This document shows, one piece after another, positions 1-64,000 of a stretch of 64,000 bases of DNA. The position numbers and the translations under genes are program-made. The notes beneath the pieces were generated by a model. It saw only the letters and a program-made list of their open reading frames with translations. It did no database searches and had not been told where the DNA came from. The stretch is from Mageeibacillus sp. UBA5747. Its GTDB lineage: Bacteria > Bacillota > Clostridia > Saccharofermentanales > UBA5734. The DNA lies in assembly GCA_002419145.1 (NCBI GenBank), contig DIFN01000076.1:51620-115619 (forward strand), given 5' to 3'. Positions within the stretch are counted from its first letter, which is position 1. The number at the start of each line of letters is the position of its first letter.

Positions 1-8
1 GAGATACG

Positions 9-629
9 ATGACTGTTATGGTTCTGGCAACAGAAAACGAAGGGAAAATAGGCGAGTTTCTCGCCTTGGCCAGACACTCTGGCTTTGAGCTGGTCAGCAT
101 GCGAGCTGCCGGATTCACAGGTACCATCGTGGAAGATGGAAAGACCTACGAGGAAAATGCCCTGATCAAAGCGCGCACCGTGCATCGCCGGTTGGGAGGC
201 TGGGTTCTGGCGGATGATTCCGGCCTGTCCGTGGATGTGCTGGACGGAGCACCTGGCATTTATTCAGCTCGCTTTGCCGGTGAAAATGCCACCTATCCAG
301 ACAAAATTGCCCAGCTGCATGCCTGGCTGGCCCCATTCCCACCTGAGACGTGGCAGGCCTCGTTTGTCTGCGCCATCGCCATTATCCAGCCTGATGGCAG
401 GGAAGAGGTCGTGCGCGGAACATGCCGCGGCTACATTGCGCGTCAAGCTGCGGGGTCGAATGGATTTGGTTACGATCCAATTTTCTTTTTGCCGGAATAT
501 GGCCAGACCATGGCCCAGATCGATCCGGCTCTGAAGAACCAGATCAGCCACCGTGCCCGGGCGCTGGCTCTGGCAGCCCAGGTCTTGCCTCACGGTCTTT
601 CCGGTCCGAATCTGGCAGCCAGGGCTTGA
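9..629 (+). CDS. rdgB: RdgB/HAM1 family non-canonical purine NTP (dITP/XTP) pyrophosphatase
   Basis: 206-aa ORF with LATENEGKIGEF, ADDSGL, GFGYDPIFF and SHRARA motifs typical of the family. A metallophosphoesterase follows, as in Bacillus (ysnA-ysnB). Confidence 0.9.
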   Translation: MTVMVLATENEGKIGEFLALARHSGFELVSMRAAGFTGTIVEDGKTYEENALIKARTVHRRLGGWVLADDSGLSVDVLDGAPGIYSARFAGENATYPDKIAQLHAWLAPFPPETWQASFVCAIAIIQPDGREEVVRGTCRGYIARQAAGSNGFGYDPIFFLPEYGQTMAQIDPALKNQISHRARALALAAQVLPHGLSGPNLAARA

Positions 630-630
630 A

Positions 631-1176
631 ATGGATGCGCAGCTCAATCATCTGAAAAATGCCAGCGCTGTCCGTTTGCTGGTGGTCTCAGATTCACATG
701 GCCGCCTGGACGGCATCACATCCTTGATCCAGCACACCGGCCTGCCGGATTTGCTGCTTCACCTGGGAGACCACCAGAACCCGCTGGAAGAAATCGCCCG
801 GGAACTGGACTGCCCTGTCCTGGGAGTTGCTGGCAACTGCGATCACTGGCAGCCAGCGGCCAACTTGCCAGACAACCGACTGGTAATCCTGGCCGGGCGA
901 CGGTTTTTCCTGACTCATGGGCACCGTTACCAGGTTAAGAGTGGCTTGGATTCATTGCTCCAGACTGCCATACAGGATCCCTGGCGGGCGGATTTTATTT
1001 TATTCGGCCATACTCACCAGCAATGGATCCGGCAACTGGTCCAGGAGGACCGGAAGATCTTCGTGCTCAACCCCGGATCGGCCTATCCCGGACGCGTTGG
1101 TCCACAGGGCATCTGGATAGATATCTCCGCGGGGAAAATCAGAATTGATCTCTTGCCGGACCTGCAAGGGTCATGA
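631..1176 (+). CDS. YfcE/YsnB-type metallophosphoesterase
   Basis: Start moved to the ATG at 631 (MDAQLNH), 1 nt after the rdgB stop. Carries the motifs VVSDSHG, HLGDH, GNCD, LTHGH and GHTH. Confidence 0.85.
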   Translation: MDAQLNHLKNASAVRLLVVSDSHGRLDGITSLIQHTGLPDLLLHLGDHQNPLEEIARELDCPVLGVAGNCDHWQPAANLPDNRLVILAGRRFFLTHGHRYQVKSGLDSLLQTAIQDPWRADFILFGHTHQQWIRQLVQEDRKIFVLNPGSAYPGRVGPQGIWIDISAGKIRIDLLPDLQGS

Positions 1177-1235
1177 TATAGTATCATTCACGGACGAATG
1201 TTCTTCCCGAGCGTACAAAGAAAGGATGCCTGACC

Positions 1236-1676
1236 GTGTCTGACAGCGAGTTTTTCCTCGTCAAAGCCGAAGTCTTGCCCGATGTGTTCAACAAAGTTAT
1301 GGCGGTCAAGCGTTTGCTCAGCAGTGGCAAGGCTGAATCCATCAATGTTGCCTGCAACCGGATTGGTCTTTCGCGCAGCGCTTATTATAAATACAAAGAT
1401 GCGGTGCTGCCATTTTATGAGACCTCACGCGGACGGATGGTGACGCTGATTTTCGCGGTGGAAAATTTTCCTGGTATTCTCTCGGGCATCATCACGGTGT
1501 TGGCTAAAGAAAAGGCCAATGTCCTGACCATTAACCAGAACATTCCCATCAACGGCCTGGCTGATGTGTCGATATCGATTGAAACAGACCGGATGACCGG
1601 CAGCCTGGAGGATTTGCTTGATGAGCTGGGCAAGATCCCCGGTGTTCGTTCGTACAAAATCCTGGCTCGCGACTGA
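1236..1676 (+). CDS. ACT domain-containing protein (UPF0735/PheB-like)
   Basis: 146-aa ORF with a GTG start. The N-terminal HTH-like segment plus C-terminal ACT fold pattern resembles Bacillus PheB. Lies directly upstream of hom. Confidence 0.75.
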   Translation: MSDSEFFLVKAEVLPDVFNKVMAVKRLLSSGKAESINVACNRIGLSRSAYYKYKDAVLPFYETSRGRMVTLIFAVENFPGILSGIITVLAKEKANVLTINQNIPINGLADVSISIETDRMTGSLEDLLDELGKIPGVRSYKILARD

Positions 1677-1702
1677 AATCACAACAACTGGGAGGACATG
1701 TC

Positions 1703-2959
1703 ATGATCAATATTGCCATTCTGGGCTATGGTATTGTCGGCAGTGGTGTCGGCGAAGTGATCCATATGAATCAGGATTCGCTCGAAACCAGGACTGGGCA
1801 GCGCATTGACATCAAGAAAATTCTGGACTTGCGGGAATTCCCCCAGGATCCTTATGGCGACCGGGTCACTCGTTCAGCCGACGAAATCATGGATGATCCT
1901 GAAATTTCAGTTGTTGTCGAAACCATTGGCGGTGTTTCGATCGCCTATGACCTGACCAAAAGGGCTCTTTTGGCTGGCAAACATGTGGTCACTTCAAACA
2001 AGGAACTCGTTGCCACCCATGGACCTGAACTCATGGCCCTCGCAGATGCCAACAGTGTCAACTATCTGTTTGAGGCCAGTGTGGGCGGCGGCATCCCGAT
2101 CATCCGCCCCTTGCATAAATGCCTGGCAGCCAACGTTATCCTCGAAATCTCCGGTATCCTGAATGGGACGACCAATTATATCCTGACCCGGATGGAGCAT
2201 GCCGGAATTGACTTTACTGCGGCCCTCAAGGAAGCCCAGGAGCGGGGCTATGCGGAACAAAACCCGACCGCGGATATAGCAGGCATTGATGCTTGCCGCA
2301 AAATTGCCATTCTCGCCAGCATCGCGACCGGAGAATACATCGACAGCCGCAAAATCCACACCGAAGGCATTGCCTCAGTGACCACTGCGGATATGGCTTA
2401 TGCTCGCCAGCTGAACCGTAAAGTCAAGCTGCTGGGCCGGTTTTTGCACCATGACGGTCACACATACAACTTGATTGTAGCCCCGATGCTGGTCAGAACC
2501 ACAGAACCGCTTGCGGTGGCGGATGATGTTTTCAATGCGATCCAGGTCCGTGGCAACGCCCTCGGAACGGCCATGTTCTACGGCCGTGGCGCCGGCAAAC
2601 TGCCCACAGCCAGCGCAGTCGTGGCTGACATCATCGAATGTGTCATGCACCTGGGCAAAAAGCCTCATGTCGCTCTGTGGCAGGATACAGGGAGGGAGAA
2701 CATCCTGGCGCATGAACTGGCACCTGTCCAGGCCTTGATCCGTCTCGACCCCCAGGTTTCCCGGACCCAAGTGGAGGCGTTATTCAACCCTTATGGCCTG
2801 GACTGGCTTGAACCGGTCCTTCCAGGCGAAATAGCCTGCACCGTTGGTTTCAATCCGGAAAATCCCTTGCTGGAAGGACAGCTATCTGACCAGCTTTCCA
2901 TCTTGGACGATTATCTGGCTGGCTGGATGAGACTTTGCACCTGCGAAAGTACCCTGTAA
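1703..2959 (+). CDS. hom: Homoserine dehydrogenase
   Basis: 418 aa with an N-terminal Rossmann motif (ILGYGIVGSGV), VVTSNKEL, and a C-terminal ACT-like region. GGGAGG RBS lies 7 nt upstream. Confidence 0.9.
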   Translation: MINIAILGYGIVGSGVGEVIHMNQDSLETRTGQRIDIKKILDLREFPQDPYGDRVTRSADEIMDDPEISVVVETIGGVSIAYDLTKRALLAGKHVVTSNKELVATHGPELMALADANSVNYLFEASVGGGIPIIRPLHKCLAANVILEISGILNGTTNYILTRMEHAGIDFTAALKEAQERGYAEQNPTADIAGIDACRKIAILASIATGEYIDSRKIHTEGIASVTTADMAYARQLNRKVKLLGRFLHHDGHTYNLIVAPMLVRTTEPLAVADDVFNAIQVRGNALGTAMFYGRGAGKLPTASAVVADIIECVMHLGKKPHVALWQDTGRENILAHELAPVQALIRLDPQVSRTQVEALFNPYGLDWLEPVLPGEIACTVGFNPENPLLEGQLSDQLSILDDYLAGWMRLCTCESTL

Positions 2960-2962
2960 ACT

Positions 2963-3012
2963 AAAAAAACCGTCCCGGCTGCACCTGTCAGCTATGGGAC
3001 GGTTTTGTTTTT
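2963..3012. terminator. Bidirectional rho-independent terminator between hom and the convergent zinc-ribbon gene
   Basis: A7 run, stem CCGTCCC (2970-2976) / GGGACGG (2996-3002), then TTTTGTTTTT. Confidence 0.7.
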
Positions 3013-3043
3013 ACAGATCAGGACAGAAAAGAGGCTATGCAGA

Positions 3044-3220
3044 TCAGAATCTGTTGTCCATGCCACCCTGCTGACGTCTGCTGTTCTTGCGGGCCTTGCG
3101 GCAGTCTGGGCAACGAACGGGTTCGTTCTCAAAGCCCTTCTCTTTGTAGAATGCCTGTTCACCTTCGGTGAACGCGAATTCGACTCCACAGTCTTTGCAT
3201 GTTAAGATTTTGTCTGGCAT
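3044..3220 (-). CDS. Small zinc-ribbon domain protein (two CxxC pairs)
   Basis: Start set at MPDKILTCKDCG, with a GGGAGG RBS 10 nt upstream. CKDC...CPDC with FAFTEGEQAFYKEKGF is typical of the widespread 'probable zinc-ribbon' small proteins. Confidence 0.7.
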   Translation of the reverse strand: MPDKILTCKDCGVEFAFTEGEQAFYKEKGFENEPVRCPDCRKARKNSRRQQGGMDNRF

Positions 3221-3339
3221 GTTGGAAAAACCTCCCAATTAATCTCGGATCAAGCAAGTGACAGTGGCTTTTCCAAAGAATTCAGGAGGTCAGGACCTAC
3301 TCATTCTGTCCGGCTCAGGCTGTGAACAAACTTTATCCG

Positions 3340-3369
3340 TTGTTCGGATCATAGCATACATGGTATAAT
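3340..3369 (+). promoter_or_regulatory. Candidate extended -10 promoter for the DRTGG/HydS-like operon
   Basis: TTGTTC (3340-3345), 18-bp spacer, TGgTATAAT (-10 at 3364-3369). Predicts a leader of roughly 95 nt. Confidence 0.4.
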
Positions 3370-3474
3370 GTTTTCAAGTGTGTTTAGACAAACTGTTGGA
3401 CACAATGCTGGAAATCCACCAGCGATCTGTGCAAGATCAACCTATATTCAGAACTACTTCGCAAGGAGACCGTT

Positions 3475-3825
3475 ATGAAACTGAGTGAATGTGTCGACGC
3501 CATCTCTGCTACTGTCCTGGTCACGGGTGAAGATATGGATCTGGATGTCCAAGTTGCCTGTGGAGCTGACCTGATGAGTGACGTGATGGCCTTTTCCTGC
3601 TCGACCAACCAGATGATGCTGACAGGTCTGGTCAATCCGCAGACCATCCGGACCGCAGAGATGATGGACGTCAAAGTGGTCGTTTTTGTCCGCGGCAAAG
3701 TACCGGACCAGGGCATGCTCGACCTGGCTCGGGAGAAGGGCATTTGTGTCCTGTCGACACCCCTGCCGATGTTTTCGGCCTGTGGCATCTTGTACCAGAA
3801 CGGTGTCAGGGGCAAGGGGGAGTAA
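3475..3825 (+). CDS. DRTGG domain-containing protein
   Basis: 116 aa. Its size and sequence pattern (ADLMSDVM..., MLTGLVNPQTIRTAEMMDVKVVVFVRG) match the small DRTGG proteins found in hydrogenase-associated clusters. AAGGAG RBS. Confidence 0.7.
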   Translation: MKLSECVDAISATVLVTGEDMDLDVQVACGADLMSDVMAFSCSTNQMMLTGLVNPQTIRTAEMMDVKVVVFVRGKVPDQGMLDLAREKGICVLSTPLPMFSACGILYQNGVRGKGE

Positions 3826-4254
3826 ATGATCGAACCGGTCAAACTCGAATACAAGATCCGCGGCTCTGATTTCATCAACGCCGGTGAGGCATCCAGCGGC
3901 ACCAAAAAGGCTCTCAACCGGCTTGGCGTATCCCCCGCGGCCGTGAAGCGGGCGGCTATTGCCATGTACGAAGCAGAAATCAATGCCGTGATTCACGCGA
4001 ATGGTGGCGAAGCAGAGGTCCTCATCTATTCAGACCATGTGGTCATCCGGATCAGCGATCAGGGGCCAGGCATTCCTGACGTCAGCCTGGCCATGCAGGA
4101 AGGCTGGTCTACAGCACCTGACATTGCGCGCGAAATGGGTTTCGGCGCTGGCATGGGCTTGCCTAATATCAAAAAGCATTCGGACGACATGTCCATCGAA
4201 ACGGAGATTGGCAAGGGCACCACTGTCACGATCATTGTCCGTTTCCAAGACTAA
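3826..4254 (+). CDS. SpoIIAB-like GHKL ATPase (anti-sigma regulatory factor / Ser-Thr kinase-like)
   Basis: 142 aa with N-box EAEINAVIHA, G1 DQGPGI and G2 GFGAGMGLPNI. No His-phosphoacceptor domain. Confidence 0.8.
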   Translation: MIEPVKLEYKIRGSDFINAGEASSGTKKALNRLGVSPAAVKRAAIAMYEAEINAVIHANGGEAEVLIYSDHVVIRISDQGPGIPDVSLAMQEGWSTAPDIAREMGFGAGMGLPNIKKHSDDMSIETEIGKGTTVTIIVRFQD

Positions 4255-4265
4255 AGGGAATTCTC

Positions 4266-5627
4266 ATGGCTAAACTCCATTCTGTGCGGCTGAACGAAGA
4301 CAAATGCGTTGGCTGCACGAACTGCATCAAGAAATGTCCAACCGAAGCGATCCGGGTTCGTAACGGCAAGGCCAGGATTGCCGAGGAGCGCTGCATCGAT
4401 TGTGGTGAATGCATCAAAGTGTGTCCCCATCATGCCAAAAGTGCTGAAATGGACACCCTCAATGCCCTGAAAGCTTTCCGTTACACCATTGCCCTGGCTG
4501 CACCGTCGCTCTATGCCCAGTTCGGAGCCCCGGCAACACGCCCCATGGTACTGGCGGCCCTGCTTAATATCGGGTTCGATGATGTTTACGAGGTCGCCAT
4601 CGGGGCGGAAGTGGTCACCAAGGGGACCTGCGATTACCTGCCCCAGGCCCGATCGTCTTCTCAACTACCACTGATATCCTCTGCCTGTCCGGCTGTTGTC
4701 CGGGTTATCCAGGAAAAATATCCCGGCCTGATCGATAACCTGGTCCCGTTTGATTCCCCGATGGAGGTGACTGCTGAACTGGCCCGGCGCGATGCCCTGG
4801 CCCGGACCAACCTCAAATCACAGGAAATCGGCATCTTTTTCATCAGCCCCTGCCCGGCCAAGCGGACCGCCGTGACCAATCCGATTGGTAACCGCCCGAC
4901 CCAGGTGGATGGCGTCCTGTCTATTGCCGAAATCTACCCCCAGATTCTGGCTAAACTTGAGAAAATAAACCCGGACCAGGTGGAAGCATGTGAGCAACGG
5001 ATCCTGGCTGATGCCACCGGAGTCGGCTGGGGTGCCAGCGGCGGTGAGGCCATGGGCCTCCAGACTGAAAAATACCTGGTGGTTGATGGTATCCATAATG
5101 TGATCGATATCCTTGAAGAGATTGAGAACGAACGCTTGCGCGACATCGAGTTTATTGAAGCGAATTCCTGCATGGGTGGCTGTATTGGAGGGCCCCTGAC
5201 GGTAGCCAACCGTTTTTCCGCCAAATCACGCATGAATCGCTACATTCAGGAAGCTCTTGTTTTCGAGGCTGATCACCAGGATTTAGTCTACAAACCAGAC
5301 CGGGAAGTGATCCGCCCCTGGTTCGATATGCCGCAGGCTAACAATGCCCTGACCCTGGATCCAGATATTTTCAAAGCCTTGGAAAAATACGAACAGATGG
5401 AGAAAATCACCCATCAATTGCCAGGTCTCGATTGCGGTGCCTGTGGTGCCCCGGATTGTGCTGCCCTGGCAGAAGACATCGTGCGCGGTCTGGCGGTTGA
5501 GTCGGACTGCATCTTCAAGCTTAAAGAGCGGATCCGCTCGGTAGCTGCCCAGATGAGCGAACTGGAATTTGAAATGAACAGGCATTCCAAACCAGCAGAA
5601 GGGGAGAAAGAACATGGTCACACTTGA
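4266..5627 (+). CDS. [FeFe]-hydrogenase-like Fe-S protein (HydS-type putative sensory homolog)
   Basis: Two ferredoxin motifs (CVGCTNCIKKCP, CIDCGECIKVCP). H-domain-like motifs SSACPAV, SPCPAKR and SCMGGCIGGP. C-terminal CGACGAPDC...C Fe-S domain. Confidence 0.8.
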   Translation: MAKLHSVRLNEDKCVGCTNCIKKCPTEAIRVRNGKARIAEERCIDCGECIKVCPHHAKSAEMDTLNALKAFRYTIALAAPSLYAQFGAPATRPMVLAALLNIGFDDVYEVAIGAEVVTKGTCDYLPQARSSSQLPLISSACPAVVRVIQEKYPGLIDNLVPFDSPMEVTAELARRDALARTNLKSQEIGIFFISPCPAKRTAVTNPIGNRPTQVDGVLSIAEIYPQILAKLEKINPDQVEACEQRILADATGVGWGASGGEAMGLQTEKYLVVDGIHNVIDILEEIENERLRDIEFIEANSCMGGCIGGPLTVANRFSAKSRMNRYIQEALVFEADHQDLVYKPDREVIRPWFDMPQANNALTLDPDIFKALEKYEQMEKITHQLPGLDCGACGAPDCAALAEDIVRGLAVESDCIFKLKERIRSVAAQMSELEFEMNRHSKPAEGEKEHGHT

Positions 5628-5958
5628 TCAGGTGCGCGATGCCCTGGGAGCGCAGATTCTCGTGGGCAACGATCTGGCCCGACGACCGGTCGCTGGTGGC
5701 TATGCCTGTGACATGCTCAGCTGGGTGATGTCTCATGCCCAGCCGACGGATGTCTGGATGACGATCCTGAACAGCATTAATGTAATTGCCGTGGCAGTCC
5801 TGACTGACTGTGCCTGTGTTCTGCTCACGGAAGGGGTGGAACTGCCCCCGGACGTAGCCGCCCGGGCTCAGGACAAAGGGGTGGTGGTCCTTGGCACCCA
5901 GGCCTCGACGTACGAGGCCAGTGCGCAGCTGCATGCGTTTCTCAACCCTCTCTTGTGA
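5614..5958 (+). CDS. DRTGG domain-containing protein (second copy)
   Basis: 114 aa, paralogous in pattern to 3475-3825 (ACDMLSWVM..., VAVLTDCACVLLTEG). Overlaps the upstream gene by 14 nt. Confidence 0.7.
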   Translation: MVTLDQVRDALGAQILVGNDLARRPVAGGYACDMLSWVMSHAQPTDVWMTILNSINVIAVAVLTDCACVLLTEGVELPPDVAARAQDKGVVVLGTQASTYEASAQLHAFLNPLL

Positions 5959-6695
5959 TCGCCCACTGTGATCTTCACATTCATTCGGCCTTGTCGCCCT
6001 GCTCAGATGATGACATGTCACCGGGCTTGATTGTTGGCCTGGCCAAATTGGCTGGGCTTGATTTCATTGCCATCACGGATCATCAGTCTTGTGGCAACTG
6101 TGCTGCCGCTATGGCCCTTGGCGAAGCTTATGAGGGACCGGTTGTTGTGCCAGGCATGGAGATCGAATCCAGCGAAGAAATCCACTTGCTCTGCCTGTTT
6201 CCTGATTTACAGGCGGCAAAGGAGCTGGAGACACTCGTCCAGCAGGCGATGTTGCCTCTGAAAAACCGGCCGGAAATTTTTGGCGAGCAGTTGCTGTTTA
6301 ACGAAGAGGATGAAGCAACTGGATGCGAGAGTCGCCTGCTGCTGCAGGCCTGCCAGCTGTCTTGCGATGAAATTGCCCGCCAGGTGCTGGCCCGAGGCGG
6401 GGTCTGTATTCCGGCCCATCTGGACCGGGAAGCCAACAGCATGCTGCAAAACCTTGGCGCTGTCCCGCAAGATTTTCCCACGGATTGGATCGAATTGTCC
6501 AAACGGTCTGACCCTGCCCTGTTTTTCCGGAATCATCCAGACTTGGCCTGCTACCATAGCCTGATCGATTCGGATGCCCATCACCTGACCCAGATCGAAG
6601 AGCCTGGCTGGCCGATTGACGTGCAGCCCTGGTCCAATCCTGCTCAAGCCCGGCTGCATCTGCTCGCTGCCTTGCGACCCCGCTTCAGGCAATGA
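5955..6695 (+). CDS. PHP domain phosphoesterase
   Basis: The N-terminal CDLHIHSALSPCSDD and AITDH motifs are a PHP metal-binding signature. GTG start in a GTGA overlap with the upstream gene. Confidence 0.8.
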   Translation: MIAHCDLHIHSALSPCSDDDMSPGLIVGLAKLAGLDFIAITDHQSCGNCAAAMALGEAYEGPVVVPGMEIESSEEIHLLCLFPDLQAAKELETLVQQAMLPLKNRPEIFGEQLLFNEEDEATGCESRLLLQACQLSCDEIARQVLARGGVCIPAHLDREANSMLQNLGAVPQDFPTDWIELSKRSDPALFFRNHPDLACYHSLIDSDAHHLTQIEEPGWPIDVQPWSNPAQARLHLLAALRPRFRQ

Positions 6696-6732
6696 TATAA
6701 TATGGCCCAGTTTCACACTGAATGGAGAGCCT

Positions 6733-7299
6733 ATGCGCGATCTTTCGCTCCACCTGATGGACATCGTCCAGAATTCCGTCAAAGCACGGGCGACTGCAAT
6801 CGAGATTGAGATTGATGCCAGGCCTGATGCAGACCAGCTCGTCCTGCGCGTCCGGGACAATGGCTGCGGCATGCCGCCGGAAATGGTGGCCACCGTGCAG
6901 GACCCTTTTGTAACGACAAGGACAACCCGTTCGGTTGGACTCGGCATTTCGCTGCTCAAAGAGTTGTGCGAGCTGACCGGAGGCCATCTGGAAATCGAGT
7001 CCAGTGCAGGTGTCGGGACCTGTCTGGTGGCCACTTTGGGCTTGTCCAGCATCGATCGTCTGCCTCTGGGCGATCTGGGTGATACATTTTACATTTTGCT
7101 GTCTGCTGACCCGAGTCTGGACTATTCCCTCAAACTGACTGCACAAGACAGGACATTCAAGCTCGACATGACTGAAATCAGGGCAGAGATCCCTGATTTG
7201 CCCGTTGATGATCCAGCTGTCCTGAACTGGATTCGAGCCTACATCCATGAGAACCAGACTGCTGTTTTCAGTGGTGTGCTCGATGAGATCGAAAGCTGA
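6733..7299 (+). CDS. Stand-alone GHKL (HATPase_c) ATP-binding protein
   Basis: Start set at MRDLSLHLMDIVQNS with a GGAG RBS. Motifs: N-box DIVQNSVKA, G1 DNGCGM, G2 GLGISLLKE. No sensor or DHp domain. Confidence 0.75.
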   Translation: MRDLSLHLMDIVQNSVKARATAIEIEIDARPDADQLVLRVRDNGCGMPPEMVATVQDPFVTTRTTRSVGLGISLLKELCELTGGHLEIESSAGVGTCLVATLGLSSIDRLPLGDLGDTFYILLSADPSLDYSLKLTAQDRTFKLDMTEIRAEIPDLPVDDPAVLNWIRAYIHENQTAVFSGVLDEIES

Positions 7300-7342
7300 A
7301 CTGGCTGGACTCGACATCCGACCAATGACCGTCAAAGAGTGA

Positions 7343-7379
7343 CCTTGCGGACTCGACAACGGCTCCGCAAGGCTTTTTT
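7343..7379 (+). terminator. Rho-independent terminator closing the six-gene operon
   Basis: Stem CCTTGCGGA / TCCGCAAGG followed by C TTTTTT. Confidence 0.7.
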
Positions 7380-7390
7380 AAGGAGAGAAC

Positions 7391-8137
7391 ATGAACCTGA
7401 TTCTGACACTCGAAGCCTTGAAAGTTTACAAAGTCAAACATGAACGACTGATCCAGCTCGCTTTCGTCGTATTGTATCTGATCAACATTGCCCCCTATGT
7501 GCTGCCTGTGGGTGACATGGATTTTTCTGGCTTTCTATACGCCACGGAAAAGTTCATCCAGGATCCTTCCCAGCCAGTGCCCCAGCTGACATCCGGTAAT
7601 CTGCTTTCGCTGGGCTTGATTGCAGTCACCGGGCTGGTCGATCTTCTGGTTGCCCTGAGCTATTCGGTATTATTGGCCGGTGAGCAAGCCAGACTTCCGG
7701 GCAAAACCATACTGCTTCGCTTCGCCAAAGGACTTCCCGCGCTCTTGCTGACCTTGCTTTTGCTGCTGGTGCCCGTCCTGTTGTCTTCATTGCTCTTCAT
7801 GATTCCCGCCCTGATTCTGGTCACGAATCTGTATGTCCTGCCTGTCTTGCTCCTCTTGGAAAATCGCAAACTGACTGAAGCGCTGCAGGCATCGATCCAG
7901 CTGGTCAAAGGTTTCAAAATGATGATCTTGCTGCAGATGTTTTTCCTTTCGATCATCCTCTCCCTGCCGGAAAGCCTGATCCTGAGCTTTTTGCCGCAGA
8001 CCCTTTTAACATCCATCCTCGTTCCCCAGTTTTTCGTGGTGCTCCAAGTGTTTGCCCAAGGTCGCCTTTTAGGCATGTTCTATCTTTTCCTTGTAAAAAA
8101 AGTTCCGATTGTGATACCATCGAAGCCACAACTTTGA
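7391..8137 (+). CDS. Hypothetical polytopic membrane protein
   Basis: 248 aa, Leu-rich, with several hydrophobic segments. AAGGAGAG RBS. No family recognised with confidence. Confidence 0.5.
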   Translation: MNLILTLEALKVYKVKHERLIQLAFVVLYLINIAPYVLPVGDMDFSGFLYATEKFIQDPSQPVPQLTSGNLLSLGLIAVTGLVDLLVALSYSVLLAGEQARLPGKTILLRFAKGLPALLLTLLLLLVPVLLSSLLFMIPALILVTNLYVLPVLLLLENRKLTEALQASIQLVKGFKMMILLQMFFLSIILSLPESLILSFLPQTLLTSILVPQFFVVLQVFAQGRLLGMFYLFLVKKVPIVIPSKPQL

Positions 8138-8176
8138 GCCTTCGGCCAAGGTTAATCATCAAAAATGGAGGTCGTC

Positions 8177-8665
8177 ATGAACAAGCAAGAAGAAATCCTC
8201 AGTCTGTTGGAAAGCAATGCCAAGCTGTCGGCAGCAGAACTGGCCGTAATGGTAGGACGACCCGCCGCAGAAGTTGAACAAACCATCGCCGATCTGGAAG
8301 CAAACAAAACCATCCTGGGCTATAACGCTGTCGTCAACTGGGAGAAAACCACCTCAGCCCCCGTTACGGCGTTGATCGAGGTCCGGGTCACGCCGCAGCG
8401 TGGCCAAGGTTTTGACCACATCGCCCAGCGCATTTACCGCCACGACCAGGTCAAGTCCTGCTACCTGATGTCGGGCGGTTTTGATCTGATGGTGATCATC
8501 GAAGACAAGAGTCTCAAGGATGTGGCCATGTTTGTCTCCGAAAAAATTGCCCCACTCGATTCAGTCCTTTCCACCCAGACTCATTTCATCCTGAAAAAAT
8601 ACAAGATGAACGGCACAGAATTCCAAAACAAGGATGAGGACAACCGAGAGGCGGTTGTCTTATGA
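8177..8665 (+). CDS. Lrp/AsnC family transcriptional regulator (AlaR-like)
   Basis: Start at MNKQEEIL with a GGAGG RBS 6 nt upstream. N-terminal HTH plus a C-terminal RAM/AsnC_trans_reg pattern. Paired with an aminotransferase, as in B. subtilis alaR-alaT. Confidence 0.85.
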   Translation: MNKQEEILSLLESNAKLSAAELAVMVGRPAAEVEQTIADLEANKTILGYNAVVNWEKTTSAPVTALIEVRVTPQRGQGFDHIAQRIYRHDQVKSCYLMSGGFDLMVIIEDKSLKDVAMFVSEKIAPLDSVLSTQTHFILKKYKMNGTEFQNKDEDNREAVVL

Positions 8666-9840
8666 AGGTAGACTCCATGATATCTGACAAGGTCAAGGCC
8701 ATTCCGCCATCAGCCATCCGGCGGTTTTTTGACTTGGCCAATGAAATGAAAGGGCAAGTGATCTCCCTCTCCATCGGTGAACCCGATTTTGTCACGCCCT
8801 GGGCGATCCGCGAGGCAGGGATCTATTCCCTGGAAACTGGCAATACCCATTATTCGCCGAACCAGGGTTTCATCGAGCTGCGCGAGGCCATCAGCCATTA
8901 CATGAAGCGCCGTTTCCACCTCCCGTACGCGCCCAAGTCCCAGATCGTGGTCACCGTAGGCGGCAGCGAAGCCATCGACATCGCTGTGCGCGCGGTCATC
9001 AACCCAGGTGATGAGGTCATTATCCCCGAGCCCTGTTTTGTGGCCTATAAAAATTGTGTGCTCATGGCCGGGGGTGTACCGGTGACCATTCCGCTCCGTG
9101 CTGAGGACAATTTCGTCCTCAAGCCAGACCAGCTCCTGGCAGCGCTTTCGCCTAAGACGAAAATGATCATGCTGGGTTACCCCAACAACCCCACCGGTGC
9201 TGTGATGAGTCGGGAGCAGCTGCAGGACATCGTAGCCGTGATCCGCGATTTGCCAGTCCTGGTTTTGTCCGATGAGCTTTACGCCGAGCTGACCTACGAA
9301 CCAGCCAGCCATTGCTCGATTGCCGAGCTGGATGGCATGGCCGAACGGACGATCCTGATCGGCGGTTTCTCCAAGGCGTTTGCCATGACCGGCTGGCGCA
9401 TTGGCTTTGCCTGTGGACCGGAGCCCATCTTGGCTGCGATGAACAAAATCCACCAGTACGTCATCATGAGCTCGCCGACGACTGCCCAGGATGCGGCCAT
9501 CGAAGCACTGCGCCACAGCCATGATCACATCTCGCCGATGCGAGAGGAATACAATCGCCGCCGCCGCCTGGTCGTCCAGGCCTGCCGTGACATGGGCCTG
9601 GGCTGTTTCGAACCGCTGGGGGCCTTTTATGTCTTCCCCGATATCAGCTGCACCGGCCTTTCATCCAACGAATTTTGCGAGCGCTTCCTCCAGGAAGAGA
9701 AGGTTGCCATCGTTCCCGGCAATGCCTTTGGTGAATGCGGTGAAGGATTTGTCCGGATCAGTTATGCCTCATCCCTGGAAAACATCCGCGAAGCCATGGT
9801 GCGCCTGAAACGATTCGTAGAAAGGAATTCCCCGAAATGA
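8662..9840 (+). CDS. Class I/II pyridoxal-phosphate-dependent aminotransferase (AlaT/AspC-like)
   Basis: 392 aa with the motifs PPSAIRRF, GEPDF, NPTG and SFSKAFAMTGWRIG (PLP lysine). ATGA overlap with the regulator gene. Confidence 0.85.
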   Translation: MKVDSMISDKVKAIPPSAIRRFFDLANEMKGQVISLSIGEPDFVTPWAIREAGIYSLETGNTHYSPNQGFIELREAISHYMKRRFHLPYAPKSQIVVTVGGSEAIDIAVRAVINPGDEVIIPEPCFVAYKNCVLMAGGVPVTIPLRAEDNFVLKPDQLLAALSPKTKMIMLGYPNNPTGAVMSREQLQDIVAVIRDLPVLVLSDELYAELTYEPASHCSIAELDGMAERTILIGGFSKAFAMTGWRIGFACGPEPILAAMNKIHQYVIMSSPTTAQDAAIEALRHSHDHISPMREEYNRRRRLVVQACRDMGLGCFEPLGAFYVFPDISCTGLSSNEFCERFLQEEKVAIVPGNAFGECGEGFVRISYASSLENIREAMVRLKRFVERNSPK

Positions 9841-10946
9841 TTGAATACGACCAGTACCGTCAAGAACTGGGCCAGTATGTGGAAAAGCTGGACCAGTTGC
9901 GGCTGGCCTTGCACATTGACCATGTCCGTGATGAAATTGCCGAGCTGGAGGCCCGGGCTCAGGAGCCAGGCTTTTGGGACGATGTCGAAAGAGCCCAGAA
10001 GATTCAGACCAAGGTCAAGCATCTGCAAAAGAAAGTGGACCGTTTCCAGGCCCTGGTGCGGGAGTATGAAGACCTGGAAGTGCTGCGCGAGCTTGGTGAA
10101 GAAGCCGAAGACAAGGAAATCGCTCAGGAGATTGCTGAAAATCTTAAAAAATTGCAGCATGACTATGAGCAGATGCGACTTGAGACCCTATTCACCGGCG
10201 AATACGATGCCAGCAATGCCATTGTCACTTTGCATGCTGGTGCGGGCGGGACAGAAGCCCAGGACTGGACTGAAATGCTGTACCGCATGTACACCCGCTG
10301 GGCCGAAGCGCACGATTTTGAAATCAAGCTGCTCGACATCCTTGATGGGGATGAGGCGGGTCTGAAAAGTGTCTCCTTCATGCTGATCGGGGACAATGCC
10401 TACGGGTACATGAAGTCCGAGATGGGTGTCCATCGCCTGGTCCGGATTTCCCCTTTTGATTCGTCTGGACGCCGACACACGTCTTTTGCCTCGGTCGAAG
10501 TCATGCCGGAACTGGATGACTCGATTAAGATCGACATCCGGTCCGACGATCTCAAGGTCGACACCTACCGCTCATCCGGCGCCGGTGGCCAGCACGTCAA
10601 TAAAACCGAGTCTGCGATCCGCATCACCCATGTCCCGACCGGCGTGGTTGTTTCCTGCCAGACCGAACGCTCTCAGGTCCAGAACCGGGAAACAGCCATG
10701 GGTATGCTGAAAGCAAAATTGTTTGCCATGGCCCGAGCGGCCCACATGGACAAGATTGAAGACCTGAAGGGTAATCAGATGGCCATCGCCTGGGGCAGTC
10801 AGATCCGTTCGTATGTTTTCTGCCCCTATACCATGGTCAAGGACTTGCGCACCGGCTATGAAGTTGTGGACGTGGACAGTGTCATGGATGGCAATCTGGA
10901 CGGATTCATCAACGCCTATCTGTCCGGTCAGAAGGCAAGCAAATGA
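9837..10946 (+). CDS. prfB: Peptide chain release factor 2
   Basis: 369 aa with the SPF tripeptide (RISPFDS), GGQHVNKTESA (GGQ) and an RF2-type N-terminus. Single uninterrupted frame. ATGA overlaps on both sides. Confidence 0.9.
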   Translation: MIEYDQYRQELGQYVEKLDQLRLALHIDHVRDEIAELEARAQEPGFWDDVERAQKIQTKVKHLQKKVDRFQALVREYEDLEVLRELGEEAEDKEIAQEIAENLKKLQHDYEQMRLETLFTGEYDASNAIVTLHAGAGGTEAQDWTEMLYRMYTRWAEAHDFEIKLLDILDGDEAGLKSVSFMLIGDNAYGYMKSEMGVHRLVRISPFDSSGRRHTSFASVEVMPELDDSIKIDIRSDDLKVDTYRSSGAGGQHVNKTESAIRITHVPTGVVVSCQTERSQVQNRETAMGMLKAKLFAMARAAHMDKIEDLKGNQMAIAWGSQIRSYVFCPYTMVKDLRTGYEVVDVDSVMDGNLDGFINAYLSGQKASK

Positions 10947-11800
10947 GTGACCGTGCCCTGAGAAGCCCGGAAGAGTTGCTGGCAGACCTGGCGGATGTTA
11001 TTTTGCCCCTGGGGAAAATCGCCGTTGCCAGCTCAGGTGGGGTGGACAGCACGGTTCTGGTTGTAGCTGCCGCACACATCCTGGGTCCGGATAACGTCCT
11101 GGCCGTGACTGCACTGGCCCCAATGGTCCCAGGCGATGACCAGGAGGATGCGAGTCGTGTCGCCGGCCTGGCTCAAGTCAGACATTTGACGGCTCGCCTG
11201 CCGGAGTCCATACTCGACCTGCCACCCTTTGCAAAAAATCCACCAGATCGCTGTTATCACTGCAAGAAGATCCTGTTCGATGCCTTGCTGGCCTTAGCGC
11301 ATGGAGCTGGGTTCAACGTTTTGTGCGATGGAACCAATCGAGACGACCTCAAAGACTACAGACCTGGCCTCCGGGCTTTGGAAGAATTAAAGGTGATGAG
11401 CCCTCTGGCTGGAGCCGGCTTTTCCAAAGCTGAAGTGCGCGCGCTGGCAGCCCAGATTTGTCCGGATTTTGCCGCAAAACCTGCTATGGCGTGCCTGGCG
11501 ACCCGCATTCCAACCCATACGCCTGTTACTCTGGCTGCTCTGAAACGGATAGACACAGCCGAAACCTTGCTGCGCCAAAAAGGTTTGGGGCAGGTTCGTG
11601 TGCGCGACCATGCGGGTCTGGCCCGGGTCGAGCTCGAGCCAGCTTTTTTAGAAAAAGGGCTTGCTCCGGACTGGATTGTGCTGGTGCGTGACTGCCTTTT
11701 GGAGGCAGGATTTGCATTTGCCACCCTGGACCTCCAGGGTTATCGCACCGGCAGCATGAATCCTGCGGCGAACCTGACCAGACAGGAAGGATTCTCATGA
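10943..11800 (+). CDS. larE: LarE-type ATP-dependent sulfur transferase (nickel-pincer cofactor biosynthesis)
   Basis: 285 aa with a PP-loop (SSGGVDST), a CYHCKK motif and MACLATRIP. Followed by larB and larC. Confidence 0.85.
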   Translation: MSDRALRSPEELLADLADVILPLGKIAVASSGGVDSTVLVVAAAHILGPDNVLAVTALAPMVPGDDQEDASRVAGLAQVRHLTARLPESILDLPPFAKNPPDRCYHCKKILFDALLALAHGAGFNVLCDGTNRDDLKDYRPGLRALEELKVMSPLAGAGFSKAEVRALAAQICPDFAAKPAMACLATRIPTHTPVTLAALKRIDTAETLLRQKGLGQVRVRDHAGLARVELEPAFLEKGLAPDWIVLVRDCLLEAGFAFATLDLQGYRTGSMNPAANLTRQEGFS

Positions 11801-12513
11801 CAGAGCAATTTGAAGATTTGGGCTTTGCCAAAGTCGACCATGCTCGCAAATCCAGAAATGGGTTTGCCGAGGTGGTTTTTTGTGAAGGCAAGACCCCTGA
11901 GCAAGCCGCACAGATTGCAATCAGCATCCTGGACCATGGTGACAATCTCCTGGCCACACGGGCCGACTTGGAGCATTTTGAAGCCATCCAGGCGATTGCG
12001 CCGGATGCCGCTTATTCAGCCCGGGCCCGGGTGATCACTGTCCGCCGGTATCCGGTTGGTTATATGGGAGACGTTGCGGTGGTTTCGGCTGGGACAGCAG
12101 ACCAGCCGGTCGCAGAAGAAGCTGCATTGACCGCTGAAGCTCTGGGCTGTCAGGTCACGCGCTATTCAGATGTTGGAGTGGCCGGTCTGCATCGTCTTCT
12201 GGCTGTCATCGATGACATCCGAAAAGCCGATGTGATCATTGCTGTCGCTGGTATGGAAGGTGCTCTGGTCAGTGTGCTGGGCGGCCTGGTGGACAAGCCT
12301 GTCCTGGCGGTTCCGTCGGGCATCGGTTATGGTGCCAATTTGGGCGGCGTAACGACCTTGCTGGCCATGGTCAATTCCTGTGCCAGCGGAGTGGCGGTCC
12401 ACAATATCGGCAATGGCTTTGGTGCCGGATTCATGGCTGCGACCATTTGCCGTCAGATCGATCAGCGCGTCCGTGCCGCACTGGCTCGCAAAGACCTTGA
12501 AAGGCACCCATAA
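11797..12513 (+). CDS. larB: LarB, pyridinium-3,5-biscarboxylic acid mononucleotide synthase (PurE-like carboxylase/hydrolase)
   Basis: 238 aa. The N-terminal GFAKVDHARKSRNGFAEVVFCEGK and the AIR-carboxylase-like C-terminal half are typical LarB patterns. Confidence 0.85.
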   Translation: MTEQFEDLGFAKVDHARKSRNGFAEVVFCEGKTPEQAAQIAISILDHGDNLLATRADLEHFEAIQAIAPDAAYSARARVITVRRYPVGYMGDVAVVSAGTADQPVAEEAALTAEALGCQVTRYSDVGVAGLHRLLAVIDDIRKADVIIAVAGMEGALVSVLGGLVDKPVLAVPSGIGYGANLGGVTTLLAMVNSCASGVAVHNIGNGFGAGFMAATICRQIDQRVRAALARKDLERHP

Positions 12514-12515
12514 AC

Positions 12516-13814
12516 ATGAACATGAAACAGAAAATTCTCTACCTTGACTGTTTTTCTGGTATCAGCGGCGACATGTTCCTGGGATCCCTGATTGACATTG
12601 GAGTCCCACTGTCTGTCATTGAACAGGGACTGATGCCTCTTGGCCTGGCAGGCGAATACCACCTCCATGCTGAAAAGACCAGCAAAAGCGGCATTCAGGG
12701 CACCTCTTTTTCGGTCCACTTGACCGGCCATCACCACCACGATCACCACCACGGCGATGACCACCATCACGGCCGGACCTACGCGGACATCCGGCATTTG
12801 ATTGAAACCGCGCCGTTGCCGGACCCTGTTCGCCAGATGGCCCTCGCTGTCTTCCTTGAAATCGGGCAGGCCGAAGCGGCCGTGCATGGGGTGGCTCTGG
12901 ACCACGTCCATTTCCACGAAGTGGGGGCCATCGATTCCATCGTCGATATCGTAGGCACTGTCCTTGCGCTTGATTATCTTAAGATCGACCGGATCCAGTC
13001 ATCCTCACTCCAGGATGGTTCCGGAAGCATCCTGTGCCAGCATGGCTCCATGCCGGTTCCCGTTCCAGCTGTGATGAAGATGCTGGAAAACACTGACATT
13101 CCCTATGTGACGGGCACCAGTGACACCGAACTGGTCACACCGACCGGTTTTTCCCTGGTCAAGACGCTGGCGTCTTCTTTTGGCTCCATGCCTCAGATGA
13201 AGCGTCTGGCGATTGGCTATGGGTTTGGCCAGCGGGATATCGGTCGTCTCAATGCCCTGCGCATCATCCTGGGAGAAACGACCGAGTCTGCCTCGTCGAT
13301 GACAACGGATCCGGCCGAACAGGCGAGTCTGGTCCAGGCACCCGTTCGGTCCCTGCCAGGATTTGATCCCTCGGAAATGGACCGGGTGGTCCTTTTGTCC
13401 TGTCATATTGACAACTCTACAGCTGAACAACTGGGGTATCTGAGCGAACTTATGTACCAGAAAGGTGCGCTTGATGTTGCTTTGAGTCCTCTCCAGATGA
13501 AAAAGAATCGACCTGGACACCTTTTGACGGTCCTTGTGTCAGAAAACTTTGAAAAAGACGCGGTCCGACTCCTGTTCACCCATACTGGAACCATCGGCAT
13601 CCGGCGTGAATGGATCGATCGCCATGTCATGACTCGCAGCATCAGATCCATTCAAGTTCTAGGACAAGCCATCCGGATCAAGACTGTGCAGTGGCAAGAC
13701 GTCACACACGCTTACCCGGAATACGAAGACATCGCCGATCTGGCCCGGCGCAACCAGCTCAGTCTCGAAGCAGCCAGAGAGCGGATCAAAGAGGCCATGA
13801 GCCGGCTGGTTTGA
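12516..13814 (+). CDS. larC: LarC nickel insertion protein (cyclometallase)
   Basis: 432 aa with N-terminal LYLDCFSGISGDMFLGSLIDIGVP and a His-rich tract (HHHHDHHHGDDHHH). Single ORF with no internal frameshift. Confidence 0.85.
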   Translation: MNMKQKILYLDCFSGISGDMFLGSLIDIGVPLSVIEQGLMPLGLAGEYHLHAEKTSKSGIQGTSFSVHLTGHHHHDHHHGDDHHHGRTYADIRHLIETAPLPDPVRQMALAVFLEIGQAEAAVHGVALDHVHFHEVGAIDSIVDIVGTVLALDYLKIDRIQSSSLQDGSGSILCQHGSMPVPVPAVMKMLENTDIPYVTGTSDTELVTPTGFSLVKTLASSFGSMPQMKRLAIGYGFGQRDIGRLNALRIILGETTESASSMTTDPAEQASLVQAPVRSLPGFDPSEMDRVVLLSCHIDNSTAEQLGYLSELMYQKGALDVALSPLQMKKNRPGHLLTVLVSENFEKDAVRLLFTHTGTIGIRREWIDRHVMTRSIRSIQVLGQAIRIKTVQWQDVTHAYPEYEDIADLARRNQLSLEAARERIKEAMSRLV

Positions 13815-13909
13815 CGAACCAAGTCCTCACTTGTTAAACTTGAATGCATTTGCAGGATGATTCCTGAATCAATCTGACAGGATTGAACATCAAAAGCGGA
13901 GGAAACACA

Positions 13910-14410
13910 ATGTCCAGGAACGTGCTCGTCGTCATGGGATCTGATTCGGACTTTCCTGTCATGGAAGCCTGTTTCAAAACCTTGCGCGAATTCGGTGTCT
14001 CTTTTGAAGCGACCGTTTGCTCAGCCCACCGGACTCCGGACCGGGCCGCAGAGCTTGCCAAATCCGCTGCTGCAAATGGATTTGGAGTCATCATTGCTGC
14101 TGCAGGCCTGGCGGCTCATCTGCCAGGTGTCCTGGCAGCCATGACCACACTGCCTGTGATTGGCGTCCCGATCCACGGTGGCGCTTTAAATGGCCTCGAT
14201 GCTCTGTACGCCATTGTCCAGATGCCCAGTGGCATCCCAGTGGCAACGGTTGCCATCGATGGGGCAGCCAACGCAGCCATTCTGGCCGTCCAGATGCTCA
14301 GCCTCGGTGAGCCCGCTCTGATGGAGAAATTAGCAGATCACAAAGTTCGCCTGGCACGTGCTGTGGTTCAGCGTGACCAGCGCCTCCAGGAGAAGCTTGC
14401 AAGCCTGTGA
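13910..14410 (+). CDS. purE: 5-(carboxyamino)imidazole ribonucleotide mutase (class I PurE)
   Basis: Start at [14 protein letters not shown] with a GGAGG RBS. The SAHRTPD motif marks a class I PurE. Confidence 0.9.
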
Positions 14411-14429
14411 CACCGGTGGGAGAACACGC

Positions 14430-15863
14430 ATGATGCATGATGAATGTGGCGTATTTGCCGTCTATGACCCTGCTGGCGCGATCGAGACAGCCGCCCGGCT
14501 GACTTTTCTGGGCTTATTTGGCCTCCAGCACCGCGGGGAAGAAAGCTCTGGCATTGCTGTCAACCAGTCCGGAACCCTGATTTGCCAGCGCCGGCGCGGC
14601 CTGGTGACCGAAGGGTTCGACGAGATGGCTATTTCGGTCTTGAAAGGGCATGCCAGCATCGGCCATGTCCGGTATCCATCACCCTTGGACCAGAGCCTCG
14701 AAGCCGCCCAGCCCATGCTGATCAAGTCGCGCCGAGGCCAGATAGCCCTGGCTTTCAACGGTGCGTTAACCAATGCTGCCCAGCTGCGCAGTCAGCTTCA
14801 GGAGCAAGGAGCAATCTTCCAGTCCCGGGCTGATTCTGAAATCATCCTGGCATTACTGGCCCGCCACCAGGTACTCGAAGACAACCTGGAGCAGTCACTT
14901 CTGGCCATGCAGTCTGAGCTGGAAGGCGCCTATGCCCTGGTCCTGATAACTCAAGACCGCGTGGTCGGGGTCAGGGATCCGCACGGGATCCGGCCTTTGT
15001 GTCTGGGTGAACAAAATGGCATCTACATGCTTGCATCCGAGAGTTGTGCGATCGACTCGGCCGGAGGGCACTTCCAACGGGATCTCAGGCCTGGTGAGAT
15101 CATCAGCCTGACGACAACGGGCGTTAAATCCAGATTGCCAGCCCAACCCTTGCCCCGCCATTCCTGTTTGTTCGAATATGTCTATTTTGCCCGGCCTGAC
15201 AGCATCCTGGACGGGACCAATGTCTTTGCTGCTCGCACGGCTGCAGGCCGTCAGCTGGCTCTGGAACACCCTTGCCCCGCCGATCTTGTGATCGGCGCTC
15301 CAGATTCTGGCCTGGCTGCCTCCATCGGCTATGCCGAGGCCTTGGGCGTCCCGCACGGCAGCGGCCTTCTGAAAAATCGCTATGTCGGCCGTACGTTCTT
15401 GCACGCCGACCAGCTGCGGCGGGAAGTGCTCATTGACTTGAAATTCACAGCCCTGACCGAAGCGGTCAAAGGCAAATCCATCGTGCTGGTGGATGACTCG
15501 ATTGTCCGCGGAACCACGACACGCCGGGTGATCCGCCTGTTGCGCGAAGCCGGGGCCAAGTCTGTCCACATGCGCGTCGCGTCGCCGCCGCTGCAGTATC
15601 CGTGCCTGTACGGAGTGGAAACACCCGGCCAGCATGACCTTTCGGCCTGCGAGCTGACACTGGGCGAGCTGACGGAGCACATCGCTGCAGACAGCCTGCA
15701 ATATTTATCCCTTGCGGGCTTGCAAGCGGCCTGCGGTGACCCGGATTCCAGCTGTTCCGCCTGCTTTTGCGGCCGCTATCCGGTTGCGCCCTCAGCAGCC
15801 ATTGCTGCCAGCATCCGCCACATTGATCCCAGCTGGTTTTTTGGCCATCAGGACGAAAGGTAA
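14430..15863 (+). CDS. purF: Amidophosphoribosyltransferase
   Basis: Start at MMHDECGVFAV, a propeptide ahead of the catalytic Cys. Ntn-amidotransferase and PRTase (VLVDDSIVRGTT) motifs, plus C-terminal Cys residues for the Fe-S cluster. Confidence 0.9.
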   Translation: MMHDECGVFAVYDPAGAIETAARLTFLGLFGLQHRGEESSGIAVNQSGTLICQRRRGLVTEGFDEMAISVLKGHASIGHVRYPSPLDQSLEAAQPMLIKSRRGQIALAFNGALTNAAQLRSQLQEQGAIFQSRADSEIILALLARHQVLEDNLEQSLLAMQSELEGAYALVLITQDRVVGVRDPHGIRPLCLGEQNGIYMLASESCAIDSAGGHFQRDLRPGEIISLTTTGVKSRLPAQPLPRHSCLFEYVYFARPDSILDGTNVFAARTAAGRQLALEHPCPADLVIGAPDSGLAASIGYAEALGVPHGSGLLKNRYVGRTFLHADQLRREVLIDLKFTALTEAVKGKSIVLVDDSIVRGTTTRRVIRLLREAGAKSVHMRVASPPLQYPCLYGVETPGQHDLSACELTLGELTEHIAADSLQYLSLAGLQAACGDPDSSCSACFCGRYPVAPSAAIAASIRHIDPSWFFGHQDER

Positions 15864-15871
15864 GCACAAAG

Positions 15872-16507
15872 ATGTTCAACCTGGCCGTTTTCGTTTCTGG
15901 TGGAGGAACAAATCTGCAGGCTATCCTGGACCAGATTGAATCTGGCCTTTTACCGGGTGTCTCCATTGCCTGCGTCCTGGCTTCCAAACCAGATACCTAT
16001 GCTCAGATCCGGGCGGAAAAAGCCGGAATTCCGTGCTTTGTCATTGCCCGTAAATCATTCCCGGATCTTGCCACCTATGATCAGGCCATCCTTGCTGCTT
16101 TGCAGCCTTATGCCGTGGACCTGGTCGTCTTGGCAGGCTTCCTGAGTCTTCTGGGGCCGGGCGTGGTGTCTTGCTACCGAAACCGGATCATCAACATCCA
16201 TCCAGCTCTGATCCCAGCTTTCTGTGGCCCCGGGCTGTATGGCATCAAGCCGCACCAGGCTGCTCTGGCATATGGTGTCAAAGTATCTGGTGCCACTGTC
16301 CACTTTGTGGATGAACATTACGACGCAGGTCCCATCCTGCTGCAAAAGGCAGTTGACATCCTGGAGGGAGATACACCAGAGAGTTTGCAGCAGCGGATCA
16401 TGATCGAAGCGGAACAAATCATCTTGCCCCAGGCCATCGCGTTGATAGCAGCAGGCCGGGTCCGGATCGAAGGCCGCCACGTCCATATCAGCCCCAGCCA
16501 ACCTTGA
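15872..16507 (+). CDS. purN: Phosphoribosylglycinamide formyltransferase
   Basis: 211 aa with the motifs [22 protein letters not shown] and [12 protein letters not shown]. Confidence 0.9.
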
Positions 16508-16551
16508 ACCCATCACTCACCCTTGATTTCATGCATTTGGAGGTTACTAAA

Positions 16552-18123
16552 ATGATGAAACGTGCTCTGCTCAGTGTCTCAGACAAGACCGGCCTGATTG
16601 AACTGGCCACCCAACTGCACCAGCTTGGCATCGAGCTGCTCTCAACCGGTGGAACGGCCACTGCGCTGGTCCGGGCTGGAATCCCGGTCACCAACGTTTC
16701 GGATGTGACTGGTTTTCCGGAGTGCCTTGACGGCCGGGTCAAGACACTGCATCCGAAAATCCATGGTGGGATCCTGGCTATCCGGGACAACCCGGAACAC
16801 ATGGCAACCCTTACCCGCCTGGGTATCGAGCCGATTGACCTGATCATCATCAATCTCTATCCGTTCAAGCAGACCGTGATGAAGCCCGGTGCCACTGCGG
16901 AGGAATGCATTGAAAACATCGATATCGGTGGTCCGAGCATGCTGCGTGCAGCCGCCAAGAACCACCATGACGTCACTGTCCTGGTCGATCCGGCCGATTA
17001 TGCCAAAGTTCTGGCAGAGATCGCAGCCACGGGCAATACAACCCTCGATACGCGTTTTGGCCTGGCCCGCAAAGTATTCGAACACACGGCGGCCTACGAC
17101 GCTTTGATCGCCCAGTACTTCCAAAGCCAGACCAGCCAGAGCAGCTCCGATGGGCAGGAGATCCCTGCTAAATGGCCAGAGCAGCTGACTTTAACCTATG
17201 AACGGGTGAGCAGCCTGCGCTACGGAGAAAACCCCCACCAGAGCGCTTCGTTTTACCGTGAAGCCCTGCCCAAGTCCGGTTCCCTGACCGAAGCCGAACA
17301 GTTGGGCGGCAAAGAATTGTCCTACAACAACCTAGCTGACACCGATGCGGCCATTGCCCTGCTCAAGGAGTTTTCCGAGCCCACGGTCGTCGCCGTCAAG
17401 CATGCCAACCCCTGTGGCGTCGGCAGTGCGGATACGCTGCTTTCAGCATGGGCGAAGGCATACGAAGCAGACACCGTCTCGATCTTTGGTGGCATCGTTG
17501 CCCTGAACCGACCTGTCACGGCAGAGGTGGCCGACCAGATGAAAGAGATCTTCCTCGAGGTCATCATCGCACCGGACTACGATGCCGCTGCCCTGGAGAT
17601 TCTCCAGAAAAAGAAAAACCTGCGGCTGTTGAAGTTGCCCGCTGTGGCTGAACCGATCTCGGCTGGTGAGCAAATGATCAAAGCGGTTTACGGAGGTATC
17701 CTGGTTCAGGACCAGGATACCCAAGTTTTACCCGCCACGGGGTATACCGTTGTGACCGAAGCTCAGCCCTCAGATGCAGACAAGGATGATTTGCTTTTTG
17801 CCATGAAAGTGGTCAAACACGTCAAATCCAATGCGATTGTCCTGGTCAAGGATCGGCAGACCGTTGGTATTGGCCCTGGCCAGCCCAACCGGATCACATC
17901 AGCCGGGATTGCGATTGCCAATGCCAAAGACAAGGCCCGAGGATCGGTTCTGGGCTCGGACGCATTCTTCCCCTTTGCCGATACCGTCCAGGCTGCCGCT
18001 GCCGCTGGTATTGCAGCCATCATCCAGCCGGGCGGATCGCTGCGTGACCAGGAATCGATCGATGCGTGCAATGCGGCTCACATACCGATGGCTTTCACCG
18101 GTATGCGCCATTTCCGCCATTGA
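16552..18123 (+). CDS. purH: Bifunctional AICAR transformylase / IMP cyclohydrolase
   Basis: Start at [14 protein letters not shown] with a GGAGG RBS. MGS-like and AICARFT domains recognised throughout. Confidence 0.92.
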
Positions 18124-18186
18124 GTCTGGTCCAGGTAGACCAGAGCCACAATTTTGCAACACAAGCCGAGGAGCACCCTTCTTGCT

Positions 18187-19440
18187 ATGAAAGTTTTAAT
18201 CGTCGGCGGCGGCGGCCGTGAACATGCCATCGCCTGGAAATTCAGCCAGAGCCCCCAAATCACCCAGCTGTATTGCGCCCCCGGCAATGCCGGGATTGCA
18301 AAGCTTGCCACGTGTGTCCCGATCAAGGCCACCGATCTGGAGGCAATGGTCCAGTTTGCGGTGACACAAAACATCGACCTGGTCTTTGTGGCGCCGGATG
18401 ATCCGCTGGCGCTGGGCATGGTGGATGCCCTGCAGCAGGCTGGTATCCGGGCATTTGGCCCATCGAAGGCGGCAGCCAGGATTGAGGCCAGCAAGTCGTT
18501 TGCCAAAGATCTGATGCACCGCTACCAGATCCCGACTGCAGATTATGCCGTGTTTGAATCGACCCCGGCAGCCCTGGCCTATCTGAACGGCTGCGATCTG
18601 CCGATTGTGATCAAGGCAGATGGCCTGGCCCTTGGTAAAGGAGTCATCATCGCTCAGACCCAGCTGGAAGCCGAACAAGCCGTGCGCGCCATGCTGGAAG
18701 GCAATGTGTTCGGCCAGGCAGGCAGCCGGGTGATCATCGAGTCTTTCCTGACGGGTCCGGAATTGACGGTCCTGGCTTTTACCGATGGCAAGACTGTGGT
18801 GCCGATGGTGTCCTCCCGAGATCATAAGCGTGCCTTTGACCAGGACCAGGGACCCAATACAGGAGGCATGGGGACGATAGCCCCAGGGGCCAGCCTTTCA
18901 GAAAAGGACCAGCAACACCTGATGGCTGCGATTTTCCAGCCCACGATCGATGCCATGGCGAGTGAAGGCTGTCCCTTCAAGGGCGTCATCTATTTTGGCC
19001 TCATGCTGACGCCCACTGGACCGAAAGTGATTGAATACAATGCCCGCTTTGGTGATCCGGAGGCCCAGGTTGTGCTGCCGCTTCTGGAGACGGACCTCAT
19101 GGAAATCTGCCTGGCTGTCCTGGAAGAACGCCTCGACCAGATCAAAATCCGCTGGCAGGAAGATCGCAGCGCCTGCTGTGTGGTCATGGCTTCCGGCGGC
19201 TATCCGGGATCCTACACGACCGGCTATCCGATATCTGGTCTTGATACGGTTACCAGGAGTCTGGTTTTCCACGCCGGCACCAGACAGGAAGGCTCACAGA
19301 TCGTGACCGCTGGCGGCCGAGTCCTGGGCGTCACCGCGGTGGCCGACTCACTCGAAGATGCCATTGACCAGGCCTACCAGGATGTTGCCAGGATCCATTT
19401 CGTGCAAGCACACTATCGCAAGGACATCGGGCGGACGTGA
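18187..19440 (+). CDS. purD: Phosphoribosylamine--glycine ligase
   Basis: Start at MKVLIVGGGGREHA. ATP-grasp pattern (IEYNARFGDPE). Confidence 0.92.
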   Translation: MKVLIVGGGGREHAIAWKFSQSPQITQLYCAPGNAGIAKLATCVPIKATDLEAMVQFAVTQNIDLVFVAPDDPLALGMVDALQQAGIRAFGPSKAAARIEASKSFAKDLMHRYQIPTADYAVFESTPAALAYLNGCDLPIVIKADGLALGKGVIIAQTQLEAEQAVRAMLEGNVFGQAGSRVIIESFLTGPELTVLAFTDGKTVVPMVSSRDHKRAFDQDQGPNTGGMGTIAPGASLSEKDQQHLMAAIFQPTIDAMASEGCPFKGVIYFGLMLTPTGPKVIEYNARFGDPEAQVVLPLLETDLMEICLAVLEERLDQIKIRWQEDRSACCVVMASGGYPGSYTTGYPISGLDTVTRSLVFHAGTRQEGSQIVTAGGRVLGVTAVADSLEDAIDQAYQDVARIHFVQAHYRKDIGRT

Positions 19441-20672
19441 TCAGAATTGGCTTGATTGGCGGGACCTTCGATCCCTTTCACAATGGCCACCGCAAACTGG
19501 TCGAAGCGGTCCTGAAATCAGGCCTGGTCGACCGGGTTATTTTGATGGTCGCCGGCCAGCAGCCGCACAAGACCAAGCTGAAAGTCTCAGCAGCTGGGTA
19601 CCGTTATGAAATGGCCGTGCGCGGGGTGTCAGACCTGGAACTGGTCGAAGTCTCTGACTTGGAAATCAGGCGTCCAGGCCGTTCTTATACGGTTGACACG
19701 CTGGCACTTCTGCGGCACGAGCTGGCGCCGGAGGACAAGATAGTCCTGGTCTACGGTTCAGATGTCTTGTTTGATCTGCCATCGTGGCGTTTTCCGGAAA
19801 AAATCCTGGCCGAAGCAGACTTGCTGATTGCGCACCGCGGCGGAATCAGCCAGCAGGATGCAAAGGCCCAGGCCGATCGGCTGTGCCAGGATTTCAACGC
19901 CCGGATCCAGTTCCTGGATGCTCCGATGCTGGAACTGTCGGCAACCGAAGTTCGGGCAGCTGCAGTCAGAGGTGAGCTCGATACCGGGAAGATTCCGGAA
20001 CGGGTAGCCAGCTTGATCTCACGGCATGATTTGTACGGCTATGATGATGAATTAGCTGTGGTCGAACCGGCAATCTGGCACCAATTGTCAGATTATGAAT
20101 GCCAAGTCAGACCTTTGCTGAATCACAAACGGCTGCTTCACTCACTCAATGTCATGCGCTATGCCATGCACTTGGCGCAAATCCATAGGGTGTCGGTCGA
20201 AAAGGCAGGTATTGCCGGCCTGATGCATGATTGCGCCAAATGCCTTGAAGCCCATACGGTGCTCCATTATGCTCGCCTGGCTGGTGACCCTGAACTGCTT
20301 GAACCAGCCCTGGCCCATGGTCCGGCCGGTGCCTGGCTGGCCCGGCACCAGTTTGGAATCGAAGACCCGGAGATCCTTCAAGCGATCCACTACCATACCA
20401 CAGGAAATGGGGACATGTCGGACCTGGACCTTTTGATCTATGTGGCTGATAAAGTCGAACCAGCCCGGACCTACAACAATCTCGAAGCCATCCGCGAGGC
20501 TGCTGAAACCGATCTGGTCCAAGCCATGCGCTTGTGCCTGGTCGAAGTCGAAGCGTTTCTCGAGCGGGAAAACAAGCCTTCCCATCCCTATGCCCAGGCC
20601 GCGCTGATGAAACTGGGCGTTTGGGTCCAACAGACAGACCGGACAGACACAAAGCTGCCGGAAGAATCATAG
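19437..20672 (+). CDS. nadD: Fusion protein: nicotinate-nucleotide adenylyltransferase (NadD) plus YqeK-type HD phosphohydrolase
   Basis: 411 aa. The N-terminal half has GGTFDPFHNGH (the HxGH motif). The C-terminal half has an HD domain (HSLNV..., LMHDCAK, HYHTTG) like YqeK. GTGA overlap with purD. Confidence 0.85.
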   Translation: MIRIGLIGGTFDPFHNGHRKLVEAVLKSGLVDRVILMVAGQQPHKTKLKVSAAGYRYEMAVRGVSDLELVEVSDLEIRRPGRSYTVDTLALLRHELAPEDKIVLVYGSDVLFDLPSWRFPEKILAEADLLIAHRGGISQQDAKAQADRLCQDFNARIQFLDAPMLELSATEVRAAAVRGELDTGKIPERVASLISRHDLYGYDDELAVVEPAIWHQLSDYECQVRPLLNHKRLLHSLNVMRYAMHLAQIHRVSVEKAGIAGLMHDCAKCLEAHTVLHYARLAGDPELLEPALAHGPAGAWLARHQFGIEDPEILQAIHYHTTGNGDMSDLDLLIYVADKVEPARTYNNLEAIREAAETDLVQAMRLCLVEVEAFLERENKPSHPYAQAALMKLGVWVQQTDRTDTKLPEES

Positions 20673-20693
20673 AAAGAACAAAGGAGAAACAAA

Positions 20694-21032
20694 TTGACTG
20701 CATCAGATTTAGCACAGAAAATCAAAACCATCCTGGAAGACAAGAAGGCCCAGAACATCGATGTCATCGATGTCTCTGACAAGACGATCCTGGCGGACTA
20801 TTTTGTCATCGCCACCGGTACATCGACCACCCACGTCAAGGCATTGGCCGATGAGGTCGAGTATATGATCAAGGAAAATGAGAATCGCCAAGTGGACCAT
20901 GTCGAGGGGTTTGAATCCTCCCGTTGGATCCTGCTGGATTATGGCGATGTTGTCGTCCATATCTTCCACAGCGAAGAAAGAGATTTCTACAGCCTGGAGA
21001 AACTCTGGCAGCAAAGCCGCAGCCGCGCGTAA
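20694..21032 (+). CDS. rsfS: Ribosome silencing factor RsfS (iojap-like)
   Basis: 112 aa with a TTG start after AAAGGAGA. Motifs DYFVIATGTSTTHVKA and WILLDYGDVVVHIF. Confidence 0.85.
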   Translation: MTASDLAQKIKTILEDKKAQNIDVIDVSDKTILADYFVIATGTSTTHVKALADEVEYMIKENENRQVDHVEGFESSRWILLDYGDVVVHIFHSEERDFYSLEKLWQQSRSRA

Positions 21033-21122
21033 ATTGTCGTTTTGACCGGAGCCACAAACTCTTCGGGGCGTAGGGTCCGGCCAAGACGGGTGTCGAATCT
21101 TGTCGAGATTTGACGATGAAAA

Positions 21123-21148
21123 GAGGGTAGGGGAGCCTGCCCTTTTTT
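21123..21148 (+). terminator. Rho-independent terminator after rsfS
   Basis: Stem GGGTAGG / CCTGCCC (one G-U pair) followed by TTTTTT. Confidence 0.6.
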
Positions 21149-21185
21149 GATATGCTGGTCAAGAACTCAGTGGGGAGTAGGAGCC

Positions 21186-21839
21186 ATGCAGACAATCGAA
21201 CTGAAACGGCATACCATCTGGATCCTGATTGGGCTTTGCCTGTTCTCACTGGCAGCTGTGGCACTTGAGATCAGACGCGGCCAGCCTGCAGGTTTCGAGA
21301 TCACGACCCAAGAAAGCCTGGAGGCACGTGCGGTGGCAGAGGTGGATCTCCACAACCAACCGACCGGGACAGCTGCCGCTCCTTCAGAGCTGAGCCAGGA
21401 TCTAGTCCCCGTCTATCTGGTCGGGGCTGTGCACAAACCCGGGATCTACCTGGTTGCGCGTGGCAGCTACCTGTATGAACTGGTGGAACAAGCGGGCGGA
21501 CTGAGGGAAGATGCAGCCAAGGATGAAATTAATCTGGCTCTGGCTTTGCCGGGCAATTGCCACATCCGGATTCCAACTGAGTCTGAAGCAGCCGAGGATC
21601 CAGATAAACGAGCGATCCTGGTCGATACAGCCTCGACCGAGACTTTGTTGATCAATATCAACAGTGCTACTGCGGAAGCACTCGACCAGCTACCAGGGAT
21701 TGGACCGGCTACCGCCAAGGCCATCCTGGATTTCAGGGAAAGAAACGGTCCGTTCAAGAGTAAAGAGGACTTGATGCAAGTCTCCGGTATCAAGCAAAGC
21801 CGACTCGACGCCATCCGTGATTTGATCACCATCTCCTGA
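21186..21839 (+). CDS. comEA: ComEA family DNA-binding protein
   Basis: Start at MQTIELKR. N-terminal TM segment, SLBB-like middle, and a C-terminal helix-hairpin-helix (NINSATAEALDQLPGIGPATAKAILDFRE). Confidence 0.8.
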   Translation: MQTIELKRHTIWILIGLCLFSLAAVALEIRRGQPAGFEITTQESLEARAVAEVDLHNQPTGTAAAPSELSQDLVPVYLVGAVHKPGIYLVARGSYLYELVEQAGGLREDAAKDEINLALALPGNCHIRIPTESEAAEDPDKRAILVDTASTETLLININSATAEALDQLPGIGPATAKAILDFRERNGPFKSKEDLMQVSGIKQSRLDAIRDLITIS

Positions 21840-21901
21840 AAATTCGCATCTGCTTTAACAAGACAAAGGCTGCTGGCAATACGCGCGAAGGTCAGGCATA
21901 T

Positions 21902-21930
21902 TTTACAAATCCAGACAGATTGATTATCAT
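21902..21930 (+). promoter_or_regulatory. Candidate sigma-A promoter for thrS
   Basis: TTTACA, 17-bp spacer, TATCAT. Lies about 55 nt upstream of the thrS ATG. Confidence 0.4.
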
Positions 21931-21983
21931 GGAATAACCTGTCCAGACTGACCTATATTTAACTGGCAGGTTTGGAGGTTGCC

Positions 21984-23759
21984 ATGTCAGATTTTTCCGA
22001 TGCGTCCTATCGTCACGCATTTCGCCATACCTCAGCCCATATCCTGGCCCAGGCGGTCAAACGCCTGTACCCCCAGACCAGACTAGCCATCGGACCTGCG
22101 ATCGAGTCCGGCTATTATTATGATTTTGACCGGGCCGAACCCTTTGCGTCCGAAGAACTGGGCAAGATCGAAGAAGAAATGAAAAAAATCGTCAAGGCCA
22201 ATTTCCCGATCGAACGTTTCGAATTGCCGCGGGATGAAGCAAAAGCCCTGATGGCTGAGGCAGGTGAGACATACAAGGTTGAATTGATCGACGATTTGCC
22301 ATCAGATGCGACCATCAGCTTTTATCGTCAAGGTGAGTTTGTTGATTTGTGTGCGGGTCCTCATCTGTCTTCCACCGGTGAGGTCAAAGCATTCAAATTG
22401 ACTCAAGTGGCTGGTGCCTACTGGCGCGGCAGCGAAAAAAACAAAATGCTGCAGCGCATTTATGGGACCAGTTTTCCGGACAAGCAGCAGCTCAAGGATT
22501 ACCTGGACCAGCAAGAGGAAGCAAAAAAACGCGATCACAACAAACTGGGCCGGGAACTGGGCTACTTCACGACCGTTGATTACATTGGCCAGGGGTTGCC
22601 GATTCTGCTGCCGAAAGGCGCCCGGACGATCCAGCTCCTGCAGCGCTTCGTCGAAGACGAAGAAGAGCGCCGCGGCTATCAGTTGACGAAGACCCCCTTC
22701 ATGGCCAAATCGGACCTGTACAAGATATCCGGCCATTGGCACCACTACCGTGATAGCATGTTCATCATCGGCGATCCTGAGAAAGCCGATACGGAGGAAG
22801 TCCTGGCTTTGCGCCCGATGACGTGCCCGTTCCAGTTCCAGGCGTATCTGACCAAGACCCGCAGCTATCGTGACCTGCCGATCCGATATGGCGAGACGTC
22901 GACCTTGTTTCGCAACGAGTCATCCGGTGAAATGCACGGCCTGATCCGGGTGCGTCAGTTCACCATTTCCGAGGGTCATTTGATCTGTACCCCGGATCAG
23001 TTGGAACAAGAATTCCAGGGTGCCTTGGATCTGGCAAATTTCATGCTCCAGGCAGTCGGGCTGGATGATGATGTCAGCTACCGCTTCTCGCTCTGGGATG
23101 AAAGCAACCGTGAAAAATACATTGGTTCAGCCCAGGAGTGGGAGGCTGTCCAGGGGACGATGCGCCAGATCCTCGACCGCGCGCAGATCCCTTATGTTGA
23201 GGAGATCGGTGAGGCCGCATTCTATGGTCCTAAACTGGACATCCAGATCCGCAATGTCTTTGGCAAGGAAGACACCCTGATCACGATCCAGATCGATTTT
23301 CAGCTGGCTGAACGGTTTGAAATGGAATATACCGACCGGGACGGTGAAAAGCGCCACCCTTATATCATTCATCGCACCTCCATCGGCTGTTATGAACGGA
23401 CCTTGGCCCTGTTGATCGAAAAGTATGCGGGCGCCCTGCCGCTCTGGATCGCACCCGAACAGGCCAGGATTTTGCCGATATCCGAACGTCACCTCGAAGC
23501 AGCCCGGTCCATTGCCGCACGCCTGAGACAGGCCGGCCTGCGGGTTGAGATCGATAGCCGTGATGAGAAAATCGGCAAGAAGATCCGCGAAGCCCAGATG
23601 GACAAATTACAATACATGCTCGTCCTCGGGGATGCCGAAATCGAAACAGACAGCCTCGCCGTGCGTTCCCGCCAGGAAGGTGACCTTGGGGTCATGACAG
23701 TCGATGCGGTGAGCGCTAAGCTTGTCCACGAAGTCCAGACCCGCTACATTGCCCGTTAA
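21984..23759 (+). CDS. thrS: Threonine--tRNA ligase (short form lacking the N-terminal TGS domain)
   Basis: Start at MSDFSD after a GGAGG RBS. The protein begins directly in the editing/SAD domain (HTSAHILAQA), followed by the class II core and anticodon-binding domain. Confidence 0.92.
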   Translation: MSDFSDASYRHAFRHTSAHILAQAVKRLYPQTRLAIGPAIESGYYYDFDRAEPFASEELGKIEEEMKKIVKANFPIERFELPRDEAKALMAEAGETYKVELIDDLPSDATISFYRQGEFVDLCAGPHLSSTGEVKAFKLTQVAGAYWRGSEKNKMLQRIYGTSFPDKQQLKDYLDQQEEAKKRDHNKLGRELGYFTTVDYIGQGLPILLPKGARTIQLLQRFVEDEEERRGYQLTKTPFMAKSDLYKISGHWHHYRDSMFIIGDPEKADTEEVLALRPMTCPFQFQAYLTKTRSYRDLPIRYGETSTLFRNESSGEMHGLIRVRQFTISEGHLICTPDQLEQEFQGALDLANFMLQAVGLDDDVSYRFSLWDESNREKYIGSAQEWEAVQGTMRQILDRAQIPYVEEIGEAAFYGPKLDIQIRNVFGKEDTLITIQIDFQLAERFEMEYTDRDGEKRHPYIIHRTSIGCYERTLALLIEKYAGALPLWIAPEQARILPISERHLEAARSIAARLRQAGLRVEIDSRDEKIGKKIREAQMDKLQYMLVLGDAEIETDSLAVRSRQEGDLGVMTVDAVSAKLVHEVQTRYIAR

Positions 23760-23815
23760 GGACCCCCTGATTAACTTTTGCTTCTGCCGGCCGCAGAATC
23801 CCCCCCGGATCTGGG

Positions 23816-23844
23816 CGAAGTTCGAAAACACGAAGTTCGAAAAC
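23816..23844 (+). repeat. Tandem direct repeat, 2 x CGAAGTTCGAAAAC (15-bp period)
   Basis: Unit 1 is at 23816-23829 and unit 2 at 23831-23844, both exact. They end 4 nt before the -35 of the tRNA-Pro promoter. Confidence 0.6.
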
Positions 23845-23848
23845 GCCC

Positions 23849-23877
23849 TTGACACTGTGGTTTTTTACCAGTAGAAT
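23849..23877 (+). promoter_or_regulatory. Sigma-A promoter for tRNA-Pro
   Basis: TTGACA (23849-23854), 17-bp spacer, TAGAAT (23872-23877). Lies 12 nt before the tRNA 5' end. Confidence 0.6.
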
Positions 23878-23889
23878 AGCAAAAGTCAA

Positions 23890-23965
23890 CGGGGTGTGGC
23901 TCAGGTGGTAGAGCGCTTGGTTCGGGACCAAGAGGCCGGAGGTTCAAGTCCTCTCACTCCGACCA
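23890..23965 (+). tRNA. tRNA-Pro (anticodon CGG)
   Basis: Manual cloverleaf: acceptor CGGGGTG/CACTCCG, anticodon stem CTTGG/CCAAG with loop TTCGGGA, T-arm GGAGG TTCAAGT CCTCT. CCA is encoded. Confidence 0.9.
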
Positions 23966-23975
23966 GTTAAAAATG

Positions 23976-24020
23976 ACCAGTTTCCAGAAGGCAGTGCCAG
24001 CAGGAGACTGGTTTTTATTT
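23976..24020 (+). terminator. Rho-independent terminator after tRNA-Pro
   Basis: Stem ACCAGTTTCC / GGAGACTGGT (one G-U pair) followed by TTTTTATTT. Confidence 0.6.
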
Positions 24021-24089
24021 GTTGTGAGACACATCATATTTGTCATATACTGGAACAAAACACCTGTGTTAGTGACAGACAGGAAGGAA

Positions 24090-24929
24090 ATGAAAAGCAT
24101 GAGCCATGCCGATGATCTTTTTATTGCCAATTGTGAGCAGATTCTGAGCCAGGGATACGATGAGACAGGTAACGATGTCCGTCCACGATGGGAGGATGGC
24201 ACACCTGCCTATACCATCAAGACGTTTGGACTTGTCAATCGGTACAACCTGGCCGAGGAATTCCCGATTTTGACGCTGCGTCCTATCCATTTCAAGGCAG
24301 CCATTGACGAGCTGCTCTGGATCTGGCAGAAAAAATCAAATCGGGTCGCTGACCTGAACAGTCACATCTGGGACAGTTGGGCCGACGCCCAAGGGACGAT
24401 CGGGAAAGCTTATGGTTATCAGCTGGCCCAAAAAGCAATCTACAAAGAAGGTGAATTTGACCAGGTTGACCGTTTGCTTTACGACCTCAAGCACAACCCA
24501 AGCAGCAGACGGATGCTGACCAACCTTTACAACCACCAGGATCTGCATGCCATGCAGCTCTATCCTTGTGCTTACAGCCTGACTTTGAATGTATCTGGTC
24601 ACACGCTCAATGCCATCCTCAACCAGCGCTCCCAGGACATGCTGGTTGCCAATAGCTGGAATGTGACTCAGTACGCCGTGCTCGTCCACCTGCTTGCCCA
24701 GGTTAGCGGACTTGCAGTTGGAGAGCTGGTCCATGTCATTGCAGATGCCCACATCTACGACCGCCATGTGCCGCTGGTGCGGGAGCTGATCACACGGACA
24801 GCCTATCCTGCCCCGACCCTTTCCATCAATCCCGAGATCAAAGATTTCTACCAGTTCACAGTCTCTGACATCGAACTTAAAAACTACCAGACGGGCGAGA
24901 AAATGACCCGGATTCCTGTGGCGGTCTGA
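24090..24929 (+). CDS. thyA: Thymidylate synthase (ThyA, B. subtilis ThyA-like subtype)
   Basis: Start at MKSMSHADD (alternative ATG at 24099). Motifs ELLWIWQ, NPSSRR, PCAY and RSQDMLVA. The long in-frame extension upstream is judged non-coding. Confidence 0.9.
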   Translation: MKSMSHADDLFIANCEQILSQGYDETGNDVRPRWEDGTPAYTIKTFGLVNRYNLAEEFPILTLRPIHFKAAIDELLWIWQKKSNRVADLNSHIWDSWADAQGTIGKAYGYQLAQKAIYKEGEFDQVDRLLYDLKHNPSSRRMLTNLYNHQDLHAMQLYPCAYSLTLNVSGHTLNAILNQRSQDMLVANSWNVTQYAVLVHLLAQVSGLAVGELVHVIADAHIYDRHVPLVRELITRTAYPAPTLSINPEIKDFYQFTVSDIELKNYQTGEKMTRIPVAV

Positions 24930-24933
24930 TGAA

Positions 24934-25431
24934 ATGGATGCGATTGTTGCCGTCGACCTGGATTGGGGCATTGGCTACCAGAATGAATTGCTGTTTCGAA
25001 TCAAGGCCGATCTGAAACGGTTCAAAGACATGACACAGGGACAGGTTGTCATCCTAGGCCGTAAAACCCTCCAGACTTTCCCCGGCGGGCGGCCGTTGCC
25101 TGCGCGGGTCAATCTGGTTGTTTCCCGGAATCCATCCTTGGTCATCGAGGGAGCAACGGTGTGCCATAGCCGCGCAGAGGTCCTGACAGCTGTGGCGTTG
25201 TATCCGGACAAACATGTCTACGTCATCGGTGGCAGCAGCATTTATCGCGAGTTCCTGCCGGACTGTCAGCATGTCTATGTGACCCGAGTCCAGCGTCACC
25301 AGCAAGCTGACACCTTTTTCCCTGACCTCGATGCGCTGCCCGACTGGCGGTGTGTGCGGTCAGAACCTGTTCAGGAAGAAAATGGCCTCCTGTTCAATTA
25401 TCTGATTTATGAACAAGCACACCGATCATAA
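24934..25431 (+). CDS. folA: Dihydrofolate reductase
   Basis: 165 aa with IVAVDLDWGIG and VILGRKT..., VIGGSSIY motifs. Sits next to thyA. Confidence 0.88.
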   Translation: MDAIVAVDLDWGIGYQNELLFRIKADLKRFKDMTQGQVVILGRKTLQTFPGGRPLPARVNLVVSRNPSLVIEGATVCHSRAEVLTAVALYPDKHVYVIGGSSIYREFLPDCQHVYVTRVQRHQQADTFFPDLDALPDWRCVRSEPVQEENGLLFNYLIYEQAHRS

Positions 25432-26893
25432 GAGCCGTGAAAAAACAGGACGACGGACCAGGCTTATCTGCCTGATCTTTGCCTGCTTTAGTTTGGTGGG
25501 CTGCTCCCTGCCAGCTCAATCAAATTATCCAGAGGTACCGGCGCAATCGAGTCTTCTGGAATCGTCATCCGGTAGCCTGCCGCAACCCGATTTATCCGGC
25601 TCGGACGATCTTGGAGCAGATAGCGATGCCACCATTACCTTGCGTGTGGCTGGATCCTGGTCAGCGGAACAACTTGACCTTCTGGGCCGCTATTATGAAC
25701 TTACCTTGAACCAAGTCAGCACCTTGGCACATGAAGACAGCCGGGGCAACCACATCAGTCTGGATTACCTATCTGCCTATGAATCTGATTTACACTTGGT
25801 CGCTGTGCCGCTGGCACAAGCGCTATGGCTGACAGATGAGCAGGCACGCGCCTGGACAGCTGCCGGAGATTGGCCGGATTTGGTGCTGACCGACCATTAT
25901 TCCGCAATCCAGGCAAACCAGCTCCTGGATTTGACCCCCTATTTAATGGATGACAAGCGGCTCTCGGCAGACAAAGTCAGCCCCGCTTTGCTATCTGCCA
26001 GTCAAAGCCCCCAGGGCTTGCTCTATCTTCCCTGGCGTATTTCGGTGCCGGTCTTGCTGTTTGATCCTCAAGCGGTGCCTGAATCTGCACCCGTCGAGTT
26101 CGATCAGGTGCCCAGTTGGCAGGAGTTTGTGGAGCATTGCCACCGCCTGGGTCCATCCACTGAAAACAGACTGGTTCTTGCCAATCCGGAATTTCTCTTG
26201 CCGGTGCTGCCTTTGGGCCAGGATACCCAAACTGGTTGGACCGGCTGGGATGGCAGTCGGTTCGATTTCACCAGTCGGGATTTTACAAGCACCGCCACTG
26301 CCTTGCGCCATTTGGTCGAGGATGGTGCCACCGGCGTGGATGCGGCTGTCAGCTACCCCGATTATCAGCTTGCAACACAGGCCATGCTGGGAGCTAACCA
26401 GGTAGCCTACCAGGCCATGGACTCCAGTCAGCTGGTTACTTTATCAGCCGGCAGATCCGCTGTGCAGGTCATCCCGTTGCCCAGAACGGTCGATGGGACG
26501 TACCCCTATCCCGTGAACATCAAGGCTCTTTCTGTCAGCAAATCCACAGGCCAGCCTGAACTGGCCAGTCAAGTTGCAGCTTTTTTGGCCGCAGATCCGG
26601 ATGCGCTGTATCTGCAAAACCGCCTCAAACCTCAACCAGGCCTTTTCCCGATAATCCGGGACAGGGACGTCTGGGCAGCTTTCCTGAGCCAAGTCCCGGG
26701 CCGAACCGGATCTCTGGATCAATTACCAGATCTTATGGAGCGCCCTGCTCCTGGCGGATCATTCACCAGTGCTGCCTGGCCAGCCCTGTACCAGGAACTT
26801 GCCGGTCCGTCAGCCTATCGCTTGCTCACTGAATCAGAGATCGATCCGGTCATCCAAAGCCTGCAGCAGCTCTGGGATGAAAAGGAAGGGTGA
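25409..26893 (+). CDS. Putative lipoprotein, ABC-type solute-binding protein (family 1)-like
   Basis: Signal peptide with lipobox LVGC|S. The mature part loosely resembles extracellular solute-binding proteins. Overlaps folA by 23 nt. Function uncertain. Confidence 0.5.
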   Translation: MNKHTDHKSREKTGRRTRLICLIFACFSLVGCSLPAQSNYPEVPAQSSLLESSSGSLPQPDLSGSDDLGADSDATITLRVAGSWSAEQLDLLGRYYELTLNQVSTLAHEDSRGNHISLDYLSAYESDLHLVAVPLAQALWLTDEQARAWTAAGDWPDLVLTDHYSAIQANQLLDLTPYLMDDKRLSADKVSPALLSASQSPQGLLYLPWRISVPVLLFDPQAVPESAPVEFDQVPSWQEFVEHCHRLGPSTENRLVLANPEFLLPVLPLGQDTQTGWTGWDGSRFDFTSRDFTSTATALRHLVEDGATGVDAAVSYPDYQLATQAMLGANQVAYQAMDSSQLVTLSAGRSAVQVIPLPRTVDGTYPYPVNIKALSVSKSTGQPELASQVAAFLAADPDALYLQNRLKPQPGLFPIIRDRDVWAAFLSQVPGRTGSLDQLPDLMERPAPGGSFTSAAWPALYQELAGPSAYRLLTESEIDPVIQSLQQLWDEKEG

Positions 26894-26896
26894 CAC

Positions 26897-27430
26897 ATGA
26901 GCCGCACTGAAGAACCCGACCAGCCCTGTTATGATGCCATTCTGACCTTTGCAGCAGGTGCCCTTCACATCCAGAGCAACGAAAAGGCCATCATCCGGAT
27001 CCATTTCCTGCCCCCTGACTTTCCCGGCGCCAGTCGGCCAGGTCACCAGATGATCGTGGATGATGCACCGCCGGTACTCATCGCAGCCTGCCATCAGGTG
27101 CGGGCATATTTTTCCGGTCAGCTGCAGCAATTCACCACCCCGATCGAAATTCAGGCAGGCAGTCCCTTTCAGCGCCAAGTCTGGGAACAGGTGCGCCAGA
27201 TCCCTTTTGGTGCTACCTGGTCTTATGAAGAACTGGCCTTCAGGATTGCCAAGCCTGGCCAGGTGCCACGCCAGCTGGCCAGGGCCGTGGGAGCAGCCTG
27301 TGCCGCCAACCCCGTGCCGGTGATGATCCCTTGCCACCGGGTGATTGGCAAGAACGGTCATTTGGTGGGATTTTCCGGCGGGATCAACTTGAAAGCCTAT
27401 CTGCTCAACCATGAAATGCTGGGCATCTGA
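26897..27430 (+). CDS. ogt: Methylated-DNA--protein-cysteine methyltransferase
   Basis: The active-site motif IPCHRVIGKNG and the helix-turn-wing segment (TWSYEELA) are present. Confidence 0.88.
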   Translation: MSRTEEPDQPCYDAILTFAAGALHIQSNEKAIIRIHFLPPDFPGASRPGHQMIVDDAPPVLIAACHQVRAYFSGQLQQFTTPIEIQAGSPFQRQVWEQVRQIPFGATWSYEELAFRIAKPGQVPRQLARAVGAACAANPVPVMIPCHRVIGKNGHLVGFSGGINLKAYLLNHEMLGI

Positions 27431-27442
27431 AAGCGAGGAGCC

Positions 27443-28141
27443 ATGGATTTGAACCCTGATTTGAAAAATGAAACGGAGCTGACTGCTCCCACCAAGATAA
27501 CCCTGAACCCTGCGACCTTGCTGGCGCCGATTCCTGTTGTTCTCTTATCTTGCCGCGGCCTACCTGGTGAAGGCTGCGACCAGCCCAATCTGATCACGGT
27601 CGCCTGGGCTGGCACGATCAATTCCGAACCGCCCATGATTTCTGTGTCCATCCGGCCATCCCGTTTTTCCCATGCCCAGATCAGCCAGAGCCGAGAATTT
27701 GTCATCAATCTGGTTGATGACAAGCTGCTCCAGGCGACTGATTTCTGTGGTGTCAAATCAGGCCGGGATTTGGACAAATTTGCTGCCTGCCATCTGACTG
27801 CGGTCCAGGCCAGCCAGATGGTCCACGCGCCTGCCGTCGCCCAAAGCCTTCTGACGCTTTCCTGCCAGGTGGAGCAAATCCTGCCCCTCGGTTCGCACGA
27901 CTTGTTTCTTGCCCGTGTGGCAGCCGTTGAAGTGAGCCCAGACCTGCTCGATGAAGACAATCGCTTGCGTCTGGACAAAGCCCGGCTGGTGGCCTATGCC
28001 CATGGCAATTATTATGCTCTGGGTAAGATGCTGGGATTTTTTGGCTATTCCGTTGCCCGGCCGAAAGTACTGGCCAAGCGGATGCCTCAGGTAAAGCAAG
28101 GCACAAAAAGCAGTAAAGGCCGCCATCTGAAAGACCACTGA
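27443..28141 (+). CDS. Flavin reductase family protein (FMN-binding split barrel)
   Basis: Pattern ITVAWAGTINSEPPMISVSIRPSRFSH...FVINL is typical of flavin reductase-like domain proteins. Has a Lys-rich C-terminal tail. Confidence 0.75.
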   Translation: MDLNPDLKNETELTAPTKITLNPATLLAPIPVVLLSCRGLPGEGCDQPNLITVAWAGTINSEPPMISVSIRPSRFSHAQISQSREFVINLVDDKLLQATDFCGVKSGRDLDKFAACHLTAVQASQMVHAPAVAQSLLTLSCQVEQILPLGSHDLFLARVAAVEVSPDLLDEDNRLRLDKARLVAYAHGNYYALGKMLGFFGYSVARPKVLAKRMPQVKQGTKSSKGRHLKDH

Positions 28142-28143
28142 AA

Positions 28144-28177
28144 AGGGCTGCCTGTCACGAAGACAGTGCAGCCCTTT
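28144..28177. terminator. Bidirectional hairpin terminator between convergent flavin reductase and pfp genes
   Basis: Long stem GGGCTGCCTGTC / GACAGTGCAGCCC (one bulge), flanked by AAAA and TTT. Confidence 0.65.
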
Positions 28178-28206
28178 GCGTGGTGTGCTTGCGACCCAGG
28201 GATCAA

Positions 28207-29454
28207 TTACTTCTTCTCGACGAGGACTTTCTTGAGCTTGGCGAAGCGGGGCAGGCCATCTTCGATAGCGATCTTCGACTCGCCCTGGATCAGGGGCAGG
28301 GCATACTCGATGAATTTTTCATTGACAAAGTTCCCTTCGTCATTGATCCATTCTTTCGGGACAACCTTTTCGGTATTGGCGACCTCGTTCAGAGGGATCA
28401 GCTTGATTTCGCACTTGTATTCACCCTGTTCCGGACGCTGGAAACCGACCATGAAATCAGTCATGCCGTCAACAGCGATGCGGACTGCAGTCTGGCCGGA
28501 GAGGAAAGACTCGTCGACGTCCGTTTTGGAAGCCAGGTGGGCAGCGCAGCGCTGCATCAGGGACAATTCGATGCCACGGACCTTACAGCCGATTTTCTCC
28601 TTGAGGTAATTTGCCAGGACCGACGCAGTGCCACCCATTTGCTTGTGACCAAACGCATCGACAGAGACTTCACCGACCAACTCAGGGATGTACTTGCCTT
28701 CTTTGGTCTTGACACCCTCAGAAACGCAGACGATGACTTTCTTTTCCTTCTCGTAGATGGTCTTGACGTTGGCGAGCATCTGATCGAGGTCAAAGTCGAC
28801 TTCCGGCAGGTAAATCAGGTCCGGACCGAGACCCTTGTAAGCAGCCAGGGCAGAAGCGGCAGTCAGCCAGCCAGCGTTGCGGCCCATGATTTCGATGACT
28901 GTGATCATGCCGGTGTCATAGACGCGGGCATCGAGGTAGACCTCCATGACTGTGGTGGCGATGTACTTGGCCGCGGAGGCAAAGCCGGGGCAGTGGTCGG
29001 TGCCAAACAAGTCATTGTCAATGGTCTTGGGCACGCCGATGACGCGGCATTCATAGCCGGATTGGGCGATGAATTTAGAGATCTTGTTGCAGGTATCCAT
29101 CGAGTCATTGCCGCCGTTGTAGAAGAAATAGCGGATGTTGTATTTCTTGAAGACCTCGAGGATGCGCTTGTAGTCGGTATCGTCGACTTCTGGCTTGGCC
29201 AGCTTATACCGGCAGGAACCGAGAGCAGAGGATGGGGTCGTCTTCAACAGTTCGAGCTCGGCCGGATCTTCCTGGCCAATGTCATAGAATTTCTCGTTCA
29301 GGATGCCAACGATGCCATTAGCCGCACCGTAGACCTTCTCGATCACACCAGTCTGCCTGAGGGCTTCTGTAAAGACACCTGCAGCACTGGCGTTGATGAC
29401 CGAAGTCGGGCCGCCGGACTGGCCAAAAATCGCATTACCAATCAGTTTGCTCAT
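28207..29454 (-). CDS. pfp: 6-phosphofructokinase, probably pyrophosphate-dependent (Pfp type)
   Basis: 415 aa with FGQSGGPTSVINA, GGNDSMDT (Asp where ATP-PFKs have Gly) and GVPKTIDNDL. Size matches clostridial PPi-PFKs. Confidence 0.8.
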   Translation of the reverse strand: MSKLIGNAIFGQSGGPTSVINASAAGVFTEALRQTGVIEKVYGAANGIVGILNEKFYDIGQEDPAELELLKTTPSSALGSCRYKLAKPEVDDTDYKRILEVFKKYNIRYFFYNGGNDSMDTCNKISKFIAQSGYECRVIGVPKTIDNDLFGTDHCPGFASAAKYIATTVMEVYLDARVYDTGMITVIEIMGRNAGWLTAASALAAYKGLGPDLIYLPEVDFDLDQMLANVKTIYEKEKKVIVCVSEGVKTKEGKYIPELVGEVSVDAFGHKQMGGTASVLANYLKEKIGCKVRGIELSLMQRCAAHLASKTDVDESFLSGQTAVRIAVDGMTDFMVGFQRPEQGEYKCEIKLIPLNEVANTEKVVPKEWINDEGNFVNEKFIEYALPLIQGESKIAIEDGLPRFAKLKKVLVEKK

Positions 29455-29508
29455 GAAAAATCCTCCTGTAATTCCCGGAATTCTTCCGGAACATCAAATA
29501 CCGACATC

Positions 29509-29537
29509 ATCTTACCATGTGAGTCCCAGTGGGACAA
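29509..29537 (-). promoter_or_regulatory. Candidate extended -10 promoter for pfp
   Basis: On the minus strand: TTGTCC, 17-bp spacer, TGgTAAGAT. Confidence 0.5.
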
Positions 29538-29581
29538 GACAAACGTTTCAGGTGTGATTGGTCAGGCAGCCTCCCAACCAT

Positions 29582-30166
29582 TCAGAGAGTCTTGGCTGCC
29601 AGGTATTCGTCGCGCAAAAGGCCATACACCAGCATATCGCGAAAATCACCCGAGCGGCGTACGTGGCGGCGCAGGACACCTTCCTGGACAAAGCCTGCTC
29701 GAGTGAACAGACGGACCGAGGGTTCATTGCCACTGATGATCCGGCACCAGATCCGCTGCAAGTTGAGTTCACCAAAGGCGAAGTCCAGGAGCAGCCCGAG
29801 CGCTTCACTGGCAAATCCCTGGCCCCGCTGTAATCTGGTTGTGATGGCAATGCCGATTTCAGCATGACTATTGGGAAAATCAAGATCATCCAGATTGACA
29901 AGGCCGCAGATCTGACCTTCATGACGGATGGCAAATACAAAATTGCTCTGGCCATCATTCCAGCCTGACAGCAGGCCTTCCAGCTGTTCCAGATTGAAGG
30001 GCCGTATGGTGGTCGGCAAATAATAGCGCAAGGATGAGATATCCTGGAAAAATGGTAGCAAGGCAGCAAGATCGTCCCCGTTGTAGGCAGTCAACGACAA
30101 TCGCGGTCCTGTCAAAGGCAGTTTTTCTGCCACCGGCAGCGGATGGCTGGAAGAAAATTCAGGCAT
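29582..30166 (-). CDS. GNAT family N-acetyltransferase (RimJ/RimL-like)
   Basis: Start set at the ATG at 30166 (MPEFSS) with a GGAGG RBS 7 nt upstream. The acetyl-CoA motif RGQGFASEAL and NxxSxxLFxxxGF are present. Confidence 0.8.
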   Translation of the reverse strand: MPEFSSSHPLPVAEKLPLTGPRLSLTAYNGDDLAALLPFFQDISSLRYYLPTTIRPFNLEQLEGLLSGWNDGQSNFVFAIRHEGQICGLVNLDDLDFPNSHAEIGIAITTRLQRGQGFASEALGLLLDFAFGELNLQRIWCRIISGNEPSVRLFTRAGFVQEGVLRRHVRRSGDFRDMLVYGLLRDEYLAAKTL

Positions 30167-30211
30167 GGTCAAACCTCCAGGTCAAGCATTGGAAACAGGG
30201 GGTGTTTTTAG

Positions 30212-30563
30212 GGAACCACTGATTATGACTGGTTTTTTTGTTTGTACTCTCTGATTTGGCAAATTTCTTCGAGCAAACGGCAAATAGTGTCCGCTTCAGA
30301 GCGCCGTTTTTCTTGGTTTTGTGCCCATTTGTGGTCGCACTGTTCGCCCTGCACGAGCACAGGCATATAGATTCGAACTTGCAAACAGGGTCTCGCGCCT
30401 TACCTTGGTTTTTCGTCGAACAATGTAACAGTATCGTCGCATCCTTAACGCCCTCATCTGACAGGTTGAACCAGCATTGTAAGCTGCATTGTCTTGACCA
30501 CCTGTCTGTTGATACATCTATTTTACAAAACTTCATCTTCCTTGTGCATTCATCAGTGGTTCC
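30212..30563. repeat. 12-bp inverted repeat pair (GGAACCACTGAT) delimiting a 352-bp non-coding segment
   Basis: The left copy at 30212-30223 and the right copy at 30552-30563 (reverse complement) are exact. The right copy abuts the antiporter stop codon. Confidence 0.5.
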
Positions 30564-31523
30564 TTAAAACAACGCCACAGTGATTGTCATACCCAAAAAC
30601 ACAAGATACAGACTCAGCAGAATGATTCCTTCCATGCGCGAGATATGTCTGTTCCGGAGAGCCAAACCCCAGAAAACCAGCATCGCCAAAAACATGCTGA
30701 CCAGATTGACCCAAATTCCCGCGGGTGCGTCAATGGGGTGGATTGTCGCAGAAATACCCAAGACAAAGAGAATATTAAAGATATTACTACCGATGATATT
30801 GCCCACCATGAGCTCATGTTCTTTATGCGATACGGAAACGATACCAACAACCAATTCGGGCAATGATGTGCCAAGCGCGACAATGGTTACGCCGATGACG
30901 GCCTCGCTCAAGCCAATTTTCATTGCTATCTTTCTGGCATTGTCAACAACCAGTTCAGATCCGAGGGCGACACAGGCAAGGCCACCCAGCGTGATGATTA
31001 TATGCTTCCATCGATTGTCCCGGATGAATCGTTTTTCATCCACGGATTCTTCTTGAGTGTCGCCGAGAAGCCTTTTAGCGGTCCCTGCCGACTTCCCCAA
31101 ATAAACCAGGAAACCGACAAATGCTACGAGCAGCATAACTGCTTCCAGACGATTGATTCCACGGCCTGTCAGCAGAAACAAGAGAAAAACGATTTGGGTC
31201 AAAAAGGCAAGCGGAATATCTCTGCTCAAGCTGGCCGGTTCAACTTTCAGAGGATGCATAATGGCAGCAACACCGATAATGAAGGTAATATTGGCAATCG
31301 AGCTACCGATAACTGTGCCAAGCGTTATTTGATTGGTCTGGTTGATGCTGGCCATGACTCCGATTGCCGCCTCGGGCAAACTGGTACCTATAGCTATGAC
31401 CGTTAGTCCGATAATCATGGTTGAGACACCAAAAGACCGTGCAAGTTCCGATGCTGACCGTACCATCCAGTCAGCCCCTTTGATCAACAAAGTAAATCCT
31501 ACAATCAGCAATAAATAATCCAT
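30564..31523 (-). CDS. CaCA family calcium/sodium antiporter (YrbG-like)
   Basis: 319 aa with about 10 TM segments and two alpha-repeat motifs (GTSLPEAA and GTSLPELV). Confidence 0.85.
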   Translation of the reverse strand: MDYLLLIVGFTLLIKGADWMVRSASELARSFGVSTMIIGLTVIAIGTSLPEAAIGVMASINQTNQITLGTVIGSSIANITFIIGVAAIMHPLKVEPASLSRDIPLAFLTQIVFLLFLLTGRGINRLEAVMLLVAFVGFLVYLGKSAGTAKRLLGDTQEESVDEKRFIRDNRWKHIIITLGGLACVALGSELVVDNARKIAMKIGLSEAVIGVTIVALGTSLPELVVGIVSVSHKEHELMVGNIIGSNIFNILFVLGISATIHPIDAPAGIWVNLVSMFLAMLVFWGLALRNRHISRMEGIILLSLYLVFLGMTITVALF

Positions 31524-31651
31524 CTATCTATTATGGCACAATTGGCTTGAAAATATAACATGTAAATCCATCAAAACGATATTGAACACGACAGGGGGGG
31601 TCTGGCCTGTTACGCCTCAAAAAAACCAAGCGGAGATTTCCCCCGGATCGC

Positions 31652-31680
31652 TTGACAAGCCTGTGTGCGATCCTTATAAT
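31652..31680 (+). promoter_or_regulatory. Consensus sigma-A promoter for the tRNA His-Gln-Lys operon
   Basis: TTGACA, 17-bp spacer, TATAAT. Both hexamers match consensus perfectly. Confidence 0.7.
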
Positions 31681-31711
31681 CACTTCGTGCCACGGCAGCC
31701 GGGATCTACGT

Positions 31712-31789
31712 GGTGGGATTAGCTCAGTTGGTTAGAGTGCCAGATTGTGGCTCTGGAAGTCGTGGGTTCGATTCCCATATCCCACCCCA
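31712..31789 (+). tRNA. tRNA-His (anticodon GTG) with encoded G-1
   Basis: Manual fold: G-1, acceptor GTGGGAT/ATCCCAC, anticodon loop TTGTGGC, discriminator C, CCA encoded. Confidence 0.9.
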
Positions 31790-31840
31790 TTCTTCTCCCG
31801 ATCGGGGCGCCAGGCACCTGTGACCGATCATGCCGACCGG

Positions 31841-31915
31841 TGGGGTGTCGCCAAGCGGTAAGGCACGGGACTTTGACTCCCGCATTCGTAGGTTCAAATC
31901 CTGCCACCCCAGCCA
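31841..31915 (+). tRNA. tRNA-Gln (anticodon TTG)
   Basis: Acceptor TGGGGTG/CACCCCA, anticodon stem CGGGA/TCCCG with loop CTTTGAC, CCA encoded. Confidence 0.9.
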
Positions 31916-31917
31916 AC

Positions 31918-31993
31918 GATCCACTAGCTCAGTCGGTAGAGCACCTGACTTTTAATCAGGGGGTCCGGAGTTCGAGCCTCCGGTGGATCACCA
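31918..31993 (+). tRNA. tRNA-Lys (anticodon TTT)
   Basis: Acceptor GATCCAC/GTGGATC, anticodon stem CCTGA/TCAGG with loop CTTTTAA, CCA encoded. Confidence 0.9.
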
Positions 31994-31997
31994 AGAG

Positions 31998-32034
31998 AAA
32001 CCCTGGAACCAGAGCGGCTCCAGGGTTTTTCTTT
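31998..32034. terminator. Rho-independent terminator after the tRNA operon (may also serve convergent aldH)
   Basis: 10-bp stem AAACCCTGGA / TCCAGGGTTT followed by TTTTTCTTT. Confidence 0.7.
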
Positions 32035-32103
32035 GCCCAACGCCCGACATTTCTCAAGATAGTCCGGTCCCCCATTTTGCTTCAGCTGGCATTCAGCTCC
32101 CTC

Positions 32104-33495
32104 TTAGCGCCGCAGGAACCGGACCAAGTTGCGGTAAAAAGAAAGAGCCCGCGTTCCGTAGGGCGGGAACTGCTGGGCAAGATCAAATTTCCCAGAATTC
32201 TGGTATATAATTTTATCATAAGTGAAGGTACGAAGACTTGAAAGGCCATGATACCGGCCATGCCCACTGCTGCCCAAGCCACCAAAGGGCAGGTGACTGC
32301 TGGCGGCGTGGTAGATGAACTGGTTGTGCGCAAAAGAGCTGGTCCGGATGTTCTGAGCCATCCTTTTGGCAAACCGGTTGTCCTGGCTCAGGCAATAAAC
32401 CGTCAAAGGCTGTGGCCGGGCTTTCAAGAGCTCGATGAGTTCTTGCTCGTCCTGATAAGTCTGGATGGGCAGGATCGGGCCAAAGATTTCTTCGGTGGCC
32501 AGGGGTACAGTTGCGGCAAGACCCGTTACAAGGGTCGGAGCAAAATAAAGTGACGTCCGGTCGTAATGACCTCCTGATAGAATCCGGGGTGCTGACTCTG
32601 GCTGCTCTCCCGGATAACCAGCGTGCACCAGACTGGATTCGAGCATCTGCACGAGGCGGTCGAAGTGACCGGTATGTCCGATCCGGCCATAATCCGGGCT
32701 TTGCGCCGGATCTGCACCATAAAAGCTGTTCAACTGGGCTGTCAGCAGTTCGATGAGCTTGGGGGCGTCATGCAGGGGCACCAGGACATCGTCTGGAGCG
32801 ATGCAGGTCTGGCCGCAATTGATGAATTTGGCCCAGACCAGACGCCTGACCAAAATCGGCGTGACACCACCTGGCCCAATGATGACCGGGTTCTTGCCTC
32901 CCAGTTCCAGAACATGGGGGATCAGACGAGAAGAGAGCGATTCCGATACGATTCGGCCGATCTTGCCGCTGCCGGTGAAAAAGACAAAGTCCCAGGATTC
33001 CTGGAGCAACTCTTTTGCAACCTTGGCATCACCAGTCACGATTCTCAGGCGCGGTTCCCCAGGGCCAGTGGGAGCAGGAAAATAACGAGGGGCAAGATCG
33101 GTCAGCAAAGCCGCGGTCGCAGGGGCCAGTTCAGAAGGTTTGAGGACGCAGGTATTACCGGCCAGTAAAGCCCCGGCCACAGGCAGCAGGGAGAGCTGGA
33201 ACGGGTAGTTCCAGGGGCTGATGACCAGCACCCGGCCAAAGGGCTCCCGGCTGATGGTGGCCTGGTTTTGGAACCAGAGACCCAGGCCTCTGACCTGGCT
33301 TGGCTTGAGGACTTTACGACCCTGACGTAAGAGAAAACTGATTTCGTCCAGGACCAGGCTGATTTCTGACGCATAAGCTTCAACCGGCGGTTTGCCGGAA
33401 TCGTGATGCAAGGCTTCGAGAAAGGCCTGCTCGTGGTCTGTGATCATCTGCCGCAGCGCCAGGAGAGCCTTGCGGCCTGCAGCAGGCTCAACCAT
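32104..33495 (-). CDS. aldH: ALDH3-type aldehyde dehydrogenase (candidate 4,4'-diaponeurosporen-aldehyde dehydrogenase)
   Basis: 463 aa with the catalytic motifs ELGGKNP and FINCGQTCIAPD. Overlaps the upstream crtP-like gene by 8 nt. The role is inferred from the cluster context. Confidence 0.8.
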   Translation of the reverse strand: MVEPAAGRKALLALRQMITDHEQAFLEALHHDSGKPPVEAYASEISLVLDEISFLLRQGRKVLKPSQVRGLGLWFQNQATISREPFGRVLVISPWNYPFQLSLLPVAGALLAGNTCVLKPSELAPATAALLTDLAPRYFPAPTGPGEPRLRIVTGDAKVAKELLQESWDFVFFTGSGKIGRIVSESLSSRLIPHVLELGGKNPVIIGPGGVTPILVRRLVWAKFINCGQTCIAPDDVLVPLHDAPKLIELLTAQLNSFYGADPAQSPDYGRIGHTGHFDRLVQMLESSLVHAGYPGEQPESAPRILSGGHYDRTSLYFAPTLVTGLAATVPLATEEIFGPILPIQTYQDEQELIELLKARPQPLTVYCLSQDNRFAKRMAQNIRTSSFAHNQFIYHAASSHLPFGGLGSSGHGRYHGLSSLRTFTYDKIIYQNSGKFDLAQQFPPYGTRALSFYRNLVRFLRR

Positions 33496-34981
33496 GGCTT
33501 TCCCGGTCCAGGATCAGGTGAGCAGTTTGCTGGCCGCTCAGTGTGACCATCGGCATGCCGCCGCCAGGATTGACGGTCCCACCGACGAAATAGAGGTTGT
33601 CATAGTGGGCACTGTGTTTAGGATGTTTAAAACCATGATTGGCCTTGCGGTCAGAAACCACGCCATAGATGGCCCCCCGGTCGGAATAATACGTGTTTTC
33701 CAGATCGACCGGTGTCCAGAAATCTTCGGTCACGATGTGCTGGCGCAAATCGGTCAGCCCCATGCGCTCCAGCTTGCCGAGGACCCGTTCTCTGAGTGCC
33801 AGATAATCCTCCCGGCTGGCCGGGCTTTTCTGGATGTAGGGGATGTGAGGCAGAATCTTGAGATTTTCATGACCTGGCAGAGCCTGGTCCGGATCTGTCT
33901 TATTGACATTGACGACATACAAAGTCGGGTCATCCGGAAGTTCATGGCGATTGAACACTTTGTCAAAATGCTGCCTGGGATTGCCGGAAAAGAAGAAATT
34001 GTGATGGGCTAGCTGCGGGTACAGCCGGTCGACACCAAGGTGCAGCACGATACCGGAACAGGCTGGTTCAAACTTGAACAAGGCTGCCATTTGGGGTTCG
34101 GACCAGCCCAACAGCCTTTTGTAGGCGGGAATGACTTCCATATTGGAGACAAAATAATCCGCCGTCTGGCGTGATCCGTCGGCGAGAATGGCCGCAGTGA
34201 TGCGATTGCCGCCGGTGGTTTCCAGCCCTGTGACCTCACTGGCTGTATGTATTTCGACGCCAATTTCTTTTGCCAGGCGCACAAGACCCAGAGCGATCTT
34301 GTTCATACCGCCCGGCACATACCATTCTCCCATCTGATGCTGCATGTGGATCATCATGTTAAGCACAGCGGGAGCATTGTAGGGTGAAGAGCCCACGTAT
34401 TTGATAAAATAAGCCAGCATATCACGGAAATTTTGGTTGCTGACGCGTTTTGAGATGGCCCCGTACATGGTGGAGAAATAGTCAAAGCCGGTGATTGATT
34501 TAATAATGCCATGTTTGGCAAAGACATCGCGGATGTTATCCAGTCCGGTGCGGCCAAAGTAGCCTTCCGTCGTAATGTCATCCAAGCCTTTGGCATAATC
34601 CAGGAAATTTCTATACTGGCGCATGTCTTCAGCTGTGAGATTCGGGTTTTCCCGGGCCATCTGGTCCAAGTCACTATACAAATCCAGGATGGTGCCGTCC
34701 GGGAAAAAGCTGCGCCATTCGTGTTCCAAGCGGATAATCGGAATGTAGTCTGCCATGTTTTTGCCACTGTTGGCAAATAAGGATTCAAAAATATGCGGCA
34801 TGGTCAGGATCGACGGTCCGAGATCAAAACGAAAGCCGTCCTGTTCCTTGAGATTCAGTTTGCCGCCAATGTGCGGGTTTTTCTCATACAGTCGAACCGA
34901 AAAGCCGTTCTGAGCCAAGGTAATGGCGCTGGAGACACCACCCAGGCCGCCACCGATGATAAGTGCTGATTTCTGTGCCAT
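33488..34981 (-). CDS. crtP: CrtN/CrtI-family FAD oxidoreductase, most like CrtP (4,4'-diaponeurosporene oxygenase)
   Basis: 497 aa. FAD motif IIGGGLGGVSSA, then FDLGPSILTMP, YFIKYVGSSPYNAPAVL, SNMEVIPAYK, YPQLAHHNFFF and VNPGGGMPMVTLSGQQ. These match my recollection of S. aureus CrtP. Confidence 0.75.
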   Translation of the reverse strand: MAQKSALIIGGGLGGVSSAITLAQNGFSVRLYEKNPHIGGKLNLKEQDGFRFDLGPSILTMPHIFESLFANSGKNMADYIPIIRLEHEWRSFFPDGTILDLYSDLDQMARENPNLTAEDMRQYRNFLDYAKGLDDITTEGYFGRTGLDNIRDVFAKHGIIKSITGFDYFSTMYGAISKRVSNQNFRDMLAYFIKYVGSSPYNAPAVLNMMIHMQHQMGEWYVPGGMNKIALGLVRLAKEIGVEIHTASEVTGLETTGGNRITAAILADGSRQTADYFVSNMEVIPAYKRLLGWSEPQMAALFKFEPACSGIVLHLGVDRLYPQLAHHNFFFSGNPRQHFDKVFNRHELPDDPTLYVVNVNKTDPDQALPGHENLKILPHIPYIQKSPASREDYLALRERVLGKLERMGLTDLRQHIVTEDFWTPVDLENTYYSDRGAIYGVVSDRKANHGFKHPKHSAHYDNLYFVGGTVNPGGGMPMVTLSGQQTAHLILDRESHG

Positions 34982-34995
34982 ACAAGAACCTCCTC

Positions 34996-35520
34996 CTATG
35001 GTGTGTCGTTGGATGAAGAATGGATTTTGGTACCCAAAGCGCGTTTCTCAAGCAGTTTTTTGAAGCGAGGCCGATTGTAACGCTGGGCAATAATGCAAGG
35101 GGCATTAGCTACGAGGGCATAACCTATCATGAACCAGCCTGCCCAAGCCGGGTTCCAGAGGAAAAACAGGGGTGCCGGCAACATGGCCAGATAATGCGTC
35201 AATTCTGCCCGACGCGACTCCTGCACAAACCGGGCCAATTCCTCGTCATGAGTGGCTCGAAGTCTTTTCTTGGCATACCCGCGGCCGATCATCTGAGCGC
35301 CGTCAGGCAACCGTTCCTTCCAGTAGCGGACCCGAAACAGCTGGTGCCAGATCTGTCCTTGTCGCTCCCAGTTCCTGGTCTGGTACAGCCAGTGGTCCGA
35401 ATCAAACCAGCGGTCCGGCATGTTCAAGGTTATGAGGGCAGCGGCCATATGAAAAACAAACCAGGCGGCAAAATCAAGCACAAGGGTGAAGACCGAGGAC
35501 AGTTCAATCAGGCGCAACAT
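34996..35520 (-). CDS. crtO: Glycosyl-4,4'-diaponeurosporenoate acyltransferase (CrtO family)
   Basis: 174-aa membrane protein with ESRRAELTHY and ANAPCIIAQRYNRPR motifs, as in S. aureus CrtO. Confidence 0.7.
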   Translation of the reverse strand: MLRLIELSSVFTLVLDFAAWFVFHMAAALITLNMPDRWFDSDHWLYQTRNWERQGQIWHQLFRVRYWKERLPDGAQMIGRGYAKKRLRATHDEELARFVQESRRAELTHYLAMLPAPLFFLWNPAWAGWFMIGYALVANAPCIIAQRYNRPRFKKLLEKRALGTKIHSSSNDTP

Positions 35521-35524
35521 AAGA

Positions 35525-36646
35525 TCAAACCTTGATGTTGCGGCCCCGCCAGGAGACAGAGCGGCGGATTTTGGTCAAATACAGCGACCAGGTGAACAGA
35601 ACAGCAAAAAACAGGACATGCAACGGAAAGAAGATCAGGACTATCCAGTGGAAATTGCCGGCACGCCTGGCTTGAAAGAGAAATACGGCCAGGTAGGCCA
35701 GTGTGACCAGGCTGGCTGACAGAATCTCGGCTGGGCCTCCGGCTATCAAGGCTCGGGTCAAAACGCCTGCGGTGGAGAAACCACCACCAATCCAGAGAAT
35801 GATCAGTGCCAGGACAAAAGGGTGGGTGGAAGAAGATGCTGTGGCGAAATTTTTGGTCCAGCCTTCCCACAATTGCCGCAATCCTTCCGGATACATCCTG
35901 AAAGAAATCACCCCGCGCCCACTCACACATGCCACCGGGAGCTGATAACTGGAAAAAAGGTTGCCCAAGGCCAGATCATCCAGCACCGCAGCCCGGATAG
36001 CCTGATGCCCGCCGGTGTGGAAATAGGCATCCTTGCTGCAGATGAGACAAGGGCCAAACGCACCCGTGCCCCTGATCTTGCTACCCAGGATGGAGAAACG
36101 GTTCAGGCCAGTTAGGACGATGATGTTGAAAATAGCCGAGAAACTTTCGTAGAGTTTTTTGACGCGATGATAGGGCTGAACAGAAAGGATGCCTTGCTGG
36201 CCCAATTTTGCGAATGCCACAACCAGGTCAGACAGGGCATCAGGATGTTCCAGTCGGGTATCGGCATCAAGAAAGACCAGGACGGACCCACCGGCTTTTT
36301 TGGCCCCGGACCAGCAAGCCCGTGATTTTCCCACCCACCCGGGCTCAACCGGATCGGCCAGGATCACCCGGCAGCCCAAGGAATTGGCCAACTGCCCCGT
36401 GCCATCGGTGGAATGATCATCGACCACCAGGATTTCCAGGGGTTTATGGTTTTGCTTATTCAAGGATTCAAGCAGAGGTCGGAGCCTTTTGGACTCGTTA
36501 TAAGCCGGAATAATGACCGATACAGCTTGGAAATCAGCCGCAACAGACCCGAAACGACCGGCTTGTTTCAGGCTGGGCAATTGCCACAACATGGCCAGCC
36601 CACAAAGGATGGCCAGGCTATTGATGATCAGGCTGGTCATCCACAT
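35525..36646 (-). CDS. crtQ: Family 2 glycosyltransferase (CrtQ-like 4,4'-diaponeurosporenoate glycosyltransferase)
   Basis: 373 aa. N-terminal TM segment, GT2 core (VSVIIPAYNE, VVDDHSTDGT, FLDADT) and C-terminal TM segments. First gene of the cluster. Confidence 0.72.
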   Translation of the reverse strand: MWMTSLIINSLAILCGLAMLWQLPSLKQAGRFGSVAADFQAVSVIIPAYNESKRLRPLLESLNKQNHKPLEILVVDDHSTDGTGQLANSLGCRVILADPVEPGWVGKSRACWSGAKKAGGSVLVFLDADTRLEHPDALSDLVVAFAKLGQQGILSVQPYHRVKKLYESFSAIFNIIVLTGLNRFSILGSKIRGTGAFGPCLICSKDAYFHTGGHQAIRAAVLDDLALGNLFSSYQLPVACVSGRGVISFRMYPEGLRQLWEGWTKNFATASSSTHPFVLALIILWIGGGFSTAGVLTRALIAGGPAEILSASLVTLAYLAVFLFQARRAGNFHWIVLIFFPLHVLFFAVLFTWSLYLTKIRRSVSWRGRNIKV

Positions 36647-36862
36647 AGAACCTCCCGGGCGTATTCATGTGCTGGAAATCGGTTTCTTGATCAGAACTGT
36701 TCTTAGTTTAAAGATGATTGGGCCCGAATACAAGATGGTGTTTGAAGGATGACCGTGCTCGGGACTTGATTTGCCTCGCCACGCACTTCGTGCTAGCATC
36801 GAGAGCAGACAATCTCATTGTACACAACCAGATGAATCAGCCAAGACCAGGGAGGCTCCCAT

Positions 36863-37582
36863 ATGATCCAATTCGACTGTCACGTCCACTCTGTAGCCAG
36901 CGGCCATGCCTTTGGCACGATGGAGGAAATTGCTGCCTATTGCCGGACCTTTCACCTGGACGGATTTGCCCTGACCGACCACGGGCCGGCCATGCCCGGT
37001 TCCGCCAGCTGGATCTATTTCTCAGCCATCCGCATGGTGCCGCGAGAGCTCCAGGGAGTCAAGATCTTGCGTGGTATCGAAGCCAACCTGATGGATTACA
37101 AGGGCCAACTCGATCTAGAGGACTCGCTTTTAAAAAAGCTCGATGTCGTGATCGCATCCTTCCATGACCTGCTGATCCAGCCCAAAACCAGACAGGAGCA
37201 TACCCAGGCTCTGGTTGCCGCTGCTCAAAACCCGCTGGTGGATATTCTGGGTCACACGGGTCGGGGCGGGTACGATTATGATATTCCGACTGTTCTCAAA
37301 GCCTGCCGGGATACCGGAACCATGATCGAGGTCAATCGCTGGACTTTGAAAGGGGATCCCAGCAATTCAATCTGTTACGAAATTGCTCGGGGGTGCAAAG
37401 AACTTAATGTTCCGATCGTAATCAACAGCGATGCACATACAGCTGACCAGGTCGGCCGAGTAGACGAGGCTTACGAATTAGTCCGTTCCCTGGGGATTCC
37501 GGATGAACAGATCATCAATCGAACCTATGCGTCTTTTCAAGCCCATCAGGAAAAACGCAAGCCCTGGCTGGATTTTTCCTGA
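36863..37582 (+). CDS. PHP family phosphatase (YcdX-like)
   Basis: 239 aa with DCHVHSVASGHA, LTDHGP and NSDAH metal-binding motifs. GGGAGG RBS. Confidence 0.8.
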   Translation: MIQFDCHVHSVASGHAFGTMEEIAAYCRTFHLDGFALTDHGPAMPGSASWIYFSAIRMVPRELQGVKILRGIEANLMDYKGQLDLEDSLLKKLDVVIASFHDLLIQPKTRQEHTQALVAAAQNPLVDILGHTGRGGYDYDIPTVLKACRDTGTMIEVNRWTLKGDPSNSICYEIARGCKELNVPIVINSDAHTADQVGRVDEAYELVRSLGIPDEQIINRTYASFQAHQEKRKPWLDFS

Positions 37583-37647
37583 TGCAGAGCGGCTGATCTG
37601 TGCCCCCGTCACCCGTCAATCTACCCCTCAACCTGCAGATTTGGGTG

Positions 37648-37676
37648 TGGACAAACCAGATCTGATGCGGTAAAAT
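37648..37676 (+). promoter_or_regulatory. Candidate promoter for tRNA-Gly
   Basis: TGGACA, 17-bp spacer, TAAAAT. Confidence 0.5.
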
Positions 37677-37706
37677 CAACGGGCAGATTGGCGCTGACTT
37701 TTATCT

Positions 37707-37780
37707 GCGGGTGTAGTTCAATGGCAGAACCTCAGCCTTCCAAGCTGATTGCGTGGGTTCGATTCCCATCACCCGCTCCA
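37707..37780 (+). tRNA. tRNA-Gly (anticodon TCC)
   Basis: Acceptor GCGGGTG/CACCCGC, anticodon stem TCAGC/GCTGA with loop CTTCCAA, CCA encoded. Confidence 0.9.
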
Positions 37781-37793
37781 ACATCGCCTGCAA

Positions 37794-37818
37794 GGCGGCC
37801 AAGGGCCGCCATTTTCTT
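37794..37818 (+). terminator. Hairpin terminator after tRNA-Gly
   Basis: GGCGGCC aag GGCCGCC followed by ATTTTCTT. Confidence 0.5.
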
Positions 37819-37845
37819 GCCTCATCCAGCCTGGTTTTGTATAAT
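37817..37845 (+). promoter_or_regulatory. Candidate extended -10 promoter for tRNA-Arg
   Basis: TTGCCT, 17-bp spacer, TGtATAAT-type -10 (TATAAT at 37840-37845). Confidence 0.55.
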
Positions 37846-37868
37846 CAGGTTCGAGATCAGGCAGACAT

Positions 37869-37945
37869 GGGTCTATAGCTCAGTTGGATAGAGCAACAGC
37901 CTTCTAAGCTGTGGGTCGGAGGTTCGAGTCCTCCTAGGCTCGCCA
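37869..37945 (+). tRNA. tRNA-Arg (anticodon TCT)
   Basis: Acceptor GGGTCTA/TAGGCTC (two G-U pairs), anticodon stem ACAGC/GCTGT with loop CTTCTAA, CCA encoded. Confidence 0.88.
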
Positions 37946-37947
37946 GG

Positions 37948-37982
37948 ACCGCTCCTTTGATCAAGGGAGCGGTTCATTTTTT
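37948..37982 (+). terminator. Rho-independent terminator after tRNA-Arg
   Basis: Stem ACCGCTCC / GGAGCGGT followed by TCATTTTTT. Confidence 0.7.
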
Positions 37983-38036
37983 GCTCCGGATGCCTGTGCT
38001 ATAATGAAGCGATTCTGACGAGAAGCAGGAGTATCC

Positions 38037-40022
38037 ATGACCAAAAGCAAGGCCTACGACAACACCAGCATTTCTGCCCTGAAGGGGGCTGATCGAGTCC
38101 GCCTTCGTCCTGGGGTCATTTTTGGCTCTGACGATCTGGAAGGCTGCAAACATTCCTTTTTTGAAATTCTGTCCAATTCTATCGATGAAGCCAGGGAAGG
38201 GCACGGCAACCTGATCGAGGTCAAGCGCTACCAGGATGGATCCTTGGAAGTCAAAGACCAGGGCCGCGGTATCCCACTGGATTTCAACGAAAAAGAAAAT
38301 CGCTACAACTGGGAGCTGATCTACTGTGAATTGTATGCGGGTGGCAAATACAACAACATCAGCGGCGATCATTATGAATTCAGCCTGGGACTCAACGGTC
38401 TCGGCGCCTGTGCGACCCAGTATGCTTCCGAATATTTTGATGTTTCGGTTGTGCGGGACGGCTTTCGCTACGACTTGCATTTTGAAAAAGGCAACAATAT
38501 CGGCGGCTTGACGAAGACTCCCGTCCGGCACAAGCAGACTGGTACGACCCAGAAATGGAGGCCCGACCGGGACGTTTTCACCGATATCATGATCCCGCTC
38601 GATTATTTCCAGCAGACCTTGAAACGTCAGGCCATCGTCAATGCCGGTGTGACTTTTCGGCTGTATGACGAGGCATCTGGCACGACGGAGGATTTTTATT
38701 ATCCCGAAGGTATCCTGGGCTTTGTCAGGGAACTGGACCAGGGGAAAGGTATCTCCAGCCCACTGTTTTTTGAAGGCAGTGGCAAGGGTCGCGACCGTGC
38801 TGACAAACCGGAGTACAAAGTCAAGGCTTCAGTGGCTCTGTGCTTCAACAACGAAGTCAACTTGATTGAGTACTATCATAACTCGAGCTGGCTGGAACAC
38901 GGCGGTTCTCCGGACAAGGCTGTGCGCAATGCCCTGGTCAATGAGTTTGACCGTCAAGCCAAAATGCAGGATAAATACAAAAACAACGAGGCCAAAATCA
39001 CTTTTGCCGACATCGAGGATTCCCTGATCCTGGTCACGAGCTCATTTTCCACCCAGACCAGCTATGAAAATCAGACCAAGAAGGCGATCAACAACAAATA
39101 CATCCAGGAATTTTTGACCGATTTGCTGCGCAGCCACCTGGAAATCTGGTTTATTGAAAATAAAGCCGAAGCAGACCGAGTCCTGGAACAGGTCCTGGTC
39201 AATAAGCGCAGCCGGGAAAGCGCCGAAAAGCAGCGCCTGAACATCAAGAAGAAATTGATGGGATCGGTCGATCTGGCCAATCGGGTCAAGAAGTTTGTCG
39301 ACTGCCGCACCAGAGACATCAACCGCCGGGAGCTGTATATAGTCGAAGGCGACTCCGCTCTGGGGTCCTGCAAAATGGGCCGGGATGCGGAGTTCCAGGC
39401 CATTATCCCGGTGCGCGGCAAAATCCTCAACTGCCTGAAGGCTGACTATGAAGCGATTTTCAAGAATGAAATCGTCGTCGACCTGATCAAGGTCCTCGGC
39501 TGTGGCGTTGAGATCCATTCCCGCCATAACAAGGATCTCTCATCTTTTGATCTCAATGGCCTGCGCTGGAACAAAATCATCATCTGCACCGATGCTGATG
39601 TCGATGGCTTTCAGATCCGGACCCTGATCCTCGCCATGCTATACCGCCTGACCCCCACCTTGCTGGACAAAGAGAAGATCTTCATTGCCGAATCACCCCT
39701 CTTTGAAATCACCCAGCGGGTTAAACGGGAAGAGAAGACCTTTTTTGCCTACACAGAGCGCGAAAAGAGTGACCTGCTGGCCAAACTGGGTGCAGATCGC
39801 TGCACCATCCAGCGTTCGAAAGGTCTGGGCGAAAATGAACCGGAAATGATGTGGCTAACCACCATGAATCCGGAAACACGCCGCCTGATCCAGGTCATGC
39901 CAGACAAAGCCGAAGACATGCTCGAGACCTTCGACTTGCTCCTGGGTGACAACCTCGCCGGCCGCAAATCTTTCATCGAGCAAAATGGCCACAAATATCT
40001 CGACCAACTCGACGTCGGGTGA
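38037..40022 (+). CDS. parE: Type IIA DNA topoisomerase subunit B (ParE-like)
   Basis: 661 aa with GHKL ATPase (NSIDEA, DQGRGIP), TOPRIM (ELYIVEGDSA) and PLRGK-equivalent (PVRGKILN) motifs. A TGcTATAAT extended -10 lies at about 37996-38005. Confidence 0.85.
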   Translation: MTKSKAYDNTSISALKGADRVRLRPGVIFGSDDLEGCKHSFFEILSNSIDEAREGHGNLIEVKRYQDGSLEVKDQGRGIPLDFNEKENRYNWELIYCELYAGGKYNNISGDHYEFSLGLNGLGACATQYASEYFDVSVVRDGFRYDLHFEKGNNIGGLTKTPVRHKQTGTTQKWRPDRDVFTDIMIPLDYFQQTLKRQAIVNAGVTFRLYDEASGTTEDFYYPEGILGFVRELDQGKGISSPLFFEGSGKGRDRADKPEYKVKASVALCFNNEVNLIEYYHNSSWLEHGGSPDKAVRNALVNEFDRQAKMQDKYKNNEAKITFADIEDSLILVTSSFSTQTSYENQTKKAINNKYIQEFLTDLLRSHLEIWFIENKAEADRVLEQVLVNKRSRESAEKQRLNIKKKLMGSVDLANRVKKFVDCRTRDINRRELYIVEGDSALGSCKMGRDAEFQAIIPVRGKILNCLKADYEAIFKNEIVVDLIKVLGCGVEIHSRHNKDLSSFDLNGLRWNKIIICTDADVDGFQIRTLILAMLYRLTPTLLDKEKIFIAESPLFEITQRVKREEKTFFAYTEREKSDLLAKLGADRCTIQRSKGLGENEPEMMWLTTMNPETRRLIQVMPDKAEDMLETFDLLLGDNLAGRKSFIEQNGHKYLDQLDVG

Positions 40023-40048
40023 CCCAGGTCGAGTCAGAGGAGCCTTTC

Positions 40049-42238
40049 ATGACCCAATCAGCCCCCATCCACCAGGAGCCGATCACGGCTACCTTGGAAA
40101 ACAACTACATGCCCTATGCCATGAGTGTCATTGTCTCCCGGGCCATCCCGGAAATCGATGGTTTCAAGCCCTCACACCGCAAATTGCTCTATACCATGTA
40201 CAAAATGGGGCTTTTAACAGGTAACCGGACCAAATCAGCCAATGTCGTCGGCCAGACTATGAAGCTCAATCCTCATGGTGACCAGGCCATCTATGAAACC
40301 ATGGTGCGCCTGACTCGCGGCAATGAAGCTTTGCTGCATCCCTATATTGACTCCAAAGGCAATTTCGGCCGCGTCTATTCGCGCGACATGCATTATGCTG
40401 CCGCGCGGTACACCGAAGTGCGTCTGGATCCGATTTGCCAGGATATTTTTTCAGGCTTAGACAAAGACAGTGTCGATCTGGTTGACAACTACGATGGCAC
40501 AATGAAAGAACCCGTCCTGTTGCCAGCCTCATTTCCGACCATACTGGTCAACAGCAACCAAGGTATTGCTGTCGGCATGGCCAGCAACATTTGTTCCTTC
40601 AACCTGGCAGAGGTCTGTGCTGCCACAATTGCCTACATCCGCGACCCGGGCTGTGACATTGAAGAATATCTGAAAGCCCCTGATTTCACGACAGGCGCGG
40701 AGCTGATCTACCACCCGCAGGAGATCAGCCAGATCTACCAGACTGGTCGCGGCAGCTTCAAGTTGCGCGCCACCTACCAGGTTGACAAAAAAAACGGCTA
40801 CATTGAAATCTTGCAGATTCCCTACACGACAACAGTTGAGGCGATCATTGATGACATCTCGGACCTGGTCAAGTCAGGGAAAATCAAGGATATTAATGAT
40901 GTCCGGGATGAAACCGACCTCGATGGCCTCAAGCTCACCATTGACTTCAAACGTTCCGCTGATCCACAGGCTCTGATTCAGAAACTGTACCGCCTGACCT
41001 CGCTGGAAAGCTCGTTTTCCTGCAACTTCAACATTCTGGTCAATGGTACCCCCCGGGTGATGGGCATTCGTTCAATTCTGGGGGAATGGCATGCCTGGCG
41101 CCGGTCTTGCCTCAAGCGGGAGATCGTCTTTGACCTGGGCAAGAAGCAAGACCGGCTCCACCTGCTTCAAGGTCTGGAATTGATCCTGCTCGACATTGAC
41201 AAGGCCATCCGGATCATCCGGGAAACTGAGCAGGAGAGTGAAGTTGTACCCAATTTAATGCAAGGATTTGCCATCGATGCCATCCAAGCCGAATATGTTG
41301 CAGAAATCCGCCTGCGTCAGCTGAACCGACAGTATCTGTTGCAACGGATCGCCGATATCAAGGCACTGGTCCAGGAAATCGCCGACCTGGAGGACCTCCT
41401 TGGTGACCAGGAGAAAATTGATAAAAAAATTATTGAGCAACTCAAGAATGTGGCGAAAAAGCATGGCTGTGCCCGCCGGACAACTTTGGTCCACACGGAT
41501 GATGTCACACGAATCTCTGATCACGAGCTGATTGAGGATTACAGGCTCCGGATATTCCTGACTGACCACGGCTATGTCAAGAAAATTCCTCTGACCTCTC
41601 TGCGCAGTGCTGGCGACCTCAAGACGAAAGAAGATGACCAGATCATCCAGGAAATCGAAGGCAGAAACAAGATGGATGTGCTCTTGTTCACCAACCAGGG
41701 CAATGTCTACAAGCTGAAAGCCTTCGAAATCAAAGATCACAAGCCTTCGGATTTTGGCGAATTCACACCCAATTTGCTCAGCCTGGACGAAGGTGAACGG
41801 GTCGTGTTCGTCCATCTGACCGATGATTATGCCGGCCAGTTCCTGATTGCCTTTGCCAATGGCAAACTGGTACGCCTGCCTTGCCTGTCTTATGAAACGA
41901 AAACCAAGCGCAAGAAGCTGGTCAATGCCTTTTCCACTGCATCCCCGTTGGCCGCTATCTGCTTTCTGACAGAGCCAGAAGACTTTGTGGCGTTCAGCAC
42001 CATCCGCAAGGTGCTCATTTTTAACAGCGAACTGATACCGGTCAAAACGACCCGGACGACCCAGGGGGTCCAAGTCATGCTTTCGAAAAAAGGCAGTACC
42101 CTGACCAGTCTCAAACGATTGTCCGAAACTGCTATCCTCGAACCGAACTACTACCGGGCCAAGTCCTTGCCGGCTGTCGGTACCTACCTTAAGGAAAGTA
42201 CACTGGTAAACCGGCAAGTTGGCTTGGATGGCGTGTGA
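40049..42238 (+). CDS. parC: Type IIA DNA topoisomerase subunit A (ParC-like)
   Basis: Start at MTQSAPIH after a GAGGAG RBS. The active-site AARYTE is present. The short C-terminal domain shows no GyrA box that I can see, so ParC is favoured over GyrA. Confidence 0.82.
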   Translation: MTQSAPIHQEPITATLENNYMPYAMSVIVSRAIPEIDGFKPSHRKLLYTMYKMGLLTGNRTKSANVVGQTMKLNPHGDQAIYETMVRLTRGNEALLHPYIDSKGNFGRVYSRDMHYAAARYTEVRLDPICQDIFSGLDKDSVDLVDNYDGTMKEPVLLPASFPTILVNSNQGIAVGMASNICSFNLAEVCAATIAYIRDPGCDIEEYLKAPDFTTGAELIYHPQEISQIYQTGRGSFKLRATYQVDKKNGYIEILQIPYTTTVEAIIDDISDLVKSGKIKDINDVRDETDLDGLKLTIDFKRSADPQALIQKLYRLTSLESSFSCNFNILVNGTPRVMGIRSILGEWHAWRRSCLKREIVFDLGKKQDRLHLLQGLELILLDIDKAIRIIRETEQESEVVPNLMQGFAIDAIQAEYVAEIRLRQLNRQYLLQRIADIKALVQEIADLEDLLGDQEKIDKKIIEQLKNVAKKHGCARRTTLVHTDDVTRISDHELIEDYRLRIFLTDHGYVKKIPLTSLRSAGDLKTKEDDQIIQEIEGRNKMDVLLFTNQGNVYKLKAFEIKDHKPSDFGEFTPNLLSLDEGERVVFVHLTDDYAGQFLIAFANGKLVRLPCLSYETKTKRKKLVNAFSTASPLAAICFLTEPEDFVAFSTIRKVLIFNSELIPVKTTRTTQGVQVMLSKKGSTLTSLKRLSETAILEPNYYRAKSLPAVGTYLKESTLVNRQVGLDGV

Positions 42239-42240
42239 CC

Positions 42241-44118
42241 ATGACCAATCAGCTCTATGTCCGTCCGAAAAAGGAAGCCAAATCCCGCCTTCAGTCCTTA
42301 CTCCTGACCGGCCTGACGCTTACTCTGATCCTGGCCAGCATCACTTTGTTCTTGATTGCCCGCAACCAGAAGACTGCGGAAAGGGCCCAATCCGATTTCG
42401 AGTCAGCCCTTGGGGACCAGTCGTATGAACAGGCTCTCGAGATTTACCGTGAAGTCCAGGCCAAGGCTGTGCTGCCTGCACAGACTGGGACGGTTGAGAA
42501 CCCATACCAGAAAACCTTGACTGAACTCGAATCCATATTGTCCGATCGTCTGGTAATTCTTGAAGACAAGCTGATGCTAGGCCACAATCTCTCAGCTTCT
42601 GACCAGGCATTCATACAAGGGCTGGGGGAAATATCCAGCTTGCGCCTGTCCCGATTTGTCCGGGACTTGAGTCGATCCTATCTGATGGGAGAGACGGACT
42701 ACCAGACGATGTCCCAGACGATCACCCAGTTATCCACCCTGCAAAACCTCAGGGATAGTGTGCAGGTTCTGAATGACGAATATTCATCCTGGCCCGAGCT
42801 GCAGCCTGCTTTCAAAGCTGCCGCCCAACTGCAGCAAGAGCAGCGCTGGTATGAAGCATATGCAGCCTGGGATGCCTTGGCTCAAACGGCCCAATCCGGA
42901 ACCTTCGTCCAGGACTTTGCCCGCCAGAACCTGGATGCGTGCCAATCAGCCATGTATCAACCTTTGCTCGCTGCAGCACAAGATGTCCTGAGCCAGAATC
43001 GTGTCATCACGGCGCATCGTCAGCTGGAGGATTTGCATCAGGTATTTCCGGGCGATCGTGCGGTCCAGGCTGCTCTCGACGAATGCATGCAGAAAATGCC
43101 CGGGAAACTGGTGACTTTCCGCGGTGCCATTGAACATCTGGTGATCAAGCCTCTGATCGTTGATCCAGCCACGGCCTTCGATCAGGACCCTTATGCCGCA
43201 GCAGCCTACGACACCATGCTGACCACCCTGGAGTTTAAACGACTTCTCGCAGCACTCTATACCAATAACTACATCCTCGTCGACCAGACCCGCCTGATGA
43301 CTGGGGCAGGGGAGCGGTTTGCGCTCGATCTGCCTGAAGGCAAAAAACCACTGGTTGTTGTCCTGGAGGGACTGAACTATTTCGTAACCCGGCGCGAGAC
43401 CGGTAATTGTTGGGATTTGCAGCTGGATGAATCGGGTCAGGTCTGCGGTACCTGGCCGGGGCCGGATGGCACCTGGATCGTCCAGCGGGAATCAGAAGCC
43501 ATCGGCATTCTGGATGCTTTTGTGGAGGAACATCCGGACTTTTCTTTCGATGGAGCCAAAGGCTTGATCACGTTGTCTGGCTATGAAGGGATTTTCGGCC
43601 TGGTGACCGATCCAGACCAGCTTGACGACAAAAACCAGGCCTTGGCAACACTAGGCTATCCGGAACTGGAGCTTGGTCCCGCCGATTACGAGGCCAACCG
43701 TGAGCAGGTCAGGGCGATCATTTCCCAGCTGCAGAGGACAGGCTGGCAGATAGGCACCTCCACTTATGGCATGATCAACCTCCAGAATGCCAGTCTGGAG
43801 CAGGTCCAATCAGACTGGGCCAAATGGATGAACCAGATCGAACCGCTGACGGGACCGGTTACTGCCTTGTCATTCCCCAACGGAGCGGTCCTGCAAGCCG
43901 ATGATCCACGGCGCCAGTTCCTCGAGAACCAGGGGATCCGAGTTTTCAGTGGACTGGGGGCCACACCGTATATCGTCCGCAATGAAGATGTTGTTTATAC
44001 AGACAAAGTCCAGGTGAGTGGTTTTAGCCTGACTCATCCTGGACTGTATCACCTGGATCGGTTTTTTGATGCCAGTCTGGTCATTGACCAGGAGGCACGG
44101 TCTCTTTTTAACGGTTGA
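42241..44118 (+). CDS. Hypothetical membrane-anchored extracytoplasmic protein
   Basis: About 625 aa with an N-terminal basic segment, one TM helix (LLLTGLTLTLILASITLFLIA) and a long helical Gln/Ala-rich region followed by a globular C-terminal part. The start overlaps or abuts the parC stop. No family recognised. Confidence 0.5.
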   Translation: MTNQLYVRPKKEAKSRLQSLLLTGLTLTLILASITLFLIARNQKTAERAQSDFESALGDQSYEQALEIYREVQAKAVLPAQTGTVENPYQKTLTELESILSDRLVILEDKLMLGHNLSASDQAFIQGLGEISSLRLSRFVRDLSRSYLMGETDYQTMSQTITQLSTLQNLRDSVQVLNDEYSSWPELQPAFKAAAQLQQEQRWYEAYAAWDALAQTAQSGTFVQDFARQNLDACQSAMYQPLLAAAQDVLSQNRVITAHRQLEDLHQVFPGDRAVQAALDECMQKMPGKLVTFRGAIEHLVIKPLIVDPATAFDQDPYAAAAYDTMLTTLEFKRLLAALYTNNYILVDQTRLMTGAGERFALDLPEGKKPLVVVLEGLNYFVTRRETGNCWDLQLDESGQVCGTWPGPDGTWIVQRESEAIGILDAFVEEHPDFSFDGAKGLITLSGYEGIFGLVTDPDQLDDKNQALATLGYPELELGPADYEANREQVRAIISQLQRTGWQIGTSTYGMINLQNASLEQVQSDWAKWMNQIEPLTGPVTALSFPNGAVLQADDPRRQFLENQGIRVFSGLGATPYIVRNEDVVYTDKVQVSGFSLTHPGLYHLDRFFDASLVIDQEARSLFNG

Positions 44119-45460
44119 AGAATTCCTTGTACAATTCCTTGACTGCATAATTGCAGTACTCTTCGCGGACTCCAAACATGACGCTGATTTCGGAGGCGCC
44201 CTGGTTGATGATTTCCAAGTTGACACCGGCCTTGGAGAGGGCACTGGCTGCCCGGGCGGTGACACCGACGGTATGGGCCATGGCCTCGCCAACAATCATG
44301 ACGATGGCCAGGTTGCGGTCCACCGAGATCTTCTCGATGCCAACTTCATCGACCAGGCGCCGCACTACTTGCTTTTCTTTCTCCGGGGTGAATACGTCCT
44401 GGCGCATGACAATGGACAGGGAGTCCATTCCGGAAGGCATGTGTTCGAAAGGGATGCAGGCGTCAGCCAGAATCTTGAGGACCCGCAGGACAAAGCCCAC
44501 CTCGCGGTTCATGAGGTACTTGGACATGTTGAGGGTGCAAAAGCCCTTGGCACCGGCGATGCCTGTGACGATGCTGTCGAAATTGATCCGGCTTTTCACG
44601 ATCATGGTGCCACGGGCGGTGGGATTGTTGGTGTTGCGGATATTGACCGGGATAGCCTTGCGATAGGCCGGGGTCAGGGCTTCTTCATGCAGGACGGTGA
44701 ATCCGGCGTAGGCCAGTTCCCGCATCTCGTCATAGGTGATTTCCGAGATCGCATGGGGATTGGTGACCAGGTTGGGATTGACCGCGTAGACAGAATCGAC
44801 ATCGGTCCAGTTTTCGTAAACCTTGGCGTCGACTGCTGCCGCCAGGATGGACCCTGTAATGTCTGAACCACCCCGCGAAAAGGTGGCAACTTCACCCGAA
44901 CGGGTGTAACCAAAAAAGCCCGGGAAAACGACGATACCCGGATAGTCCCTGAGCTGTGCGAGCCTGGGATAGGAATCATCGAGCACTTGGGCATTGCCAA
45001 ACTCGTCGCTCAGGAGCAACCCGGCAGTGCGGGGATCGAAATACTGGGCCTTTTTGCCAATGCTCTGGAGATAGTCCGCGACCAGGCGGGCACAATTGTC
45101 CTCACCTGCGGCTTTGAGCGAGTCCATGAACTTCAATGAATTGGCCGGATCGGCTGCAATGCGGGCCCGAAGGTCACGCTCAATCGTTGCTACGATATCA
45201 GATCCGAGCTCGAGTTCCTCGGCAATGTCAGCGAAACGGCGGACGACGGCTGTGAGCTCGCTTTCGCCATCATAACCACTGATCCTGGCGTTGGCCAAAG
45301 CAATCAGAAGATCTGTCACTTTAATGTCTTCCCGAGTGCGCTTGCCCGGTGCGGATACTATCATGATCCGGCGATCAGGGTCACTGAGGACGATGTCACA
45401 GGCCTTGCGGATCTGTTCAGCATTTGCGAGGGAAGTACCACCAAACTTGCAGACTTTCAT
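44108..45460 (-). CDS. lysC: Aspartate kinase
   Basis: Start at MKVCKFGGTSL with an AAGGAG RBS. Amino-acid kinase domain followed by two C-terminal ACT domains. Confidence 0.9.
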   Translation of the reverse strand: MKVCKFGGTSLANAEQIRKACDIVLSDPDRRIMIVSAPGKRTREDIKVTDLLIALANARISGYDGESELTAVVRRFADIAEELELGSDIVATIERDLRARIAADPANSLKFMDSLKAAGEDNCARLVADYLQSIGKKAQYFDPRTAGLLLSDEFGNAQVLDDSYPRLAQLRDYPGIVVFPGFFGYTRSGEVATFSRGGSDITGSILAAAVDAKVYENWTDVDSVYAVNPNLVTNPHAISEITYDEMRELAYAGFTVLHEEALTPAYRKAIPVNIRNTNNPTARGTMIVKSRINFDSIVTGIAGAKGFCTLNMSKYLMNREVGFVLRVLKILADACIPFEHMPSGMDSLSIVMRQDVFTPEKEKQVVRRLVDEVGIEKISVDRNLAIVMIVGEAMAHTVGVTARAASALSKAGVNLEIINQGASEISVMFGVREEYCNYAVKELYKEFFNR

Positions 45461-45489
45461 GTAGTATGACTCCTTCATTAATCAAACCA

Positions 45490-45518
45490 ATTATATGTAA
45501 GGGGGACCATGATTTCAA
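45490..45518 (-). promoter_or_regulatory. Candidate sigma-A promoter for lysC
   Basis: On the minus strand: TTGAAA, 17-bp spacer, TATAAT. Leaves a leader of only about 20-25 nt. Confidence 0.55.
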
Positions 45519-45595
45519 GCAAAGACTTGATCTGATGCTGCAGTTAGCCGATACTGAAGATGTCAGAGCGTTGAAATCACGACAAGGGGGGCTCA

Positions 45596-46123
45596 TTGCT
45601 ACAGTCATGGGTTGAAAAACTGAAACCGGATCGGATCTATCCATCCATTGAACAGATAGACTTCCGGTCGCTTAGAGCCCAGGGGATCCGTCTGGTGCTT
45701 CTGGACATTGACAACACGCTGGTCCGCCACGGCTCGCACCAGCCGGATGCTTATGCAAGAAGAGCTGTTGAGTCCATTCAAAACGCCGGTCTGGTCCCTG
45801 TTATTGTCTCGAATGCCAAGCCATCACGGGCCCGCACTTTTGCCGCTGGCCTGGGTATCGACTGTATCGACAGGGCCAACAAACCCGCCACCACTGGCCT
45901 GCTCCGCGCCTGTCGTCAGGCAGGTATTGACCCAAGTGCAGCTGCCATGATCGGTGACCAGCTATTCACGGACATCCTCGCTGCCCGCCGGGCACGAGTC
46001 CTGGCCATCCTGGTGCAGCCGCTTGATCCGCGGGAAATCTGGAACGTGGCCTTCAAACGCTGGTTTGAAGCGCCTTTTCTACGCCGTTATGCCAAGGATG
46101 AAACCTTGTGGCCACGGCAGTGA
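45596..46123 (+). CDS. yqeG: YqeG family HAD-IIIA phosphatase
   Basis: 175 aa with a TTG start 5 nt after a GGGGGG RBS. Motifs LLDIDNTLV, VSNA and GDQLFTDI. Confidence 0.8.
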   Translation: MLQSWVEKLKPDRIYPSIEQIDFRSLRAQGIRLVLLDIDNTLVRHGSHQPDAYARRAVESIQNAGLVPVIVSNAKPSRARTFAAGLGIDCIDRANKPATTGLLRACRQAGIDPSAAAMIGDQLFTDILAARRARVLAILVQPLDPREIWNVAFKRWFEAPFLRRYAKDETLWPRQ

Positions 46124-46134
46124 GAACAAAACTC

Positions 46135-46164
46135 TTGCCAACCCTGTGTCCTATCAACTAGAAT
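46135..46164 (+). promoter_or_regulatory. Candidate promoter for efp
   Basis: TTGCCA, 18-bp spacer, TAGAAT. A second TAGAAT lies 9 nt downstream. Confidence 0.45.
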
Positions 46165-46225
46165 AATATAGAATTTTTTGAACGAGGCTGGATTATAACT
46201 ATAAAAGAACCGGTCGGGAGGTTTT

Positions 46226-46789
46226 ATGATCAGTGCAGGTGATTTTCGCAACGGTGTGACATTCGAAATGGATAACCAGGTTTACCAGGTGATCGAATTC
46301 CAGCATGTCAAGCCAGGCAAGGGTGCAGCCTTTGTTCGGACCAAATACCGCAACGTCAAGACTGGCGGCGTGGTTGAACGCAGTTTCAACCCTTCCGACA
46401 AATTCGAACAAGCCCAGCTGGAACGCCGGGATATGAACTACCTTTATAATGATGGGGATTTGTATTATTTCATGGATGTCGACACGTATGACCAGGTGCC
46501 TTTTTCCGGTCAGGCCATCGGCGATGCCCTGAAGTTCCTCAAGGAAAACATGGTGTGCAAGGTCGTCTCCTACAAAGGTGAAGTTTTCGGCATCGAACCA
46601 CCGATCTTCGTCGAACTGGAAATCATCGACTGCGATCCTGGTGTCAAGGGCGATACAGCCCAGAATGCGACCAAGAGTGCCACGGTTGAGACCGGTGCCA
46701 CCATCAAGGTGCCCCTGTTTGTCAACCAGGGTGACATCGTCCGTATTGATACGCGTACAGGCGAATACATGGAACGCGTCAAAGCCTGA
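46226..46789 (+). CDS. efp: Elongation factor P
   Basis: 187 aa with the canonical N-terminus [10 protein letters not shown]...[13 protein letters not shown]. Confidence 0.93.
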
Positions 46790-46795
46790 CGATCG

Positions 46796-47176
46796 ATGCC
46801 AGAGTCAGACAGAGCCCAGTCGATCCGCGGTGAACGCACGATGTCGAAAGGCTTCGTGGCCCAGTATGCTGCTCAGGCAGCTCTCCAGACTGCCGGTGTG
46901 GCTGACCTGGAACCAGGCAGCCTGGTCACTTTGAAAGAATCGATCGGGATCGAGCACGAAGGCCGCGGCGTTTCGGTTGTTTTCCAGCCGGACCACGATG
47001 AACTGGTCACCATTACCATCTACCCTGTGATCTACTTTGGATCGATCCTGCCAGAAGTAGCCTGGTCGATCCAGGAGCGGGTCAAGGCAGATGTTGAAAA
47101 ATACACAGGCCTGATCGTTGATGCCGTCCATGTCCATGTCAAGGGTGTGATCGCAAGGGAGGAAAACCGCAAATGA
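46796..47176 (+). CDS. Asp23/Gls24 family envelope stress protein
   Basis: Asp23 pattern (AAQAALQTAGVADLE..., VHVHVKGV). The start is uncertain: ATG at 46796 or ATG at 46841. Confidence 0.78.
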   Translation: MPESDRAQSIRGERTMSKGFVAQYAAQAALQTAGVADLEPGSLVTLKESIGIEHEGRGVSVVFQPDHDELVTITIYPVIYFGSILPEVAWSIQERVKADVEKYTGLIVDAVHVHVKGVIAREENRK

Positions 47177-47724
47177 ATCCACTGGTCCGCACAGCCCTGA
47201 TCCTGTTTTCTTTCATTCTGACCGTCTTTACCTTCATCTTTTTGATGATGCTCTTGAGTTCGGATGTCTTAAGCGCCATGATCCTGGTCCTGACCCGCCT
47301 GACCGAACAGACCTCAACCCGTCTGGCCGGCCTTTTGCTGGCTGCTCTGGTTATTGTCGTTTCCCTGACCTCACTCGTCTATGCGATCATGAGCGGCCGG
47401 TTGCGGCGGACCCGCGTCCGGTCCAATGAGATCGGCGAGATCGATATCGGCGTCGATGCCATTGAGAGCATCGCCCTCAATTCCGCCAAGACAGCCCAGT
47501 GTGGCATCAAGACAGCCAAAGCGAGGGTAGCCCCATTCAAAGGCGACAAGATCGTCATCCATTTGACCGCAGTCCTGTATTCAGATGTCGAAGTGCCGGT
47601 CATGATGGCCAAGGTCCAGGAGCGCATCAAAAAAGACATCGAACGCTACACCGGGATCTCGGTCGGCCAGGTCCTGATCAAAGTGTCCCGCGTCGAACCA
47701 GTAGCCGCTCGGGTGGAGCGCTGA
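47173..47724 (+). CDS. amaP: Alkaline shock response membrane anchor protein AmaP-like
   Basis: 183 aa with two N-terminal TM helices. Position and architecture, next to Asp23 and DUF2273 genes, are typical of AmaP. Confidence 0.7.
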   Translation: MNPLVRTALILFSFILTVFTFIFLMMLLSSDVLSAMILVLTRLTEQTSTRLAGLLLAALVIVVSLTSLVYAIMSGRLRRTRVRSNEIGEIDIGVDAIESIALNSAKTAQCGIKTAKARVAPFKGDKIVIHLTAVLYSDVEVPVMMAKVQERIKKDIERYTGISVGQVLIKVSRVEPVAARVER

Positions 47725-47730
47725 CCGGAC

Positions 47731-47967
47731 ATGAAAAGCGTCTGGCAGAACTTGCATTCGATCCTGAAGGACAAAAACCCGGCTCTCATTGGCGCCGGAG
47801 TTGGTCTTTCCCTGGCTCTGGCGCTGGTCATTTTTGGTTTCTGGAAAACTTTGTTTATCCTGGGATTGACGGCAGGCGGCTATTATCTGGGCAACTGGCT
47901 GTTTTCAAATCCTGATGACTTCCGGAATTTGCTGGATAAAATTTTACCACCGGGGAAATTCCGGTAG
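47731..47967 (+). CDS. DUF2273-type small integral membrane protein
   Basis: 78 aa with two TM helices. Conserved partner of Asp23/AmaP. Confidence 0.65.
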   Translation: MKSVWQNLHSILKDKNPALIGAGVGLSLALALVIFGFWKTLFILGLTAGGYYLGNWLFSNPDDFRNLLDKILPPGKFR

Positions 47968-47982
47968 AAGGATCGTTCAACC

Positions 47983-48408
47983 ATGAGTCGTCGCGAATCA
48001 CGCGAAAAAGCGTTCATGTTCCTGTACCAGCTGGAAATCCAGAAGGGCGATGCAACCCGGCAGCTGGCAGATTTCCTGACAGAGCGTGAAGTCGGGGAAA
48101 ATGACCAGGAATACTTGCTTGCCCTGGTTGAGGGCGTATCTAACCAGAAGCCTGCCCTGGACGAAAAAATCGCCCCGCTGCTCAAACGCTGGACCATCGA
48201 CCGCTTGCCCCGGATCGATCTGACCATCCTGAGGATTGCGGTTTATGAAATGGCTTTCCGTCCCGACATACCAGCCAATGTCGCCATTTCAGAAGCTGTT
48301 CACCTGGCCAAGAAATACTCCAGCGAAGAATCCAAGAATTACATCAATGCTGTGCTGGGTAAAATCAGCCAGATGAAAGTCGAGTCTGGCAATGAGCCAG
48401 CCCATTAG
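47983..48408 (+). CDS. nusB: Transcription antitermination factor NusB
   Basis: 141 aa with RESREKAFMFLYQ and ISEAVHLAKKYS motifs. Confidence 0.9.
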   Translation: MSRRESREKAFMFLYQLEIQKGDATRQLADFLTEREVGENDQEYLLALVEGVSNQKPALDEKIAPLLKRWTIDRLPRIDLTILRIAVYEMAFRPDIPANVAISEAVHLAKKYSSEESKNYINAVLGKISQMKVESGNEPAH

Positions 48409-49606
48409 TGTTACCGAACTGAATCACTATGTCGCTTTGTATCTGGAGAAAAATGAGCTCCTCCATTCGATCCAAGTCAAAGGCGAGATCTCAGGCCTGA
48501 AAGCCTACGCTTCCGGTCATTTGTATTTCACACTCAAAGATGCCAATGCCCAGGTCAGCTGTGTCATGTTCAAAGGCCAGGCCATGCGGCTGCGCTTCAA
48601 ACCCGTTGACGGCACGGCTGTGGTGGTCACTGCCAAGGCATCCCTCTATGACCGGGATGGCAAATTCCAGCTCTATGTGTCATCCATGAACGCCGATGGC
48701 ATCGGTGATTTATACCTGGCCTTTGAACAGCTGAAAAAACGGCTGGAAGATGAGGGATTGTTTGATCCCACCCACAAAAAGGCGATTCCGCGCCTGCCCA
48801 AAGCCATTGGGGTGGTGACTTCACCCTCTGGTGCCGTCATCCGGGATATCATTCAGGTCCTCAGCCGGCGCTTCCCCAATTTCCGTCTCCAGTTGATCCC
48901 GGTCCAAGTCCAGGGCGAGGGAGCGGCAGCCAGCATTGCCGCGGCCATCGACCGGTTCAACCAGTTGGGAAGTGTCGATGTCCTGATCGTTGGTCGGGGC
49001 GGCGGTTCGCTCGAAGACCTCTGGGCTTTCAATGAGGAAGTGGTGGCCAGAAGTGTTTATCGCTCGAAAATCCCGATTATATCGGCAGTCGGCCACGAGA
49101 CAGACTTTACCATCTGTGATTTTGTGGCTGATGTGCGTGCCCCGACTCCTTCGGCAGCAGCTGAACTGGCCATGCCGGTCAAAAGTGAGGAAGAAGACAA
49201 AATCGCACATCTGGAAAATCGCCTGTATCAAGCCCTAAGGCGCAGAACCCAGCTGGAAAATCAACGTCTGGATGCGCTTATCAGCCGACCTGTCCTGGCC
49301 TCGCCCCTGATGCGGATCGAAACGGAACAGCGTGAACTAGAAACCCTGGTTCATCACCTGCGCTCCGCCGGGCAGGCTCAGCTGAACCGTTCTGAGCGCA
49401 ATTTCGCCGTTTTGTCTGGCAAGCTGGATGCATTAAGCCCTTTGAAAGTTCTGGCGCGCGGCTATGCCGTCGCCCGGGATGCTCAGGGGAAAAGCCTGGT
49501 TTCAACCGCACTGGTCCAGCCCGGAGATCTGATTGATGTCTGGCTCAGTGACGGTCGTCTCGACTGCACGGTCAACCAGATCCGTGAAAGGAGTTTTTCT
49601 TCATGA
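48392..49606 (+). CDS. xseA: Exodeoxyribonuclease VII large subunit
   Basis: 404 aa with an OB-fold N-terminus (SVTELN...VKGEIS) and a catalytic core (VGRGGGSLEDLWAFN). Confidence 0.9.
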   Translation: MSQPISVTELNHYVALYLEKNELLHSIQVKGEISGLKAYASGHLYFTLKDANAQVSCVMFKGQAMRLRFKPVDGTAVVVTAKASLYDRDGKFQLYVSSMNADGIGDLYLAFEQLKKRLEDEGLFDPTHKKAIPRLPKAIGVVTSPSGAVIRDIIQVLSRRFPNFRLQLIPVQVQGEGAAASIAAAIDRFNQLGSVDVLIVGRGGGSLEDLWAFNEEVVARSVYRSKIPIISAVGHETDFTICDFVADVRAPTPSAAAELAMPVKSEEEDKIAHLENRLYQALRRRTQLENQRLDALISRPVLASPLMRIETEQRELETLVHHLRSAGQAQLNRSERNFAVLSGKLDALSPLKVLARGYAVARDAQGKSLVSTALVQPGDLIDVWLSDGRLDCTVNQIRERSFSS

Positions 49607-49866
49607 TGGAAAGCACAACCCCGGCTGCAGGGGCCACTCCGGAACTCAGTTATGAACAAGCGTTCCGCCAGCTCGAACTCATTGTCAGCCGCCTGGAAAG
49701 TGGCGAAACAACGCTGGACGAGTCGGTGGCTTTGTTTCAGGAAGGTATGAGCCTGGCCAAGATCTGCGCCGCTAAACTGGCAGCCATTGAACATCAGATC
49801 AGCGAGCTGCTGGTCAACGATGACGCTACCATTCGTGAAAGACCCTTTGGTGAAATGGATGTTTAG
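49603..49866 (+). CDS. xseB: Exodeoxyribonuclease VII small subunit
   Basis: 87 aa with SYEQAFRQLELIVSRLESGETTLDESVALFQEGMSL. ATGA overlap with xseA. Confidence 0.88.
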   Translation: MMESTTPAAGATPELSYEQAFRQLELIVSRLESGETTLDESVALFQEGMSLAKICAAKLAAIEHQISELLVNDDATIRERPFGEMDV

Positions 49867-50749
49867 CCAGCAATACCAGATCTACCTGGACCAGTTCGAA
49901 CCTTACCTGGATCGAGCTTTTCCAGAACGGGAACAAGCGTGGGGCGGGGAAGTGACAACGGCTGCCCGGTATAGTCTGCTGGCTGGCGGTAAACGCATCC
50001 GTCCGGTTCTTGCCTTGGCCACGATGACTTGTCTTGGGGCTGACCCTGTGCTGGCACTGCCCTATGCAGCCGCCCTGGAGATGATTCATACCTATTCCTT
50101 GATCCATGATGATTTGCCCTGCATGGATAACGACGATTTGCGCCGTGGCCGGCCCACATGTCACAAGCAATTTGGTGAAGCACTGGCTGTGCTCGCGGGG
50201 GATGCTCTGCTTAACCGCGCCTTCGAGGTCATGCTGGATGACATGACAACCGGATGTCAGAACAAGGTGGAGGCAGCCCGAATCATTGCTTACGCCGCCG
50301 GTTCATCCGGCATGATCGCTGGCCAGACCTTGGATCTAGAAGCCGAAAACCAAGCGATTTCCCCTGAAAACCTGGAGCGGCTGCATCAGCTGAAGACGGG
50401 GCAGCTGATTCTGGCCCCGGTCCTGGCCGCCTGTGCTTTGGCGGGCGCATCTGCAGCCTTGACCAGCCATTTCCAGACCTTTGCCGCAAACTTGGGCTTG
50501 GCTTTCCAGATCCAGGATGACATCCTCGATGTCACGGCTTCCGAAAGCAGGCTGGGCAAGTCGACCGGGAAAGATCAAAGAGACCAGAAATCGACCTATG
50601 TCACACTTTTTGGCCTGGACACAGCCCGGACTTTCCTCAAAGAAGCTACCCGGCAGGCCAAGCAAGCACTGGGGGCTGCAGCCGGGCAGGGTTACGATAC
50701 GACTTTTCTTGAAGATCTGGCGGATTACTTGCTGCAGCGGGACCACTGA
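49859..50749 (+). CDS. ispA: Farnesyl diphosphate synthase (polyprenyl synthetase)
   Basis: Start at MFSQQYQ, overlapping the xseB end. Carries the first (LIHDDLPCMDNDDLRRG) and second (FQIQDDILD) aspartate-rich motifs. Confidence 0.88.
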   Translation: MFSQQYQIYLDQFEPYLDRAFPEREQAWGGEVTTAARYSLLAGGKRIRPVLALATMTCLGADPVLALPYAAALEMIHTYSLIHDDLPCMDNDDLRRGRPTCHKQFGEALAVLAGDALLNRAFEVMLDDMTTGCQNKVEAARIIAYAAGSSGMIAGQTLDLEAENQAISPENLERLHQLKTGQLILAPVLAACALAGASAALTSHFQTFAANLGLAFQIQDDILDVTASESRLGKSTGKDQRDQKSTYVTLFGLDTARTFLKEATRQAKQALGAAAGQGYDTTFLEDLADYLLQRDH

Positions 50750-50750
50750 T

Positions 50751-52631
50751 ATGGGAAACATACTCGATCATTTACACACGCCCGAGGAGATCAAGCAGCT
50801 ATCACTGGAAGAGCAACAAACTCTGGCCAGTGAATTGCGTGCCCGGATCATTGAACAGGTTTCGAAGACAGGGGGCCACCTGGCGTCCAACCTTGGTGTG
50901 GTCGAACTGACGATTGCTTTGCTTGCTGTCTATGATTTCCGCAAGGACCGGATCATTTTTGATGTCGGGCACCAGAGCTATGCTTGGAAGCTCCTGACCG
51001 GAAGATCCGGCATGTTTGCTAGTTTGCGCCAGAAATCAGGCTTGTCCGGATTCCCCAAACGATCTGAAAGCCCTTATGACTTTTTTAATACCGGCCACAG
51101 CAGCACATCCATTTCAGCTGCTCTTGGCATGGTCCGAGCAATGGAAAACAATCATGAGCCAGGCCGGGTAATTGCGCTGATCGGTGATGGTGCATTGACA
51201 GGCGGCATGGCTTTCGAAGCACTCAATGACGCTGGCATGTCTAAGGCCCGCCTGGTGGTGATCATCAACGACAACCAGATGTCGATCGGCAAAAATGTCG
51301 GTGGTCTGGCCCATCATCTGGAAAACCTGCGCATCTCACGGCGCTATATCCGTTTGAAAACGGCACTGGAAATGATCCTCCGCAAGATCCCCTTGCTAGG
51401 TCCGCAGGTGCTGCAAGTTCTCCAGCAGGTCAAGAAAATGGACCGCATGGTTCTCCGGCGGTCTGGCATTTTTTTCGAGCAGCTGGGTTTCCGGTATTAT
51501 GGTCCGATCGATGGGCACGACCTGAAAGCCTTGAAACGTCATTTAGCCAATCTCGAGGCAGTGGATGGACCTGTCGTTCTCCATGTCATCACACAGAAAG
51601 GCCGTGGCTACACATTTGCTGAGCAGGCTCCGGATATCTACCACGGGGTAGCTCCCTTTGAAGTCGAGCAGGGAGTCTGCCCGGTTGGCCAACCAGAATG
51701 CCTGACCTATTCGGACATATTTGGCCAGACGTTGCTGGCCAGAGCTCAGGAAAACCCGCAGATCTGTGCCATTTCAGCTGCGATGACCAGCGGCACGGGG
51801 CTAAAGCCATTTGCCGACGCCTTGCCGCACCGCTTTTTTGATGTCGGTATCGCTGAACAACATGCCGCCACTTTGGCTGCAGGAATGGCTGCCGGTGGTG
51901 CCAGACCGGTGCTGGCCTTGTATTCGACTTTCCTGCAGCGGGCTTATGACCAGATATTGCACGATATTTGCCTGCAAAACCTGCCTGTTGTCCTGGCAAT
52001 TGACCGGGCAGGCATTGTTGGTGAAGATGGCGAGACGCACCAGGGGATTTATGATTTAAACTTGCTTCTGACCTTGCCCGAGATTGAGATCCTCTGTCCG
52101 GCAGACGGACGGGCGCTGGAAAAAGCCTTGGATAAGGCTCTGAAAAATGGGCATCCGACGGCTGTCCGGTATCCCAGAGGTGCTGCAGTGACGATCCCTG
52201 GTTGTTTTGATCCGGCCAGTTTCACCATCCAGGTCGTCAGACCGGGGGCCGATATGACCGTGGCTGCAGTCGGAACGTTGCTGTCAGAGGCCCTGGAAGC
52301 AGCCCGGATCCTCAGCGAAGAGGGCTTCGAGTGTGAAGTTCTGTCCGTCCAGACAGCCAAGCCCTTTGATTACAAAACCTTGATCGCATCCCTCCAGAAA
52401 ACGCACACCCTGCTCTTTGCCGAAGAGACTGTTTCTGCTGGATCCTTAGGGCAGATGATTCTGCCAGAGATCATCCAGGCTGTTCCAGACTGCCAGTTCC
52501 ATCTGGCAGCGATCTGCGACGAGCCCCTGCATCAGGGTAAGCGCAGCCAGCTGTTGTGTGACCAGGGACTGGATGCGCTCAGTCTGGCCAGACAGGCCAG
52601 GCAACTTTGCAACCACACCGTCCGAGTCTGA
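50751..52631 (+). CDS. dxs: 1-deoxy-D-xylulose-5-phosphate synthase
   Basis: Start at MGNILDHL, 1 nt after the ispA stop. Thiamine-diphosphate motif GDGALTGGMAFEALN...IINDN. Confidence 0.92.
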   Translation: MGNILDHLHTPEEIKQLSLEEQQTLASELRARIIEQVSKTGGHLASNLGVVELTIALLAVYDFRKDRIIFDVGHQSYAWKLLTGRSGMFASLRQKSGLSGFPKRSESPYDFFNTGHSSTSISAALGMVRAMENNHEPGRVIALIGDGALTGGMAFEALNDAGMSKARLVVIINDNQMSIGKNVGGLAHHLENLRISRRYIRLKTALEMILRKIPLLGPQVLQVLQQVKKMDRMVLRRSGIFFEQLGFRYYGPIDGHDLKALKRHLANLEAVDGPVVLHVITQKGRGYTFAEQAPDIYHGVAPFEVEQGVCPVGQPECLTYSDIFGQTLLARAQENPQICAISAAMTSGTGLKPFADALPHRFFDVGIAEQHAATLAAGMAAGGARPVLALYSTFLQRAYDQILHDICLQNLPVVLAIDRAGIVGEDGETHQGIYDLNLLLTLPEIEILCPADGRALEKALDKALKNGHPTAVRYPRGAAVTIPGCFDPASFTIQVVRPGADMTVAAVGTLLSEALEAARILSEEGFECEVLSVQTAKPFDYKTLIASLQKTHTLLFAEETVSAGSLGQMILPEIIQAVPDCQFHLAAICDEPLHQGKRSQLLCDQGLDALSLARQARQLCNHTVRV

Positions 52632-52758
52632 GCAACCTGTATCTTTCGTTCATCTTGTCGAATCCTGGCGTTTTTTGACGGACGATTGGCGGTGAACTTT
52701 TTACCCGCATGCGCTATGATGAAACAAACACAAGCGATAACAGGCAAGGAGAGGCATC

Positions 52759-53619
52759 ATGCGCATAGGAATCTACACCAATGAGGATAAGGACAAAGAC
52801 TGTCGACTTTCACGCGAACTTTCGCGAATGATTGTCCGCCATGGCGGAATCCCTGTCGTGGACGAACAATGTCTGGGCCAGCAGTTTTCCGATATCCAGG
52901 GTGTCGATATTGCCAGTTACGAAACCAGCGACCTCATCATGGTCCTGGGTGGGGACGGCACGTTTCTCAGTGCGGTCCATTTGCCGGGCTGCCAGGATAT
53001 CCCCATCATCGGGGTCAACCTGGGCAGTGTCGGGTTTCTGCAGGAAATCCACCCTGAAAACCTCGAGGACGCGGTCGAACGCCTTCTGGCCGGAGATTCC
53101 TACATCGATCGCCGGATGATGCTAGCCGTCAGTGTCCATGATGCTCAGGGCAATCTGGTCGAATCAGGCCTGTCCATGAATGACGCCGTGATCTCCCGAG
53201 GGGGCAAATCCCGTATCCTGACTTTGGATCTGATCATCGATGACGTTTTCCTGGAGCGCATACCGGGGGATGGCATGATCTTGTCGACGCCCACTGGTTC
53301 GACTGCGTATTCCCTGTCTGCCGGTGGACCGATCGTCCATCCGCGCCTTGAACTGTTGCTGATCACACCCGTCTGCCCGCATACCTTGCACAACCGGAGC
53401 TATCTGACGCCTTCCACCAGCGAGGTGGTGATCGAAATAGTCGATTATCCATACCAGGCGTTGCTAGCCATCGATGGCCGCCGGGAGATTGCCCTCAACA
53501 GTGGGGATCGCGTCGTGGTGCGCAAAGCAGAGCGGGCTTTGCAATTGATCCGCCTCAGTCCGGACCATTTTTTTGCTGACTTGCCTGGCAAGATCCATTT
53601 GCGGGGGAAGACAAGATGA
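52759..53619 (+). CDS. nadK: NAD kinase
   Basis: 286 aa with the motifs GGDGTFL, NLGSVGFL and TPTGSTAYSLSAGGPI. Confidence 0.9.
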   Translation: MRIGIYTNEDKDKDCRLSRELSRMIVRHGGIPVVDEQCLGQQFSDIQGVDIASYETSDLIMVLGGDGTFLSAVHLPGCQDIPIIGVNLGSVGFLQEIHPENLEDAVERLLAGDSYIDRRMMLAVSVHDAQGNLVESGLSMNDAVISRGGKSRILTLDLIIDDVFLERIPGDGMILSTPTGSTAYSLSAGGPIVHPRLELLLITPVCPHTLHNRSYLTPSTSEVVIEIVDYPYQALLAIDGRREIALNSGDRVVVRKAERALQLIRLSPDHFFADLPGKIHLRGKTR

Positions 53620-54107
53620 GACCAGACAAGATCGAACGCCAGTCCCGACTTTTGCAGCTGATCCGCGACAAGGATCTTGCGACCCAGGAAGAATTGGTTC
53701 AGGCTATGCGCTCGAGTGGCATGGATGTCACCCAGGCCACGGTGTCCCGCGATATCAAGGAACTGGGCATTGTCAAGGTCATGACCGGGACTGGCACCCA
53801 GAAATATGTCTCCATGCAACGCACGGGAGAATCGATCTCCGGCCGTCTGATGAAAATCTATGCGGAATCAGTCCTGTCCGTAGATCTGGCTCTGAACCTG
53901 ATCGTGATCAGGACCATGCCCGGCATGGCTCAGGCTTGTGCATCCGCTCTGGATTCCATGCGCCTGTCGGATCTGGTAGGAACTTTGGCTGGCGATGATA
54001 CTGTTTTTATCGCGACGCGTTCAGCCGAACAAGCTGAGCAGATGGCTGAAGTCCTCTCCCGCCTGATTGCACCCGGTTTTGGTTCAAACCAGCCGACAGA
54101 AGGGTAG
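53616..54107 (+). CDS. argR: Arginine repressor
   Basis: 163 aa with a winged-helix N-terminus (TQEELV...VTQATVSRDIKELG) and a C-terminal GTLAGDDT motif. Confidence 0.88.
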   Translation: MRPDKIERQSRLLQLIRDKDLATQEELVQAMRSSGMDVTQATVSRDIKELGIVKVMTGTGTQKYVSMQRTGESISGRLMKIYAESVLSVDLALNLIVIRTMPGMAQACASALDSMRLSDLVGTLAGDDTVFIATRSAEQAEQMAEVLSRLIAPGFGSNQPTEG

Positions 54108-54118
54108 GAGGCTTGGCC

Positions 54119-55894
54119 GTGCTCAATCGAGTTGAAATCCGCGATTTTGCCCTGATTGACCAGGCGGTTCTCACACCTGGACCGGGCTTGTTTGTGATCT
54201 CTGGTGAAACGGGTGCTGGCAAATCGATCCTGATCGATGCAATCAGTGCCTTATCCGGTGAACGCATCGGCAAAGATTACGTTCGGCGCTCGGCATCCCG
54301 CTTGCGTGTCGAAGCTGTTTTTGACGCTGTGCTGGACCGCCTGCCCGAGGATCTGAAAGAGCAGCTGGGGCTTGGGGACGAAGAAGAGTCCGAGCTGATT
54401 TTGTCTCGTGAGATCAGTGCCGCGGGCAAATCCTCCTGTCGGGTCAACGGCCGCCTGGTTCCGTTGGGCAGCCTGCGCCAGCTGTTTACCTACCTGATCG
54501 ATATCCATGGTCAGAATGACCAGCAGGGGATATTCGACCTCCAGAATCACCGCCGTCTGCTCGACCGTTTTGCTGGCCAGGAATTGACCGGCCCCATGAA
54601 CCAATACCAGGCCACAGCCGCCAGGATCCAGGAAATCAAAGAACAGATGCAGGAATTGGGCCAGGATCCGGCGCAACGGGCGCGCGAATTGGATTTGCTG
54701 GCTTACCAGATTCACGAGATCGAATCCGCCCAGATCAAACCTGATGAAGAATCAGCTTTGGTCGAACGGCACAAACTGCTTGCGAACCGGGATAAGATCC
54801 TGCAGGCGGCCTCCCAAACACTCATGGAACTCCAAGGTCTGGAGGACCAATCCCTGATCAGCCGTCTGGCCTATTTGCAGCATGTCCTTGAACCAGCCGC
54901 GCGTTCCAGCAAACAGGCAGCCGAAATCAGGGATGCCTTGCTGGAAGCTTCAGAAACTTTGCAAGCGGCCAGTGGGCAGTTGCAGGATTTGGTTGACGAC
55001 GATGAGCTGGACCCTCAAGAATTGCAGCGGATTGATGACCGTCTGGATTTGTTTTATCGGCTAAAAAAGAAATACGGCGGTGATCTGGCCAGTGTCCTGA
55101 GTTTTCTTGATTCTGCCAGGCAGCGCCAGGAACGACTGGCTGATAGTGAAGCCCATTTTGCCCGGCTGCAGCAGCAAAAGGACAAAAGCCTCGAACAATT
55201 AAAAAAACAGGCGGCCACGGTGCACGACATCCGCACTCGCCACGCCCGGGCTATGGAGGAGCAGATTGCCCATCAGCTCCAGGACTTGGGCATGAAGGGG
55301 GTCCGTTTTGCCGTTCAGGTTGATTTCGTTGAATGGCAGGAAGGCATCATCCCACGTCACGGTCTGGACAAGGTCTCCTTCCTGATTTCCGCCAACCCGG
55401 GTGAACCCTTGAAACCGCTGGCCCGGATCGCTTCCGGTGGTGAAGCCTCCCGGGTCCTTCTGGCCATCAAGACGATCTTGGCCCGGGCAGATGAAACGCC
55501 TGTGCTGATTTTCGATGAAATTGATGCAGGGATCAGCGGAGTGACAGCCACCAGGGTTGCAGAGAAGCTGCACCAGATCTCACGCCATCACCAAGTCTTT
55601 TGCATCACACACATGGCCCAGATTGCTGCCATGGCGGATCAGCATGTCCTGATCAGCAAGACATTCGGTGACGACCACACCGTCACGACCTTGAAGGCAC
55701 TCAGCATGGAGGAGCGGACGACGGAATTGATGCGATTGTTGTCCGGTGGCAGCGGCGATGACAAAGCCAGGCAACTGGCCGTCCATTTACTGGATGCTGC
55801 CCATGCCTTCAAGTCAGCTGATGCAGAATCAGGCGCAGATCCGGTGGCAGCGGGGCATGGACCAGAAGCGACTCACCTGTCTGAGGGTGAATAA
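54119..55894 (+). CDS. recN: DNA repair protein RecN
   Basis: GTG start 7 nt after an AGGAGG RBS (the TTG at 54113 is too close). Walker A GETGAGKS, long coiled coil, ABC signature SGGE and Walker B LIFDEID. Confidence 0.9.
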   Translation: MLNRVEIRDFALIDQAVLTPGPGLFVISGETGAGKSILIDAISALSGERIGKDYVRRSASRLRVEAVFDAVLDRLPEDLKEQLGLGDEEESELILSREISAAGKSSCRVNGRLVPLGSLRQLFTYLIDIHGQNDQQGIFDLQNHRRLLDRFAGQELTGPMNQYQATAARIQEIKEQMQELGQDPAQRARELDLLAYQIHEIESAQIKPDEESALVERHKLLANRDKILQAASQTLMELQGLEDQSLISRLAYLQHVLEPAARSSKQAAEIRDALLEASETLQAASGQLQDLVDDDELDPQELQRIDDRLDLFYRLKKKYGGDLASVLSFLDSARQRQERLADSEAHFARLQQQKDKSLEQLKKQAATVHDIRTRHARAMEEQIAHQLQDLGMKGVRFAVQVDFVEWQEGIIPRHGLDKVSFLISANPGEPLKPLARIASGGEASRVLLAIKTILARADETPVLIFDEIDAGISGVTATRVAEKLHQISRHHQVFCITHMAQIAAMADQHVLISKTFGDDHTVTTLKALSMEERTTELMRLLSGGSGDDKARQLAVHLLDAAHAFKSADAESGADPVAAGHGPEATHLSEGE

Positions 55895-56687
55895 ACCCCA
55901 GGCTCCTGGCGTGGAGGGCCTGGCGGCCCAGTTGGCAATCGAGAGGTGATAGCTCCCCGCTCGGCTGGCCATACAAGGTTTCACCAACCAGGGGATGTCC
56001 GACATATTGGCTGTGGACGCGGATCTGGTGCGTGCGGCCTGTCAGCAATTCAAACTCCACCGTCGAAACATCAGCGGCAGGAAAATGGTGCAGTTGACGA
56101 TACCGTGTCTGGGCGGTTGCGCCAGCTGAATCGACCCGCCGCTTGATGATGCTGTCAGGATCCCGGCTGATGGGTGCGTCGATCAAGCCTTGCTGCTGTG
56201 GCATCCGGCCGTGGACAAGAGCCAGGTACGTCTTTTTCATGGGATGCTGCATGACCACATAATGAGCATGGCCGTTTTTGGCAATCATCACCAGGCCTGA
56301 GGTATCACGATCGAGGCGTGAAACGGGGTGCAGTGGCTGGTCCGACAACAGATCGGTCAAGGTTCCGGTTTCATGCCGGTACGTCGGGTGGACGACAAGG
56401 CCGGCAGGCTTGTTCAGAATCACCAGCCAGTCATCCTGGAAAATCAGATCGATTCCCGGCGGTTGTCTAAGTGGCACAACCTGCTCAGTATGCCCGGCTG
56501 TCCGGGCAACCAACTGGTCCCCGCATTCCACAGGATCGATCATCCGCCAGGGCTGGCCGTTTTTCAATAATTGACCATAAAGCCGGATTCGTTTGCACAT
56601 CAGGCGTGACATCCCTGTCCTGGAGATCAGGACATCCACAGCCCTCAGGCCATGGTCAGCATCGGTAACAAGATAAACAATCTCCAA
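55809..56687 (-). CDS. RluA family pseudouridine synthase with N-terminal S4-like domain
   Basis: 292 aa with a TTG start. Catalytic motif HPVSRLDRDTSGLVM and GRTHQIR. The 3' end overlaps the recN 3' end by 86 nt. Confidence 0.85.
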   Translation of the reverse strand: MEIVYLVTDADHGLRAVDVLISRTGMSRLMCKRIRLYGQLLKNGQPWRMIDPVECGDQLVARTAGHTEQVVPLRQPPGIDLIFQDDWLVILNKPAGLVVHPTYRHETGTLTDLLSDQPLHPVSRLDRDTSGLVMIAKNGHAHYVVMQHPMKKTYLALVHGRMPQQQGLIDAPISRDPDSIIKRRVDSAGATAQTRYRQLHHFPAADVSTVEFELLTGRTHQIRVHSQYVGHPLVGETLYGQPSGELSPLDCQLGRQALHARSLGFIHPQTGESLLVHAPLPPDLRLILHQLT

Positions 56688-56752
56688 ACCCCAAATCTCC
56701 TATCCTCGAATCAAGTGCATTATAGCCCAAGGTGAGCAAAGGAGCGAAAGGG

Positions 56753-56959
56753 ATGGAAAAGAAAATTTTAGATTGCTTGAAAGCGCTGTCAAAGCTGGAA
56801 GCACCGGCCAGTTGCCAGGACTGTGACAAGCAAAACCTGCTCCTGTCTGCACCGCTGCAGCAAGGGTCCGGTGGTCTGGGGGGGATGGCATTCTTCACGA
56901 AAAATTTTCAATCCCGCAATAAGGCGCTGTTTTTATTGACAACATTCGTTCGTTTTTAA
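56753..56959 (+). CDS. Possible small ORF (68 aa), unsupported by homology
   Basis: ATG 8 nt after AAGGAG (MEKKILDCLKALSKLE...). The C-terminal part runs through the rny promoter. May be spurious. Confidence 0.2.
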   Translation: MEKKILDCLKALSKLEAPASCQDCDKQNLLLSAPLQQGSGGLGGMAFFTKNFQSRNKALFLLTTFVRF

Positions 56960-56965
56960 TAGAAT
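56936..56965 (+). promoter_or_regulatory. Candidate sigma-A promoter for rny
   Basis: TTGACA, 18-bp spacer, TAGAAT. Followed immediately by an 8-bp hairpin, AATGCGAT/ATCGCATT (56967-56988). Confidence 0.55.
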
Positions 56966-57023
56966 GAATGCGATGCTAATATCGCATTTGCGTCAACCAT
57001 ACGTGAAACTTGAAAAGTAAATA

Positions 57024-58604
57024 TTGGAGGTGATTGCCATTAATTGGCTAATTAATTTGGTCATTGGCTTGTTCTCCGGCGCCATCCTAGCTGCCGTTGT
57101 AACAATTGCGTACTACCGCCAGGGATTTTCCAAACAATCCGTTGCCTTGAAATCTGCAGCTGAACAAGCAGAAACCGAGGCAGCCAAACTCCTGGGTGAA
57201 GCGCAAAAGGCTGGTGAAAACAGAAAAAGAGAACTTCTTCTTCAAGCTAAAGAAGAAATTCACAAAGCTCGCCTGGAATTTGAAAAAGATGTCCGGGAAA
57301 AGAAAGCAGAGCTGCAGCGCGAACGGGGCCGTCTCGACCAGAAAGAAGAGGCCCTTGACCGCAAGATTGAAACGCTCGAACAGAAAGAAGAGGCGCTTGA
57401 CTCCCGGGTCAGTGATGTTCTGGCCCTCGAAGAAAGAGCGCGCGAGATTGAGCGTCAGAAGATCATCGAACTGGAGCGCATCTCTAGCTTGTCTGTAGAT
57501 GATGCCAAGAACTTGGTCCTGGATGAAGCCCGTCAGGCCTATCGTCACGACATGGCTGTCATGCTGCGCCAGATGGAAGAAACTGCCAAGGAAGAAGCCG
57601 ATCGCAAAGCCAAGGAGATCATTGTCACATCGATCCAGCGTTATGCTGCGGATTATGTCTCTGAATCCACGGTTTCGGTCGTGGCCCTGCCCAGTGACGA
57701 AATGAAGGGGCGCATTATCGGCCGTGAAGGTCGCAACATCCGCGCCATTGAAACCATGACCGGTGTCGACCTGATCATCGACGATACCCCTGAAGCTGTC
57801 ATATTGAGCAGCTTTGACCCGATCCGGCGTGAGATAGCCCGGATAGCCCTGGAAAAACTGATCATCGACGGCCGGATTCATCCCGCCAGGATTGAGGAGA
57901 TGGTCGAAAAGGCCCGCAAAGAAGTAGATGCCACCATCAAAGCGGAGGGTGAGCGCGTCGTTTTTGAAACTGGCATGATCGGTATCCATCCGGAAATCAT
58001 CAAACTGCTCGGCCGTCTGCGCTACCGCACCAGTTACGGTCAGAATGTCCTGCAGCACTCGGTTGAGGTCTGTTGGATGGCTGGCATGATGGCCGGAGAA
58101 CTCGGCCTGAATGTCATGATGGCCAAACGGTGTGGACTGCTCCATGACATTGGCAAAGCAGCCGATTTCGAGATGGAAGGTTCGCACATTACGCTGGGTG
58201 CAGAAATCGCCCGCAAGTACAAAGAAGGACCGGAAGTCATCAATGCGATCTTGTCGCATCATGGTGAAGTGGAGCCAGACTCGATGATCTCGGTTCTGGT
58301 CGCTGCTGCCGATGCGATCTCAGCAGCCCGTCCGGGAGCCCGGCGCGAGAATCTGGAGAACTACGTCAAACGGATCCAGAAGCTTGAAGAAATTGCCAAC
58401 TCCTTTTCCGGCGTTGAGAAATCCTTCGCCATCCAGGCTGGGCGCGAAGTCCGAGTCCTGGTCAGTCCGGAAAATGTCAAGGACGACGAGATGATCCTCA
58501 AAGCTCGGGAAATTTGTAAGAAAATTGAAGAAGAGCTGGATTATCCGGGACAAATCAAAGTCCACATCATCCGGGAATCCCGTGTCACCGAATTCGCCAA
58601 ATAA
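57024..58604 (+). CDS. rny: Ribonuclease Y
   Basis: N-terminal TM helix, coiled coil, KH domain ([12 protein letters not shown]) and HD domain (LLHDIGKA). High similarity to my recollection of B. subtilis Rny. The exact start codon is uncertain. Confidence 0.9.
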
Positions 58605-58634
58605 CACCTGGCAGATGAAGAACTATCCAGCAAT

Positions 58635-58665
58635 AAAAAAGCGTTCCTTGCGGAACGCTTTTTTT
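58635..58665. terminator. Rho-independent terminator after rny
   Basis: A6 run, stem AGCGTTCC / GGAACGCT with loop TTGC, then T7. Confidence 0.75.
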
Positions 58666-58787
58666 CATGGTGGCAAAAGACCTGCACACGGGCTTGGATC
58701 ACCTTATGCCGGCTGGCAGATGCTGCCAAACCTCGATTTTTACCTGTATTTGCTTTATAATCAGCGGGTAAGTGGAGGACATTAGAT

Positions 58788-59570
58788 TTGCAAATCATGA
58801 TGATCGGCGACATCGTCGGCGCAACGGGCCGGCGGATGCTGAAAGATACGTTGCCTGGACTCAAAAAACGCCACGCTGTCGATATTTGCCTGGCCAATGG
58901 CGAAAATGCAGCTGCCGGACTGGGACTGACACCCCGTCTGGCCCATGAAATTCTGGCTATGGGAGTTGACCTTATCACGCTGGGCAATCACACGTGGTCC
59001 AGACGCGAGCTCGTTGAACGCATCGACACGTTGCCCCAGGTGATCCGACCGGCTAACGGACCCGCCAGCTGGCCTGGCCAAGGGTTCAAAGTCATCAATC
59101 ATCCCGCCGGCAAGATCCTTGTCGCCAACCTGCTAGGGCGCGTTTTCATGGAACCCCTCCATGACCCGTTTACAACCATGGACCTGCTGTTGGAGCAAGC
59201 CCGGGAAAAGCAGCAAATTCCTCTGGCTGTGGTCGATTTCCATGCCGAAGCCACCGCGGAAAAAATGGCCCTGGGCTATTACTTGAATGGTCGAGTCACG
59301 CTGGTTGTCGGGACTCATACACATGTCCAGACTGCGGATGAACGCATTATGGACCGCGGTACCGCCTACATCACGGATGTTGGCATGACAGGACCTTTCG
59401 AGGGTGTGATCGGCATGGATCCGGCATCGTCCTTGCGCCGTCTGGTCGAACATTTGCCCGCACCATATGAGGCAGCCGGTGGCAAAGGCCAGTTTTCAGC
59501 CGTGGTGATCACGGCTGATCCCGCCACCGGCCGGGCCACCGCCATTGAGCGGATCCAGATCCGGGAATGA
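58788..59570 (+). CDS. ymdB: YmdB-type metallophosphoesterase (TIGR00282 family, 2',3'-cyclic-nucleotide phosphodiesterase)
   Basis: TTG start 8 nt after a GGAGG RBS. Motifs IGDIVG, GENAAAG, GNHTW and GTHTHVQTAD. Conserved rny-ymdB pairing. Confidence 0.88.
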   Translation: MQIMMIGDIVGATGRRMLKDTLPGLKKRHAVDICLANGENAAAGLGLTPRLAHEILAMGVDLITLGNHTWSRRELVERIDTLPQVIRPANGPASWPGQGFKVINHPAGKILVANLLGRVFMEPLHDPFTTMDLLLEQAREKQQIPLAVVDFHAEATAEKMALGYYLNGRVTLVVGTHTHVQTADERIMDRGTAYITDVGMTGPFEGVIGMDPASSLRRLVEHLPAPYEAAGGKGQFSAVVITADPATGRATAIERIQIRE

Positions 59571-61273
59571 TCCGCACGCTTCATCCAGGGCGGCTTATCG
59601 TACTGGCACTCCTTTTGTTCATGATCGTTCCGGCAGGCTGTGTCCGGACTGCTCCGGCACAGACCGACAACGTGACTGCTGAAGTTGCACCGGCCGAAAC
59701 CACCAATGCCGTGACAGTTGACAAGGGGCCATCCGGAACCTTGCGCCTGTGGTGGGATTCTGACGTACCGCAAAACCCACTGCTGGCATCTGGCGCCAGC
59801 ACCAGAGCAGCCTATTCCCTGGTTTTTGGCCAATTGTTCCAGCTCGACTCCAACTGGCAGCCACAGCCAGAACTGGTGCAGGATTTTAGTTACAGCGAGG
59901 AACGTCTTCAGCTAACCGTGTCCCTTCGTCCAGACATCACATTTCATGATTCCAGTCCTGTGACGGCCAGTGACGTCCTGGCCACTCTCAACGAAATCCA
60001 GCGCCTGGGTTCATTTTCACCGTATTCAGACGCGCTGTCTTCGTACGCAAGTGGCCGTCTGATCGATGCCAAAACTCTGGTCCTGCAATTGTCCAGGCCG
60101 GACCCGGCTTTTCTCTACGCCTTGACGTTTCCGGTCCTGAAAGCCAGCGAAATTGCCCTGCCTGACGGCAGCCTCTGGCAGGGGACCCGGACCTGGCAGA
60201 TGTCCAATCAGTCCACTGAAGGATTGGTCCTAAAGTATGCAGCAACGATTCCTGCCGATGAGTCTAGTTCTGGTGGGCCGCACCTCGAGCAGATTCTCAT
60301 CAAAACTTATACTTCGGCCATCCAGGCCATGCGCGCTCTGGAAGACGATGAGCTTGACCTGGCCTACCTGCCAACAGAGGCGTTGTACCAGTACCAGATG
60401 CGCAGCAGCTTGCGCCTGGACCGGTTTGCCAGCCGATCTTACACGTACTTTTCCTTTGGCCAGGCCATTTCGGATCCCCTCGACCGGTTGCGCTATAAAT
60501 ACTTCCTGCGGGCTTCGCGCTGGGCAAAGACCAATCTCGCCTGGCCCGGGCAGGTCACTGACATCCCAATTCCAGCTTTCCATGCCTGCTTGAATGGCCA
60601 GCCACTGGATCTGGAACCGGCCTGGCTCGGCGTACTGGCGCACAATGGCCTTGCTGTCTCACATCCAGCGCAGGCACAGGCGCCTGCCCCGTCAAAGCCA
60701 CAGCCAGACATGCTTCTGCTGCAACCAAGCGAGGAATTGCGCATCATTCTGCCGGAACACCAGACCTTGCTTTTGGATTTGGCACAACAAGCAGCAGAAT
60801 GGCTGGAGGAGGCTGGCCAGACTGCAGTCGTTGTGCCCCTGCCTGAGGCGGAGCTTGCTGCTGATCTCGTATCGGGTGACTATGCCCTGGCGTTCCAAAC
60901 CCATGAGATGCCAGCATCTGCTGAGCCCTCCTGGTATTTTGCACCGCCAGTTCCCGTGGAGCAGACTGCTGGCGAGGGATTGCCGGAAGACGGCGCAAAC
61001 CGTTATGATGAGAGTCTGAACGCATTGGAAACCGGCTGGCCGTTTTTCAAATACCTGGGATATGGCCTGCCCGCAGATGAAGCTGCTGCCGATGCCCAGT
61101 CCCGCCTGTACCGCCAGGTGCTCACTGACTTGGCGATCGCTGCTCCCGGCGGCGGCATCCTGCTCGGAGAAGCTGCGATCGCCTATGGCGACCGGGTCAT
61201 TGGCCAGTGTCTGCCGACCCTTGCTACACCTTATCTTGGAATTGAGGAAATGTGGATATGGTCTGGATCTTGA
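59567..61273 (+). CDS. Putative lipoprotein, ABC-type substrate-binding protein family 5-like
   Basis: Lipobox VPAGC. The N-terminal lobe pattern (LRLWW...NPL..., LTVSLRPDITFHDSSPVTASDV) resembles peptide/nickel SBPs. No transporter genes are adjacent. Confidence 0.55.
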   Translation: MIRTLHPGRLIVLALLLFMIVPAGCVRTAPAQTDNVTAEVAPAETTNAVTVDKGPSGTLRLWWDSDVPQNPLLASGASTRAAYSLVFGQLFQLDSNWQPQPELVQDFSYSEERLQLTVSLRPDITFHDSSPVTASDVLATLNEIQRLGSFSPYSDALSSYASGRLIDAKTLVLQLSRPDPAFLYALTFPVLKASEIALPDGSLWQGTRTWQMSNQSTEGLVLKYAATIPADESSSGGPHLEQILIKTYTSAIQAMRALEDDELDLAYLPTEALYQYQMRSSLRLDRFASRSYTYFSFGQAISDPLDRLRYKYFLRASRWAKTNLAWPGQVTDIPIPAFHACLNGQPLDLEPAWLGVLAHNGLAVSHPAQAQAPAPSKPQPDMLLLQPSEELRIILPEHQTLLLDLAQQAAEWLEEAGQTAVVVPLPEAELAADLVSGDYALAFQTHEMPASAEPSWYFAPPVPVEQTAGEGLPEDGANRYDESLNALETGWPFFKYLGYGLPADEAAADAQSRLYRQVLTDLAIAAPGGGILLGEAAIAYGDRVIGQCLPTLATPYLGIEEMWIWSGS

Positions 61274-61746
61274 TCATTGCTGCCCTTGCTACTGCTGACC
61301 AGCTCATCAAAAGCCTGGTGGTCCGCCTGCTGCCTGGTGACACTTACCATGTGGTCATCGATTCGTTTTTCTACCTGGTCAATCGGCGCAATACGGGGGC
61401 GGCCTGGAGCTTTCTATCTGACCAGTCCTGGGGAATTGTCGTGCTTTCGATTCTCTCGGCACTGGCTTCCCTGGCCTTGGTGATCCTGACACTTGTCATC
61501 CGCAAAAAGCGCTACCAGGCTGTATTGTCCCTGATGGCGGCCGGGGCGATTGGCAATTTGATTGACCGCGTGCGAGATGGCGGCGTCATCGATTACCTGG
61601 ATTTCCATTTTGGCTCCTATGTTTTTCCGACCTTCAACCTGGCAGATATCTGCCTGGTCGTTGGCACGATCCTGCTGTCACTGTTTGTCCTTTTTGACAA
61701 GGATCAGGACAGCTTGCTTTCCAGAAAGCAAACGTATCTATCCTGA
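61258..61746 (+). CDS. lspA: Signal peptidase II (lipoprotein signal peptidase)
   Basis: Motifs DQLIK, NTGAAWSF, IGNLIDR, and DYLDF...FPTFNLADI. ATG at 61258 (alternative GTG at 61252). Confidence 0.88.
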   Translation: MVWILIIAALATADQLIKSLVVRLLPGDTYHVVIDSFFYLVNRRNTGAAWSFLSDQSWGIVVLSILSALASLALVILTLVIRKKRYQAVLSLMAAGAIGNLIDRVRDGGVIDYLDFHFGSYVFPTFNLADICLVVGTILLSLFVLFDKDQDSLLSRKQTYLS

Positions 61747-61759
61747 ATGAGGGTGTTTG

Positions 61760-62671
61760 ATGGAACTTCTTGAATGGAGATTTGAAAATCCAGATGCATC
61801 GACTATCCGTCTGGATGTCTGGCTTTCCGGGAAAATGCCGTTGCATTCGCGGGCTTACCTGAAAGAACTGATTGACCAAGGTCATATCCGGGTCGATGGC
61901 AAACCGGTCAAGCCTTCTTACAAGGCAAAAAACGGACAGATCATAGCCGTCGAGCTGCCGGACCCGATTGATTCCACTGTGCGTCCAGAAGCGATCCCCC
62001 TGGTTATCCGGTATGAAGATGAGTGGCTGCTGGTCATTGACAAGCCCCAGGGTATGGTCGTCCATCCAGCGCCTGGCCACTCGGGTGGGACGCTGGTCAA
62101 TGCTCTGCTTAGCTATTGCCAGGGGCAGTTGTCCGACCTCAATGGTGTGATCAGGCCGGGAATCGTCCACCGGATTGACAAAGATACAACCGGACTGCTG
62201 CTCGTCGTCAAGGACAATTCTGTCCACCGTGAAATTGCTGAGCGGATCCGCCACCATGAGGTTCGCCGCACCTACCAAGCCTTGGTCCATGGGACGGTGA
62301 CGGTTGACCAGGGGACCATCAGGGCCCCGATCGGTCGTGATCCCAAAAACCGTCAGCGCATGGCTGTCGTTGCTGACGGCAAAAGCGCCGTTACTCATTT
62401 CAGGGTTGTGGAACGCCTGGCCAAGGCAACCTGGCTGGAGGTCAATCTTGAGACAGGCCGGACGCATCAGATCCGGGTTCATTGCCAGTACATCGGCCAT
62501 CCGATCATTGGCGATCCAGTCTATGCCCTGGGCCGGGACACTTTCGGTCAGACCGGTCAGGTTCTGCACGCCTCCAGACTGTCTTTCATTCATCCGGTGA
62601 CACAAAAACCGATTGAGGTCGATAGTCCCGTGCCCCAGTCTTTCCTGGAAGCGGTGCAGCGGTGCCGATGA
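61760..62671 (+). CDS. rluD: RluD-type 23S rRNA pseudouridine synthase
   Basis: S4 domain (RLDVWLS), catalytic HRIDKDTTGLLLV and GRTHQIRVH. Conserved lspA-rluD pairing. Confidence 0.88.
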   Translation: MELLEWRFENPDASTIRLDVWLSGKMPLHSRAYLKELIDQGHIRVDGKPVKPSYKAKNGQIIAVELPDPIDSTVRPEAIPLVIRYEDEWLLVIDKPQGMVVHPAPGHSGGTLVNALLSYCQGQLSDLNGVIRPGIVHRIDKDTTGLLLVVKDNSVHREIAERIRHHEVRRTYQALVHGTVTVDQGTIRAPIGRDPKNRQRMAVVADGKSAVTHFRVVERLAKATWLEVNLETGRTHQIRVHCQYIGHPIIGDPVYALGRDTFGQTGQVLHASRLSFIHPVTQKPIEVDSPVPQSFLEAVQRCR

Positions 62672-63438
62672 AATGCCAGTCAAAACCCTGGTCTGAGTTC
62701 TGGCACACACCGCAGAAACGCCAGAGTCTGTTCCTGTTTGTCCTGCTGTTATTGTTTGGTGTGATTGTGACCAACCACGTGACCATGGTCAACAAGACCA
62801 AGGAACAGACGAACTTAGCTGATCTGTACAAAACCCGCCAGGAAGAACTGGATGTTGCCCTGGCCCAGTACGAAAGCCTGACAGCGGAAAATGCCCGTCT
62901 GCTCAAGCTTAAAGAAGCTGCCATCGCCAAGGTTCTGAGCCAGGAAGGACAGCCCGAGCTCATGGACGAGCTCAAGCGCATGCAAGTGCTTGCAGGCTTG
63001 ACCGATGTGACTGGGCCGGGTCTGATTGTGACCTTGAATGACAAGCCAGGGTTTGATGTCATCCGCGATTCGGCAGATGCCATTGTCCATGACAGCGATG
63101 TCCGCCATGTTCTCGAACTGCTCAAATCTACCGGAGCGGCAGCCCTTTCGGTCAACGACCAGAGGATTACCAATGCCTCCTACATCTTTTGCATCGGCCC
63201 GACAATCCTGTGCAACATGCAGCGCCTGACACCGCCCTATGTGATCCGGGCTATTGGTCAGGATCCGCAAGCCATGGCTTTGAGCATCCAGAATGACCCC
63301 ATGCTCAGCTTGCGCCAGACACCGGAAATCGGCCTGGTTGTCATGGTCGAAACATCTCCTGAAGTGACCTGCCCGGCCTTTGCCGGCGCGGACGATCTTC
63401 AACCTTACATAAACAGACTGGAGGTACCGGCTGGATGA
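62668..63438 (+). CDS. DUF881 domain-containing protein (YlxW/YlxX-like)
   Basis: ATGA overlap with rluD. TM segment, coiled coil and the DUF881 core (VTGPGLIVTLND..., ALSVNDQRI..., PPYVIRAIG). Confidence 0.8.
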   Translation: MKCQSKPWSEFWHTPQKRQSLFLFVLLLLFGVIVTNHVTMVNKTKEQTNLADLYKTRQEELDVALAQYESLTAENARLLKLKEAAIAKVLSQEGQPELMDELKRMQVLAGLTDVTGPGLIVTLNDKPGFDVIRDSADAIVHDSDVRHVLELLKSTGAAALSVNDQRITNASYIFCIGPTILCNMQRLTPPYVIRAIGQDPQAMALSIQNDPMLSLRQTPEIGLVVMVETSPEVTCPAFAGADDLQPYINRLEVPAG

Positions 63439-64000
63439 AAACCAAAATAGTCCAATACACAGCCATGACAGTGATTTGTATGATCCTTGGAATCCTGATC
63501 TCCCTGCAAATGAAAAATGTCAACGAAAACAAAGTGACAGCTGACAAACTGGAAGATTTGCAATACAAGCTGATCGACATCGCCAACAAAAATGCGGAAT
63601 TGAACACCCGCAATGCTGAACTGTACCAATACATTTCCCAGCTGGAAAATGACTACGCCAAAGGCAGTGCCAGCATCGAATCCATCATCAAGGAAAAGGA
63701 ACGCCTGGCCATTTTTGCCGGCCTGCGCGAAGTCAAGAACTATGGCATCCAGATCGATATCAGCTGTTCGCCCGAAAGCCTGATCCGTGACAGTGTGATC
63801 CGAACCTTTGTCAACGACCTGAGGGCCCTGGGAGCCCAGGCTATTTCAGTCAACGATGAACGCCTGGTCGCAACATCGGAAATCAGGGCCACGGCTTCGT
63901 CGATCATCATCAATGGCAATGGCTACAACCGCCAGGGAACCTTTACCATCCGGGCCATCACGGATCCCAGCAAAGAGGCTTACATACTTTCCTACCTCGA
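63435..64000 (+). CDS. Second DUF881 domain-containing protein (partial, runs off the window)
   Basis: Hand-translated ORF starting at an ATGA overlap: MKTKIVQYTAMTVICMILGILISLQMKNV...GIQIDIS...AISVNDERL...FTIRAITDP. No stop codon before position 64000. Confidence 0.75.
   Translation, partial: MKTKIVQYTAMTVICMILGILISLQMKNVNENKVTADKLEDLQYKLIDIANKNAELNTRNAELYQYISQLENDYAKGSASIESIIKEKERLAIFAGLREVKNYGIQIDISCSPESLIRDSVIRTFVNDLRALGAQAISVNDERLVATSEIRATASSIIINGNGYNRQGTFTIRAITDPSKEAYILSYL

Follow-up and report, generated by a model that had tools for sequence, protein, structure and literature searches.

A six-gene locus at positions 3475-7299 of the 64-kb stretch of DNA analyzed here (the window) is read, with modest preference, as an apparatus for H2- or redox-sensing, ATP-dependent signaling. 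It would represent a Group D (TamHydS-type) sensor apparatus that has become detached, in the clade to which the window belongs, from the bifurcating-hydrogenase genes that usually adjoin it. Because neighboring genes for a hydrogen-producing enzyme are absent, the module offers a clean case for how such sensors relay their signal.

Gene layout, transcription signals, and selection

All six genes lie on the + strand. D1 (positions 3475-3825, 116 aa) encodes a divergent DRTGG-fold protein, k (3826-4254, 142 aa) a SpoIIAB/RsbW-like GHKL ATPase or Ser/Thr kinase (HATPase_c_2), S (4266-5627, 453 aa) a Group D (M2e) putative sensory [FeFe]-hydrogenase, D2 (5614-5958, 114 aa) a DRTGG protein, P (5955-6695, 246 aa, GTG start) a PHP-family metal-dependent phosphoesterase, and K (6733-7299, 188 aa) a GHKL ATPase. 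D1 and k abut with a 0-nt gap, k and S are separated by 11 nt, S and D2 overlap by 14 nt, D2 and P overlap in a GTGA, and 37 nt separate P from K. Five of the six starts have a Shine-Dalgarno-like sequence in front of them; the exception is P, which is coupled to D2 via the GTGA, in which its GTG start overlaps the D2 stop codon.

The promoter of the five-gene block, P1 (3340-3369, + strand), has the extended -10 form TTGTTC-N18-TGgTATAAT. Its core ATCCGTTGT...CATACATGnTATAAT is kept in most of 10 related loci despite saturated synonymous sites. P1 also overlaps a - strand promoter-like site (3377->3348) that faces the zinc-ribbon gene.

An internal promoter, P2 (6672-6701, + strand; TTGCGA-N18-TGaTATAAT, extended -10), was found directly upstream of K, with a scan score of 10/12 and the upstream TG present. 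P2 is kept in 10/10 loci of the clade; a caveat is that its -35 element coincides with codons at the end of P for a conserved Ala-Leu-Arg, whereas no coding constraint acts on the -10 element. The intrinsic terminator (7343-7379, + strand) consists of the hairpin CCTTGCGGA...TCCGCAAGG followed by T6, with a fold energy of -19.5 kcal/mol (z = -3.2), and sits where related loci have a 2Fe-2S ferredoxin gene. A hairpin with a T-run is found at the equivalent position in L087 and L007, the two nearest species, and the sequence changes there appear compensatory, as judged by eye rather than by a count of pairs.

Positions of ORFs, junctions, promoter, and terminator, read from the sequence, were as given in the preliminary description. 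Its view of the six genes as one transcription unit is too simple, because K has its own conserved promoter. P2 fits an origin of K in a separate hydrogenase unit (see below).

Strong purifying selection acts on each of the six genes. The ORFs are intact in nine species with saturated synonymous sites, and the dN/dS values relative to the sister species (D1 0.08, k 0.03, S 0.06, D2 0.07, P 0.11, and K 0.12) fall in the same range as those of the flanking housekeeping genes.

The hydrogenase homolog and its partner proteins

S comprises two N-terminal [4Fe-4S] motifs, an H-domain, and a C-terminal Cx2Cx4Cx16C motif (C390/C393/C398/C415). Pfam reported two Fer4 motifs, Fe_hyd_lg_C (1.7e-39), and FeS PF04060 (1.3e-11), and no PAS domain. 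The cysteine ligands of the H-cluster (C141, C196, C302, and C306) are invariant, and the H-cluster site is intact. The proton-transfer cysteine is replaced by alanine (A140) and M353 by serine (S194), and the residues reported as conserved in Group D are present (PMC13104023, PMC10407848). Judged from its sequence, S thus agrees in every published criterion (PMC8163306, PMC10407848, PMC13104023) with Group D (M2e) putative sensory [FeFe]-hydrogenases of the TamHydS type.

The earlier label of S as 'HydS-like' was correct as to hydrogenase homology but too loose, as S fits all Group D (M2e) sequence criteria. Similarly, the statement that no biochemical role has been established for the gene set holds for the partner proteins, which are unstudied, but not for S, because it belongs to a named and studied class. 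TamHydS shows low turnover and high H2 affinity (PMC8163306), H2-induced changes of its secondary structure have been published, and its C-terminal cluster is not reduced by H2 (PMC13104023). Its signal transduction route is an open question according to its authors (PMC8163306), and that Group D enzymes act as sensors at all is so far a proposal.

The ATPase k was matched by Pfam HATPase_c / HATPase_c_2 (about 1e-12) and by SpoIIAB in the PDB (2e-8); the NCBIfam spIIAB score of 53.6 bits is under the cut-off of 135 for that model. The ATP motifs N-box, G1, and G2 are kept in 81 homologs. For D1, the Pfam DRTGG match (1.6e-3) is under the Pfam cut-off, and a profile of D1 homologs matches the DRTGG domain of PDB 3L2B (2.6e-4). 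In a manual alignment to what we take to be the Pfam consensus, the eponymous DR and TGG positions appear as VN and RGK. Invariant residues of D1 are G30, D32, S35, D36, T50, G51, R73, G74, and K75.

D1 is fused to k in at least 120 protein clusters (90% identity). In a model of such a natural fusion (pLDDT 87, pTM only 0.75), the k half matches SpoIIAB (TM 0.84, rmsd 2.2 A) as well as RsbW and UsfX, and the D1 half matches the DRTGG structures 2IOJ (TM 0.79) and 3L31. D1 and k form one functional unit, because they are fused in many genomes and the fusion model combines a SpoIIAB-like half with a DRTGG half. D2 was recognized by Pfam as DRTGG (4.8e-10) and Hpr_kinase_N (1e-4). In a relative of the window's clade (P0074, seen in two independent assemblies), D2 is joined to the C-terminal end of S. 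Because of this fusion, and of the translational coupling in the window, S and D2 constitute one unit. Natural fusions (D1 to k, S to D2) point to the parts that probably work together.

The Pfam PHP match of P (2e-4) is under the cut-off. A profile of P homologs matches the PHP enzymes EndoQ (9e-12) and RNase AM (3e-10), and also TrpH-like phosphoesterases; the closest solved relatives are nucleases and nucleotide phosphatases, not PHP protein phosphatases of the CpsB/YwqE type. The invariant His, Asp, and Glu residues (D6, H8, H10, D42, H43, E69, H77, H155, D207, and H209) are candidate metal ligands. The HxH motif is retained only with the GTG start; public gene calls begin later.

In K (Pfam HATPase_c, 1.5e-20), a catalytic domain of the histidine-kinase type precedes an alpha/beta domain of about 85 aa, and there is no DHp/His domain. 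The protein belongs to a family of ~1545 members with a uniform length of ~188 aa, and its ATP-binding motifs are conserved. PDB searches returned histidine-kinase CA domains (up to 2e-12), and the best full-length structural matches of the AF2 model (pLDDT 86, pTM 0.84) were the MutL N-terminus and Topo VI-B. By fold comparison, K resembles MutL-type ATPases as much as kinases. Overall, the domain assignments made earlier were all right, the two Pfam calls under the cut-off, D1 and P, being backed by profiles and other evidence.

Distribution and closest known systems

A survey of 83 non-redundant loci from Clostridia was evaluated, 75 of which were informative for stand-alone status. Gene orders are written as D (DRTGG), k (SpoIIAB-like ATPase), S (HydS), P (PHP), E (NuoE-like), K (GHKL ATPase), f (2Fe-2S ferredoxin), F (NuoF-like), and A (HydA). 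The block D-k-S-D-P is conserved in 71/83 loci and adjoins the electron-bifurcating hydrogenase unit E-K-f-F-A in 42 of them (36 on one strand, 6 divergent). The presumed interleaving of members of the gene set with NuoE, NuoF, and HydA genes in Clostridia was thereby recovered, the canonical order being D-k-S-D-P then E-K-f-F-A. K is placed between the NuoE-like and 2Fe-2S genes in other loci. It is usually part of the neighboring hydrogenase unit; here it is retained with its own promoter, and E, F, and A are absent. A Rex-box-like sequence precedes E in 18/44 cases, as against 0.55% of background windows; in the window's clade, 0/9 loci have one upstream of K.

In ~24 of the 75 informative loci the five-gene block stands alone, the nearest 5 kb or more being free of hydrogenase genes. 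Stand-alone modules are therefore not rare; the peculiarity of the window's clade is a locus that has kept K but contains no E, F, or A. This clade is monophyletic, uncultured, and Oscillospiraceae-like, and comprises nine species. None has NuoE-like, NuoF-like, or HydA genes beside the module, K follows directly after P, and synteny is conserved. Trees of S and of K both recover the arrangement D-k-S-D-P-K(f) as monophyletic; the window species additionally lacks the 2Fe-2S gene. An HMM scan of the 64-kb window found no HydA, NuoE-like, NuoF-like, or small 2Fe-2S genes, in agreement with the initial claim that the module is locally stand-alone. To act as a sensor, S needs the HydEFG maturases; no hydEFG-like gene was detected among the large ORFs of the window or in the 10 kb to its left in the same organism (L001).

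S shares with TamHydS from Thermoanaerobacter mathranii the domain architecture, the lack of PAS, the loss of the proton-transfer cysteine, the exchange of M353 for Ser, and the Group-D-conserved residues. Furthermore, a histidine-kinase-like ATPase gene is adjacent in the TamHydS locus as well (PMC8163306). TamHydS is encoded upstream of a trimeric bifurcating hydrogenase and beside an AraC regulator, whereas neither a catalytic hydrogenase nor any regulator lies nearby in the window. No description of the DRTGG and PHP partners, or of the fusions, was found in the literature searched. Group C enzymes (TmHydS, Ruminococcus albus HydS, and Thermoanaerobacterium HfsB) likewise combine an H-cluster, a disrupted proton pathway, a C-terminal [4Fe-4S] cluster, and proposed H2-sensing, but have a C-terminal PAS domain and other partner sets. 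Their genes also adjoin catalytic hydrogenases (PMC8924675, PMC13104023).

K of the window is the ortholog of the GHKL ATPase in clostridial HydABC operons of the order E-K-f-F-A, from which the locus differs by the lack of NuoE-like, NuoF-like, HydA, and 2Fe-2S genes and of the Rex-box-like sequence. With the SpoIIAB-SpoIIAA-SpoIIE and RsbW-RsbV-RsbU modules, the block has in common the fold and ATP motifs of anti-sigma Ser kinases in k, a small alpha/beta partner encoded beside k and often fused to it, and a phosphoesterase gene. Here, however, the partner is DRTGG instead of STAS, the phosphoesterase PHP instead of PP2C, no sigma factor is linked, and the input is an Fe-S/H-cluster protein. 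In the HoxBC-HoxJ-HoxA system of Cupriavidus, a low-activity [NiFe]-hydrogenase acts as H2 sensor and controls a PAS histidine kinase with a response regulator. The proposed logic of a low-activity hydrogenase sensor controlling a kinase would be similar, but the metal site is unrelated and the window module contains no PAS histidine kinase or response regulator.

Proposed signaling mechanism and alternatives

In the proposed mechanism, H2, or the redox poise set by H2, would alter the H-cluster state and the conformation of S. From S the change would be passed to D2, which would dock at the C-terminal Fe-S domain, and D2 may bind its paralog D1 by contacts between the two DRTGG proteins, thereby controlling the ATP-dependent activity of k. 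By analogy, D1, D2, and k would act in a partner-switching-like manner with DRTGG proteins in place of STAS antagonists, and D1 might accept the phosphate on its invariant Ser35. P may reset the system, or remove a phospho- or nucleotide ligand. K would be a second ATP-driven switch linking the module to its target. In most genomes this would be the HydABC enzyme encoded next to it, or the genes for that enzyme; in the window's clade, the target would have to lie elsewhere. The sensor or signaling reading of the preliminary description is reasonable in view of the Group D identity of S and the conserved block, but no output protein was found in or beside the operon. Pfam and NCBIfam gave no DNA-binding protein there, in line with the preliminary description; sigma factor, STAS protein, PP2C phosphatase, DHp domain, and response regulator are likewise absent in and beside it.

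An unlikely alternative is that these are accessory or post-translational control proteins of HydABC and not a signal-transduction pathway. In that case k and K would be chaperone- or clamp-like GHKL ATPases, D1, D2, and P would aid assembly or gating of the bifurcating complex, and S would either work slowly as an auxiliary hydrogenase or serve as an electron-entry module. In 42 loci, K and the small 2Fe-2S gene form part of the catalytic unit, where they separate the NuoE-like from the NuoF-like gene. This location is consistent with such a role, as are the MutL and Topo VI-B matches of K and the lack of a transcription factor in the block. However, strong purifying selection maintains the block in a clade where E, F, and A are not adjacent, and the five genes occur alone in ~24 loci. 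Moreover, K matched no solved HydABC chain, its PDB matches being histidine-kinase CA domains and MutL, and the kinetics of TamHydS are sensor-like (PMC8163306).

We regard it as rather improbable that nucleotides, and not protein phosphorylation, are the currency of the signal, with DRTGG binding an adenine nucleotide or dinucleoside polyphosphate and P hydrolyzing this ligand or RNA/nucleotide. The P-family profile is closest to EndoQ, RNase AM, and nucleotide phosphoesterases of the TrpH type, and the weak NCBIfam matches of P include RNase RNM and 3',5'-bisphosphate phosphatase. The closest DRTGG domain of solved structure belongs to a CBS-pyrophosphatase regulatory region, which was reportedly crystallized with AMP and Ap4A (3L2B/3L31), and the invariant S35, D36, T50, G51, R73, G74, and K75 of D1 could form a phosphate-binding site. 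On the other hand, the block encodes no nucleotide cyclase or synthetase, and both the fold and the motifs of k are those of SpoIIAB/RsbW protein kinases.

The absence of E, F, and A, and of the 2Fe-2S gene in the window species, would also be expected of a functionless, decaying remnant of a hydABC operon after deletion of the catalytic genes. This is very improbable, being contradicted by the selection analysis (ORFs intact in nine species, dN/dS of 0.03-0.12 like the housekeeping neighbors), by the retention of all cofactor ligands and ATP motifs, and by the conservation of both promoters and the terminator. An anti-phage defense or mobile-element system of GHKL ATPases and a PHP nuclease, suggested by weak NCBIfam matches of P to the PHP domains of TrlF and Ppl, is exceedingly improbable, as the PADLOC matches are trivial and domain-level only, the locus lies in conserved housekeeping synteny, and the module is tied to hydrogenase genes across Clostridia.

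Gene content and distribution of the module

The locus is a modified form of the known arrangement of a sensory hydrogenase beside a bifurcating hydrogenase, here without the catalytic genes and with the second ATPase kept under its own promoter. ORF calling reproduced exactly the six plus-strand genes and all five junctions claimed for it: D1 (first DRTGG protein, 3475–3825), k (SpoIIAB-like ATPase, 3826–4254, 0 nt after D1), S (hydrogenase homolog, 4266–5627, 11 nt after k), D2 (second DRTGG protein, 5614–5958, overlapping S by 14 nt), P (PHP protein, 5955–6695, with a GTG start and a 4-nt GTGA overlap with D2), and K (GHKL ATPase, 6733–7299, 37 nt after P). Each domain named in the preliminary description was recovered with Pfam, those of D1 and P below cut-off. 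Specifically, D2 matched DRTGG (PF07085) at 4.8e-10 (39.7 bits, cut-off 25.2) and D1 matched it at 1.6e-3 (18.7 bits, under the gathering score of 25.2); HATPase_c / HATPase_c_2 matches were found in k and K, and P matched PHP (PF02811) at 2e-4 (22.1 bits, below the gathering score of 26.4).

For the proposed neighbourhood survey, an alignment of S homologs was searched against one genome per species and the 80 best matches were retrieved with 10-kb flanks; being the best matches to the query alignment, they tilt the sample towards relatives of the S in the window. ORFs were clustered, an HMM was made for each conserved family, and domains were mapped, with representatives confirmed with Pfam. 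The resulting letter code comprises D (DRTGG), k (small SpoIIAB-like ATPase), S (HydS), P (PHP), K (188-aa GHKL ATPase), f (125-aa thioredoxin-like 2Fe-2S protein), E (NuoE-like), F (NuoF-like), and A (Group A HydA). D-k-S-D-P was complete in 71 of the 83 non-redundant loci. It was followed on the same strand by E-K-f-F-A in 36 of the 83 and lay divergent from it in six, so that the interleaving with NuoE, NuoF, and HydA genes given in the preliminary description was correct. About 24 of the 83 loci held the five-gene block alone, with none of E, K, f, F, or A within at least 5 kb; nine, the window included, carried D-k-S-D-P-K(f) without E, F, and A, and eight were uninformative contig ends. 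Stand-alone five-gene blocks are fairly common, and the window form is special because K is kept.

The nine D-k-S-D-P-K(f) loci, hereafter the clade, were monophyletic in neighbour-joining trees of S and of K and are labelled uncultured Oscillospiraceae, Clostridia, or Eubacteriales. Their shared gene order runs from hom through a minus-strand zinc-ribbon gene, the module, and a membrane protein to AsnC/aminotransferase genes and prfB. PAS-GGDEF-EAL and glnA-like genes lie between hom and the zinc-ribbon gene in three related loci (L003, 4966–8591; L005; L006), and the window lineage is without both; GGDEF-EAL genes also come after the five-gene block in loci L019 and L024. Behind prfB, the window carries larE/larB/larC-like genes (10943–13814: a 285-aa ORF without a Pfam match on record, AIRC, and Ni_insertion), a set of the nickel-pincer cofactor pathway; larA was not noticed nearby. 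In most clade relatives the end of K is overlapped by f, a thioredoxin-like 2Fe-2S protein of 123–128 aa (for example L003, 13004–13381; L005; L006; L089, 4477–4848). It is absent after K in the window (7300–7390), in the sister species (L087), and in L007, with a terminator in its place.

That the module stands alone in the window was borne out. Using HMMs from 44–45 examples each of HydA, NuoF-like, and NuoE-like proteins, no A, E, F, or f was found in the 64-kb window, whose large ORFs are housekeeping genes. Likewise, no HydA, NuoE-like, or NuoF-like gene was found in the 10 kb to its left in the same organism, which hold only ppx, argS, rsmF, ham1, a metallophosphoesterase, an ACT protein, hom, and the zinc-ribbon gene. 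The S of the window also occurs on a hydrocarbon-metagenome contig of the same organism.

Promoters and intergenic DNA

The promoter (3340–3369, TTGTTC-N18-TGgTATAAT) and terminator (7343–7379, -19.5 kcal/mol, z = -3.2) proposed for the module are both visible and both conserved in related species. The promoter core ATCCGTTGT...CATACATGnTATAAT is kept in most of 10 clade loci and overlaps a divergent promoter-like site (3377 to 3348) of the zinc-ribbon gene. This minus-strand gene (3044–3238) encodes a 58-aa treble-clef protein (zf_Tbcl, 1.2e-24) that matches its homolog in the approximately 90%-identical sister species at every residue (100% identity); as it adjoins the module, divergently, only in this clade, it was not counted as a member. 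The intergenic DNA between them (3239–3474) contains the conserved motifs TGACAGTG and an AGGAGG..CCTxC inverted repeat. An Rfam search over 2900–7600, including the 105-nt leader, gave nothing credible.

A second promoter lies at the P/K junction (6672–6701, TTGCGA-N18-TGaTATAAT) and is conserved in all 10 clade loci. Its -35 element (TTGCG) falls on codons of P for a conserved C-terminal Ala-Leu-Arg; its extended -10 element is free of coding constraint. The six genes had been described as one transcription unit, which stood in part: K has its own promoter, and read-through from the first promoter into K is likely because no terminator was seen between P and K. Where the catalytic unit is present, 80–500 nt separate P from E, and this interval often contains TTGAAT-N17-TGnTATAAT with a TTGTTAAnnnnTTAACAA palindrome behind it (for example in loci L016, L021–L023, L028, L029, L033, L035, and L036). 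Given these promoters between P and E and the internal promoter of the window, D-k-S-D-P and E-K-f-F-A are normally separate units, the K of the window keeping its own promoter.

The TTGTTAAnnnnTTAACAA palindrome is what we take to be the clostridial Rex-box consensus. Allowing up to two mismatches, 18 of 44 regions upstream of E contained such a palindrome, as did 4 of 78 upstream of D1 and 0.55% of random windows; at the K promoter of the clade none was found in nine loci at the same tolerance.

The putative sensor hydrogenase and its partner proteins

S, a protein of 453 aa, had been called a HydS-like [FeFe]-hydrogenase homolog; its relation to hydrogenases was confirmed, and the label proved too loose. 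Pfam identified two N-terminal ferredoxin-type (Fer4) motifs, Fe_hyd_lg_C (1.7e-39), and FeS PF04060 (1.3e-11). The H-cluster ligands C141, C196, C302, and C306 all align with ligand cysteines of solved hydrogenases and are invariant in an alignment of 12 homologs; Lys199 is also retained. A140 occupies the position of the proton-transfer cysteine (C299, CpI numbering; TSCCP to SSACP), and S194 replaces Met353 (MPCxxK to SPCPAK). Every cysteine of the C-terminal motif C390-x2-C393-x4-C398-x16-C415 is invariant in the homolog alignment. The protein stops 38 residues past the last of them, and Pfam gave no match to a PAS domain.

Two N-terminal [4Fe-4S] motifs, a C-terminal Cx2Cx4Cx16C motif, absence of a PAS domain, loss of the proton-transfer cysteine, and exchange of M353 for Ser/Thr define Group D (M2e), of whose "putative sensory" [FeFe]-hydrogenases only TamHydS from Thermoanaerobacter mathranii has been characterised (PMC8163306). 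Reported as conserved in Group D are R30, R32, K35, K58, E392, and D393, together with E252, E289, S249, and D265 of an alternative proton path (TamHydS numbering; PMC13104023, PMC10407848). R30, R32, K35, K58, E403, D404, E261, E298, and D274 do not vary among S homologs, and the window S has S258, the correspondence to TamHydS being based on offsets of +9 and +11 mapped from motifs and not on an alignment with the TamHydS sequence. Since the published sequence definition applies, S can be assigned by sequence to the Group D (M2e) putative sensory [FeFe]-hydrogenases, a named class beyond "HydS-like": it combines the four H-cluster cysteines, N- and C-terminal Fe-S motifs, absence of PAS, the Cys and Met353 replacements, and the conserved residues. 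In HydS proteins of Group C (M2f), by contrast, the Fe-S motif is followed by a C-terminal PAS domain, and S falls outside that group. As a predicted Group D trait, S would bind a [2Fe] subcluster and react with H2 at low turnover, for which HydEFG would be required.

D1 is a DRTGG protein despite its sub-threshold Pfam score: a profile of 33 homologs matched the DRTGG domain of 3L2B, the D1 half of a fusion model matched the DRTGG structures 2IOJ and 3L31, and D1 clustered together with D2 when ORFs were grouped into families. It is the best-conserved partner in the module, with G30, D32, S35, D36, T50, G51, R73, G74, and K75 invariant. At what we take, from a manual alignment, to be the DR and TGG positions of the consensus it reads VN and RGK, which would account for the weak score. 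The 142-aa k matched HATPase_c_2 (2.7e-12, Pfam) and SpoIIAB (2e-8; structural TM 0.84), and reached 53.6 bits against the NCBIfam SpoIIAB equivalog, under the cut-off of 135.

Natural fusions join neighbouring members. The fused D1-k ORF of related locus L052, used as a query, yielded at least 120 distinct clusters of DRTGG-HATPase_c_2 proteins (256–279 aa, full coverage) in Thermoanaerobacterales, Thermosediminibacter, Thermovenabulum, Caldanaerovirga, and also an Aminicenantales MAG, annotated as "RsbT" or "anti-sigma regulatory factor". In the AF2 model of one of them (pLDDT 87, pTM 0.75, linker disordered), the C-terminal half superposed on SpoIIAB (TM 0.84, rmsd 2.2 Å), RsbW, and UsfX, and the N-terminal half on DRTGG structures and the HPr kinase N-terminal domain. 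A 545-aa S=D2 fusion (P0074) was found in a clade locus of the form D1-k-[S=D2]-P-K-f, in two independent assemblies. These fusions indicate that D1 and k, which abut with zero gap in the window, and S and D2, whose genes share 14 nt there, are physically coupled.

Public gene calls begin P at internal ATGs (6015 instead of 5955 in the window; 11750 in L001, from the same organism, and 11846 in L088), and the resulting proteins of 226 or 194 aa lack the invariant metal-binding motif DLHIHS. The start that fits the family is the GTG at 5955. The candidate metal-binding residues H8, H10, D42, H43, E69, H77, H155, D207, and H209 are invariant, and a profile of 34 homologs matched EndoQ (9e-12), RNase AM (3e-10), and TrpH-like phosphoesterases. 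On these matches P is assigned to the PHP superfamily and, within it, probably to the branch of nucleases and nucleotide phosphatases, not to the CpsB-type protein phosphatases. Another gene, 30 kb away (36863–37582), encodes a second, unrelated PHP protein that is YcdX / PRK09248-like (253 bits).

K consists of a histidine-kinase-type catalytic domain and, after it, an alpha/beta domain of approximately 85 aa; compared along its whole length, it is closest to the N-terminus of MutL and to Topo VI-B. A length of about 188 aa is shared throughout its roughly 1545 relatives. Two-component histidine kinases bear their phospho-accepting His on a DHp/HisKA domain and act with a response regulator, whereas the module has neither: no HisKA/DHp match was obtained in K or k, both of which begin at or near the ATPase domain, and no receiver-domain gene was found near the module.

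A proposed signalling route and its alternatives

We lean towards the view that this is an ATP-dependent signalling module that senses H2 or redox state. S has an intact sensor-type site of Group D, selection acts on the conserved block, and K accompanies the module even where the enzyme genes are missing. Of the preliminary description, the observation held and the interpretation did so in part, as the six genes have two promoters and stand-alone blocks are fairly common.

H2 would alter the state of S; H2-induced secondary-structure changes in TamHydS are mentioned as earlier work in PMC13104023. The change would then pass from D2, at the C-terminal end of S, to its paralog D1 through DRTGG pairing, and D1 would gate k, with its invariant Ser35 as a possible phospho-acceptor. 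P would reset the system, and K would connect it to the target. Neither the operon nor its flanks encode an output protein, and no conserved output gene was found beside stand-alone five-gene blocks, where the neighbours are lineage-specific housekeeping genes. The signalling reading leans on a sensory role of Group D that is itself putative, and has a weak point in the C-terminal cluster of TamHydS, which does not respond to H2 (PMC13104023).

With SpoIIAB/RsbW partner switching the module shares the HATPase_c_2 fold of the anti-sigma Ser kinase, present in k. That system further comprises a STAS antagonist, a PP2C phosphatase, and a cognate sigma factor, none of which is encoded in the operon or flanks here; DRTGG and PHP proteins hold the positions that STAS and PP2C occupy there. 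Although it departs from the canonical system, the module may still operate in a similar manner. Tentatively, D1-k-S-D2-P and K could constitute an undescribed H2-responsive, ATP-dependent form of partner switching, in which a DRTGG adaptor/phospho-acceptor pair couples an H-cluster sensor to a SpoIIAB-like kinase, PHP resets it, and the target in the clade is not an adjacent hydrogenase. If so, the clade system would control, for example, global fermentation or syntrophy genes by H2 partial pressure. Because fermentation balance and syntrophy are under the control of H2 partial pressure, a defined clostridial H2-sensing pathway would matter for gut and digester ecology and for the engineering of biofuel strains.

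It is rather doubtful that the partner proteins are accessory or regulatory subunits of HydABC. An electron-bifurcating HydABC operon consists of Group A HydA, NuoF-like HydB, and NuoE-like HydC, and all three are missing at the window locus. Another weak point of the signalling reading is that the relatives of P point to a substrate that is a nucleotide or nucleic acid. A nucleotide-ligand system appears unlikely. That the module is a decaying remnant is highly improbable. Compared with the sister species L087 (about 90% amino-acid identity), which was used because dS is saturated against more distant relatives, dN/dS was 0.08 for D1, 0.03 for k, 0.06 for S, 0.07 for D2, 0.11 for P, and 0.12 for K, with 0.04–0.14 for the flanking hom, asnC-like, aminotransferase, and membrane protein genes. 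In distant clade members dS is saturated, yet the ORFs, cofactor ligands, and ATP motifs are intact. A defence system can practically be dismissed, as PADLOC found nothing.

Group D enzymes are called "putative sensors" without a PAS domain, and the groups working on TamHydS state that the signal-transduction route is unknown. For a signalling role, the locus and its relatives provide a concrete parts list, with two fusion clues to contacts (D1 with k, S with D2) and a naturally occurring "minimal" form whose sensor set survives without neighbouring catalytic genes, making the question testable. The locus is valuable chiefly for the module architecture that it exposes, and less for its stand-alone state. 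No discussion of DRTGG/PHP partners and fusions beside a hydrogenase was found in the searchable literature. The hfsABCD genes, a Group C/B system in the papers on them, are a different gene set. In related locus L044, a 637-aa [FeFe]-hydrogenase-like protein (11398–13311) directly follows k and S in place of D2 and P; by eye, its C-terminus resembles a methyl-accepting-chemotaxis signalling domain (Group C2-like).
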